Assembly (NCBI GenBank): GCA_038087875.1
Contig: CM075990.1
Coordinates: 9,798,001-9,862,000, forward strand
Source of the DNA: Malacoraja senta
Taxonomy: Eukaryota
Direction of reading: 5' to 3'
Length of the DNA: 64,000 bases
Shown here: positions 1 through 64,000 of the stretch, piece by piece
Layout of the letters: each line of letters opens with the position of its first letter
Position numbering within the stretch: the stretch's first letter is position 1
Notes under the pieces: generated by a model
What the model was told of the DNA's origin: nothing
What the model saw: the letters and a program-made list of their open reading frames with translations, nothing else
The model's database searches: none
Made by a program: the position numbers and the translations under genes

Positions 1-1661
1 TTTGACCCAAAGTTCATGCTCTATACATAAGCCTCCACCTGACACTCTTCACTGTGTCCTTTCTATAGACCTTCTATTTTTTTTCTTCTTAATCATTTTG
101 CCAAGAATGCAACTGTGTTATTTGCCAGAACCATTCTCTGTGGTCATGGATTCCACATTTTTCCCACATATTTGGGTGATACAGACAAGAACAGATTAAA
201 TCAGCAGACCACAGCTGGGTAACGTCATGGCATTCACTGTCTGAACTCCTCCTTGAATAATGGGCCCTTTAAGTGATGAGCTATATACCACCAAGGAGTC
301 AAGTACTACTTTATTTAAACAATTATATTTAAAGCTTAAGGACTCCTGCCAAATTGTTATTTTGCCTTTGGAAGTGAATGTCTCAAATGAATATTATGTA
401 AGAAGAATTTTGAAATGGATCAAAGGAACATTTTCGCTCTGTGGTTTGATTGTGATTTGACCTTGCATCAAGACACAAAAACTTCCTGTAGCTTTGATCA
501 CAGAATAGTCAGAATCATGACAGAAGCTCTTTCAAACCAGACACAGAATGTGGTTTGTGACTGTGCCAAATGGAAGCTAAACTCAGCCAGCATATCGGGT
601 GAGAAGCTGAGTCATCAGAATAGAATCAACATTTAATTGCTAATGATGTACTTAAAAGAGTTGAATTTTTCATCCTAGCGTTGTCAGGTAATACCAATAA
701 AAAACAAAAATGTGATTTAGTGTCAGGAATGACTTTGATACAGTTGTTGAAGTTATATATTCCAACTCTGAGTTTTGGCTAAGTACAAATTAATTCAAAA
801 CGGGTTAGAACTAGAGAAGCATTATAAACTTCAGCTCCCAACTTGACAGTGCCAATGCAGTCAGAGCAATTTAAACAAATTCTCCTAAAATTACAGTTTG
901 TAACACAAATTTAAATAGATTAACATCTTGTAAAAGTGGGGAGGGAGATTGCAACCTACATGTGGTCCACCCTGTTTCGACTAATGCAATCAACCCGACG
1001 TGCACAAAGAAATAGATCAAATAGAACAAGTTGCCCCACAACTTTAGGCTGTGCACGCCTTCGCAAGAAGATCTTGTAAAAGTGCAGACGCAGACTATAA
1101 GAGGAAACACAAACTTTGCACATTATTATTCAAAATCTTTTATAAGCTATAACTAAGTTTATCACAGTTGTAGAAATATATGTGTATATAGTTTAAATAT
1201 ATTTTTATTAATAAATCAGTCCCAAATAAATCATTGTTAAGCCTCCTAGGTTTCAGTTACTCAAGCACTTTGTGTCGTTTTCTGTAAACCAGTATCAGCA
1301 GTTCCTTGTTTCCACACTGAGAAGCACAGGTACAAAATGTACTCTAGTTGGGAGAGATTTCCAAGCTCATCTCCAATTGTAACCCAGTAACAGCACCGAT
1401 TACAAGCTGAAAGCCGGGGATGCCACATTTTACTTAAAGCTCAGCAGAAGATGAGGAGTGTATGGTCGAAAAACCTGAAAACTAGAAATCAGAATAAAAA
1501 CTTGAAAAGGATGAAAATACTCAACTGAAATTCTGTAAATGAAATGACAGGAGTAGGCAGAAACAGTGGGTCTGCCAGGGCAGTTCTGTTTATGGTTTTT
1601 GAAAAGGTATTTCAGTGGGACAGGGAAGGGTCTCGACCCGAAACATCATCCATTAGGTTGT

Positions 1662-2103
1662 GTGATAGGAGCAGAATTAGGCCAATCAGCCCATCAAGTC
1701 TACTCCGCCATTCAATCATGGCTGATCTATCTCTTCCTCCTAACCCCATTCTCCTGCCTTCATCCCATAGCCCTTGACACCCGTAATCAATAATCTATCT
1801 ATCTCTGCCTTAAAAATATCCATTGACTTGGCCTCCACAACCTTCTGTGGCAAAGAATTCCACAAATTCACCACCCTCTGACTAAAGAAATTCAGTTCAA
1901 TTTAGTTTATTGCCACGTGAAACGCTTTTTATTGCGTGCTAACCAGTCAGTGGAAAGACAATACATCAGTCCATTTACAGTGCACAGAGAAGGGAATCCT
2001 CCTCTTCTCTTTCCTAAAGCAACGTCCTTTAATTTTGAGGCTGTGACCTCTGGTCCTAGACTCTCCCACTAGTGGAAACATCCTCTCCACGTCCACTCTT
2101 ATC
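1662..2103 (-). mobile_element. CR1 (HER1-type) LINE 3' fragment, interrupted by a short Rex1-type 3'-end fragment (~1893-1990)
   Basis: Peptide remnant RMFPLVGESRTRGHSLKIKG. The 3' UTR resembles that at 14400-14700. Confidence 0.8.
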
Positions 2104-2175
2104 ACTATTCGCCCATTCCTTCTCTCCAGAGATGCCGCTGATTTATTCCAGCACGTTGTGTCTGTGCCTCCATCG

Positions 2176-2203
2176 TTGTTGATGTTGTTGTTGTTGTTGT
2201 TGC
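2176..2203. repeat. (TTG)n microsatellite
   Basis: ttgttgatgttgttgttgttgttgttg. Confidence 0.9.
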
Positions 2204-2204
2204 T

Positions 2205-2570
2205 GTGAGGTGACCGCCGCCTCTCTCTCCCTCCCTCACGACCGCCCGCGCAGTCCGTCCCAAAGATCTGTCCGCTCGCGAGAGGCGGGCGCCGCGCTGC
2301 GGGCCAACGGCCGCCACGTCTCGCGATGCTTACCCCCGCCGGTCCTGGCCATCGCATTCGCACCGTCGCTGCGGGCGGACGAGCCGGCGGAGCGCGTCCA
2401 TCTTATCAGGTGAATACCTCAACGATCCGCTCGGTGACGGCGTGGTTCAGTATTGAGTAGCGTCAGGTGTCCGGAGCGCGGGGGGGGGGGGGGGGGACAG
2501 GGACGGACTGTCAAAGGCTGCGATCTGTGGCGACGGCAGGTATTGACCCTTGACCTGGCCGGAGGAGGCA
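2205..2570 (+). promoter_or_regulatory. CpG island; putative USP54 promoter and non-coding first exon (candidate donor CAG|GTGAAT, GT at 2410)
   Basis: Dense CpG/GC-rich non-repeat stretch in an AT-rich window, upstream of and on the same strand as the USP54 coding exons. Followed by a pyrimidine-rich stretch. The link to USP54 is inferred. Confidence 0.6.
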
Positions 2571-2589
2571 GTGACCAAGTGGGCAGCAA

Positions 2590-3470
2590 CACCTCCCACC
2601 CTCAGCTACTCCTCCCTCAGCACCCTCCATCCGCCCCCCATCTTGCACCCACCCTACCCGTACAAACTCTGCTATCCCACCCTCTCAATTCCCCTCGTAT
2701 CCCATCAAATTCCCCCAAACCTTATTCCCCAAATCTCGCCATCTCCCTAACTCAGCCATCCTTCCCAACTGCTTCCCACCTTTCCCATTCCCCTTCCCAC
2801 TTACTGCCCAATGTTTCTCCCTCCACCTCTCATTCCCTTGTACCAGTTTCCCCCTTCTCCTCCTCTGTTCTTTCCATGCCATCCACCCACTGCCCCAGCC
2901 GCATCTGTTCCTCACTTGGTCAGTATCCAACCTTTCTCTCCCCCCCCCCCCCATCTTCACTCCATTCCACTCCCCTCTCCATGCCCCCACTTCTTTACCC
3001 ACGAACTGTATAGGTCCTCTGCTGCACTTGCAACCCCAACCCATTCCTCCCCAGCCCCTGCTGGCTCTTTGACCCCTTCCGCACCCCGCCCTCGTCTGCC
3101 GAACCGACCCCTTCGTCCCCCTCCCTCTTGCCCGACCAACCCATTCAACATCCCCGCCCGTCCAACTGATCCTTTCATCTGTCCCCCGATTGACTGACCC
3201 ATTTCTTCCCCGCTGTTCCCTGACCCCTTTCTTCCCCGCCTGCCCTCTGAACTCTCCCCCCTCCTCGCTGGCCCCCTGACCCCTTCCTGCCCAAGCCTGC
3301 CTCGATCATTTTCTCTCCCACCCCCTGGACCCCGACCGCTTCCTCCTCTCACACGTCACCTGCATCCCATGCCCGCTTGACCCCTCCCAACCACGCATAC
3401 CTGGCTCCCCTGACTGCTCGACCCTCCCTGCCATCCTCTGCCCAGCTTGATCCCACGCCCCCATCCTTAA
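2590..3470. repeat. C/T-rich low-complexity tract
   Basis: Strong C-skew. The Pro/Ser- and Gly-rich ORFs here are compositional artefacts. Confidence 0.8.
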
Positions 3471-4420
3471 ACAGGTATATTGATAGAACAGATTTAAAGG
3501 TATATGGGTAAAATGCAGCATATGGGATAGTGTGGATGGGTATCAGACAGCATGGACAAATTGAGTCGAACTGCCTGTTTCTACTCCATCCAGCCCATTC
3601 CTCCCCAAGCTCCACCTCTTCATATTCGTATTGTGTGATTCGCAGAAAGTATTACATTGTTTTGACAGTTTTTCTTCTTTAGTACTTGAATGTTCATGTT
3701 TAATTTGGTCCATACTAAAGGAAGACACAAACAAAAGTAATAAGCTGATCATGAAGTTATGAGGAGGGGAGGATGCACAAACAAATGATATTTAAAAAGG
3801 GACTAACTTTTTATTGTTGTACAAATGATTGGAGACCTGCTGCTAATGTTTAAGTGGTTTTCTAGGCTTCTCTGAGACAATCTTAATGCTTTAATTTATG
3901 GTGCTGACCTTCAACAGTACAGCATTTCCAAGCTGCATCTCCCCAGATGAAGATTTTAATTGTATATATTGGGCTGAATGTGACATGAGGCTTTCACCAA
4001 ATATCAAAAGTGGTGTTGAAGAGTTCGCAGAGAGTATTGGCTTTATTTTTTACTGTTTGAAATTGAATGCCATATCGTTTGCAATTAATGTAATCTCTTG
4101 GATACCAGTGGTAATCTAGACTTTTTTTTAACCCTGTTGACCTGCCTTTAATTTTCTCTCTGATTCCAAAATTTCAGTCCCTTAAATCCTAACCACAATT
4201 AATTTGTGTTTGGAATTATTTTGAGTGCTTCCTCCTTTGCCTCTCTTCTCTCATTCCAAACTCTTGTATTTCATTCTTTCTATTCTGCTCATGTACTTTT
4301 CTGCTGTAGCCCTGAACGTAACCACCTTTAAATGGAAACCAATTCAGTACCCAACCCCCTACCTTACTGTAAAATACTTAAGTTCTCCTTTGATTCACTC
4401 ACACAAGCAATCAGTTCTGG

Positions 4421-4575
4421 GACAGGCAGCATCTCTGGAGAGAAGGAATGGGTGACGTTTCGGGTCGAGACCCTTATTTAGACCCATTCCTTCTCTCCAG
4501 AGATGCTGCCTGTCCTGCTGAGTTACTCCAGCATTTTGTGTCTATCTTTGATTTAAACCAGCATCTGCAGTTCTT
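4421..4575. mobile_element. Short Penelope-derived fold-back element with hammerhead remnant
   Basis: gacaggcagcatctctggagagaaggaatgggt is inverted as acccattccttctctccagagatgctgcctgtc. The same sequence recurs many times in the window. Confidence 0.75.
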
Positions 4576-4934
4576 TACTACACATCAGTTCCTACCTATG
4601 CCTTGCCTTACATCGTTTGGGATATACGAAGCAAGTTTGGTTCAAGACTGGCTCAAATACTAGACTGACTGGAGTATTTAATTGTACTCTTTTCCATCAT
4701 TTCATCTTCACATGGTCTATCTCTGACTCTTCCATTCTTAAACCTTCATCTCAATTTCTGGGGAGAGGTTATTACTAATTATTGTTAGTCAATTGACTCC
4801 ACAGCTTGACTGTTTTGATGACTCTACTCCATAAGTTGTTTTCCTATCTTTTTCACGTTTGTTTTTGGAATTCACTCTTCCACCAGACCTTCCAAAATGC
4901 ATTTCTTGTCTTCATCGAAGGACTCCACCCCATT

Positions 4935-5520
4935 GCGCTTGATGAGGTTTCCAAAAATCTATGAAATGTCTGTTCCATTTCACGTATTTGACTGATGAAG
5001 ATAAGGCAATGAATGTTGTATACATGGATTTTAGTATGGCTTTTGATAAAGTCCCTCATGGTAGGCTGATCCAGATGATTAAGATGCACGGGATTCATGT
5101 TGACTTAGTCATATAGATTCAGAACTGGCATATTCATAAAAGTCAGAGGGTTGTGGTGATAGAAAATATCGTACCTCTATTTAAGAAGGGCTGCAAGGAA
5201 AAGCCTGGGAACTATAGGCCAGTGAGCATAACATCTGTGGTCGGAAAGTTACTGGATAATATTCTGAGGGATAAATATATATGTGTTTAGATAGACAAGG
5301 GCTGATTAAGGATTGTGAGCACGGTTTTGTACGTGGGAGATCGTGTCTCTCAAATCTGATGGAGTCTTTTTAAGATGACCAAAAGGGCCGATGAGGGTGC
5401 GTACATGGACAGGATAGGTTTGGAAGGATATGGGCCAAATGCAGGCAGGTGTGACTAGTGTAGATGGTTGGTCGGCATGGCAAGTTGTGTTGAAGGGCCT
5501 GTTTCCAAACTGCATGACTC
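4935..5520 (+). mobile_element. Decayed, rearranged CR1 RT fragments and 3' tail
   Basis: Remnants of YMDFS.AFDKVPHGRL and PGNYRPVS motifs. Confidence 0.7.
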
Positions 5521-5864
5521 GATAACTAATTACTTTGCATGAACCGTGTTTTGTATATTGCCAGCAAGAAATCTGCTATCCCTGAGGATGTGAGCAGGTG
5601 GTAATCTGGTTTTAAAGTCAAACCTGAAAACAAAACAGCAAGGTTGTAAACTTGCACCATGACACCAACAGGCAGAGTATGTATAATTAAAAATTGATGC
5701 ATTTTGGCTCTTTGGTGAGCTGATATAATTTACCAGAAAATAATGAAATTTTATAAAGGGGTGCCGTCAATGGCTACTTCATCAACTTAAACATTTCAAA
5801 CAGTTTTAAATATGTTTTTGGAATGTGGACACTATTACATATAACTAATATGTGATATGTGAAG

Positions 5865-7313
5865 GTACACAAAAATGCTGGAGAAACTCAGCGGGTGCAG
5901 CAGCATCTATGGAGCGAAGGAAATAGGCAACGTTTCGGGCCGAAACCCTTCTTCAGACTGATAGGGGGTGGGGAGAAGAAAGGAAAAGAGGAAAAAGGCG
6001 GAGGAGGAGCCTGAGGGCTGGGGGAGGGGAGGAGACAACCAGAGGGCTGATGAAGGGGAGGGGACAGCAAGGGCTAGCAGAATTGGGAGAATTCAATGTT
6101 CAAGCCCCCAGGATGTAGACTGCCCAAGCGGAATATGAGGTGCATTTCCTCCAATTTACGGTGTTGCTCGCTGTGGCCATGGAGGAGACCCAGGACAGAG
6201 AGGTCAGATATGGAATGGGAGGGGGAGTTGAAGTGCTGAGCCACCGGGAGGTCAAGTTAGTTATTGCGGACCGACCGGAGGTCTTCGGCGAAACGATCGC
6301 CAAGCCTCCGCTTGGTCTCACCGATGTAGATCAGCTGGCATCTAGAGCAGCGGATGCAATAGATGAGATTGGAGGAGATGCAGGTGAACCTCTGTCGCAC
6401 CTGGAATGACTGCTTGGGTCCTTGAATGGAGTCGAGGGGGGAGGTGAAGGGACAAGTGTTGCATCTCTTGCGGTTGCAAGGGAAAGTACCAGGGGAGGGG
6501 GTGGTATGGGAGGGAAGGGAAGAATTGACAAGGGAGTTACGGAGGGAGCGGTCTTTGCGGAAGGCAGACATGGGGGGAGATGGGAAGATGTGGCGAGTGG
6601 TGGGGTCACGTTGGAGGTGGCGAAACTGACGGAGGATCACTTGTTGTATGTGACGGCTGGTGGGGTGAAAGGTGAGGACTAGGGGGACTCTGTCCTTGTT
6701 GTGAGTGGGGGGGATGGGGAGAGAGAGCAGTGTTGTGGGGTATGGCAGAGACCCTGGTGCTAGCCTCATCTATGGTGGAGGAGGGGAACCCCCGTTCCCT
6801 GAAGAATGAGGACATTTCAGATGCCCTGGTGTGGAACGCCTCATCCTGGGAGCAGATGCGGCGTAGACGGAGGAATTGGGAGTGGGGGATGGAGTCCTTA
6901 CAGGAAGCAGGGTGGGAAGAAGTGTAGTCCAGATAGCCATGGGAGTCGGTGGGTTTGTAGTGGATGTCGGTAAGGAGTCTATCACCTTCGATGGAGATAG
7001 TGAGGTCAAGGAATGGTAGGGAAGTGTCGGAAATGGTCCAGGTATATTTGAGTGCCGGATGGAAGTTGGTGGTGAAGCGGATGAAGTCAGTCAGTTGTGT
7101 GTGGGTGCAGGATGTGGCACCAAAACAATCATCGATGTAGCGGAGGTAGAGGTCGGGGTTGGGGCCCTGGTACGCATTGAACAAGGATTGTTCTACGTAC
7201 CCGACAAAGAGGCAGGCGTAGCTGGGGCCCATGCCTGTGCCCATAGCTACGCCTTGTATTTGGAGGAAATGGGAGGAGTCAAATGAAAAGTTATTAAGTG
7301 TAAGGACCAGCAC
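5865..7313 (-). mobile_element. 5'-truncated Penelope-like element: RT plus GIY-YIG endonuclease, with hammerhead-containing terminal repeat
   Basis: RT motifs GVAMG...YLRYIDDCF (7313-~6740). After a frameshift comes LIYCIRCSRCQLIYIGETKRRLGDRFAE (GIY-YIG), then an in-frame stop at 6257. A 15-bp TSD atgtgatatgtgaag lies at 5850-5864 and 7314-7328. Confidence 0.92.
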
Positions 7314-10300
7314 ATGTGATATGTGAAGATGGCAGTGAATGTAACTGTAAATGTTAATTGAGCAAAATTGAAAGGCTCAAGACAGCCATATTAGGTTGGC
7401 AATAAACATGAAGTTGACCAGAGAGTATTAGAAACAAGGAACTGCAGATGTTGGTTTATAAAAAAAAAGACACAAAGACAAAAATACCTGAAAAGTCACC
7501 TATTCATGTTCTCCAGAGATGCTATCTGACCTGCTGAGTTACTCCAGCACTTTGTGTCCCAAGAGTTTATGCTCTCTGCCTTAAACTTACAAAGCGTTAC
7601 ATCAAAGAGTTGACTGTAACGAGTTGTTCTGCTGTAATAGTTTTCTGGTTCAACTGGTTTGAAATCAGTTTCAATGTAAATATTATTTATTTGAGTATCT
7701 TAATTCCTGCATTTGAACCACACCTCCCATTAAAGAAAATTTTGTTTGTCTGGAAAGTACTGAATTTCCTGAAATATGACATGAAATGGAGTTATTGAAA
7801 TTCAAATAATTTTTATTCATTAGTGAAACTGCATTTAACTTAAACCTGGACAATTTCTATGGTATTATTTGATGCATTGGTGCTTATCAATGTAAACAAA
7901 AGCATGTTGCCATTTGTCAGTCATTGTCCACAAATAATCCATCTTTGTTCTTCTATGTGATGGAGGTCACAGATTTATGAGAGGCATTTGATGGAATGTT
8001 GGCAAGTTGTTACAATACACTTCTTATTCAAGGTACACATTAGCAATGGTGTAGTGAACATTTAGGATAGAAGGTTTGTTGCCAATCAATGGGATTGCTC
8101 GGACTTGGATGGGTGTGAACGTGTTATTGGTTGAGGGATATGCAAAATACTGCTAATGGGGCAAATGTGCAACATGCACAGAAAATGCAGAAAACAGTAA
8201 GTCAGGCAGGATCTGTTGAGAAGAGCAAAAACATTAATTAGTATTGACAGACGTCAGCACTATCTGTCCATTCTGACTGACTGGTCTATTCAGTATTTCA
8301 AACAATTTTAGTCTGCAGATGAATCTATGCTCAGTGATACAAACAGTGAGTTTCAAAAGTAAACACACCTCATAGAATATTGAATTCAATATAAGCTAGA
8401 GGAAATTTGCAATCTATAAATGCTATTCTGATCAGTCCAGAAACTCTGAAGCTGTGTCTACTTCTGGTTACGAAGAAACAAGACAGACAGAAAATGTAGT
8501 GCAGAGATGAACCAGAAGGCTGATAGGGGAGTATAAACAACAGCTTGTATTTATATGGTACCTTTCGCATTACAAAACATCTCAAGGTACTTCACAGGAA
8601 TGTAATAGAACAAACAAAGACACTGAGCCAAACAAAAAGAAAAGAAAAGTTTTGACAAGGGGTATGAAAGGAAGTGATGCAGAAAGATTAATGGAAAGAA
8701 TTCGAAAACTAAGAGTCCAGACAACTGGGGAAACGATAACTGTGAAGAGGAAAGGGGATGAATAAAAGTCAGAGGAAATCATGTATTTTGTTCTTTAGAA
8801 CTACAGGAAGCCAAAGATAAGAGGGCTGAAATCATGGAGATATTTTAACATGAAGAAGGGTTTTATTTAGAATTCGGGCATTGATTGGCAAGAAAACTAC
8901 TTGTGTGTTCTTGTTTATTGAATTAGATTGAAATTGATATGCTATTCACTTGCCATTCAGGCAAAAACTGAAATAGTTCTGACAAACTGAAAGGGCTTGA
9001 ATTTCACAGGCTGGAAAAGAGAAATTAGCTTAAATTTAAGAAAATGCCGTGGAAATGGTTGATTTGAAGTGAAACATTGAGAATTGGTCCATGCTGTCTG
9101 ATATTAGTTGCTTCATCTTGCCAACACATTTATAGAAATTTTAGAATTTGGCAATTGTAACCTGTCATTTTTGTGTATGTATGGATGTCATACATATCTA
9201 TTGCATACCACATAGAGGATGTAGATAATTGTTTTCTAATTTTCCATGTTCGATTCTGAAAATTTCCCTTCTGATGCATATTTCAAGACAACAGACAGCT
9301 CTGTGAAGAGTGATTGTCGAGTTTTGTATTTGATTGTTAATTGAAAAAGATTAGAGTTCCGTCATGGTGAATTCTCAATAATTTATATAGTGGGTTCCTC
9401 ACTAAAATTGGAGGCAAGTTAACTAAATCAACTCGCTGCCAATTTTCTGTTTACTCTCTCTGCTGGATCTCCTCATTGAGCTTCTCTCCTCTGGTACTTC
9501 AACTCGATAACATTTATTTATGTTGGCATTTGACGGACAATTTGAGTCATGTTGTGTGGCAACTGCGCTAACTGCAGCGTGTTGGTGCAGCCGTAGTGCT
9601 GTTACCACACATCGCCAGTGACTTGGGTCCGATTCTGACCTTGGATCAACTTGGAGTTTGCACCTGTTTCCTGGGAGCTCTGGGTTCCTCTGACAAGTTA
9701 ATGGGGTACAGTAAATTATCTCTAGTTAGCTGAATAGGAGCAACATTTTCACAAGTATCATGCTTATGTCATCTTAATTTGCTCAAGATTGTTCTGTTAC
9801 ATAATATAGAAAACATGTAGAATATTTTACTATAAAGCCAAAATAATTGAAGTGGCAACCAATGAAGAACTATTTCACTATTTTAACATTATTAAATCAA
9901 AACTATTTGAAATACTAGTAAGAATTTAGTTTATGCATGTATCTTCTCAACCAACTATTAGGTACATGAATATATTTTTCCCCATCTAAAGCCTGTGTTA
10001 GCACATGGCATATGGCCAGCTCAATCTTCACAGTCAGTTGTTTATGTTTGTGAAACACAATAAATCAATAATAACTCATGCTGAAAAAGTAGTGCAATTC
10101 TGTTATTGGAGAATGGAATCCAGCATAACTTATTTAAATATTTATAAATAACTTAAAGGTAATTAATTGTAATTTCCTTTAAAAAAATCATGAATATGAA
10201 AGTGAGCGGTAATTTTTTTTGTGCAGTTTCAGGATATAATTTATTTAAAAGAAATTCTGCTTCGAACATTGATTTAGTTTGCATGATGACTAATCACAGA

Positions 10301-13300
10301 ACCATTTCATGTGCCTTTTATTATGCATAGTCCATAAAAAATATATTTAAAACACCAAATGTTAAGGTTTATCCAGCTAAATTTAAATGTATGTTCACGT
10401 GCTGCTAAAAGTATTATTTGAAATGTTTTTATTGTTAGCCGCTTGGTAGATAATGCTTCAAATTTGAGATTGACTTGGCCAGTGCCCTTTTATATAGTGG
10501 TAGGGTCCAGTAAGAACTATTGAACAGTAACCATGCGATAGTCTGTGAACTAAAGGGTGTGTAGAGTCTGAAAAGAGTGTGTGGCTCTCTTTAACTTCTC
10601 TACACAACCATGGCCGTTAATCCACCATCATTAATGGCTGAAAGCCACTCACTTCTATTTTTGGTCAAATATGATATGAAGTTTAAAAAGTGGAGTTGTA
10701 TCTTCCTTGACTTTTAGAACAGTCTGAGTGACATGTTTATGGCTTAAATGATGAATAGGGAAAGCAGCCCTGCTGCTTTGCTGGCATGAGTTATGGCCAA
10801 AAGTCATTCCTGCAGAATCCAAGCAAAGGATTTAATATGGCATGAATGGGAATGTTTAATTTTCTTTATGCATGCTTGATTATTTGATCCCGTTTAAAAT
10901 TGGTGAGATTTTGTCTCGAGTTGAATCAACCAGGCTTTTGGACAAAATTCAATGTGAATGCAGAGGAATGTTTGTAGGTTTCCCAGATAGAGTTTACTGA
11001 AGAACTGACCTTATTTTTCATATATCCAAAGCAGGAAAGTTACCATTTCAGGTTAATTATGTATCTCACCTTATAGATGTTGTAAGCATCTTCAGCATTT
11101 TCTTCTTTTATTTCAGAAATCCAGTATTTGCAATGTTTTTCTTTTTGCTTTCAGACTTCATGAACCTGACCTGATACACTTGTATTTTCCTATTTGACCC
11201 AAAAGCTGAGCTTTAAATGCCCTCCATTTATATTTAATACCATGTGTTTCACACTGTGATCACTTTCACATTTGGCCACTCCTAAGCTCATAATTAGCCT
11301 CCAATTCCTTACAGTGTCCTTAATATATATTTGTGAAATTTTGAGGGGAAATGGTTGAAGATGGAATGAAAGCTATGGAGAGTTTTCGTGCTTTAGAGCT
11401 GGGAGATATTCAAATTCTGCGGGGAGTATCACTTAGCATGGAAGCCAGGAAAATAAATTGGCGATCAGTAATTTGGTGGAAATGTGCTTCGGAGACCAAA
11501 TGTTAGCTCTAATGTGTTGAACTGGTAGTGAATACGGGAGCAAAAATGGAAATAACAGTTCATGGCTAGAACACCTTTTGTGTAAAAATGAATCTTAAGA
11601 ATTTCAGAAGCATTTGAAACAATGTTATCTGGTTGGTGAGGAAGAAATTCAACAACTTACTCCATTGTTATCGGTAAGTGGAGAAATATATAAAATAAAT
11701 GTAATACATTTAAGAGTAGGAGACATGTATCCACCTCTGCAAATAGTCTGAAGAAGGGTCCTGACCAAAATGTCACCTATCCATGTTCTCCAGGGATGCT
11801 GCCTCGCCTGCTTAGTTACTCCAGCATTTTGTGTTTTTCCTTGGTAAACGGACATCTGCAGCTCCTTGGTTCTCCAAGTAGAATATAGTATAGAAAAGCA
11901 ATCTCAAGATGTTTTGACTTTCTAGCATGATTTTGGAGTAGTTGGTAGAGCAGTGGGGGGAGTGGCCAAGCAGAAACAAGTTCCAGGAGAATTGAGGCAG
12001 ATCTGGGGATGGAAGTCAAAGTTCTAGAAATGCCACAAAGTAAAATACAGAATGCAGTGGAAGTAAAACATCAAGGAGTAAGAGGAGAGATGTAGAAACA
12101 ATGAACTGCGGATGCTGGTTTATAAAAAAGGACACAAACTACTGGAGTAATTCAGCAGGTCAGGCTGCATCTCTGGAGAACATGGATAGATGACCTAGTC
12201 TGAAGAAAGGTCCCAACCAAAACATCAACTATCCAAAGAGTAAGAGAAGGCTGCTGTGACTGAGTCTTTCAAAGATCTACTCTTGCAGTTAAGTTCCACA
12301 GGAATTTCACACTGGAATTAATACATTTCTGCATCTTGCGGCTAAATGGCCAACTACAATCAACCACAGAATTATGGTCACATCTCTACATTTTCTCGTC
12401 TGAAATTCTGTGCTCTGCTTTGTAAGTCCTATTACAAATCTTGAATATTAGTGAAGTTGTCTACTTAAGTTTAGAAAGATATATTTTTATTAAACTACCT
12501 GTTTCAAACTTAAACCTGTTTGCAGAACTTACGTAGAACTGACTGAAGTACATGGTCATGCAAAGATTTTGAGATAATGTATTTTGGGAGTTTTACTTGT
12601 TTGTTGTCTTACAAGCAGGAAAAACAAATTGCAATCTTAAAACAAAGTGATGCTCGGTCAACAGTTTGAGGACCATTGCACCGAGATCTCATGTTTAAAA
12701 AGCAAGTGAAAATGATAGGTACACGAGAAACCACGTTGGCAGCAGTTTTTGAGAATAACTGGAGTGCAAACAGAACTAATTTAGCATGGAGACTGATGCA
12801 CAGTTTGATGAAATCATTAAGTGCAAAAGACATGCTGAGATGTGCAGCCGGTTTAGATAAATGGTGTTTCGATAAGTACCTTCCATAGTAGAAGAAGGTT
12901 CCCTTCAGTGAATGTTCTGTGCAATATCCCCAGAGGTGATTCAAAGGTAGTATGCGTTTATTGTAGCAAAGTTGTAATGCTCTAAATTCTGCGTATGTTG
13001 GTTATTTTTCAAGAAGTGATCATTCTTGGTGAGTAATGTAATGATTTGATTAAATATATAGGGCTGAAAAGACTGGACTAGATTTTATAGTAAATGCAAC
13101 CCATGCAACAACAAAGGAAATTGAAATGAAAAATATTCTGATGAAAATAAATGCCTCTGTGTATTATTTCTTGTGTTGACTTGGTAATGTTCTATGTTGG
13201 TGTTTTCCATGTAGTATGTGGTGGACATACTGGTCTTGCGATCGTTTCTAATGTTTTCTTTGCTGTTTGGTGGAATTATTTGGTTTCAAATAATTGTCTT

Positions 13301-14499
13301 AGTTCCTCTCTTTGGAAAGAATATTGGAAGTGGTATGCACCACAAATTGATGCCTGGGTCAGCTTCTCTTATCAAAATTGTACTTAGGTATTTATGAATA
13401 ATACAATGAAGATTTATTAAGGCAAATTGTAAAAACTTTGACATGAAATGGGTAGGGTTTAATTTAACATGGAGTAGTGTGAGATAATGCATTTTTTGAG
13501 CAGACAAGGAATACAAAAGTGAAGTGGAAATATTGCGACCTCATTCACCGAGTACTGTGTTAAAAATGTAGCCATCTTTTTGTGTATTTTGTAAATTAAA
13601 GACTAAATGTAGACGGAGCAACAAGTTCGTGATAATATTTTACAAGCCGATACCTAGATCAGAGAGTTCTGTTCACTTTTGGGAGTCCTGCTATGGAGGG
13701 GGCATTAAAGTGGAATTGATGAGGATGCCATCAAGGGTGATAAACTATGCTATTGCAAGATACTGAATACTGCAATTATTTCTAGTTATAAAAGGATTTG
13801 ATAGTTTTAAAATGATAACTTTTGATGGGGCGAGTTGGAAAAAACTACTCAGCGAGTTAGCGATGAAGAGTTAGCAATTTAAATTGCCGTTGAAGGAGAA
13901 AATATTTTTCATTGGTACCACACGGAGGAGGAAATTGGTGTTTTGAAGAGGAAGTTTATATATTGCTTTATGCAAGAGCAATTCCGCAAAAAATAAATTG
14001 GGATTATTGTTGCAGCATTAAAATCTGCAACAAATGATTTATTGGCATTTAGCTAATGCAGTAATATAACCTTCAGGAATAATTTTCATTGAAAGACAAA
14101 TGAAAACAGTACAAGGTTGCATTGATTCTGAACAAACGTTCACTTCTGTAAATGTAATTTGCTGTGGATTAGCATGTGAAGGAACCAAAGTAAAAAGATA
14201 ATCTGGAATAATTTGAAACATATTTCTGTAAATTAATGAGAATTATGATTTGGTGCAAATTTGCTGCTGCAAGATTATGAATGTCAATTGGTCGGAAGAT
14301 GGCATTCTTTGTAATTATGAAAGATAGCATCTATATGTAATCAGTTGGGTAAATTTGACCTGAGTTTTCCAATTTTACATAGAAACATAGAAACATAGAA
14401 AATAGGTGCAGGAGTAGGCCATTCGGCCCTTCGAGCCTGCACCGCCATTCAATATGATCATGGCTGATCATCCAACTCAGTATCCTGTACCTGCTTTCT

Positions 14500-17400
14500 C
14501 TCCATACCCCCTGATCCCTTTAGCCACAAGGGCCACATCTAACTCCCTCTTAAATATAGCCAATGAACTGGCCTCAACTACCTTCTGTGGCAGAGAATTC
14601 CAGAAATTCACCACTCTGTGTGAAAAATGTTTTCCTCATCTCGGTCCTAAAAGATTTTCCCCTTATCCTTAAACTGTGACCCCTTGTTCTGGACTTCCCC
14701 AACATCGGGAACAATCTTCCTGCATCTAGCCTGTCCAACCCCTTTAGAATTTTGTACGTTTCTATAAGATCCCCCCTCAATCTTCTAAATTCTAGCGAGT
14801 ACAAACCGAGTCTATCCAGTCTTTCTTCATATGAAAGTCCTGACATCCCAGGAATCAGTCTGGTGATCCTTCTCTGTACTCCCTCTATGTCAAGAATGTC
14901 TTTCCTCAGATTACGAGACCAAAACTGTACGCAATACTCCAGGTGTGGTCTCACCAAGACCCTGTACAACTGCAGTAGAACCTCCCTGCTCCTATACTCA
15001 AATCCTTTTGCTATGAATGCTAACATACCATTCGCCTTCTTCACTGCCTGCTGCACCTGCATGCCTACTTTTAATGACTGGTGTACCATGACACCTAGGT
15101 CTCGTTGCATCTCCCCTTTTCCTAATCGGCCACCATTCAGATAATAGTCTACTTTCCTGTTTTTGCCACCAAAGTGGATAACCTCACATTTATCCACATT
15201 ATACTGCATCTGCCATGCATTTGCCCACTCACCCAGCCTATCAAAGTCACCTTGCAGCCTCCAAGCATCCTCCTCACAGCTAACACTGCCCCCCAGCTTC
15301 GTGTCATCCTCAAACTTGGAGATGTTGCATTCAATTCCCTCGTCCAAATCATTAATATATACCGTAAATAGCTGGGGTCCCAGCACTGAGCCTTGCGGTA
15401 CCCCACTAGTCACTGCCTGCCATTGTGAAAAGGACCCGTTTACTCCTACTCTTTGCTTCCTGTCTGCCAGCCAGTTCTCTATCCACATCAATACTGAACC
15501 CCCAATACCGTGTGCTTTAAGTTTGTATACTAATCTCTTATGTGGGACCTTGTCAAAAGCCTTCTGAAAGTCCAGATATAACACCAGTCCAGACTGGTTC
15601 TCCCTTATCCACTCTACTAGTTACATCCTCAAAAAATTCTATAAGATTCGTCAGACATGATTTACCTTTCATAAATCCATGCTGACTTTGTCCAATGATT
15701 TCACCACTTTCCAAATGTGCTGCTATCCCATCTTTAATAACTGATTCTAGCAGTTTCCCCACTACCGACGTTAGACTAACTGGTCTGTAATTCCCCGTTT
15801 TCTCTCCCTCCCTTTTTAAAAAGTGGGGTTACATTAGCTACCCTCCAATCCTCAGGAACTACACCAGAATCTAAAGAGTTTTGAAAAATTATCACTAATG
15901 CATCCACTATTTCGGTGGCTACTTCCTTAAGTACTCTGGGATGCAGCCTATCTGGCCCTGGGGATTTATCGGCCTTTAATCCATTCAATTTACCTAACAC
16001 CACTTCCCGGCTAACCTGGATTTCACTCAGTTCCTCCATCTCATTTGACCCCCGGTCCCCTGCTATTTCCGGCAGATTATTTATGTCTTCCTTAGTGAAG
16101 ACAGAACCAAAGTAGTTATTCAATTGGTCTGCCATGTCCTTGTTCCCCATGATCAATTCACCTGTTTCTGACTGCAAGGGACCTACATTTGTTTTAACTA
16201 ATCTTTTTCTCTTCACATATCTATAAAAGCTTTTGCAGTCAGTTTTTATGTTCCCTGCCAGTTTTCTTTCATAATCTATTTTCCCTTTCCTAATTAAGCC
16301 CTTTGTCCTCCTCTGCTGGACTCTGATTTTCTCCCAGTCCTCTGGTAGGCTGCTTTTTCTGGCTAATTTGTACACTTCATCTTTTGTTTTGATACTATCC
16401 CTGATTTCCCTTGTTATCCACGGATGCACTACCTTCCCTGATTTATTTTTTTGCCAAACTGGGATGAACAATTGTTGTAGTTCATCCATGCAGTCTTTAA
16501 ATGCCTTCCATTGCATATCTACCGTCAATCCATTAAGAATCAATTGCCAGTCTATCTTCGCCAATTCACTTCTCATATCCTCAAAGTTACCTTTCTTTAA
16601 GTTCAGGACCCTTGTTTCTGAATTAACAATGTCACTCTCCATCCTAATGAAGAACTCAACCATATTATGGTCATTCTTGCCCAAGGGGTCATGCACAACA
16701 AGACTGCTAACTAACCCTTCCTCATTACTCAATACCCAATCTAGAATAGCCTGCTCTCTCGTTGGTTCCTCTACATGTTGGTTTAGAAAACTATCCCGCA
16801 TACATTCCAAGAAATCCTCTTCCTCAGCACCCTTGCCAATTTGATTCACCCAATCTATATGTAGATTGAAGTCACCCATTATAACTGTTTTACCTTTGTT
16901 GCATGCATTTCTAATTTCCAGTTTGATGCCATCCCCAACTCCACTACTACTGTTAGGTGGCCTGTACACAACTCCCACTAGCGTTTTCTGCCGCTTAGTG
17001 TTTCGCAGCTCTACCCATATCGATTCCACATCCTCCAAGCTAATGTCCTTCCTTTCTATTGCGTTAATCTGCTCTCTAACCAGCAACGCTACCCCACCTC
17101 CTTTCCCTTTCTGTCTATCCCTCCTGAATATTGAATATCCCTGGATGTTCAGCTTCCAGCCTTGGTTACCCTGGAGCCATGTCTCCGTGATCCCAACTAT
17201 ATCATATTCATTAATAGCTATCTGCACATTCAACTCATCCACCTTATTACGAATGCTCCTTGCATTGAGACACAAAGCCTTCAGGCTTGTTTTTACAACA
17301 CTCTTACCCCTTATACAATTATGTTGAAAAGTGGCCCTTTTTGATTTTTGCCCTGGATTTGTCTGCCTGCCACTTTTACTTTTCACCTTGCTACCTATTG

Positions 17401-17518
17401 CTTCTACCCTCATTTTACACCCCTCTGTCTCTACGCTCACACATTTAAGAAACCCTTTCCCTTTAACTCCATCCTCAACTATCCCATTCGACACCCCACC
17501 CCCCTTATTCAGTTTAAA
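14500..17518 (-). pseudogene. CR1 ORF2 (APE endonuclease plus reverse transcriptase), disrupted
   Basis: NARS, ITETW, GDFN, PGPD, YLDFQKAFDKV and VPQGSVLGP motifs. Frameshifts at ~15800, ~15590 and ~14615. The FADD motif reads FEDD. Confidence 0.92.
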
Positions 17519-18435
17519 ACCACCCGTGTAGCAGTGGCAAACCTGCCTGCCATAATGCTGGTCCCCCACCTGTTAAGATGCAATCCATCCCTTTTGTACA
17601 GTTCCCTTTTACTCCAAAACAGATCCCAGTGATCTAAGAATCTAAATCCCTGCCCCGTGCACCAGTTCCTCAGCCACACATTCAGGTCCCGTATCTCCCT
17701 GTTCCTGCTCTCGCCAGCACGAGGAACTGGAAGCAAACCGGAGATAACAACCCTGGAGGTCCTGCTTTTCAGCATTTTTCCGAGCTCTCTAAAGTCACAC
17801 TGCAGAATATTCATCCCCTTCTTTCCGACATCGTTTGTGCCGACATGCACTACCACTTCTGGCTGTTCACCTTCGCCCTTGAGGATTTTCTGCACTCTGT
17901 CCGTGACATCCTGGATCCTGGCACCAGGAAGGCAGCACACCATCCTCGAATCCCGTCTGTTGCCGCAGAAACCCCTGTCCGTACCTCTCACAATGGAGTC
18001 CCCCACAACAATGGCGTTGCCTGACTTTGGCCTTTTTGGTTTTGGCTCAACAGCCCTATTCGCATCGCAAGCCATTCTGCCGCTCAATGTTAAAACGTCT
18101 TCTGTCCCGAAAGCTTCTAAGTGGGCGAACCTGTTCACAAGAGGTACAACACACGGGGACGTTTGCATTCCATGCTTCCCTCCCTTTCTCACTGTCTCCC
18201 ACCTTCTCTCTTCCAGTACCTTAGGGGTAACAATATTACTGTAGGACTTGTCGAGGAGCGACTCCGTTTCTCGGACAAACCTGAGGTCATCCACTTGCTT
18301 CTCCAGTTCCCCAACACGGTCCTTCAGGAGCTGTACCTGGATGCACTTGTCACATTTGTAGCAGCCAGAGGCACCAGCAGTGTCCTTGACCTCCCACATA
18401 CTGCAAGCATCACACTGAATCAGCTTGCCTGACAT
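17509..18435 (-). CDS. CR1 ORF1 protein: zinc finger/leucine zipper plus SGNH esterase-like domain
   Basis: Intact ORF from MSGKLIQCDAC...CDKC, then heptad leucines, IVVGDS, HVGTND and DGLHL blocks. Confidence 0.88.
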   Translation of the reverse strand: MSGKLIQCDACSMWEVKDTAGASGCYKCDKCIQVQLLKDRVGELEKQVDDLRFVRETESLLDKSYSNIVTPKVLEERRWETVRKGGKHGMQTSPCVVPLVNRFAHLEAFGTEDVLTLSGRMACDANRAVEPKPKRPKSGNAIVVGDSIVRGTDRGFCGNRRDSRMVCCLPGARIQDVTDRVQKILKGEGEQPEVVVHVGTNDVGKKGMNILQCDFRELGKMLKSRTSRVVISGLLPVPRAGESRNREIRDLNVWLRNWCTGQGFRFLDHWDLFWSKRELYKRDGLHLNRWGTSIMAGRFATATRVVLN

Positions 18436-18601
18436 CTCCTTCTTTCGTCTCTCCCTCTGCAGTGTTTTGTGTAGCCTCCTCGCCGAAGACTCTCGAGCCA
18501 AAGACTCACACTTTTCTCACAGGGCCACTCCCTAAGAGCAGTCTTGCTTATATTGACTGATAAATTGCCTAATTTACCAATTTACAATCCAAATTCCTCA
18601 G

Positions 18602-19017
18602 TTTTCAACTATTTTCCCCGCTTTGACTCACTTCTCTCCTCCCTCTTGGGCTAGAGCCAATCAGTGTTTTCACTTGCTAATCTTCTCCTGCTGTTGCTTC
18701 CAAGTCTACAGCAGCTCTGAGTAAAGTCTGCCTGTGCTTTGCCTCTCCTTTTCAACTGTTTTCCCCCCTCTGACTCACTTCTCTCCTCCCTCTTGGGCTA
18801 GAGCCAATCAGTGTTTTCTCTTGCTAATCTTCTCCTGCTGTTGCTTCCAAATCTACAACAGCTCTGAGTAAAGTCTGCCTGTGCTTTGCCTCTCCGTTTC
18901 AACTGTTTTCACCCCTCTGACTCACTTCTCTCCTCCCTCTTGGGCTAGAGCCAATCAGTGTTTTCTCTTGCTAATCTTCTCCTGCTGTTGCTTCCAAATC
19001 TACAGCAGCTCTGAGTA
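18602..19017. repeat. 147-bp tandem repeat, ~2.8 copies, forming the CR1 5' UTR
   Basis: gactcacttctctcctccctcttgggctagagccaatcag starts at 18625, 18772 and 18919. Confidence 0.92.
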
Positions 19018-19944
19018 TAATTTTGAAAAATAATCTGAAATAATTCACAGATTTTATTTCTTTTGCTGAGTCTCTGATGCAATATTTCTAGCTATTTTAG
19101 AATCATATTTGGTAGGTTGGAATTTGATGAAAATTATAATAGTTTAGTTTAGTTTATTATTGTCACGTGTACCGAGGTATAGCATAAAGCTTTTGTGGCA
19201 TGTTATCCATTTGAAGTAAAAACTATATAATTACAATCAAGCCATCCGCAGTGTACAGATAAAGGATAAAGAGTACAAAATTTAGTGCAAGATAAAGTCT
19301 GATAAAGTCTGATTAAAGATAGTTCAAAGGTGTCTAATGAGGTAGGTGGGAATTTTAATGAAAGTTTCTGTAACTGAGATTTCCTTTTAAACTTAAAGGA
19401 ATATTAAAGTATTTTGAAATCAATAATGAGCCACATTTTCTTCTTTGAGAATTATTTAATTGTGTGAATTGCTAAGTTGCATATGGGTGTTTCCAGTACA
19501 GAGGCAATTATAGTAAATAATTATTAAAAATCCAGGAATTCCTGCCCAACTGGTACTATAACCTTGCATAAGGGTTCTGTGTCAGTACAAAGAGGCATTT
19601 CACCACTGCTGAGACCAATTAAGAATAAACAATAAATGCAATAAACATTGATCTTCCTAGATCTCATCAAAGAACATAACAAACGTTATGATGGAAGAAA
19701 TCAGTACAGATTTGGAGAAAAGGGTTTCTAATTCCTAGATATCTAACCAAGCAATGTATCCTTCAAATTTTGAGGATGTTGACAGGACTTGAGAGCCTGT
19801 GCTGCAGAGAGAGGTTAGGCAGGCTAGGACTTTATTCCTTGGAGCGCAAGAGGATGAAGGGTGATCTTATAGAGGTGTACAAGATCACCCCTCAAAGGAT
19901 GAGGGGAATAGATTGGGTAAGTGAACAGATACCCTTTAATAAAA

Positions 19945-20065
19945 TCTGACAATGTGCACTTTAACCACATGTGATTTTTTTCTATTACAAATCTCAGATT
20001 GTGGAGTACAGAGGCAAATAAATAAATTATGGGTCTTTGTCCCAAACATTATGGAGGGCACTATA
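19945..20065. mobile_element. Tc1/mariner-like terminal fragment
   Basis: Ends cccaaacattatggagggcact-ata, similar to the reverse complement of Tc1-type TIRs (CAGTGCCCTCC...) with TA. Confidence 0.55.
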
Positions 20066-20189
20066 CATGTCCAGATGTCTTTTACATTAACAAAAATGTG
20101 TATTTTTGAAGTAACTTGAAATGATATGATGATTACCAGTCATACATCCCAAAACTTTTTTTTCTCCTCTAAGCTACTTTGAAATAATG

Positions 20190-20373
20190 TGTAGGAAAGA
20201 ACTACAGATGCTGGTTTAAATCGAAGATAGACACAAAATGCTGGAGTAACTCAGAAGGAATGGGTGACGTTTTGGAGTTTGAGGTCTGAAGAAGGGTCTT
20301 GACCCGAAACGTCACCCATTCCTTCTCTCCAGAGATGCTGCTTGTCTCGCTGAGTTAATCCATCTTTTTATGC
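20190..20373. mobile_element. Short Penelope-derived inverted element with intact minimal hammerhead
   Basis: 16-bp TSD ctactttgaaataatg at 20174-20189 and 20374-20389. Confidence 0.85.
20283..20316 (+). ncRNA. Minimal type I hammerhead ribozyme motif
   Basis: ggt-CTGAAGA-a-gggtc tt gaccc-GAAAC-GTC-acc: conserved core, stem II, palindromic ACGT stem III, GUC cleavage triplet and 3-bp stem I. Confidence 0.75.
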
Positions 20374-20681
20374 CTACTTTGAAATAATGATCTTTTAGGT
20401 TGCAGGAAGTTTTTTTACACCGGTTTATGCCATATTGGGTGCGTACCATTCGGTCGGTGCCTGCTGCTGCACTGCTGTGAAGGCGAGATGTGAATGGGAT
20501 CATTAAAAAGAAAAGCTGGGTCTGTTTATAGAATTGTATAACAGTTTCTAGCTGAAATCTAGCAAAACTGATGTTTTTACTGATTAATTTATCAAAGTGT
20601 AGTATCACCATCTGTTAAAGTAGCTAATTGAAATGCAATTTTTCAATCTGTTTGAGAAGCACAATATTAACTAATACAGAA

Positions 20682-20893
20682 AGTTTAGTTTAGTTCAGAG
20701 ATACAGTGTGGAAAGAGGCCCTTCGGCCCACCGGGTCCGCGCCAACCAGCGATCCCCGCACATTAACGCTACGCTACACACACTATGGACAATTTTTACA
20801 CTTATAACAAGCCAATTAACCAATAAACCTGCACGTCTTTGGAGTGTGGAATGAAACCGAAGATCTCGGAGAAAATCCACGCGGTCACGGGAG
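20682..20893 (-). mobile_element. HE1/V-SINE, 5'-truncated
   Basis: V-domain-like gtctttggagtgtgg...cacgcggtcacggg, a CR1-type tail and an (agttt)n end. Confidence 0.75.
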
Positions 20894-20895
20894 AT

Positions 20896-21587
20896 ACAAT
20901 GAAAAGAAATGCGAGTATCTGGATACGACAATACCTTTTTTATCTGTGCAAAAAAAAAAACCTTCAGGTTTTCCTGTCATGGAAGGTGCACCGTCTGTAC
21001 ATACACTCACTAAATTAACCAAATCCAGTCCAACTTCACGACATTTATCTTGAAAGTTGTTGAAGAAATCTATTTCTTGTGTTCTACCCGTAAGAGTGCC
21101 CAAAGCGAGTAACTCTTTGTAGCAAAGAAAATTTTCTGTTATGGCCCGAATGAAGTATAAAACCTGCGCCGAGTCAGTAGTATCAGTTGATTCAAAGTTG
21201 ATAATACTGAAGAATGGACGGCCAGCGGACTCTCCCCAACATTTTCCCTCTTGTCAACCAGCCTCAGGCGGTGGTGGCGCCAGTCAGGCAGGGAGGTTAA
21301 CGTACATTCTAGAGTCGCATGAGAACTAAATTATGAGCATAACTGCTGTTAAAATAGTCCTCATGACTTACTAATGTTTTAATTGTGGCTGTCAGTCGGG
21401 GAGGATTATTTTGTTGAATCTTCTTTTACTCTTTGGTATTTTAAATACATTCATTTTAAGATTAAAATAAATATAATGAAAGAACAAAAACATATTAATA
21501 AAAATAAAAGGATTTGTTCTACAAAATTTGGATTAATTCAAAAGGCCGCACTTAATGGCCTAGAAGGCCGCAGGTTCCCCACCCCTG
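20896..21587 (-). mobile_element. hAT (Charlie/SPIN-like) DNA transposon fragment
   Basis: Transposase remnant ...VSVCTDGAPSMTG.... The terminus reads CAGGGGTGGGGAAC on the - strand from 21587. Confidence 0.8.
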
Positions 21588-22114
21588 AGCTAGTGATAGG
21601 GGATGCTATAATCAGGAGAAAAGATAGTACCATCTGTTTAATCATTACCAAAGGGCTGATGCAGGAAAGAAGGGTACTTTTTCCATGAAATCTTGATGTA
21701 AACATGTAAGAAGGAAAGCAAGAGAGGACAGCAAATTATAAATTAACCATATGGAGCAGCAGCCAAAAAAGATGCATATTAAATAAAGAAATTCAATTGA
21801 AAATGAATTAAATTATCTGAATAGCAATGATTAGTATCAGCAATAAAATAAGGGAGATGGAGAAAATGTATGATGAACATACAGTTGGACAATGTGACAG
21901 TAGTAAAAAAAGAGATGGCCATAAGGAAATCAAAATAGAATCCATCTGGAGAGAAAATAAAACAAAGATTTGATTCTATAGGTAGTGGAAGAGATGTGGA
22001 GGAAGACATTTGGACAAATTATAGAAAAAAAATAGAAGGTTAATAATTTCAACTCGCCCAACATTGATTAGACTGAAGAAATAGTTATTGGGAGTAAGGG
22101 AATGGAGATCTCAC

Positions 22115-22245
22115 GGGATCTCCATTCCCTTACGGAAGGGAATCGGCCCGATCTGAAGAAGGGTTTCGGCCCGAAACGTTGCCTATTTCCTTCGCTCCAT
22201 AGATGCTGCTGCACCCGCTGAGTTTCTCCAGCATTTTTGTGTACC
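22115..22245 (+). mobile_element. Short hammerhead-bearing Penelope terminal insert
   Basis: 22152-22245 matches the terminus of the 5865-7313 element. 14-bp TSD aatggagatctcac at 22101-22114 and 22246-22259. Confidence 0.88.
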
Positions 22246-22749
22246 AATGGAGATCTCACATTATATAAAGGACAATTTCAAGCGTCAAGAGTGTTTAATT
22301 GTCATATGCACTGTGAATGGAACAATGAAATTCTTGCAACTATCTTCTGGAAATAGACACAGAAGCCTGAGAGTTTTTACCTTTAGGTTCAAGATTAGCT
22401 TCTTCCCATCAACCATCAAGTTATTGAACCATGCCGTACAATCCTAACCATAACACTACCACAGCATCGAACTACGAAGAGCTTTTAAGGGTTGAACAAC
22501 GAAATTCGGCCTGCATTATTGTGGTCCTGTGACCCAATATAACTGATAATTTATTATATTATTATTCATTACATATTTTTACCTAGTCGTGTAAATATGA
22601 CTTTGCATTTTGTTTTCTAAATAGAGCTGTGGAATTTTTCCAGGTTCTTGTTTTCAACTGAGCTATTTATAATGTCCAATTTGAAATTTTTGCTTTGAGC
22701 TCTTTTGATGCAACCGTAAATTGATAACATTCAATGGGAAGCAGTGATA

Positions 22750-23213
22750 ACGCCTCAAGTGCGCCTCAAGAGTGCGCCTCAAGTCACGGCACCCCTTTGC
22801 CACGCAAGCCCAAGAGCTGCTCTGCACAACACCGGCTGACGCTTCTAAGGCTGCCTGGGTCAAGATGAGATGAAGAGACCAGTGGAAGTCAGCAGAACCA
22901 TCTAGGCTACACCATTACATCGATGACCCCATGGACATCCCTGGCCAGGACCTGCCCCGAAAGCAGTGGACAACCCTCAACCGCTTGAGGACAGGCATCG
23001 GACGCTATGGAGTAGCGATGAAGAGGTGGGGCCTCGTGGACAGCGCCTCCTGCGAGTGTGGGGACCCAACACAGACAGTGGAGCACATAGTCACCAGTTG
23101 CCCCAAACACCGGCCACCGAATGGTGAACGAGGTCTGATTGACCTGGACGATGACACGTTAGCCTGGCTCGCCTCAACGGAGCTGCAGGTCTAAAAGACA
23201 CACGACAGAAGAA
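22750..23213 (+). mobile_element. Vingi/Ingi-like non-LTR retrotransposon 3' fragment
   Basis: RLKSRHPF...LNRLRTG...WG...CECG...QT.EHI...CP (CCHC knuckle) and an (AGA)n tail. 13-bp TSD ggaagcagtgata at 22737-22749 and 23214-23226. Confidence 0.75.
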
Positions 23214-23469
23214 GGAAGCAGTGATATGGATAAAGGAAAAGATCATTATTGTTTTTGTAATTATTAACATAATGATTGATAAAAATATCACATAAAATGT
23301 GGCTTTATGTTACCACTTTGTGATCAGTTTAGAGCTTTAAAATATGTTAATGTGTGTTCACATTGTTTTGTGTTTTCCAACTTGCATGCTTTGGATCAGT
23401 GATTTTTGAGAAAAAGTTTTTTACTTTGGATTAAGTCACTGTAAACATTTTCTCACTCTTAATTTTTTT

Positions 23470-23575
23470 GGTTTCTGTTAACATTTTTTGTCTTTGTTAA
23501 CATTTTCAGTCTTTGTTAACATTTTCCAACTGTTGACATTTTTTGTCTCTGTTAACATTCTCATGGTCTGTTAAT
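23470..23575. repeat. Degenerate short tandem repeat (core gttaacattt)
   Basis: About six imperfect copies of tctttgttaacatttt. Confidence 0.7.
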
Positions 23576-24179
23576 GCTCTTGGGCTGTGTTTGGCATAAG
23601 TCAAATGTGGTGACAAATTAATCTTGAGTCACACTGTGAGTATATATAACACCTAACTAATTTTCTGCACCAGAGTCAACTTCCTTTTACCAGAAATACT
23701 ACTTTGGTGATCTATTCATGCCAGATTGTTAAAATTTCGGTAAATTTGTTATGCTGTACTATGGAATCTTGATTTTGAGAATTATGATTAAATTGGCCAA
23801 ATTCACAGAAGATGTTTAAGTGAGAGATCTTTTAACATGTTTATTCAAACACATTAAAAACCTACAAGGTTGTCTATGTAATTTATTTCTGGAATGTGCT
23901 GTCTTTATCCATTTTATCTCTGGCTATTGGTGGATTACTTCCATATTATGAAAATGATGGGCTGAGCAACTTCTCAATTTTATTTGAGCGATTAATATTT
24001 TTGGTATGAAATTTAGTTAGTTTAGTCCTTTTGGATCAGAGAAAATAAATTATTTAAAATAGTTTGTGATCCATCTTCTGCAGTATTTAAACTTAATTGA
24101 CATTCAGAAGCAAATGACAGAAAGATTAAGTCTTCTATTGTATCTGATTTATTTTCTTTCTAAGTTGTAAGTGTCAGGA

Positions 24180-25070
24180 CGACAGCTCAGCATCACCATA
24201 ATACTGAATAAGCTCTTCTCTTAAACTCCTAGACTTTGCCTTGGTCTTCCATCTGGCTTCTGGACTTCTTCAGAGGCAGGCCTCGGTTGGTTAGCATTGG
24301 CCATCACATTTCCTCCAGCCTATCCCGCAACATTGGTGCAACTCGGGGTTGTGTGTTCAGTCCCTTGCTCTAATCTCTCTACCCGTGATTGTGTGGCCAA
24401 GTACAATATCAACTCGATCTTCAAGTTTGCCAAATATACCGCTGTTATGGATGACGAAGACTTTGAAGATGGAATACAGGAAAGAAATTGGGAGCCTTGT
24501 CATGGTGTCAGACAATAACTTAGCTCTTAAGATTAACAAGATGAAAGAGTTAATTGTTGGCTTAAGGAAACGGGGGTGAACGCTTGGACAAACAGACCCT
24601 GTCTTTATCAATGGAGGTACTGCAGAAATGGTCAACAGCTTCAAGTTCCTAACCTGGTCCTTTCACACTAATGTAGTGATCAAGAGGCGCATGTTATTTA
24701 TTTTCATAGGCATCTGATAAGATTTGGCTTGAACATGAGAAGTCTCCAACTTCTGCAGAAAGCGATATAGAAAGTATTCTGAAAGGAAAGAGCTCAACCT
24801 TGTATGGCAACTGCTCTGCTTTTGACCACCACAACCGACAGAGATTGATGAGCAGAGCCCAGTCCATCACAGGCTCATCATTTCATTTCTTCCAGACTAT
24901 CTTTACATTGCATTGGACCAGAAAGATGGAAGTCAAGGATGCCTGTTACCTTGGCTTATTTAGTTTTCCCTTTTCTACCTCTGGGAGAAGATACAAAAGT
25001 TTGAAAGCTTGGACAAACAGACCTAAGAACAGCTTCTCCCAACCACGGTCGGTCTATTGAACCAACCTCT
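24180..25070 (+). mobile_element. Old, decayed Rex1-like LINE RT fragment
   Basis: Remnants SIFKFA, NNLALKINKMKELIV and SGRRYKSLK. Confidence 0.7.
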
Positions 25071-26018
25071 TCTATTATACCTACTTCATAGAGGTGTTGC
25101 AATGTAATTCTAACTCATTTGGTTATTCTGTCATTGCGACAGCAAGTTGTTGAGCACTTTATTTTTTGCACTACTTTGCATTGCACTATAATCTTTGCAC
25201 CACATTCCAGTTTAACACTGAGTTGGTATTCTGAAATGATATCAAAACTATCATGACGGGATCTGAACTAGTGTTAATATTTACCAGGTCTCTTAATTAA
25301 ACAGTCTATTAATTTAAATACTACTTTGTTTCAGCACCTAGTTGTACTTTTAGTACAGGTTTGTTTTCCCAAATATTTTTAGATTAATTTCAGGTGCCAA
25401 AGTGGAGATCCCTGTGAAACATCAGCTAATGAATACAATTATCTCTCCCCTACCCCTAAAATATCTACAAAATATCTATTACTTTTGGAAAATATCCATA
25501 GTGGAGAAACAAACTTATTGTTGTACAGTTGAAATGAACGGTTACCCCTAATCCTGATGCAGCGATGAACACGAATAATCCATATTAGGAGACCATTAAA
25601 TATTTTCTGTTGACCTGAAATTTCCTTTCATGTTGTTCAATACAGCTACCTTTAATATAGCCAACTGTTACAATGCTTATTTTACAGAATTAATTTGTAT
25701 TGCATAATTTGATGATCAATTATGTTTAGGTGTTTTATATAAATCAAATATAAATGGAGATGCGGTAAAGGATGTGTGTTGAATAAGATTTGATGCTCCA
25801 CTGGTGTTCAATGAATTATATAACATTATCATATTATTTTATTTCTCCCATGCCGTCAAACACATCAAGGCCTCTTACAATCAATAGTACTTTTGTGAAT
25901 TGTAGAGAATTGAAGCTGATGAAATGCATCTGCACAGTAATGAGAAAATGCCCATATTTTTAAGTAAATTGCATTATAGCACCTCAAAATGCCTCAATTT
26001 AGTGTGGCTATTGGTAGG

Positions 26019-26285
26019 TAATAATAATAATAATAATAATAATCATTTTATTTACTGGCGCCTTTCTAAAACCCAAGGACACCTTACAATGCATAGAATC
26101 ACAACAAAACAAAAACCACATAATCGGAATAAATTAAATAAGAAAACACCACAGTACACAAATCAAGGACAGAATTCAATTTCAAAAGCACCAAAAGAAA
26201 ATAAGAAACACAAGTTTGAGGAGAGAGCAGCGGCGACCAATTCGCGCCAGCGTCCACTCTCCCCTCCGACCGCCATCTTGTACAC
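26019..26285 (-). mobile_element. Short bipartite non-autonomous LINE derivative (YY1-like AAGATGGCG head, L2-type tail, (TTA)n)
   Basis: The - strand begins caagatggcggtcgg and ends tgtaaggtgtccttggg...aaaggcgcc...aaataaaatgattattatt. Confidence 0.5.
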
Positions 26286-26289
26286 GGAC

Positions 26290-26900
26290 TGACAGGCACA
26301 GGCACAGGCACAGCACACAAAATCATCCCCCCACAATGACCACCACTGTGGGGGAAGGCACAATGTCCAGTCCCCAACCCAGTTCTCCCAGAGTCAGGCC
26401 CATCGAGGCCGCCACAGTTGCCTCTACGGAGGCCCGATGTTCCTGGCCGTCGGGAGAGTCCTCGGAGCGGGTGGAACGGCCGGTTTCCCAGCGGAGTCGA
26501 TGGCACCTGAAGCCGACAGGGCCGCGCTGATTTGGAGCCACGAGGCTCCCGATGTTGGAGTCGGCGCCGCCACCCGCAGCTGGTCGCCCCGCAGCCCCGC
26601 AGCCCGGAGGTGTTGAAGTCGGCAGTCCAGCTCACCGGAGCTCCAGCGCGTCGATCCAGCGCGGCGACCCAGGCAAGGCATCGCCCGCTCCGCTCCCCGA
26701 TAGCGCTCCAGCGCTGTGCCGCCACCGAAGCTGAAGGTGCTGGGCGGTCCCCGTCAGGAAACTGCGCTCCATGCCCGCTGGTAGGCCACGAGGACGGGTC
26801 GACGAGGCAGCCTGGAGAAAAAGCTGCCTCACCGACCAGGTAGGGACCTAGAAATAGTTTCCCCCTTACCCCCCCACATTAAAAGTCAAAATACCCCAAA
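26290..26900 (-). mobile_element. GC/CpG-rich non-coding interspersed repeat (family also at 32430-33175, 42155-43005 and 55297-55595)
   Basis: Shares the ggactg...gccttcc..cacagtg motif and the aggc(g/a).ctttt block with the other copies. Confidence 0.6.
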
Positions 26901-28574
26901 CAAACAAAGTTTGCTTTGTAAAATCATCAATGTTGAGTACTTTTTAAATATATTTTCCCTTTGGGTTATGAATACTGTCAGAATAGTCTTGTGCAATAAA
27001 CTTATTTTTGCATGAATCAAATTCTTGAAAAGAATTAAAACGGCAATTCATAACGGGTCTCATCATCTTTCCCTAGATTCTTAACAATTTTATGCTGCGT
27101 ATTTTGCTGTGATTGATTTGTTGTCTTTGAATAACTTCTACCTGAATATCCTTTAATGGCTGCTGTGTAATTTCTTTGAGAGGTGTGGATTGATGGGTGT
27201 CAGGGACAAGTGCCTCCACTAATCATATGCTTAGGCTTTGTATGTTTGTTTCTGTGGCAACTGTGTGTGTTGTGCAGAAACTTAGTCATTTGGTATAAAG
27301 TTATGGCCAGTATATTCCATTGGGCAATACAATGATCCAGCCTGTCCAATGTTAGATTTTTATATACTAGAACATGCACTGTAAATATTTGGCTTATTAA
27401 ATATAAAGCACACATAAACTGAAGCTAAGAAGAACATTTGTATTGACTCAGGAAAAATTATTTCCCACTCTGATTTGCATTATTCTGCTTGGTAAAAATG
27501 TATTTAAACTATTGCCTTTTGTCATATTTGATTAATATAACAATGTACCAAGCAAAATTAAACATTATTGTCCTGTGTCTCCCTGTTCTAACACCCCTCA
27601 CAGCCATCACCTTGTAGCCTCCCACCTATTGCAAACATTCCCCTTTGTATTTGTCTTATGTTCCTGCCTTTCTCATCAAATGATAACAAAAAATCCTCCA
27701 TTTCCAATGAAAGGTCATTGATCTGAAGTATTAAGGCAGAGTTCTCTCACCCTGATCTGCTGTCTTATTATATTTCAAGCTCTATTTGTTTTTATTTTAA
27801 ATATCATGGGGCTGAATAACTGTGGACTTAATTACCTTGTTTCTATTCTCCATTTCTATACGGATGCAATGCTGGTGCCTTATCTCATTTATTCACCAAT
27901 TTCACCTTAAAAAAAGCACAATCAAATAAAATATCTAATATATAATGGTTGATAAAATTGAAAAGATGATTCAGTGACGTGAAAATGGGCTTTTTTTGCA
28001 AGCCATTTTAATTTTTGGAAAATATTAATATTTACCAGATTTAACTCATTTAAAATCTGACATTATTATATCATGTCTTGTTCCATTTGGTTTTTGACTG
28101 CTAATGAGATGGGTAAAAATCTAAGGCTGGTGACAGATAATCACTCATCAAGGATTTGTCCAGAGAGCTTATTTTTATTGTTCGACATATTAAGCTTATT
28201 CACCAAAATCATCAGTTAATTGTACTTTACAGTAATGTTATTGCAGCACCTGCTAAGGCTTTAAATGACAGTCAATCCACAGGGAGAAAACAAAGGTTAC
28301 GTTCAAAATCCTTCACAATTTTGGTTAGTGAAGATACAATTGAACTATAAGATTATAATTTCAGCTCATGATTGCTGGTAAGATTGGATAGATGGGGCTC
28401 CTTGTTAAGATTCTGGGCAAAGAAATGCAAATCGGCTAAGATTTCTGGGTGTTGCAGCTGGTTTGGTGAATGCTGAGTAAAGCTGTTTTGTAAAAATTAA
28501 GTGTTGACAATATATTTCATTATAATGGCCTTTGGACAATTAAATATCTTGAGGTTCACAATTGTCAACTTGGG

Positions 28575-29165
28575 TCTAGTCGAGTTTATTGTCATGCACA
28601 AACAAGTATGATGAGAGACGGGTACAATATAAAATCTTGCAGCATTACAGGCATGTAGACTCAGACAAGCACACAAAAACAAATTATACATAAATTATAC
28701 ATTACGCATACAATTTCTAAAAAATAAAGAAGACTATGCAAATAAAAAACAAGACATCAATGCAAAACTGTAATTAGAAAAAAATGTCTGCAGTAGTCAA
28801 GAGGTGGATCATAGTGCTTGATTGTAGAGATAGGATTAGGTCTGTTTAGATTGGTTAAGAACCTGATAGTTGTAGAAAGTTAGCTGCTTGTGAACCATGG
28901 TGGTGTCCTTCCTGCCCAGTGATAACAGTGAGTATAAGGTTTGATCTGAACGGTGGGAATCCTTGATGAAGGATGCCACTTTCTTCAGACAGTGTCTCAT
29001 ATCAATGCTTTCAATGAAAGGGAGGGCTATGTCCATGATGAATTGGGCTGAGTCCACCACTCTCTGCAGCCATCAGTGTCCCTTTGCATTGGAATTGTCA
29101 TATCAGGCCATGTTGCAATCAGCTAGGAACTTTCCGCAATACCTCTGCAGAAATTTGCAAGAGTA
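28575..29165 (-). mobile_element. Decayed Rex1-like 3' fragment
   Basis: Peptide remnant VDSAQFIM...CLKKVASFIKDSH and a tgacaataaa terminal motif. Confidence 0.7.
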
Positions 29166-32100
29166 CAGGTACTTATGTAAACTTGCACTTGCGTAAACAA
29201 TTTGCAACAAGTGTTTCAGTTACCTGAATGACGAGTGTTATCGCAACGGGAGGATGGTGAGGGCTTCCCGCAATCTTCAAAGATATAAATACATCGCTCG
29301 GGCTTGCTGCTCTTCCAGTTTCGGCCTCTACCAGTGCCACACAGGGACGCGGAACTAGAACGAGGGCCGTTTTCCCGGCCGAGTCACCGATATTTTCCAC
29401 AAGGTGCATCCGCAAGCCTTTTTTCACCAGTTGCCGCACCATCCAGTTGACACAGCTGTTGTTGCGGCTCACATTGTAACCCCTGGTTACTACAGTCCTC
29501 AATGCCCCACTTGAAATAATAATATGGAAGAAATCTATCTTACCAGTTAAACATAAATTGTGAAATGATTTTGTGTAATACATTGTACAAAAAGATCAAC
29601 TGGGGTACCTGAATTACCTTTGAATCGAGGGTAAGGAGAATCACACCGTCAATGTTTGTACTGCTAATTCTCATCCAGTTATCTCACCCGGAAGAAAATA
29701 ATGACCTTGGCTTTCCATAAGTACTCTGTTGTGTCTGCATTTAGTAAATTAAGTTCTTAGTGCACTGCAATTAGATTTCAAGCTGGGACATGGAGATGGA
29801 GCAATTGCTGGTGTTCCTGCATTTACTTGTAGATGACAGCAAATTGATCTCACAACAACATATGGAAATTTGCCCAGCCAGTTTGGGCAAAGCAGAATTC
29901 AAAAGCACAAGGTTACTGGAAATTTACTTCCTTGAGACACATTTATGAAGCACAATGCAAGTATACAATGTCACAACAAACAAAGCGCAGCTTACATTGG
30001 TACAGTATCTTTACTGTGCATAGAAAACTACAGTAATCTATGACTTGGTTTAAAAACAGCACTTGGATGTCTTGTTAAAAAATAAAATGTTGTTATTTTA
30101 TGGGTAAGAACTGTTAACATTACTTAGATAACAAAGCACCAACAATAGATATTAAAATCAGTAATTTTCTTTCGTATTTGTTGGAAAAATATGGAGCAGA
30201 ACAATGGAGTAATACATTATTGTTCATGTATTGCTCTGGGATGTTTCCTCTAGACATTCGCATGGGATCAGGGATAACTTGCTTCCATTCTGGCATTGAG
30301 AGTTCTGAGGTATGAATGAGACCAATGTAGGAATTGTTGACTCTTCTAAAGATTGGGCAAAAGATGGCTGATAGGACGGGCAAGTACCTGGGTTTGTGTG
30401 ATGGTGTGCAGTCTCTACGATCTGCACAGGACTTCTGTGTGTTCCTGATGCATGCTCTTGAGATTCTATAAACCATCTCGAGTGTCCCTTTTCCATTTAA
30501 AGCAGTCATGATTCAGAAGTTTCCAGGAACCAATGGAGATGTTGCATGCCTTCAAAGAATACTTGATAACTCTCTTAAATCTTTTTCTCTATCCTCCTAG
30601 TAATTTGCTCAGGATAGAACTATCTGTTTCAAAAGTCTGGTGTGTAGTATGCAAATTACATGGCCATCTCAACCTTGCTGACTGAAAGAAACAAGGGCCA
30701 AAATGATTAGAATGTTGGTTTGAAAGAGGACACTGAGGTTGGTTTATTTGCCCTTCCAGCAAATTTGGAGGATTATGTGAAGATAACAATGGTGGTATTT
30801 TTTTAGTGCCTTCTGCATGTTGTTCGGGTCTCACCAGCAGATAAGAGAGCAGTGAATATAGTTGCCCCCTCGGCCACGAGTTTTATGCCAAGTCGCAACA
30901 ACAGCTGGTGATCAAATGCCCTTTTCCTCAATTGACGAGAGACTCTGCTGAATCATTGAATGCTCTGGTGAATTGCATCATTGATCTTTGGGTATAGTGT
31001 ATACCTAAATGGCTGGAACAGATTGTGTTTTGCAAAGAAGCTGTATACTAGAATGTGTAAAGAATGTTATTTTTTACATGTTTGTATCTAAGTAAGGATT
31101 TTTTGCAGATGTTACAACCTCCATTCAGAAAAGAAGACAGAGAGGGGGAAAAGTATTAATATAACCATAGATAAATGGGAGTGTTTGAAAAAAAACCATT
31201 TTCATATATGCTATCTCTTAGGACATTCTGTATGATAGATTATATGAAAGATAATTATTGTTTCAATGTAAATGACTGCACAAAACTATCCTACAATTAT
31301 CAGTTGATTCTGATGATGTTTGAGGGAGAGATGTGGTTGAGATAGTAATCCCACACAAGTTATCTATTACTGATTATGTCTGACTGTTTTAAAAAGTTGT
31401 TCTTTCATCTTGAAGCAGACATATGGCTTGGATGCTGCTAAGAATTTTGTGCATTATTAAGCTTGAATATGTATGTTTGCAATAGCACTTCAAACCGAAA
31501 TTGGTAGTATAATTCAAGTTTAAGATATGAAATCTCAATATAACTTACTAATGAGAACTAGGTGATTTCATCTTAGCATTTGGTGCATCCTTAACAGAAA
31601 TTTTGGATTTCTTTTAGTGTTTGTTTCCAGCTTTGGGCTTTTCCTGTTTGTGAAAAATAATGAGAATTGTTTTACAAGTATTAACATTTTAATCAACCTT
31701 CAGGCAACAACATGGAGGGAAAACAGCAGAGCTACACTTTGTTTAAGTGGTACATTATGAGTAAAATCTTGTTTACTAACTGCACCCTTTTTGGTACCAT
31801 GTCTATATGTACCCACAGTATTAAAATTCATCTAAGCATTCCATTGCATGACCTGTGAGACTCTGTTATGTTACTGTATTTGATGACTACATGTTCTAGA
31901 GTCCTACTGCAGAAGATACTGGTGGTTTGGGGGGGGAAATGACATACCACTTGGCCTACTGTAAACTGGAGAGCACAATTTTTGACTTCATTAATTATTA
32001 ATAATTTATAACCTTTTTCAGAGTGTCATTGCAGCGGTCTATAGTTCATACTTCAGCAATTTGCTGCTCAGATCTCAAAAAACGTTGGTTTGCTGCTGTG

Positions 32101-32429
32101 TGCAATTTCACTGCAACTGTGCAGGATATTGGATTTTGAAATAGTTAAGCTGGAGAAAAAATTGCATTTTCTTTTTATGTTTCCAGCTCTTGACTGACAT
32201 TTTCAATGTTTTTTTAAAAACATTTTTTAGGCTGAGGAATAAGTAATTGTGTGACGGAAGCACAACTCTATTTGAATTATTTAAATGATCACCGGCTGTG
32301 TAAGCTTGTGATCATTTAAATTGTTAAATATACTGGCAGTCTAGTGATTCGAAGTGATTATGTTAATGAATCACAGACCTTTATGTTCATCTTCATTACA
32401 AAGAAAGTGCTATATCTGTTTTATAGAAA

Positions 32430-33175
32430 GTCTAAGTCAAAGTCAATTTTATTCGTCACATGCACCCGAAGGTGCAGTGAAATGAATTTGCCAGCAGTGA
32501 TACACTTAAAAAGTACACACAATACACAATAGAATTTAACACAAACATCCACCACTGCATTCTTCACTGTGGTGGAAGGCAACAAAGTTCAGTCAGTCCT
32601 CCTCCTTTGTTCATCTGTGGTCGGGGCCGTGAACCCTCCGTGGTCGCCGCACACTTGGAGTGCCCGAATCGGCACTTTCCTACCAAAGACCGTGGCTTCA
32701 GGATGTTATATGCCGCAGGCCGGCGGTCGGAGCTCTTCTCTGGTGATCCCCGGCAAGGGATCCCAGACTCCGGAAGGTTAGTCCACGCCGCGCCCGGGGC
32801 TACAAGCTCCGCAGACCACAGCCCCATGATGTCAAAGTCACCAGGCCAGCGATCGGAGCACTGCTTTCTGGCGACCCCTGGCCAGGGTTCGCCCGCTCCG
32901 CGATGGAAAAGTCCACGCTGCGCCAGCTGCTGATCTCCGAGCCCGACTCCGGGAAAGGCCTCTCCAATCCAAGCTGTTAGGCCGCGAGGGAGGCGACATG
33001 GAAAAAGTCGCCTCTCCGTTGAGGAGGCGACCGAAAGCGGTCCCCCCCCCCCCACTACTCCCCACACAAGACGCACCAAGAGACACCTAAACTAACATTT
33101 AGATGCACCAAAAAAAAAGTCAAATTAACGAACACACTGCTGGCAGGGCAGCCGACACGCAGCGCCCCCACCAAC
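32430..33175 (-). mobile_element. GC-rich non-autonomous retroelement with Rex1-type 3' end
   Basis: The - strand ends ttcactgcaccttcgggtgcatgtgacgaataaa plus (gactt)n. Collinear with 42155-43005. Confidence 0.7.
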
Positions 33176-34148
33176 CTAACAATGTTAGATTCCAAGAGCA
33201 ATACTGCTTTGGACATAACAGTATGTGTTGGCCTTGGAGGTCATACAGCACTGATTTATGAGAATAATCCTGGGCCTTAACGGTTCACTTATGAATGAAG
33301 GTGACTAATACGGCTTGTATTCTCATGAATTTAGAATGTTGAGAGGTGATCTAATACAGCTTTTTCATATAATGAAAGGATTTATTAGAATGGACATTGG
33401 TAAGTGTTTCCTCTTGTGGGGAGAAGCCAGAACAAGGAAACAAAGCCTTAACATTGAATCTGTTATTCTGAGGATGAGATTAGGAAGTTTGATTTCAGCA
33501 AGAGGTAGTACAAATTTGGAAATTCCCCACCTCCCCCTTGTATTAATTGGAACTTTCAAGAATGAAACTGCAAACTTTGTTAGGCAACTTCATCTTAGAA
33601 TTTGGAGTCAAGCCAGGTAAATGAAGATAGCTAGGAGGGAAAGAACAGAAAGTGTTGGAGTAACTCAGCGGGTCAATCAGCGCCTCTGGAGAATATGGAT
33701 AGGTGAATAGGTGACGCTTTGGGTCGGGAAGCTTCTTCAGACTGGGAGGGAAATTTGGAAATGATAAAACTCAATTTGTACAATTTATTTAGATGTACCA
33801 TACCTCTTGAGGCTGGAGCTAGAGGTTCATAGAGTGGGGGAATTGTTCCCTTATTTTCTTCCTGGTAATTGTTTTCAATTCTGTCCAGAATAATTTCAGA
33901 GCAAGAGTTAGATTGACAAGTCAGTTGTGAGAAACTGGAGTGAAGAGAACAAACAATGTGATGTTGTCTATGGATTGCATATGTAACTCAAGCATATCTA
34001 TCCTTGATCTGGAAAACAAAGGGCTACACTTTTTTAGTATAGCTGCAAAGATGGATAAAACATAAACAAATGGATTGTGTTCGAATCATTGACATTAGGG
34101 AGCAGATTGAGTGATCTTGTAACTCAATAAGACTGAATAAAGTGTTGT

Positions 34149-34437
34149 TTTTAGTTTAGAGATACAATGCGGAAGCAGGCCCTTCAGCCCATTGAGTCCG
34201 TTCTACCAGCGACTACCCCATACACAAACACGATCCTACACTAAGGACAATTTACAATTTTTACTGAAGCCAATTAACTAACAAACCTGTATGTCTTTGG
34301 AATGTGGGAGGAAACTGGAGCAATCGGAGAAAACCTATGCAGTCAGGGAAGAAGTACAAACAGCACACATAGTTAGGATCGAACCTGGGTCTCTGACGCT
34401 GTCAGACAGCAACTCTACTGCTGCACTACCATGCCGC
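34149..34437 (-). mobile_element. Full-length HE1/V-SINE (tRNA head, V domain, CR1-type tail)
   Basis: tRNA-like head with B box (ggttcgatcc on -), a V-SINE core and a (ctaaa)n tail. Confidence 0.8.
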
Positions 34438-34812
34438 TGTTCTAATCTGATTTGTGATAATCCAAAAAAAAGAATCCTGTTTAATTAGTTTTAACTCTGC
34501 TTTAGTTACTGTGTCCCGAGTGAAATATTGTGTGTTTATTTAACTTGAAAGGGGTAATTAAGATTTGTATTATCAGCCTAACTTTAAAAAGGTAAGATGG
34601 TTCCTGATTTTCAAATATGGTAGTTACAATATTACTTCAATTCCTTCAAATCATTAGATAACTTCCATACGATAATGATTGATTGTATCAAGAGCAGCTT
34701 TGATAGTGTTAGCTGTCAAATAGTTTGTTGTAGATTGGGAAATGTGTGTGGGAGAAGTCATTGAGCTAACAATGTAAGGAAACTGAACAGTCGTTACAAT
34801 GATGCAGTTGGT

Positions 34813-35000
34813 CTTCTTCTTTTCGTGTCCATCTTGTTACAAATGTTGGCCTCGCTGTCATCGTCCATCCTGAAAAGGACGCAAGCTTCCGGCGACAATC
34901 AGTGGAAGCCATCACTTGTCGCAATAGATGGTGGTAGCAGAATTAGCTCAGGATACTTCCAGTTTCCAGCCCCGTGACGTGGACGCTTCTGCTATGGCGC
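34813..35000 (-). mobile_element. 188-bp internally deleted non-autonomous Vingi-like element
   Basis: 12-bp TSD gatgcagttggt at 34801-34812 and 35001-35012. The tail acacgaaaagaagaag and the motif ggacgatgaca are shared with the Vingi fragment at 22750-23213. Confidence 0.8.
34936..35000 (-). ncRNA. HDV-like (CPEB3-like) self-cleaving ribozyme motif, slightly degenerate
   Basis: GCGCC AT AGCAGAA GCG TCCACGT CAC GGGGCT GG [P4] CTAA TTCTGCT: perfect 7-bp P2, L3, P1.1 and the J4/2 C. One mismatch each in P1 and P3. Confidence 0.75.
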
Positions 35001-35763
35001 GATGCAGTTGGTGCATTATGGACATTAATGACTATTGAGTTTTCTTGATCTGTCAAGTTCTGATTTTTATTGTCAATTTACAGGGTCATTATTGATCACA
35101 AAAATGTTTGCATTGACATTTTCTTTTGTATTTGTGCTGCCTTGATTTTTAAGTGTACCCTTTTTTCTGCAAAATTCATTTGGTGCTGCAAAGGTATCTA
35201 GCATTGCAACTATGGAATGGAATTCTTTATTGTCACATGTGGGCAAGGCACAGTGAAATTCTTTGCTTGCATACCCAATGTATACAAATAGCGGCCACAT
35301 ACGGCGCTGACAAAGTTACAAAGCACGCTGGCTCCTCCTTTTGTTCTCAACTAACAAGCACTCATAGGTTTATTATTCATAGTGTAACTGGTATGGTTAA
35401 ATATTAAGTAATGACCTCATCATGGTGTGATTTGTTATCTGTTGTCTAGTGTATGAGTCATTCATTTTTAAAGGTTTAATTGTTTATCGTGGAGGCTGAC
35501 GTCCTTGAAGGAAGTGCGACCAATACATTGTTTTTCATTTCATTGGATAAATGAAGTACTATTGTTCCTGTAAAAAAAATTCTGTGGTTTCTCGGTTTTC
35601 CTTGTATTTTTAATTGACGTGGCATACTTCACCATTAGGGAATGTATAAGGTATGACAAACCAGTTGTCTCATATTTGTGCAATCTGCTGAAGTTAAAGT
35701 AAATCTCATTTAACCAGTAAGCTCTGGAACAATCTAATTGTTTTTTTTCTCCTTTGTTTTCAG

Positions 35764-36598
35764 ATTTTTGTCCTATAAACTGCAGCTGATCTGAACAATT
35801 TAGCAGAAGAACGGACCACTGGGTAAGAGAGAGACTGGTCAGAGAGTACAGACATAGCCCACGTAAGCTTCAAATACTTGATTAATGATCCAGAAAAGGA
35901 TTAAGTAACTTTTGAGCTTCTGGCTGCTGCTTTAAAGCAGTGAATTCATAGCCATCGTATCAAGGAAGCTTAATCAAAGGCAGAACGCTGAACAAATAAG
36001 GAATACATGATGCAACAGTTAATGAAGTGCTCTGGCTGAACCTGACGTGTTTGCATCTTTCAGAGATCGCCGTGCTGTTTCACAGTATTTGAATAACTCT
36101 GTGCTGAACTCGGAAGTTCGGTATACTTCTATTGGGCTTTCAGTTATTGCTAAGTGATGGGAATCTTCATTTCTAGATTGTGAGTTAAAAATTACAGCTT
36201 GTGGTACTGTGAAAGCTGGGTCACTTTTCTGTGAGTCTAAAACACTGGAGCTGGATTAATGACTCAAATTAATTGCTTGTGGAATTATACAAACAATTTG
36301 GACAGCTTCAATGTGGGACTAATTTATCATGAGGCACTGTTTTAAAACTTATGTTGGAGCAAAAGGAAGAAATGTTTGATATTGGTTTTTGTCTACAGTA
36401 CTGTAATGGAATTTCGAGGAATGGGTGCTCAAGGTCTACCCCCTACTATGATGTTTAATGCACGTTCGTGGGACAACTTGAGTGATGTTAAATTTATACT
36501 TTGTAATCTGATGTGAGATGATCTGTCCCTTCGGTTAACAAAAACAGCAATTTTGCTGTAAAACACTAAGTATTAAAGTGTGAAAGTATTCAGCTAAG
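35764..36598 (+). other. USP54: Putative long 5' UTR portion of the first coding exon of USP54
   Basis: Strong polypyrimidine tract plus CAG acceptor (ttttttttctcctttgttttcag) ends at 35763. Repeat-free sequence runs to the ATG at 36599. An internal donor (G|GTAAGA at 35823) is an alternative. Confidence 0.5.
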
Positions 36599-36742
36599 AT
36601 GTCCTGGAGGAAGAATTATTTCACACCGAACAATAATCTGCAGGGGATGTTTATGCCCCGGAGCACAACTTCTATCGCGGCAAGTAAGGGACTAATGAAT
36701 GAACCTGGGCAGAACAGCTGCTTTCTCAACAGTGCATTACAA
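36599..36742 (+). CDS. USP54: Ubiquitin-specific peptidase 54, coding exon 1 (MSWRKNYF...[18 protein letters not shown])
   Basis: 48 codons matching the USP54 N-terminus with the Cys box. Donor CAA|GTAAGT at 36743, phase 0. Confidence 0.95.
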
Positions 36743-37779
36743 GTAAGTAGCTCTTCATGTCAATGTCAATATCTGATATTGCTCGATAGATACAATTTGA
36801 GAATTAGCTTTTTGGTTTAAATCTTAACAAATTGATGTGCCAACAATTTTTTTTAATCACCTTTGTAACGTTAGAAGCTAAAGGATAGCTCATCAAGCAC
36901 TTCACTATTTTGCCATTATTCTAATATATTGTTTTACTTCATTAATTAGAATATTTGTTCAGAGTCTTTGAGAAAGTTCTAATAGGAAAAAAATGCCAAT
37001 TACTACTCAGGCGTTACAATTCAAACTGCAGTTGTAAACTGCAGTCTTTACCTGTTAAATATTCTGGTTTAAGTTTTTGATTTGGATCATACTTTTAATT
37101 GAAATTAGCTTATCTAATGTTTACAAATGATACAGTATTCCTAGCAGCCTCAGTTTTGCTAGATTGAATGAGGGCAATTATTACTATGTTGTGACGACTT
37201 TTGATTTTTATGCGATCTCTAAACTTTTCTTCAAGTGGGTATGTCATGAACATGTTACTTCCTCGCAATCTGATTGAAACAAGGTACGCTCCAATTACAG
37301 GTGTTCTGGAGAGTGTATGTGCATGGGTGAAACACTTGGGCACATGTATTGCAAGTAGTGCACTCGTGTAACACCAGACTTGTGAATCTTCCATACCAAT
37401 TTAATAAAATTGGTGATGGTCAGATTGTTATTCTTCAAGAGTACAGATCAGTTAATGTAACATGCAAGATGAAAGAATTTGTATTTTACATGATGAGGTT
37501 CTAAATCTCCCTGGCCTACTTTCCATTTTAATGTTTCTGATTCAACTATTCAGCCACTGGAGTACACACAGTAGCATACTGGTCATGTTTTAGGACTAGT
37601 AATCATAGGCATGAACCAGTCATTCAGAGGTCTGGAGTAATGATTTTGGGACATGTCTTCCAAACCCCTTCATGATTGCTGGGTGATTTTAACTCAAAAA
37701 ATGTTTTTGTGAAGAATGACTTTTGTTGATTGAAAACCCACCTAATTCACTATTGAATCAGGTTACTCTTGCATCTTTC

Positions 37780-38930
37780 TTCTTTTACTCTCAAACCAAT
37801 AACATCTAGTTTTTGATTCCCCAACCATGGGACAAAAACTGTGTGTATTCACCCTGTATATGTCCATCTATACAAACACCCCACAGTCTCCTACGCTCCA
37901 AGAAATAAAGGTCTAGCCTGCCCAACCTTTCCCTAAGATTCAGTCCCTCGGGTTCTGGCAACATCCTCGTTTATCTTTTCTACACTCTGTTCATCTCAAT
38001 GGCATCTGTCCTATGGTGGCAGGGTGGCCAAAACTAAACATAATTCTCCAAGTGCGGCCTTATCAAAATCTTGTATAACTATAGCATAATGTTCCAACTT
38101 ATATACTCAATGTTCTTACTAATGAAGGCCAGTTGTCAAAAGCCTTCTTCACCGCTCGGTCGACTGTGTCACTACTAGCTGGAAACTATGCACATGCTCC
38201 TCGGTCTCATCGTTCTACAACACTCCCCAAGGCCCTACTATTCACTGTGAAAGTTCTACCCTGGTTTGACTTACCATAATACAACAGCTTGATGAATTAA
38301 ATGCAGTTTCCCAATCCTTGGGCCTCTTCCCCAGCTGATTGTGCGTTCACCCTCTCTAATCCCCTCATGATTTTATAAACCTGGATAAAATCACTCCTTA
38401 GCTCCCTGAACTCCAAGGAATAAAGTCCTCACCTGCCCAACCTCACCCTATAGCTCAGGTTCTCGGATCCTGACAACACCTTTGTAAATCTTCTGTGCAC
38501 TCTTTCCAGCTTAATGACATCTTTCCTGCAATAGGGTGACCAAAACTGAACACAGTACTCCAAGTATGGCTTCACCTCCATCTTTTAAAACTGTAACATA
38601 ACATACCAACTCCTATACTTGATACCATGACTGATGAAGGCCAGTGTACCAAAATCCTTATTAACCACCCTATCTACTTGCAATGCCACCTTCAGGGAAC
38701 CATGTACTAGATTCCTCAACACTCCCCCAGGACCCTACCATTTACTGTGAAGGTCCCTGTTTGGACTTCCCAAAATGCAACCCTTCACACTTACCTGCAT
38801 TGAACTCCATTAGCCATTCTTCAGCCCACTTGCCCGCCTGATCAAGATCCCATTCTAATTCGTGATACCACCAATTTTAGTGTCACATGCAAACTTACAA
38901 ATCATGTCTTGTACATTCTCATCTAAGTGA
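37780..38930 (-). mobile_element. Two decayed CR1 3' fragments
   Basis: Repeated remnants of the HLEYCVQFWSP region and 3' UTR. Confidence 0.7.
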
Positions 38931-39307
38931 TAGATGCATTTTGTGAAAGAAGAAGTCCAGGCAACAGAAGATGTGCTTTTGTGCTGTTTTCCTGAAGTAT
39001 CCAAGTATCCTCCCCTTTCTTAACTGGAATACTGTATAAGATCATTCATATTTACGAAGACCAGATGCAACCCTTGTGCAAATATTAGCATAGATTTAAC
39101 TGGCAGTGCAAACAGTCATCTTACATTTTGGCAAATCAATTGAGAATTCAGAGAAAGTAGTTCTGATGAAAGCAAGCAGACACCTCAAGCTATGCATTTG
39201 TTTTTAATTGAAACATGTTTTTGTTTTACAATATTTTACATTAATGAGAATAATATTTAAAATGTCATTGAATAACTTAAGTTATCTCCATAAATCCTCC
39301 TTCATAG

Positions 39308-39400
39308 GTTCTTTGGCATCTTGATATTTTTCGAAGGAGTTTCAGGCAGTTAACCACTCACAAATGTATGGGAGATTCCTGCATCTTCTGTGCTCTCAAG
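39308..39400 (+). CDS. USP54: USP54 coding exon 2 ([31 protein letters not shown])
   Basis: Acceptor ttcatag|, 93 nt in frame, donor AAG|GTAGGA. The peptide continues the USP53/54 domain. Confidence 0.96.
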
Positions 39401-39794
39401 GTAGGAGCTTTGCACAGTGCTGATCTATTGTAATTATTTTTTCAGTGGTCTCAGGTTGAAGTTTTTTATTGGTGTTTATTTTGTTTAGTAATCATGATTT
39501 ATTAAATTATGCTGCATAGTTAGGAAATTCTTCCTTATCATCTCGACCTGGTCTTTGGAGTAGTTAGCAGAGGATGCCTCAGTGAATATCGGGCATTACC
39601 AGTTATCAAAACTGTCGCTTTGTCCTCTTTGGTCTAGAGACTAAATCGGTCTCCGCTAAGTGATTGAAAGCCAGCCAATATTTAGCCAGCCAATAGAAAA
39701 AGATTGGATATTACTGTGCATGGCTAATAGTTTTTCTTTCAAAAAATATTTCAGAATGATGCCCACCGATCTAACTTGTCCTTGATTATAATTT

Positions 39795-40295
39795 GTAAGA
39801 AGAAACTGCAGATGCTGATTTAAATCGAAGATAGACACAAAAAGCTGCAGTAACTCAATGGGACAGGCAACATCTCTGGAGAGAAGGAATGGGTGGTGTT
39901 TCGGGTCGAGACACTTCTTCAGACTGGTTAGGGATAAGGGAAATGAGAGATATTGACGGTGATGTGGATGAGAAGCTAATGCGACTGAGTTGGGGTAGGG
40001 AGAAAGAGAGAGAAGGAATGCAGGTGCTACCTGAAGTGAGATAAATCAATAAATCAATGTAAGCTGCCCAAGCAAAATATGAGATGCTGTTCCTCCAATT
40101 TGCGTTTAGCCTCAGGTTGGTTCATGATCCCCCCGGTCTGCGTTTGATCTCGCCGATGTATAAGAGTCCACATCTTGAACAAAGGATACAGTAGATGAGG
40201 TTGGAGGAGGTGCGTGAACCTCTGCCTAACCTGAAAGGACTGTTGGGGTCCCTGGACAGAGTCGAGGGTGGAGGTATAGCGACAGGTGTTACAAT
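39795..40295 (-). mobile_element. Decayed Penelope-like 3' fragment with hammerhead terminus
   Basis: SNLIYCILCSRCGLLYIGE remnant and ctgaagaagtgtctcgacccgaaac on the - strand. Confidence 0.8.
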
Positions 40296-40349
40296 TTCAT
40301 TGCTTACCTGATTAGATTGATCGAGGTTGTTGTAAAAAAAGAAAGTCTG

Positions 40350-40616
40350 GCACCAGAGGCCTGGGTTTGATCCTGACTTCGGGTGCTGCCTGTGTGAAGT
40401 TTGCATGTGGATTTCCTCCGTGCTCCAGTTTTCTTCCACATTCCAAAGATGTCTGGGTTTGTAGTTAATTTGCCTCTGTAAATTGCCCTTAGTGTGTAGG
40501 GAGTGGGAAAGTTGCACAATATAGCAGTACATGTGAACAGGTAATTGATGGTCAGCATGAACTTGATGGGCTGAAGATCCTATTTCAATGCTGTATCTAT
40601 AAACTCTAAACTAAAA
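40350..40616 (+). mobile_element. HE1/V-SINE, decayed
   Basis: B-box remnant, V-domain-like core and a ctaaa tail. Confidence 0.7.
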
Positions 40617-41086
40617 TATGCTATGGATCTCTTGCCAAAACTAATTCTGTCAAAATTTGTGTTAAAATGAAAGAAATACTGTAGTGCATCACAACTTTAT
40701 TCATTGGGCAGTGACAACTTTTAAGGTATGATTTGATTTGATGTGCAGTGATTTTGCTGTTTAACGATAAATGTTGTAAGCTACAAATGCTTTGACTGAA
40801 TTAAATCTATTATAATAAGTTTGTTCTGGTCTGCCTACATTCTCGCTTGTTATGGAGTATTAAAAATGTTGCTTTTTTAATCTATTTTCTTTAATGAAAG
40901 ATGGTGCATTTATTATTTTCACATAGTTTTAGTACTTTTTGGGAGAAAAAAGCCTCTCTGCTAATTAATCATGTGGCTATAAAATGGGATTATTGTTTGG
41001 ATTTTTCATGAAGATCTGAGTGATGCATAACACACAGACATTTGTCCTCTTACCACATTGTATACCCTAGTTCTTTCACAAGCTGA

Positions 41087-41332
41087 AGGGCCTGTCCCAC
41101 TTGGCGATTTTATCGGCAACTGCTGGCATCATTGACTGACATATCAGGTCACCGAAAAATTTGTGGCGTATCGGCGGCGGTAACGCGGCGCGATGACGTA
41201 TTGACACGTGGTGTTTTTCTAGTGTCGCAACTTTTTTTTGTCGCTGCTGGATTTTGAAATGTTCAAAATCTTTTGGCGACACTCGTATGACGCCGGCAGT
41301 CGCCGAAAAAATCGCCAAGTGGGATAGGCCCT
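41087..41332. mobile_element. PIF/Harbinger-type MITE
   Basis: TIRs AGGGCCTGTCCCACTTGGCGA / TCGCCAAGTGGGATAGGCCCT extend imperfectly for about 45 bp. 3-bp TSD TGA. Confidence 0.85.
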
Positions 41333-41919
41333 TGAGAGACCTCCAAATACTGGTGTACCACTGTGACCTGATTACTTTTGCTACCTACTTACATACTGAA
41401 AGATGCCTCCCTTGGGGCCAGAGCCGGTGCCTTTATTGTTTTGTATATATTTTAATAATTTTGTCATGGTCCACAGGGTAGCATTTCCAAATTTCCAGGT
41501 GGAAAATTGCTTGGAATTGTTGAGGAAGAGAGCAATAGGTTGCTGTAGGATATTGAGAGATGTCAGAAATTTGATACAATGCAGTAAAGTGATGCTCTTC
41601 GGAGAATCAGTAAAGACACATTATAGATTGATTGTTACTGCCTCCATGAATGAACAATTGGAAGATCTGAGTTTGATGCATAACGCACAGACATTTCTTG
41701 TCTTATTTCTTGCATGTTGATGGTATCTACAAATCCTCAGATTAAACTCTGGTTGAGTTGATTTGTAAATGTTTGAGGAAATTAGGGCAATTCTGATTTG
41801 AACAATCACTGAGCTTTTGATCTATGTTCGTGCAACTATATATTTTTAAAACAAAATTAAAATTCCTTGCAGTGAAAGCTATAATTTTCTAACCTTCAAA
41901 ATATTTTGATATTAGTTTC

Positions 41920-42105
41920 CATGGCTCTGGATCAGGAGAGGAGGTCCATGGGGAGGAGCTAATGCCACATGAACACAAATCGTGGTCTGATCAACCACGG
42001 CTGGGTCGCCTGGGTGTGGGTGTCTGATGTTGAAAGACCCGAAACACCCAATGACCACAGGTTACATCACTGATGATGTGTTCTGGAGCATCAATAGATG
42101 TATTT
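41920..42105 (+). mobile_element. 3' end of a Hero-like (R2 group) non-LTR retrotransposon
   Basis: C-terminal WLWIRRGGPW, followed by ggtctgatcaacc...gaaagacccgaaacaccc...catcactgatgatgtg, recalled as a Hero 3' UTR. Confidence 0.6.
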
Positions 42106-42154
42106 TTATCAATCAAACTGAACGGATAATTCACTGGATGCCTGACCTGCCATT

Positions 42155-43005
42155 GGCGAGTGGTGGCGCCATCGAGTGTGGCAGCCTCGCCTGCAGCTGT
42201 TCGTCCTTTCATCCTTTACAACATTTTTAGTTCGTCAAAAGTTTTGTTTTCGAGGTCTTTTAGTCTTTTTATGTGGGGGGGGGAGGGGGAAACTGTTTTT
42301 CTCAGTCACAACCTGGTCAAGGATGCGTTTTTCCTCCGAGCCGCAACGTTGCCCCCTCCTTGCGGCCTACCATCTGGATTGGCGCGGTCTTTCCTGCCGA
42401 AGTCCGGCCAGAGCTTCAGCTTCAGCAGAGGCGCAGCACTGAAGTACCATCGCGGAGCGGGTGATGCCTTACTAGAGTCGCCGTGTTGGAAGCTCCGGAG
42501 TGCTGGGACTGCCGACTCTAACACCGTGGAGCTGTGGTTTGCGGAGCTCCCAGCCACGTGCGGCGCTGACTTTAAACACCGCGAAGGCCTGGGATCTTTC
42601 GCCAAGGTCGCCAGTGTTGGAGCTCCGCCCAGCTCAGCCTGTGGACTTCGGGAGCCGCGGTCTCTAGTAGGAAGCGGCCGATTCGGAACTCCAAGCCGCT
42701 GAGAGTGTTCTTCCGACGCCGGAGCTCCATCATTCCTGCGAGAGGGCCTGAAACATCGGGCCGACATTTGCGGCGACTGCGGAGGCCTCAATAAGCCCCG
42801 ACCACGGGTGAACATAGAGGAAGTGGACTGAACTTTGCTGCCTTCCCTCACAGTGGGAAACTTTGATTCCGCTGTGGGGGGATATTTTTTTATGTTTAAT
42901 GTTAAATTCTATAGTGTTGTGTTTATCTTATTTGTGTGCTGCATGGTAATTCAAATTTCACTGCACCAATTGGTGTATGTGACAATAAATGTCCCTTGTC
43001 CTTTG
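42155..43005 (+). mobile_element. GC-rich non-autonomous retroelement with Rex1-type 3' end
   Basis: Ends aatttcactgcacc...gtgacaataaa plus (tgtcc)-like repeats. No recognisable protein. Confidence 0.7.
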
Positions 43006-44499
43006 TCCATTCATATTCCAACATGAAAGTAATGGGTGCAAACATGCAACGATCAACTGTTAATTGGGTTTGTCGGCCCCACAAGATGTTTGTTTCATTC
43101 ATATGGATGGAAGGTCACGTGACAGGTCCTCGCGTGCACTAACAATGTTTTCATTAAAGGTGTGGCTCCCTAAAACTATTTTTAAAAAACCTCATAGGCA
43201 AGGCCTAACTTCGCAATTCCCTTTAATTACCGTGGAATGTAAGAAATACAAACAAATAAGCAAAACAAAAATTGATTTTTATGTATTTGGAAGTTGGAAG
43301 CTGACCTTCAAAAAATAGATTTGGGGATTTGAACATTTGTCCAATAATCAAAAGGTAGTCTCTTTCAATATATTAGTGTCTGTTGGTCATATATTGCTTC
43401 AGGCAATGCAACTTGATCTTTGCAGTGAAAATCACACAGAGAACGGTGGCAAAACGATTCCTACAAACAAGCAAAACCAGTGGCAATGCTGGACAGAGAG
43501 TAAACATATATTTTTGGTTAGTAAACCTAGGTTTTTATATTTTCAGCATCAGGAATTGAGGCAGACTTCGGTACACCATGTCTGTATATTTTATGAGAGT
43601 TTCTGTCAAATGCTTGATATCATTTCCTGGATTGAGATTGTTCTTTGCAGAATGTACAAACCAGTTGAACATCTACCTTATCATGAAGTCCAAATTGCAT
43701 ATTTTTTTTGAGCAACAGGTCAATGGAATTGCAAAAGCATCACTCGACTTATTGAATAGGCTGCCTTCCTTTCAGATTTGTGTGGACAAAAGTGATTCTT
43801 ACCACACATTACATTGGCACTGGCAATCACAATTCTAACAAGATTCACAGTGCTGAAACCATTCAATAACTTCTAAGAAATCCATAATAGCTAATGTTAT
43901 TATATTAGCAGCACTTGCCTTTACTAATTTTCTCATTCCAGAATACATAAATAAATTTATGGTTGACGTGCTTCCACATATACACCAAATATAATTCATT
44001 AAAATGTCTGTTGATTCATTAAAAAGTTATGAGTATGGCAATGTGCTGGTGTCATCAACTCACTCCCCTTTGAAATGTGAGTCTAAAATTGATTTAACAA
44101 TTTCTGTGAACACATTTTATAGCCTCTAAAATTACCCTTCAACATTTCGGCTTGCATATTATATTAAGTTTTTTGTAAGCAATATAAATTGCAATCTGTA
44201 ATGCATGACATTTTCAGTCAATTGATATTATACCTGATCAACCAACCATAACATCAAAGGATATTATCAGGCAGCAGAATGCAGACAATGTGCTCAATGT
44301 TTTGATGTCCCTGCATGTGCTTTTAAGCTACAATAATAGACATTATGTGCAGGAGTAGGTCATTCGGCCCTTCGAGCCAGCACCGCCATTCAATATGATC
44401 ATGGCTGATCATCCACAATTAATACCCCGTTCCTGCCTTCTCCCATATCCCCTGACTCCGCTATCTTTATTGTACAATAATGTGTACAAGTTCCCTTAA

Positions 44500-46090
44500 A
44501 AGGGCACAAAGTCAGCGGGTCAGGGAGCATCTCTGAAGAACGTGGAAAAATGATGTTTTGGGCCGATATCCTTCAGTTTGATTGTAGGGGGGAAGAAGAA
44601 AGCTGGAAAAGGGGAGAGGCAAGACAAAGCATTACAGTTAATAGGTTGACACAGGCGAGGGGGCAGATGGTTGAAAAAAGTTCAGAGATAAGAACAATAG
44701 GTGTGAGACAGGTTTGAAGTGTGGCGGACTGTTAAGCCTGGGGAAGGAAAGTAGTAAGTGTGGTTATGGATATGGAGAGGAGAAATAGATGGGCGTACAG
44801 GTGGGTCCCAGGGGAGGGAATGGGGAAAGTAGAAAAGAGGGGAGATGGGGAAGAACACAGGGGGAGGAGTTAGTTAGAGGTGACCTAAAACTGTAGAATT
44901 TAACGTTCATACCGTTTGGTTGTAATAAGAAGAAGCGGAATATCCAGTCAGAATATGAGGTGCTGTTCCTCCAGTTTGTGTGTGGCCTCACTCTGGCAAT
45001 AGCGGACAGAAGGTCAGTGCGGGAATGGGAAGGAGAATTAAAATGGTTAACGACCAGGAGATCCAGTAGGCCTTGGTGGACCGAGTGCAAGTGTTCTGCA
45101 AAATGGTCGCCAATGTACAGGAGGCCACATCGGGAACACCGGATGCAGTAGATTAGGTTCACATGTACCTCTATCTCATCTGGAAGAACTGCTGGGGTCC
45201 CTCGATGGAGGTGAAAGAGGAGATATGGGGACAGGTGTTACATCTCCTGTGGTTGCAGGGGAAAGTACCTGTGGAGGGGATATTTTAGGTGGGAAGGGAT
45301 GAGTGAACCAAGGTGTTGACGAGAGAGCAGTTTCTGCGGAAGGCAGAGAGAGGTGGAGATGGGAAGATGTGACGGAAATGTCGGTATATGATGTGTTGGA
45401 TAGAAACATAGAAACATAGAAAATAGGTGCACGAGTAGGCCATTCGGCCCTTCGAGTCTGCCCCGCCATTCAATATGATCATGGCTGATCATCCAACTCA
45501 GTATCCCGTACCTGCCTTCTCTCCATACCCCCTGATCCCCTTAGCCACAAGGGCCACATCTAACTCCCTCTTAAATATAGCCAATGAACTGGCCTCAACT
45601 ACCTTCTGTGGCAGAGAATTCCAGAGATTCACCACTCTCTGTGTGAAAAATGTTTTTCTCATCTCGGTCTTAAAATACTTCCCCCTTATCCTTAAACTGT
45701 GACCCCTTGTTCTGGACTTCCCCAACATCGGGAACAATCTTCCTGCATCTAGCCTGTCCAACCCCTTAAGATGCAGAGGCTGGTGGGGTAAAAGATAAAG
45801 ACACTCTATTCTTGTTCCGTCTGGGGGAAGGCAGAGCAAGAGCAGACCTACTGGACACAGGAGATGCGGGTGAGGGATCCATCTATGACAGAAGGGGGAA
45901 AGCCAAGTTTATTAGAGAATGGGAACATCTTGGATTTCTGAGAACAGAAAGTCTCATCTTGGAGCAGATGTGGTGGAGACGTAGGAATTAAGAGTCGGGA
46001 ATAGTGTCTTTGCAAGTGACAGGGTGGGAGGAAGTGTATACCAGATAACTGTGAGTCGACAAGTTTAAAGTAGACGTCAGAATGTCTACA
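44500..46090 (-). mobile_element. Decayed Penelope-like element interrupted by a CR1 insertion
   Basis: NLIYCIRCSRCGLLYIG remnant. Collinear with 5865-7000 on both sides of 45401-45770. Confidence 0.8.
45401..45770 (-). mobile_element. Young CR1 3' fragment, same subfamily as 14377-19017
   Basis: Near-identical to 14380-14747, with an intact C-terminus ...QRVVNLWNSLPQ...GTGY. Confidence 0.92.
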
Positions 46091-49000
46091 TAGATTTCCC
46101 TTAACTTTCTTTGCAATGCCCCTTCGTTTCATCTGTTGTGGTCGGCTCAATCCATTTATTTGAATCAGTACCTATCTGTTCCTTTCTATATTCTGTATAG
46201 AGACAATCAGCTCTTTGTGGGTGATTTTCCTTCCAACTCGGTTCCTTGGCACAGTAACAATGCCAAATCTGATCCTCTTGTAGATTTGGCATGAGATTGA
46301 AAACACTTGCATAAACTATTTTCCTGTTACCTTGCACGTTTGTTACCTTAAATGATTATGAAGCTACAATCAAACATGAGTGGTGTCATGGGTATGGTGT
46401 CCATGATTGAAACAAAGGAGGACCGCTGTAAGCTTGCTAGCCCACACATGGTCTTAGTAAACTTAGAACATGTCATGTTCAGCCAGAAGCCTCCCATCAC
46501 TCAAGGACCTTTGTGTAAGGTTTTACATTCTTTATAATTGATGAGAAAAAAATCTTAGTGCAAAATTAACAATGCCACTTTAAATATTACCACTTGTTTT
46601 GTCAACTATTAAATTATTCAATCAGACACACGCAACAACTAATATTCAACTAAGAACTGTCTGAAGAAGGGTCCCAACCCAAAACATCACCTGTCTATAT
46701 TCTCCAGAGATGGTACCTGACCCGCTGAGTTGATCCAGTGCTTTGAGTCTTTTTCACTAATAACATTAATCCTGATTCTCATTTCCATAATGCTGTTTGA
46801 ATTCCTGATTCTCTCCAGCATTATATTTTGTTTTAATTTTTGTAAATGTACATCCTAGTTTCTTGCATATTGACTGGTTTGTGTACGACAAGAAAAACCT
46901 GGATTTTTGCATCAACAGTTACTGATAATTTTACGTTTAAATTTGAGGCTGAAAACGTATTAAGAATAATACTTTTACAGTAGTAAAGAGTCCAAGATTT
47001 TGGTATGTCTTAACTAAATCTGCATTGGAGATGAGACAAATATAGCCATCATTTTGGTTACTTAGCACATTGCTATAATTGAGTTATGAGCCAGTTACTC
47101 AGATATAGAGTGACTCAGATCTGCACTATTAAATTGAAAGTAATTAAATAATCTCGAAACTTGGAAAGACTTGAAATAAGCACCCCAAGAGACCAGTCAA
47201 GCCTCACTGCCCATCGGGATTAATCCTTTATTTCAAGAAAGTAATTAAGTAGAATTAGCGATTGGTTTGAATTTGCTGATTAAATTTTTTTGCAGCTGAT
47301 CAGACCACAAGATCTTAATGTTCTGAAGTAATTGCACTTCAGTAATGCAATGAAGGCTAAAGAAGTCAATGGAGCACTGTGTAATTACATTTCAACACTG
47401 CATGTTTTATAAAGGTTATTGCAGAGAGCTTGACTTGTTGCTGAGAGAAGTAAAAAGGAAAGATGGAAAGTACAAAACAGGCATTACTGACTTATGGTCC
47501 TGAGTATTACTGGAACGTTTAAAAATCTTTTTGATGGCTTTATTTCTCTATCTCGCTCTCTTTTTAAATAAATCTCAATTTGCATTTCTTTGTATTGAAA
47601 CCAAGCTTTCAGGTCACTTTTTAAAAGTTAGCGTCAGTGGCTCAAACTCCCTGTGATATATCTTGAAAATGTTTTTTGTGTGCACCCAAGAATAACTCAA
47701 CAATTGTCCAAAACTATATTTAACTTTTTTTTTGTTTGCAGTTCGTGTTTATAATTCTTTGTTATTCCCACTGATCGTCACCATTTTGATCCAACTAAGG
47801 CAAATTTGCATATTTTCTTTCCAAGAAGGAACTGATAAAATAAAAGGATTTGTGTGCGTAACTTAATATTAGTATGTAAGAACAAAATGACTAAATCATA
47901 TGTTAAGTTCACACTAGGAATTCAATTGGACAGACATTTTGAGTAATTGATTAGGAACCTCCGTTGCCCCAGAATATTCAAGGCACCATAACTGAGGAAG
48001 ACAATACTAGTCTAGGAGGCTGTACAATTTTATTAGGATGATGCTTACATTTAAAGGGTTAAATTATGAGGTAAAGTAGAATAACTATGTATTTAAGAAT
48101 AACTATGTAAAGTAGAATAACTTGAATTTAAAGAATTTTGCTAAGGATTTTAAATCTATGAAATGATTTGGTAGAAGAAAATTAGGGACAAAATCTTAGC
48201 ATGAGCTAGGTTATTCAAGAATGAAGTCAAGAACGAATTTCTCTATAAAGGTGGAGCAAAAGTGGAATTAAAGTCCACACATAACTCCATCAGCCTTACC
48301 AAATAAAAGTCTAATTAATCTCTTTCAGAAGCCACGTACAATTTTTTTGTGTGCAAAATATTTGAAAGGCTGTGTGGATCAAAAGTAGCCAATAGGATTG
48401 AAATTCAGACTTGTCTTCGTCCAGCTAAATGTTGGAAGTGCTTTATGTTTGTGTGATCTATATGGAAAAGCATTTTAAGTGGTGTGTTTTCTTACAAATT
48501 GTTGTCACTGGTGAGTGGATATCTTTTCACTTAGAAGCTTTTCTTAAATTTTGTGGATGGAATTAACGTTTATGTGATTGCTTAAAGAGTGGGGAATGGG
48601 AGAAACAGCATTAATATTTCTCGATGGTGATATCGTATTATTTGTGACTGACAAAACCTTAAATGTGAGGTTGAAGTATTTTGTGAGGTAAATAATAATT
48701 AATATTATAGATCTCTTTTCAATTTTACCAAAATGTAGTCATTAGAGCAGGAATAACATTACGTACGTAGTAAATTGTTTATTGTTAATCTTAACTATGT
48801 TGTATAATGAGCAGGATTCCAGTTAGTCATTTATAATTTGAAAGGGTATGGGAGTGGAGATCTTGGTATTGACGGACACGATGGCATCCTGCACCAATTA
48901 GTGCAAAATTGCCAATTATGATGCCTTGTATTATTCAGTGTAGGTACAGCAGAAATGAGTGCCATTTTTATCAATTGTATATAAACAACATTTAAGAGCC

Positions 49001-49884
49001 TCCTGAACTTTCTATTGATCACCTGAGATCAAATCAAAATCTATTGCTTGAAGGATGAAGTGTGGAACCCCATCGCTCACCAATCTATGGTCAAGTTCCT
49101 GTAAGGACACTCTTCATTAGGAACAAATGCAACAGATGGATAGAGCAGACCAATCTCTGGCTTCTAATGAGCTGGTCTCGGCAAGACCGTGCATTTTATT
49201 ATCAGCTTTGCTTAAATGGTGTTACTTGCTTGAATTAAATGGTTCCCAGGGACTTTATTGAGGGCATAGTTGTTCAACTATTGTAACAAGTGAACACACA
49301 TCTCTCCCCATTTGAAGCTAACACACTCAAACAGAAGTTAGTAAAAAACATAATGACAGAAGTTTTGGCTATTTTGTTTTCCTTCCTTTCTTTAAATATA
49401 TAAGACAATCATAAAGCGAAAGAAGCTGCATTTATTAATATCCCTGCATCATGTTTTTATGATGTTTCTCAATTTAAATAAACATTTTTATAATCACTAT
49501 TTATCATTGGCAAATGTGGCAGCCAGTTTGCACGCATGAAGGTATCGGGCACAGCAGATGTGGACAAAAAGAATAGTTATGTTGGTGATATGATAGTGTG
49601 CTGCCACTCTTGGAACTGTAATTCCAAAAGCAGTGGTTCTATCGGAAGACCAATGGAAAGCTGGACAATGTGCATCCTAAGCTGAACAGCAACATTGAAT
49701 TACAAGACATTTTTTTACTTTGATTAAAACCTTAACATTTTGTAAGCGAGTTTAATATGTTGATAAATGTTGACTTTAAGTACTTTTAGAGTTATAAGGT
49801 CATACAGCATGGAAATTGGCTTTTGGCCCAACTTTCTCCTATCTACAACTACCTGCTCATATTTAGCCTATATCCCTCTAAAAC

Positions 49885-50265
49885 CCTCGATTCGCAATTA
49901 CCAACCTGATCTCCTGGTGGCTCACCAACTCCCCCTTCCATTCCGAATCCTACCTTTCTGTCCTGGGCCTCCTCCATGGCCAGAGTGAGGACCACGGTAA
50001 ATTGGAGGAGCAGCAGCTCATATATCGCTTGGGCAGTTTGCACCCCAGCGGTATGAACATTGACTTCTCTAATTTCAGGTAGTCCCTACTTTCGCCTCCC
50101 CTTCTCAGCTCTCCCTCAGCCCACTGGCTCCACCTCTTCCTTTCCTCTTCCCGCCCACCCCCACCCTCACATCAGTCTGAAGAAGGGTTTCGACCCGAAA
50201 CGTTGCCTATTTCCTTCGCTCCATAGATGCTGCCTCACCCGCTGAGTTTCTCCAGCATTTTTGTC
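49885..50265 (+). mobile_element. Penelope-like 3' end with hammerhead (CTGAAGA-a-gggt ttcg accc-GAAAC-GTT at 50177-50204)
   Basis: C-terminal remnant KLEEQQLIYRLGSLHP. 12-bp TSD tccctctaaaac at 49873-49884 and 50266-50277. Confidence 0.85.
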
Positions 50266-50469
50266 TCCCTCTAAAACTTCATATCCCGTTTTTTTGATTA
50301 ATCTTGCACTACATTGCATTTTCTTCAAATAAAATAAAAAATATTGATCTACCCTACCATGGCTCACTGTGTAGTGCAGTTCATAGGAAGAAGCAATGCA
50401 TAATTTTCCCATTTTCAAATACCTTTATAGGTCAAATAAACATACTTATGCAAAAGTGCTTAGCATGTA

Positions 50470-51786
50470 TCTATCTATACATAACCAAAACTCTGATCTT
50501 GTGCTCTTCCGGTTTGCGCGGTTTTTCTATTTGCACAAAACTGGTACGTGATAGCGCTCCGATTTTTCGACTGCTTCCTCACCGTTCACCTGTGCTGCGA
50601 GTGCAACAAGTTTTGTTCCGATCTATGGTATATTGTAAAAGTTATTAAGGTTTAAAAATCGTAAAAACCACGCATGCCGAGATTGCTGTCGGTCACTGCT
50701 ACGCAGATTGGTCTCCTCTCCTGTCAGTCGGAAAGGGGCGTCGCTGGGACAGCGATGGCCCTTCGTGGCACCATCGCCGCACTGATTGGCTGCGTCCGCT
50801 GTGGGGGCCTGGACTGGACCCCAGGCGGCGACCGAGCTGAGGGCTGGAGTCGTGCCCAAGCCCGGGGCCTGGTCAAGGTGTACCAACGCCTCGGGGGCTG
50901 CCTGGCCGCCGCCATCCTGGAGCACAGCGTCCGCTTCCTGCTCTGCGGGCAGCTCTGGCTCGGCCGCCCGCCACCCTCACCTCGCCCCTGGCACAGCAAG
51001 CTCGGCTCCATCGAGGGCCAGGTCCTCGAGTGCTTCGGCCGCCAACAGCCAGGGCCGGGCCGAGTACAAGAACCGGGCCGAGTTCCTGGCCCTGAAGCTG
51101 CTCTACGACCTGGGTAGGTGCTGGGGCAGGGAATGGGAGTGAGGGGAGGAGGATGGAGTGGTAGAGGGAGATGGGGGGGGGGGGCAGCGCTGAACCCCGC
51201 TGTCTACCTGCTGGCGAGGGACACCACAGGCTCGGGACGGGCAGTGGCTCCTGCCGTGGGCGCGGACACCGGGAGTGGCCCTAACGCACCGCAGCGTTAC
51301 ACGGAGAGAGGGAGCGCCGCAGCCCGGCCCACAGCACGGGGAGGGGGGGAGGGGGGAGAAGATGGAGGGAGGGGGTTGAGAGGGATGAGGGAAGGAGAGG
51401 GATGAAGGGGGAGAGAGGATGAGGGCGGGAGGGGGAGAAAGGAATGGGGGAGGGAGGGGGGAGAGAGGGTGGGTGGGGGGAGAGAGGGTGGGTGGGGGGA
51501 GAGAGGAATGAGGGACGGAGTGGGAGAGAGGAATGAGGGAGGGAGGGGGAGAGGGAAGAGTGGGATGGGGAGAGGGAGGAAGGGGGGAAGAGAGGGAGGG
51601 AGTGGGGTAGCGAGGTGGTGAGTGCAGGGGATACAGAGGGGGGTGGAAGGGAGAGGGGGACAGGGAGGGGTGGATTTGATGGGAGGGGGATAGGCGTGAG
51701 TGGTGGAATATTGAGTTGGGGAATGGGTTGCGTTGGGGGAACCAGACCTCCCGTGTGACAGGGACCCAACGGGTCGCACAGTCTAG
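50470..51786 (+). mobile_element. Non-autonomous Helitron carrying a captured gene fragment
   Basis: A|TC 5' end (tctatctatacat), subterminal hairpin gaccc-aac-gggtc and a CTAG|T 3' end. No TSD. Confidence 0.8.
50860..51113 (+). pseudogene. Captured SAC3/GANP-domain (SAC3D1-like) exon fragment
   Basis: QRLGGCLAAAILEHSVRFLL...QVLECFG, a frameshift, then YKNRAEFLALKLLYDLG and donor G|GTAGGT. Confidence 0.65.
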
Positions 51787-51809
51787 TTCTTGAGTAAAAA
51801 CTTAGTTCT

Positions 51810-52460
51810 CTCTTACAATCGGCCCAACATGCCCTATTTACACTACTCCCACCTGCTTGCATTTGGCCAATATAGCTGTAAATCTATCCTATCCATATAC
51901 CTATCCAATGTTTTTAAACGTTGTGATAGTACCTGCCTCAATTATCTCCTCCAGCAGCTCGTTGGTTAGTTGGTTCGAACCCGAAACGCTACCCATTCCT
52001 TTTTTTCCAGAGATGCTGCCTGACCCGCTGAGTTACTCCAACATTTTATGTCAATCCACAATACTCTAAATGTGGCCACATCAATATCTTGTACAACTGT
52101 AACATGACCTCCCAACTGCTATACTCAGTACTGATGAAGGTCAATGTGTATAGCATCTTGGCAATCCTATCTACCTGTGACGCCACTTTCAAGGAACTAT
52201 TTACCAACATGCCTAGATCCCTCTACTCTACAACACTTGCCAGAACCCTGCCACTCACAGTGTAGGTCCTGCCCTGGTCAGACTTCCAAAAATGCAACAC
52301 CTTGTACTTCTCTGTATTAAACTCCATCAACCATTCCTCAGCCCACCTGCCCAAATGATCACAATACTGCTGCAATTTTGGACAACCATCTTCACTATCT
52401 GCAATACCACCCACTTGAGTGTCACCTGCAAACTTACTAATCATGCCTTGTACATTTACA
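51810..52460 (-). mobile_element. Decayed CR1 fragment with a nested short Penelope-derived piece (~51975-52050)
   Basis: ISKFAGDTQVGG...WAEEWLMEFN RT remnant. Confidence 0.75.
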
Positions 52461-54749
52461 TAAAGGTATCTGATATAACGTCTGTAAGATAGCCTATGCA
52501 CGCCTTTTCAATATAATCGCACTTAAGTTTTGCATTTATGTTTTGCTATTCAAGCGCGTGACTCCACTTGGGCAAAAAATGCAAAATGTTTATAAGTAAT
52601 CTGTTAATTTCCATTCAATAATCTATATCATACAAATTGTATTGTCACTAACCATTCCAATGAAATAAAGAAAAAATATTTTTACTGTCTTATTATTTTT
52701 CCACCTGTAGCTATATACTGTTTTACAATTTTGAATAGGAATTTGAGGGGGTAAAGCAAGTTCACTTCATTTATTCAATATCAGTTTTCTGACAAACTAG
52801 TCTCTGGAATGTCCTTGACTGTATCTGGAAGCACAGTACTTTGTGTTCTTAATTTTGATGCTATGATAATAATTGTTACTTAGCTTCATAAAGTTTATAG
52901 AACTATGCCAACAAAATCTTAACACCAGTTAGTAAGGTAAAATTCTCCTCGTTCAAGAAGGCCGTTTCATTTATATTTTGAAGTTCTGACTTATTTGAGT
53001 CAGGAACTTGACAACGTTTCAGAAATAGCTTGTGTTCATTTGCCATTGAACATTTTGTTTCAATTCACGACTCGTTCAGGAAAATGTTCTGTAGTCTTGT
53101 GTTATTTGTATTAAATTTGTATTGCAAGATATTTAATTTATATGTGAATGTTTGTTGGTAGGAGGGACAAAACGGTTGTTTTGTTATTAGTATTTTCCTG
53201 TAAATTAATGAAGATGGTAAGCTGGAACAAATGTTCGAATTGGTGAATGCCATAGATGGCACCAGTATTGAACTCAAAAGTTGGCGTAAAATAGGGACGT
53301 ACAACACGAAAGCAGGTCCTGCGTCCCACTCCTCAGTGCCGAGCAGGTTTTGTAACTGAGCTGTATGTGCCAATGATATCTGAATAACCAATACAGTAGG
53401 TAGAAATTCAATTAATCGTAATTATTTGATTTTTAATTTTTCAGTGGCTTTCAACAATCCATATTTTCAAAAGTGTCATGATTTCTTTGAGCTGCAAATG
53501 TGAAGTGCAGCTTAAATCTTATTTCTGTAAGCATTTGCTGTGAAAAGATATTTTTGTGCTACAATATCTTCTGAAACTCTCGGCTTTACGATGTTCTCCT
53601 ATCATTTTTCTTTCTTTTCTGTTGAGAAATACTACCAGGCAAATTAAGTGTATTTTACATGATGTGAGTGAATGTTAATGGTTGGATTCAAAGCTGTTCT
53701 CTAGTCAGTACTTGAATCTCAATTGTTTTGAAATGCAATCCGATAAAACCGGAAAGACACAAAGTGCTGGAGTAACTCAGCGGGTCAGGCAGCATCTCTG
53801 GAGAACATGGGGAGACAAATTTTCAGGTGGGGATGTGCCTGACTCACTAAGTTAATCCAGCACTTTGTATCTTTCTTCATAAACCAGCATCTGGAGTTTC
53901 TTGTCTCTCCATATTCAGCTTGACTAGGCTTTCCTGACTCATTGTTCTGTGTGCCAACTTTATGGGAGTAGCACCAGGAATTATCACATAACTAATGGCA
54001 GTTTCAAGGCCTGGCCAATTTTTTTCATTAAAATGTGAAGAATTATAACCATGAACAGAATGAGTTGATATCCTTTGAGTCACCTGATTAATTCTATTGA
54101 TTTTGGCAACAAATACTTGCACATAGGTGTGGCACACACAAAGTAAGCACCATAGAATTGCGCAAATAATTGAGGCTTTGCTCAATTATAGAAGGTCATG
54201 ATCAACATTGCGAAACCTCAACCCATGCTCTTTAAGTTTGCGTCACCTGATGCTCACAAATAAATGACATAATTTCAACCACTAATTTGTGTATCAGCCA
54301 TTGTTTTGCTGTGATATTTAACAGGGACCTTTGCCAGTTGATCTGAATCGTAGCTTCCGGTTAAAGATATGAAATCCGGTCTTGTAATCTGTTCTGTTTA
54401 GTTGTTTCAGGTTTTAAAACTGGTGCTAGCCGTTTGGATCAAAGTTTCCGTTTAAGCATGATCAGAATGTGCAAAATATAGATGTAATTTTGCTTCAGAT
54501 TTCAATAGGAGAAATTAGACCGCAAATAAAAACAAGTAGCAGTGACTCTGAAGACAGATGCAAGGGTATGATTGAGCTGGAGAGAGGGCAGAGGAGACTC
54601 ACCAGGGTCAAAAACAGCATTTTCTGCTGAAAATGCTTGATAAACTCAGCAGGTCAAGCCAGTACTTGGCCCATAGCCTCCTGTGCCTTGGTGAATCAAG
54701 TACTCGTCTAAAGAAATAATTTAAATACATTATTTATGAGATTAAATCC

Positions 54750-56322
54750 AGTTTACCCAGCGGCCTTGACCCACTGCAGTTCGCCTATCGCCACAACATG
54801 TCCACGGACGATGCCACCGCACTAGCCTTATACTCATCCCTGGAACACTTGGATGAGAGAGACACTTACAGTACGTCAGACTCCTATTCATAGACTACAG
54901 CTCTACCTTGAACACCATTATACCATCCAAACTTATCACCAAATTTGCGGGACTTGGTGTCAGCACTCATTTCTGCAACTGGATCCTCGGCGTCCTGACC
55001 AACAGACCCCAATCAGTGAGGTTAGGGGATAAATCCCCCTCTACGATAATCCTCAACACCGTTGCTCCGCAAGGTTGCGTTCTCAGCCTCCTCTTTACTC
55101 CTTGTACACCCACAACTGTACAGCCATGTACAAATCTAATTCAATTTTCAAATTCGCAGATGACACCACCATTGTGGGCCGAATATCAAATAAAGATGAG
55201 GTAGAATACAGGAAGGAGATCGAGAACCTCGTGTCCTGGTGCCGAGACAACAACCTTTCTCTCAATGTCAGCAAAACAAAGGAGATGATGATCGACCGCC
55301 CCGACGCAGGAGTTTCGATCGCCCCAAGCGGGAGCTTCCACCGCCAGCTGCAGGAGCTTTGAGCTCCCCGACGGATGGTTCGACTGCCCCACCGTGGGAG
55401 AAATAAAGAGGAAGAAGATTGAACTGTTTTGCCTTTCATCATAGTGAGGAATCCACTGTGATGGATGTTTATGTTAACTTTTATGTATGTGTGTCTTGTT
55501 GCTTTTTTTTGTATGGCTGTATGGTAATTCGCATATCACTGTACATTAATTGGTACATGTGACAATAAAAGACCTTTGAAACCTTTGAAACCTTTTGACT
55601 TCAGGAACCCCAGTTTGCATTGACAGCGCCTAAGTAGAGATGGTTGAAAACTTCAAATTCCCAGGAGTCCATATCACCAACAACTTCTCCTGGACCACCC
55701 GTATTAAAGCAACCACCAAGAAAGCATACCAATGCCTCTACTTCCTTCAAAGGCTTAGGAAGTTCAGCATGTCCTCTACAACTCTCACCAACTTCTACAG
55801 GTGCACCATAGAAAACATTTTATCAGGATCAGCTTGGTTTCAGAACAGCCCCATCCAAAACTGCAAGAATTTGCAGTGAATTGTGGATGCAGCCTCGACC
55901 ATCACACAAGCCAACCACCTTTCCTTTGACTCCATTTATACCTCACGCTGCCTCAGCAAGGCCAGCAGTATAATCAAGGAGGAGTTGCACCCTGGCCACT
56001 CCCTCTTCTACCCTCTCCCATCAGGCAAAATATATAGGTGTGAAAGTGCACATCTCCAGATTCAGGGATGGTTTCTTCCCAGTTATTATCTGGCAACTGA
56101 ATCATCCTATCACAACCAGAAAGCAGTCCTGAACTACTATCTACCTCATTGCTGACCCTCGGACTTTACCTTGCACTAAATATTATTCCCTTATCATGTA
56201 TCTATCTATACATTGTAAATGGCTCGATTGTAATCATGTATTGTCTTTCCACTGACTAGATAGCAAGCAACAAAACCTTTTCAATGTACCCCGGTACACG
56301 TGACAATAAACTAAACTAAACT
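54750..56322 (+). mobile_element. Rex1-like LINE 3' half, frameshifted, with a nested insertion at ~55297-55595
   Basis: [24 protein letters not shown] and KFADDTT motifs, and a (ctaaa)n tail. Confidence 0.88.
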
Positions 56323-56805
56323 AGATTATCTTCACAGCTTTGCAGATGAAATCTGCTGGTACTGGCTTCGCTCGGTTGAAAATTTGTGCAGCATAAACTT
56401 TTCCACATTGTAATGAAAATAAGTATATCAAACATATTCTAAGGAACAGATATCTTCTTTGTATTGCATCAGAGTTGCTGCTGTTTCTACATGTTGAAAG
56501 CTCTGAAGTGGCATTTGAAGCAATGATCATTTAATCGGGTGTTACCTGCAGAGCCACAGCCGGTTATGATAATTGACCTAAATTAAGCATAATTGAAAAT
56601 GACGGGGCCTTTAAGCTTTGTTCATGGTAATCAGTGGAAGTAATTTGATTGTTGGATGGTAACTTAGGGAGGTGAGATTTTTCTATTGAAAAACATGAAC
56701 ATCTTCCAATGTCCAGCAAAATCTTGAACTGATCTGCAATACGAGAAAATTAGAGTTCAAAGTTAATAGCCAAGTATGTACTGCATGCAATATTACCAGA
56801 ATATT

Positions 56806-57045
56806 GTGTAGGAAGGAACTGCAGATGCTGGTTTAAACTGAAGATAGACACAAAAAGCTGAGGTTATTCAGCGGGTCAGACAGCATCTCTGGAGAAAAGG
56901 AGTAGGTGACGTTTCAGGTCGAGACCATTCTTCTTCAGATAATTCTGGTAATTCTTCAGAAGAAGGGTCTGGACCCGAAACATAATCTATTCCTTTTCTT
57001 CAGAGATGCTGTCTGACCTGCTGAGTTACTCCAGCTTTTTCTGTC
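56806..57045. mobile_element. Palindromic hammerhead-type Penelope-derived insert
   Basis: Two inverted copies. 15-bp TSD tattaccagaatatt at 56791-56805 and 57046-57060. Confidence 0.85.
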
Positions 57046-57726
57046 TATTACCAGAATATTACTGGGGCTAAAAGCGTTAAATTCTGTGGACAGATTCTAT
57101 GGACTAGTTTTATGTACAAATGAATGTAGATCTAATTGAGGAATGTAAGATGATTAAAGGATTTGATAGAGTGGGCAGATGGATCAGTGACATGGATTAG
57201 TGTTGAGGGCTAGTGGGTTTTTCTCTGCTGTTGGTTCTCTCGCCATTCTCTCACCATTTCTTAGTGGGTTGTTGGACTGAAGGTAGTTATAATTAAAGAG
57301 ACATGAAGCTATAACAGGATGTAAACACTGGGATGAAACTTCTGAAGTTGAATTTTGGATAAATCAATGCAAGTCAGCAAGCATATTGCAGATTCTAAGG
57401 ACTTAAGATGGACTTTAGCTGAAGGTTAAAAGAGCCAACAGAAAATTGGAATGACTGGGTCTGGTGATGGACAAGGGTGTATATGAAGGTTTTTCATTGA
57501 AAGTGGATAGTGGGAGTAAGGAAGATAATGGAGTATTATACTTCCAGTTTGCTTTGATTCATTCTGAAATGTTGGAGGGGCAGGCTGTAGAATTGTTGAT
57601 ATTCATTTTTCCTTATGAAATAGAAGAGACAATGATTTTGGACAAATAACAAAGATTACAAAACTTATGTTCCACCAAAATTGTTTTAAGTATTTGAATT
57701 CATTCTTTTGAAATGACTATGAACCT

Positions 57727-59000
57727 ATCGACAAAAACCTGGACCCACTGCAGTTCGCTTACCGTCACAACAGATCAACGGTGGATGCGATCTCGCTGGC
57801 CCTCCACTCCGCTCTGGACCACTTGGACAACAAAAACTCATATGTCAGGCTGTTATTCATCGATTACAGCTCGGCATTTAATACAATCATCCCCTCCAAG
57901 CTGGTTACCAAACTCGCAGAACTGAGTCTCTGCACATCCCTCTGCAATTGGATCCTCGACTTCCTCATTCACAGACCACAGTCTGTTCGTATTGGTGGAA
58001 ATGTGTCAGCCTCAATAACAATCAGCACGGGAGCACCTCAAGGCTGCGTGCTCAGCCCCCTGCTGTACTCACTCTATACTCATGATTGCGTAGCCGGACA
58101 TAGTGCGAACTCCATCATCAAGTTCGCTGACGACACCACTGTCGTGGGACGTATCACTGATGGGGATGAGTCAGAGTATAGAAGAGAGATCGAGCAACTG
58201 TCCATATGGTGCCAGCACAATAACCTGGCCCTCAACACCAGCAAAACCAAGGAACTGATTGTGGACTTTGGAAGGAGTAGGATGGGGACCCACAGTCCCG
58301 TTTATATCAACGGGTCGATGGTTGAAAGGGTCAAGAGCTTCAAATTCCTGGGCGTGCACATCTCTGAAGATCTTTCCTGGTCCGAGAACACTGATGCCAT
58401 TATTAAGAAAGCACATCAGCGCCTCTACTTCCTGAGACGATTACGGAGAGTCAGTTTGTCAAGGAGGACTCTCTCTAACTTCTACAGGTGCACAGTAGAG
58501 AGCATGCTGACCGGTTGCATCGTGGCTTGGTTCGGCAACTTGAGCGCCCTGGAGAGGAAAAGACTACAAAAAGTAGTAAACACTGCCCAGTCCATCATCG
58601 GCTCTGACCTCCCTTCCATCGAGGGGATCTATCACAGTCGCTGCCTCAAAAAGGCTGGCAGTATCATCAAGGACCCACACCATCCTGGCCACACACTCAT
58701 CTCCCTACTACCTTCAGGTAGAAGGTACAGGAGCCTGAAGACTGTAACGACCAGGTTCAGGAATAGCTACTTCCCCACAGCCATCAGGCTATTAAACCTG
58801 GCTCGGACAAAACACTGAACTTTATTAGCCAATTAACTGTTATTTGCACTTTACCAGTATATTGATTCATGTGTGTATATATTTATAGAATGCCTTGTAG
58901 TCAATGCCTACTATGTTCTGTTGTGCTGAAGCAAAGCAAGAATTTCATTGTCCTATCAGGGACACATGACAATAAACTCACTTGACTTGACTTGACTTGA
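57727..59000 (+). mobile_element. Rex1/Babar LINE, 5'-truncated, with an uninterrupted RT frame to 58818
   Basis: [30 protein letters not shown] and KFADDTT motifs, and a (cttga)4 tail. Confidence 0.92.
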
Positions 59001-59359
59001 AGCTGCCAGCTTTTCATTAAAATATTTTTTAAGGGAAGCACTCCTACCATTCATATTATGGGTGGGTCAATAAGTGACTCGGGTCCTGCAGAAACTTGGT
59101 TGACTCTTTGCTGCATTCTGAAATAATTCAACAGTATATTTGGTTGTATCAGATTAACTCGGAATGGATAATCTATACCCGCCTCAATAATGTTGCCCAT
59201 ACTCTACTGCTTTTGCAGAGCCAACATAAAAATGTGAAACATTGGCCACAGTGGTCAAAGAAGGTCATATCATTAGTTCTTCTAGGATTGTTCTTAACAA
59301 AATAAAATACATTTAATTTCATAAATATTTCCGATCGTACTGGTCAGAGATGGAAAAAA

Positions 59360-60076
59360 AAAGAATACTTTGATCTTGGGTTTGTGTGTGTGTTTATAAT
59401 CACATCTGCTCTAACGGTAAAATCTTTACATATTCCTGTAGAGTTATATCCCATGGATTCAGAAATCGGCTTAGCTGAAAATGTTGTGCTTTATTTCTTG
59501 AGTTATTAATAAAAATGTTGCCTCTTTCACCTGCCCCCCACCGGGCCTCTCTTCCACCCCCCTCCTCTTCCCCCACCTCTGCTCCCTCCTCCCCCCCTCC
59601 CTCCTCCCCCCTCCTGCTCTCTGCCCCCTCCTCTCTCTGTCCCCTCCTCTCTCTGCCCCCTCCTCTCTCTGCCCCCTCCTCTCTCTGCCCCCTCCTCTCT
59701 CCCCTCCTCTCTCTCTCCCTTCCTCTCTCTCCCCCCTCCTCTCTCCCCCTTCCTCTCTTCCCCTCCTCTCTCCCCCCTCCTCTCTCCCCCCCCTCTCTCT
59801 ACCCCCTCCTCTCTCTCCCCCCCCTCTCTCTCTCTCCCCTCCTCTCTCTCCCCCTCTCCTCTCTCTCCCCCCCTCCTCTCTCTCCCCCCTCCTCTCTCTC
59901 CCCCCTCCTCTCTCTCCCCCCTCCCCTCTCTTCCTCCCCTACTCTCTCCCTCCCTCCTCTCTCTCCCCGCCTCTCCCTCCACAGCCTTTCTCTTCCTCCC
60001 CCGGCATCCCTCTTCCCTCCCCCCCCCCCCCCCGCACGTTGAGGGGACGGGACACAACGGGTTCCTCTTGGTCTAG
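59360..60076 (+). mobile_element. Second non-autonomous Helitron, with an internal CT-rich tract (59525-60035)
   Basis: 3' end gggacacaacgggttcc...gtCTAG|T matches that at 51761-51786. tttgatcttg near 59367 resembles the first copy's 5' region. The 5' boundary is uncertain. Confidence 0.65.
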
Positions 60077-60769
60077 TGTTTTTCTAAATGTTGCCTAATT
60101 TCCCAGTATTTTAAGACTGGAATCTGCAGCAGTATTGTGAGAGAGGAGTAGGTAACCATCCAGAGCAAGAGGTGTGGTTTTGAGGTGGGAGAGAGGGTTA
60201 CTTTACAAATAGTTAACGTGTTCAGAGTGTGAATCTTTGGAATTCTTTACCACCGACTACAATGGGTACGCAACCATTAAGGCTATTCATGACTGACTTA
60301 ACAGATCATTATTCACCAAAGAAAAACTGGACACGGTTAAGGATCACTTCTTGTTTTTGACTAATCTCAAGGTTGTATGCTCAAAGTCAGTCATAAATTA
60401 TAGGAGTGGAATTAAGTCTACTCCGCCATTCAATCATTGGCCCATCAAGTCTACTCCGCCATTCAATCATGGCTAATTTTTCTCTCCCTCCTAATCCCAT
60501 TTTCCTGCCTTCTCCCCATAATCTCTGACACCTGTTCCTGCTCCTGCTCCTATTTTTCTGTTTTTCAATGGGATGAATGTGTGAACAAAATCATTGAAGA
60601 TGGTGATAATGTTAAAATAAAACAGAAAATGTAAGAAACACTCAACAGGTATATCCAATCTCAAATTAGTGTTATTTTCAAGACAGACCAGTGCACAGTG
60701 TAAAATTATTTTTTCTATGTGCCAAAAAAAATGTGACGGTGGAAATCATAGACTGTTTCATTTCTTTAG

Positions 60770-60904
60770 GGAATCTTCACTCAGTTTCAATACAGCAAAG
60801 AAAAGGTACTGCCATCTGATGCCTTGAGGAGTGCTCTTGCCAAAACCTTTCAAGATGAACAACGCTTTCAGATGGGGATCATGGATGATGCTGCAGAATG
60901 TTTT
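60770..60904 (+). CDS. USP54: USP54 coding exon 3 ([45 protein letters not shown])
   Basis: Acceptor tttctttag|, 135 nt in frame, donor TTT|GTGAGT. Carries the MDDAAECF motif of USP53/54. The gene continues beyond the window. Confidence 0.96.
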
Positions 60905-61442
60905 GTGAGTTAAATGACAACCACTTGGTTCACTTGACTGTTTGATAATGCTTTTTGAAAAAAGGTACTAATTGATTTTGGAAGTATATATGCAGTGGGG
61001 GGAAATCCAGATTATTGCATTGGGATGACCTTGAGGCTGCAGATCCCCAGAACAACCTAACTCCGAAAAGGGTCAGCCTGAAATGTCATCAGGAATAACA
61101 GGGGATGCCAGATATTGTACTTAAAGTAATCTAGTGGAGCTATCATTCGAAAGGCTTGAGAGCCATTTCAAAATCTTGCTCCTTTCCTTGGTCCATTAAT
61201 TTCTTCAGCACATTTGATTGTCATACTTGTTTTAGATCAAAGCACTTAATGGAGTAAAGTCACTGTGTGTAACTTGGATGGATGGCTGACCATACTATTC
61301 ACATAATACTTGTGAGTTTTAGTTGAAAGAACATAGTTTTTTAACCAGTTCACTGGTTCGTTTAAAATTTATTTTTTTCCTCTTGCAGAACCAATTCTGC
61401 ATTAAAACTATGTATGGTATTAGAAACTTCTAATTTAACCCA

Positions 61443-64000
61443 CAAATTTAACCCACAAATTTTGAACGAAAGATCATGCCAGGAATATCTTATTAAACAG
61501 CCAGGAATATCTTATTAAACAGATTCAAATATTTTTTGAGGTAAATGACAACCCTGACACACCTACTTCTCTTATGTGGGAAACGTTTAAAGCGTTTGTT
61601 CGAGGTGCATTAATTTCTGCCCAAGTATTTTATAATAAAGAGAACAGGATTAAACAACAAACATTGGAAAGGGAAATCAAGCAACTAGATATAGAAAATG
61701 CGAGAATGCCATCTATATTAAAACATAATAAAATTGCTGTGTTGAAATATAAATTAAACAAAATGTATTCAGAACAAGTAATAAAACTTTATCAAAAAAC
61801 CAAACAATTACATTTTGAGTTTGGAGACAAACCACAAAAACTATTAGCACGTCAGTTACGAAAAATGGAAGGGGAAAAAATAATTCATAAAATTAGAACA
61901 GAGACAGGAGAATTATCAAAAATGCCCAAGGATATAAACGAGAGATTTCTCCAATACTATCATAATCTTTATTCAACTAAAACTGTAGTACAACCAGAAG
62001 GAATAGCAGATTTTTTACTAAAATGTAATTTAAAAGGTTTAGACTCAAACGATAGAGAATTATTAGAAGGGGAGATTACGATAAAGGATATTGAAGAGTC
62101 TATTGGCTCTTTAAAAAATGGTAAAGCAGTAGGACCAGATGGTTTAGGCTCTGAATTCTATAAAATATTTTATTACTTGCTCTCCCCACGTTTACAAAGG
62201 CTGTATGAGCATATCTATACTCAACAGAAACTTCCAGATACTTTAAATGAATCTATAATAACACTTATTCCTAAAGTTGATAAAGATCCGGAAGATCCGG
62301 GATCATATAGAGCAATTGCACTTTTAAATACAGATCAGAAAATATTAACTAAAATACTAGCGCATAGATTAAGTACAGTGATGAATAAATTAATACACCC
62401 TGACCAAACAGGCTTTATTCAGAAACGGTACTCATATTATAATCTAAGAAGATTATTTAATATTATATATTCTAAGAGAATTATTAATGAAGATCTAGCA
62501 ATAATCTCACTTGACGCTGAAAAAGCTTTTGATCAGGTTGAATGGTCCTATTTATTTTCGGTGATGGAAAATATGCAACTAGGGGAGAAATTCTGCACAT
62601 GGATAAAACTGTTATATACAAACCCTACGGCTAGAATATTAACAAACCAAAGGTTGTCATCTAAATTCAGCCTATCTAGAGGTTGTAGACAAGGATGCCC
62701 GTTATCTCCATTATTATTTGCGCATGCTATTGAGCCACTCGCAGAAAGAGTTAGGGGTCATCCGGAAATACATGGGTATAACACAAAGGATACAGTGAAT
62801 AAAATTTCTCTATACGCAGATGATGTACTAATTTACATTACTAAACCAGAAATTAGTATTCCAAACTTATTAAAGTTAATAACCCAATTTGGTTCACTCT
62901 CAGGATACAGAATAAATTGGAATAAAAGTGAAATTATGCCAATAAGGGAACACAACAAACAGATAATACAACAATTTCCATTTAAAATAGTAAACGAAAA
63001 ATTCAAATACCTAGGCATTTACGTAACTAAGATATATACATCATTATTTAAAGCAAATTTCCCCCCATTACTGAACAAACTACATAAGAATATTCAATAT
63101 TGGAAAACACTTCCTATCTCAATGGTTGGCAAAATTAATGCCATAAAAATGATTTTTTTACCGCAAATATACCCTTTTCAGACAATTCCGATATATTTGT
63201 CAAAAAACTTTAAAAAAAAATTGGATTCCATTGTTAATGATTTTATCTGGGATTATAAGAATCATAGGATAAACAAAAGACATTTGTGTAAATCAAAAAT
63301 AAATGGAGGCTTGGTTTTACCAAACTTTCTGTTTTATTTTTGGGCAGTTAATATTAAAAATATGAATTTCTGGTTGGAAGAAATAGATCAACAACCAGAT
63401 TGGTTAAAAATGGAAAAGGAAGATTGTTTACCTTTTGATATCGGCTCGATATTATTTGCTACGTCTAAATTAAACAAAAAAAATTATATGGAAAACCCTT
63501 TAATATTTAGTGCTATACAAATTTGGAAACAATTAAAAAAGACATTAAAATTAGATAACTTATCACTTTTTCTTCCAATTGTGAATAACCCTTTGTTTAA
63601 GCCCTCATGGTTGGACAGGGGTTTTACACAATGGAAGAATTATGGAATTAAAAATATGGGACAACTTTACAAGGAAGGCACTTTTCTTACATTTCAGGAG
63701 TTGCAACAGACTTATGGACTTCGAGGAAATGATTTTTTCAGATATCTTCAACTCAGAGATTATGTAAAATCGAATACTCAAAATTTTTGAATTAGAAATT
63801 CAGAAATTCTTGATGAATGTTGGAATAAACATCCTAATACAGAAAAATTAATATCTTATATATATAATATTTTATTAGACAGTGACATTCCATCGACGGA
63901 CTTACACAGACAAACATGGGAAAAAGAATTAAATCAAATAATAACGAAAGATACTTGGGAAGAAAGTTTACAACACATACATCAATGTTCATTAAATGCC
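61443..64000 (+). mobile_element. L1-clade LINE ORF2, 5'-truncated, running off the window
   Basis: 738-aa ORF with GPDG, YRAIALLN, SLDAEKAFD, GCRQGCPLSP and YADD motifs. In-frame TGA at 63788-63790, after which the frame stays open. Confidence 0.93.

What the first reader, a model, noticed from the sequence alone, without database searches (positions are those of the whole stretch)
17445..17525. Candidate -1 ribosomal frameshift signal fusing CR1 ORF1 to ORF2
Seen: ORF1 ends GT(T TTA AAC) TGA, giving the heptamer U_UUA_AAC (17518-17512) in the correct phase immediately before the stop. ORF2 is open across it in the -1 frame (G F K L N K G G G...). After a 7-nt spacer come the G-tracts GGGGGG-T-GGGG-N8-GGG...GGG-AAA-GGG. 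Known: U_UUA_AAC is the coronavirus slippery site, and G-quadruplexes can stimulate -1 frameshifting. Inference: this LINE may make a gag-pol-like ORF1-ORF2 fusion, unlike the reinitiation used by L1. The alternative is reinitiation at the in-frame AUG at 17413.
Basis: partly seen in the sequence, partly recalled or inferred. Interest (0 to 1): 0.82.

Follow-up and report, generated by a model that had tools for sequence, protein, structure and literature searches.

The report
Frameshift site in vertebrate CR1 retrotransposons
This jumping gene (a CR1 LINE) ends its first gene with the same seven-letter 'slippery' sequence found in its relatives from sharks to crocodiles, so it likely makes its copying enzyme as retroviruses do, by letting ribosomes slip back one base and fuse its two proteins.

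Summary
Observation confirmed: ORF1 (SGNH esterase) of a CR1 LINE ends U_UUA_AAC-stop (17518-17509, - strand), and the -1 frame runs open into the endonuclease. The heptamer, its phase and the adjacent stop are identical in five ORF1 lineages whose synonymous sites are near saturation (42-65% amino-acid identity; chance about 1e-7). The heptamer is also in 94 of 99 loci examined, and at the junction of 18 published CR1 consensus sequences from sharks, bowfin, coelacanth, frog, lizard and crocodilians. Subfamily E and a metagenome relative have no in-frame AUG before the endonuclease, which argues against AUG reinitiation. More distant ORF1s end in GN or carry KN at that place, matching the other two classic slip sites (protein level only). 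Best reading: programmed -1 frameshifting gives an ORF1-ORF2 fusion (about 0.85; not measured). Not found in 10 literature searches; older CR1 papers were unavailable. A -1 frameshift is already asserted for Dictyostelium TRE5-A. The scan noted this twice before on other DNA. This copy's ORF2 is broken.

The parts
18602..19017 (-). 5' UTR: tandem repeat of 147 bp, 2.8 copies
17509..18435 (-). ORF1, 308 aa from ATG 18435, with C-terminal SGNH esterase; ends ...VVLN then TGA
   Evidence: Lipase_GDSL_2 E=7.8e-12; profile A1 matches PDB 4c1b 'ORF1-encoded protein' at E=2e-44
17512..17518 (-). Slippery heptamer U_UUA_AAC, last two ORF1 codons plus the base before them
   Evidence: conservation
17509..17511 (-). 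ORF1 stop directly after the heptamer (TGA here; TAA or TAG in other lineages)
17494..17504 (-). G-rich patch G6-U-G4, 7 nt after the heptamer; candidate 3' stimulator. G at +10, +11, +12, +14 and +17 from the heptamer end in all six representatives
17411..17413 (-). First in-frame AUG of ORF2 (35 codons after the slip site); not conserved across lineages
15776..17518 (-). ORF2 5' part in the -1 frame: variable linker (about 80 codons), then APE endonuclease; open for 580 codons from the slip site
14489..15828 (-). ORF2 3' part with reverse transcriptase, interrupted by frame changes in this copy
   Evidence: (RVT_1 E=2.8e-21)
14377..14405 (-). 3' tail of 8-bp tandem repeats, no poly(A)

Best explanation
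The site is the conserved ORF1/ORF2 junction of esterase-type CR1 LINEs, and it likely works as a programmed -1 ribosomal frameshift signal that makes ORF2 as an ORF1-ORF2 fusion. Shown: the heptamer, its phase, the adjacent stop, the open -1 frame into the endonuclease, their conservation at synonymous positions, and lineages with no AUG before the endonuclease. Inferred: most ribosomes stop at the end of ORF1; a minority with Leu- and Asn-tRNA on UUA AAC slip back one base to UUU AAA and go on in ORF2. The predicted junction peptide is ...VVLN-LNKGGG, giving a complete ORF1p joined by a 35-110-residue variable linker to endonuclease and reverse transcriptase, at a fixed low ratio as in Gag/Gag-Pol. 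Least certain: the stimulator. No hairpin, pseudoknot-like stem or long-range pairing was found. The candidate is the G-rich patch 7-10 nt downstream, acting with the adjacent stop, either as a protein-binding site (my odds about 0.4), as a two-tier or intermolecular quadruplex (about 0.3), or not at all (about 0.3).
For: (1) Five ORF1 lineages (A = this family, B, C, D in the same genome; L031 from a metagenome record) all end T TTA AAC + stop, at 42-65% amino-acid identity and 21-46% identity at four-fold sites. The eight positions from the heptamer to the first stop base are invariant, while 0 of 9 other invariant Leu columns share a codon. Chance for four further lineages, even granting that L and N are needed: 7e-8. 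(2) 94 of 99 distinct loci keep the heptamer when anchored on upstream protein similarity. (3) Supplement of PMC13343379: 18 CR1-labelled consensus rows from 11 species codes show TTTAAACT at the ORF1/ORF2 junction (read by eye); 8 of 8 rows found through the upstream DGLH block and long enough to show the junction have it. (4) Bird and snake ORF1 proteins end RALN (P0168, P0121). (5) No in-frame AUG before the endonuclease in subfamily E (16 of 16 copies in frame to the first motif at residue 56; first Met at 118 or later, 265-268 in 10) or in L031. (6) Lineages A, C and D join the same ORF2 module through linkers of different length, all in the -1 phase and free of stops; shuffled linkers stay open with p = 0.064, 0.116, 0.013, 0.010, 0.096 for A, B, D, E, L031. 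(7) Among 82 distinct DGxH(L/F/M)-type ORF1 tails, 36 end LN, 10 end GN and 9 have KN at the same place. The residue before LN is almost never one lacking a U-ending codon (1 of 36, expected 21%, p=0.003; 0 of 56 in the set), and before GN it is Q in 9 of 10. [quoted passage not shown] (8) An unbroken copy of lineage B has ORF1 1048-2055 and ORF2 2031-5039 overlapping in -1 (L131).
Against: No frameshifting was measured, and no ribosome-profiling or peptide data were seen. No conventional stimulator: folding z = -0.67, no conserved long-range partner, quadruplex not conserved. Lineages A, B and D have an in-frame AUG before the endonuclease (codons 35, 39, 63), and C has a UAAUG stop-start overlap. 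27 of 82 tails fit none of LN, GN, KN. The GN and KN cases have no DNA behind them. The same motif also appears in the 5' UTR of two dogfish consensus sequences, and two consensus rows lack the G patch. Loci were the best-scoring hits, so they lean to young copies, and within-family identity is not independent evidence.
Confidence: 0.85

Rival explanations
1. ORF2 is made separately by termination-reinitiation after the ORF1 stop, at a nearby AUG or at a non-AUG codon, as recalled for L1 and SART1; the heptamer helps pausing or is a relic.
For: In-frame AUGs before the endonuclease in lineages A, B, D; UAAUG overlap in lineage C and in catshark CR1-1a. AUG-independent reinitiation in human L1 is recalled, not retrieved (searches found no text).
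Against: No AUG before the endonuclease in subfamily E or L031. The Met of lineage C is Val or Ile in related sawfish and stingray consensus rows. Reinitiation does not require an in-phase X_XXY_YYZ word, a fixed -1 phase, or an open frame between stop and AUG.
Confidence: 0.08
2. The conserved word acts on DNA or in transcription: a TATA-like element for an internal ORF2 transcript, an endonuclease or recombination site that swaps ORF1 modules, or a polymerase slippage site.
For: TTTAAA is palindromic and AT-rich. ORF1/linker modules are visibly swapped among lineages A, C, D, E. One consensus begins exactly at the motif, and two carry it in the 5' UTR.
Against: A DNA signal need not keep codon phase or sit right before the stop. 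The module joins seen lie 60-190 nt downstream, not at the heptamer. An internal transcript would still need an AUG, which E lacks. The alternative GN and KN endings fit tRNA-slippage rules and not a TATA box. The homopolymer runs are only three bases.
Confidence: 0.04
3. The terminal Leu-Asn is needed by the esterase protein, and the DNA word is a by-product.
For: L307 and N308 are at least 90% invariant in alignment A1.
Against: Protein need cannot fix the Leu codon, the Asn codon and the base before them. The solved relative 4c1b and 6 of 7 DGLHP-type tails do without it. It leaves AUG-less ORF2s untranslated.
Confidence: 0.03

Closest known systems
Retroviral and LTR-retrotransposon gag-pol -1 frameshift; coronavirus 1a/1b site U_UUA_AAC (PMC5009743, passages)
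   Same: X_XXY_YYZ heptamer in phase at the end of the upstream ORF; polymerase in the -1 frame; same heptamer as IBV.
   Different: Host element is a non-LTR LINE. No hairpin or pseudoknot found 3' of the site; a linear G-rich patch lies there instead. No protease to cut the fusion is evident.
Dictyostelium TRE5-A / TRE3-A non-LTR elements (PMC5911963, figure-legend passage)
   Same: APE-type LINEs stated to require a -1 frameshift for ORF2.
   Different: Another clade and ORF1 type. I saw only the review's statement, with no slip site or measurement. Nothing in that passage concerns CR1 or vertebrates.
G-quadruplex-stimulated -1 frameshifting in synthetic reporters (PMC3919603, passages)
   Same: Same heptamer; optimal spacer 6-8 nt, close to the 7-10 nt seen here.
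   Different: Those constructs have four G3 tracts with short loops (about 7% at best, falling as loops lengthen); CR1 keeps only one or two tracts. PMC5009743 says natural use was not known in 2016.
Arterivirus nsp2 frameshift stimulated by nsp1-beta with poly(C)-binding protein (PMC5009743, passage; the linear C-rich motif about 10 nt downstream is recalled)
   Same: Slip site followed by a short unstructured low-complexity motif at a fixed distance.
   Different: G-rich instead of C-rich; no binding protein identified here.
L1 and SART1 termination-reinitiation (recalled; papers not held)
   Same: Bicistronic LINE RNA; lineage C has a UAAUG overlap.
   Different: They make a separate ORF2p. 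CR1 keeps a slip site and often has no AUG.
ZfL2-1 (L2 clade) esterase ORF1p, PDB 4c1b (PMC3905857, passages)
   Same: Homologous SGNH esterase ORF1.
   Different: DGLHP-type tail without terminal LN, so the signal seems absent from that branch.

Membership tests
CR1 LINE (canonical vertebrate CR1) | ORF2 with APE endonuclease and reverse transcriptase | tested here: met
CR1 LINE (canonical vertebrate CR1) | Esterase-type ORF1 (shared with some L2; PMC13343379) | tested here: met
CR1 LINE (canonical vertebrate CR1) | 3' end of short tandem repeats, no poly(A) (8-bp unit is recalled as typical of CR1) | tested here: met
CR1 LINE (canonical vertebrate CR1) | Placement in the CR1 clade by RT phylogeny | not tested
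   No tree built. The junctions resemble rows labelled CR1 in the PMC13343379 supplement (by eye).
Programmed -1 ribosomal frameshift signal | X_XXY_YYZ heptamer in phase with the upstream ORF | tested here: met
Programmed -1 ribosomal frameshift signal | Downstream ORF open in the -1 frame from the slip site | tested here: met
Programmed -1 ribosomal frameshift signal | Nucleotide conservation beyond protein need | tested here: met
Programmed -1 ribosomal frameshift signal | Stable hairpin or pseudoknot 5-9 nt downstream (canonical retroviral/coronaviral type) | tested here: not met
   pseudoknots were not modelled directly, but no stable stem exists locally
Programmed -1 ribosomal frameshift signal | Measured frameshifting or transframe peptide | not testable with these tools
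   needs reporter, ribosome profiling or mass spectrometry
G-quadruplex-stimulated frameshift | Four G3 tracts with short loops, conserved | tested here: not met
   1 of 6 representatives; two-tier forms predicted in 3 of 6
G-quadruplex-stimulated frameshift | G-rich element at stimulator distance | tested here: met
   run of 5-7 G starts 7-10 nt after the heptamer; G4Hunter score in the top 0.1-1.3% of windows of each element
Termination-reinitiation (L1/SART1 type) | Conserved start codon for ORF2 near the ORF1 stop and before the endonuclease | tested here: not met
   overlap only in lineage C; none in E or L031

The most novel reading that the evidence does not exclude
Esterase-type CR1 LINEs across vertebrates and some invertebrates make their reverse transcriptase as a Gag-Pol-like ORF1-ORF2 fusion by -1 frameshifting. 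Different branches use all three classic slip sites (U_UUA_AAC, G_GGA_AAC, A_AAA_AAC), and shifting is stimulated by a conserved unstructured G-tract: either a natural quadruplex-type stimulator or a site for a host or element protein, a new class of cellular frameshift signal.
Probability: 0.4. Interest if true: 0.88.

Novelty: new variant of a known kind. Interest (0 to 1): 0.76.

Why it matters
CR1 is the dominant retrotransposon of most vertebrate groups (CR1-group elements make up 22-34% of shark and ray genomes per PMC13343379), yet the CR1 papers I could search say nothing on how its ORF2 is translated. The textbook LINE route is reinitiation. A frameshift would mean that ORF2p carries a whole coiled-coil/esterase ORF1p at its N-terminus, at a fixed ratio, which ties the polymerase into the particle as Gag-Pol does. 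It would also mean that CR1 ORF2 annotations starting at the first AUG are truncated. It gives a 40-nt natural signal, testable at once in standard reporters, with an apparently unstructured G-rich stimulator of a kind not known in nature as of the 2016 review.

Tried and rejected
Local RNA structure: MFE -12.9 kcal/mol, z = -0.67. Long-range partner for the G patch: best duplexes lay within or near the shuffled range and at no shared position in 13 elements; row C1_L126 anchored on a neighbouring element and was disregarded. Canonical quadruplex. Splicing: the stop varies among TGA, TAA and TAG, so no acceptor is conserved. Sequencing runs: no RNA holder listed. Four runs whose RNA status is only a guess were laid as contigs: one contig spans the whole 751 nt with 16 listed differences, none in the heptamer; three joints were listed, none with splice-type ends; 90 difference rows were not shown; not used as evidence. 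Public contig scans with alignment A1: metagenomes gave 16 loci, of which only L031 was a CR1 junction; prokaryote genomes gave 4 unrelated or short loci; viral contigs gave none. Longer homologues (20 hits; 11 proteins read) were chimeric gene models with no natural junction. Cluster look-ups named only 3 of 20 clusters, so the hosts of the GN and KN families are unknown and no DNA for them was obtained. The supplement of PMC4316615 showed only flanking DNA in the 2 of 16 passages displayed. Literature: 10 searches and term searches in PMC13343379, PMC3905857, PMC2734521, PMC4120745, PMC4255032, PMC11835228 and PMC5009743 (the last two held only to 300,000 characters) found no statement of CR1 frameshifting. 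Kapitonov and Jurka 2003 was not held. Haas 1997 and the turtle CR1 paper were not seen, and Repbase notes could not be searched; they may mention the overlap.

Full report
What is in the window. The finding lies in a nearly full-length LINE on the - strand (about 14377-19017). It has a 147-bp tandem-repeat 5' UTR and an 8-bp repeat tail, a 308-aa ORF1 with an SGNH esterase, and an ORF2 with APE endonuclease and reverse transcriptase. The closest named ORF1 relatives are from skates, sharks and rays. The family is young and abundant: 40 scored matches at 99-100% among 2619 candidates. ORF1 ends GTT TTA AAC TGA. The heptamer U_UUA_AAC (17518-17512) is in phase, and the -1 frame is open for 580 codons from it into the endonuclease. 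The G tracts and the AUG at 17413 are as described. This copy's ORF2 changes frame three times further down, so the argument rests on the family, not on this copy.

Conservation in the same genome. Searches with divergent ORF1 proteins brought four ORF1 lineages (A = this family, B, C, D) and a subfamily E with D's ORF1 but a different ORF2 start. A metagenome record, L031 (35% identity to this ORF1), gave a fifth lineage. I anchored all 103 candidate loci on protein similarity upstream of the last 18 codons. 97 had TTTAAAC directly before the stop position; without 4 same-place duplicates, 94 of 99, the rest differing by one base. Copies within a family are not independent, so I compared one natural copy per lineage. 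Amino-acid identity of the esterase is 42-65%, and four-fold sites are 21-46% identical, close to saturation. Only 4 of 43 invariant residues, and 0 of 9 invariant Leu, share a codon in all five lineages. Yet the seven heptamer bases and the first stop base are invariant, while the preceding codon is GTT, TCT, GAT, ACT or CAT and the stop is TGA, TAA or TAG. With the elements' own codon usage, the chance of T TTA AAC given a Leu-Asn ending is 0.016 per lineage, or 7e-8 for four further lineages. None of 35 other Leu-Asn pairs in these ORFs is coded that way.

Conservation across vertebrates. The supplement of PMC13343379 lists consensus sequences, of which only the first 400 letters are visible. 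Of 44 rows containing TTTAAACT, 21 are labelled CR1. In 18 of these, from 11 species codes that I read as alligator, crocodile, bearded dragon, bullfrog, coelacanth, bowfin, elephant shark, catshark, dogfish, sawfish and stingray, the word sits at the ORF1/ORF2 junction. One lies inside the endonuclease and two lie in 5' UTRs; one tortoise row labelled Crack also shows the junction form (judged by eye, some rows of low quality, one without an in-frame stop). That search presupposes the word, so I also searched six upstream DGLH-type 9-mers. Nine CR1 rows showed the block; in the 8 that reach the junction, all 8 have the heptamer. At protein level, 56 of 91 first-search homologues end in LN, including coelacanth and turtle, as do swallow and snake ORF1s.

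Alternative slip sites. A profile search gave 150 representatives at 50% clustering; 104 had a tail of 20-45 residues after the DGxH block, 89 of them distinct. Of the 82 of DGxH(L/F/M) type, 36 end LN, 10 end GN, 9 have KN at the same place (mostly followed by about 10 more residues), and 27 fit none. The residue before LN is one without a U-ending codon in only 1 of 36 (expected 21%, p = 0.003). Before GN it is Q in 9 of 10, and before KN always a residue with an A-ending codon. This is what U_UUA_AAC, G_GGA_AAC and A_AAA_AAC would give, three of the four heptamers that PMC5009743 calls most shift-prone. No DNA for the GN and KN families was seen, so this step is inference. The DGLHP-type tails, including the solved ORF1 esterase 4c1b, mostly lack the ending (1 of 7 LN).

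Against reinitiation. The first in-frame AUG is at codon 35 (A), 39 (B), 3 (C, a UAAUG overlap) and 63 (D), but it lies after the first endonuclease motif in L031 and in E. Of 25 loci fetched for E, 4 gave no junction and 1 is cut at it; 17 of the other 20 keep the heptamer. In all 16 copies that are in frame to the motif at residue 56, the first Met is at 118 or later. A, C and D join one ORF2 module through linkers of different lengths, always in the -1 phase. The linkers are free of stops in that frame (shuffle p 0.01-0.12 each), while the other two frames carry stops in 9 of 10 cases. The Met of C corresponds to Val or Ile in sawfish and stingray rows. Non-AUG reinitiation, recalled for L1, is not excluded, but it does not explain the heptamer.

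The stimulator. The 126 nt around the site fold no better than shuffles (z = -0.67), and no conserved long-range partner was found. A run of 5-7 G starts 7-10 nt after the heptamer in all six representatives, where such runs occur in 1-5% of 16-nt windows, and the G4Hunter score there is in the top 0.1-1.3% of each element. G is invariant at +10, +11, +12, +14 and +17. Most published junction rows show the same G4-5 (A/AT/T) G2-4 patch; two do not. RNAfold predicts none for A, B or L031 and two-tier forms for C, D and E, and in PMC3919603 efficiency already falls at a total loop length of 10 nt. So a G-rich element is conserved at stimulator distance, but its mode of action is open.

Comparison with what is known. 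The signal works like a gag-pol or coronavirus site but fails the membership feature of a stable 3' structure. A review states that Dictyostelium TRE5-A and TRE3-A need a -1 frameshift, so frameshifting is not new to LINEs as a claim. Ten searches and term checks in seven papers, including the 2026 survey of vertebrate CR1 (0 hits for frameshift, overlap, slippery or translat), found no report for CR1; older subscription papers were not visible. I read passages only, no paper in full. Two earlier notes of this scan reach the same reading on other DNA; they are not counted as evidence.

Verdict. A real and deeply conserved signal. Programmed -1 frameshifting is the best explanation (0.85), unmeasured; a new variant of a known kind; interest 0.76.

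Noticed in passing
window 17430-17300 (-), L081-L110: Lineages A, C and D share the same ORF2 start module (from ...RETEGCKM) behind different ORF1s and linkers, and D's ORF1 also occurs with a different endonuclease (subfamily E): modular recombination among CR1 lineages at a point downstream of the slip site.
   Followed up: partly
L081-L083, L111-L122 (lineage C): The stop after the heptamer overlaps an in-frame AUG (UAAUG), so this lineage could use both frameshifting and stop-start coupling.
   Followed up: partly
PMC13343379 supplement rows SquAca_CR1-18, SquAca_CR1-3, ScyCan_CR1-1b: Two full-length consensus sequences carry a TTTAAAC-stop-G-rich word in the 5' UTR, and one consensus begins exactly at the motif; possibly relics of an older junction.
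   Followed up: no
P0082, P0085, P0147: Some distant CR1-type ORF1 proteins contain an SH3 domain in front of the esterase (Pfam PF00018/PF14604 for P0082 and P0085) and still end in LN (P0082, P0147).
   Followed up: no
P0015, P0077: Database proteins labelled Pseudomonas aeruginosa and Tanacetum look like vertebrate CR1 sequence, probably contamination.
   Followed up: no
L130 (G000:C14:9686000-9692000): A second copy about 126 kb from the window copy is identical over the 401-nt junction, suggesting a local duplication.
   Followed up: no
window 1746-2099, 4946-5370, 37866-38971, 45510-45770, 52058-52477, 54875-55275, 57829-58416, 61883-62956: Further LINE reverse-transcriptase fragments, 25-74% identical to lineage B ORF2.
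   Followed up: no
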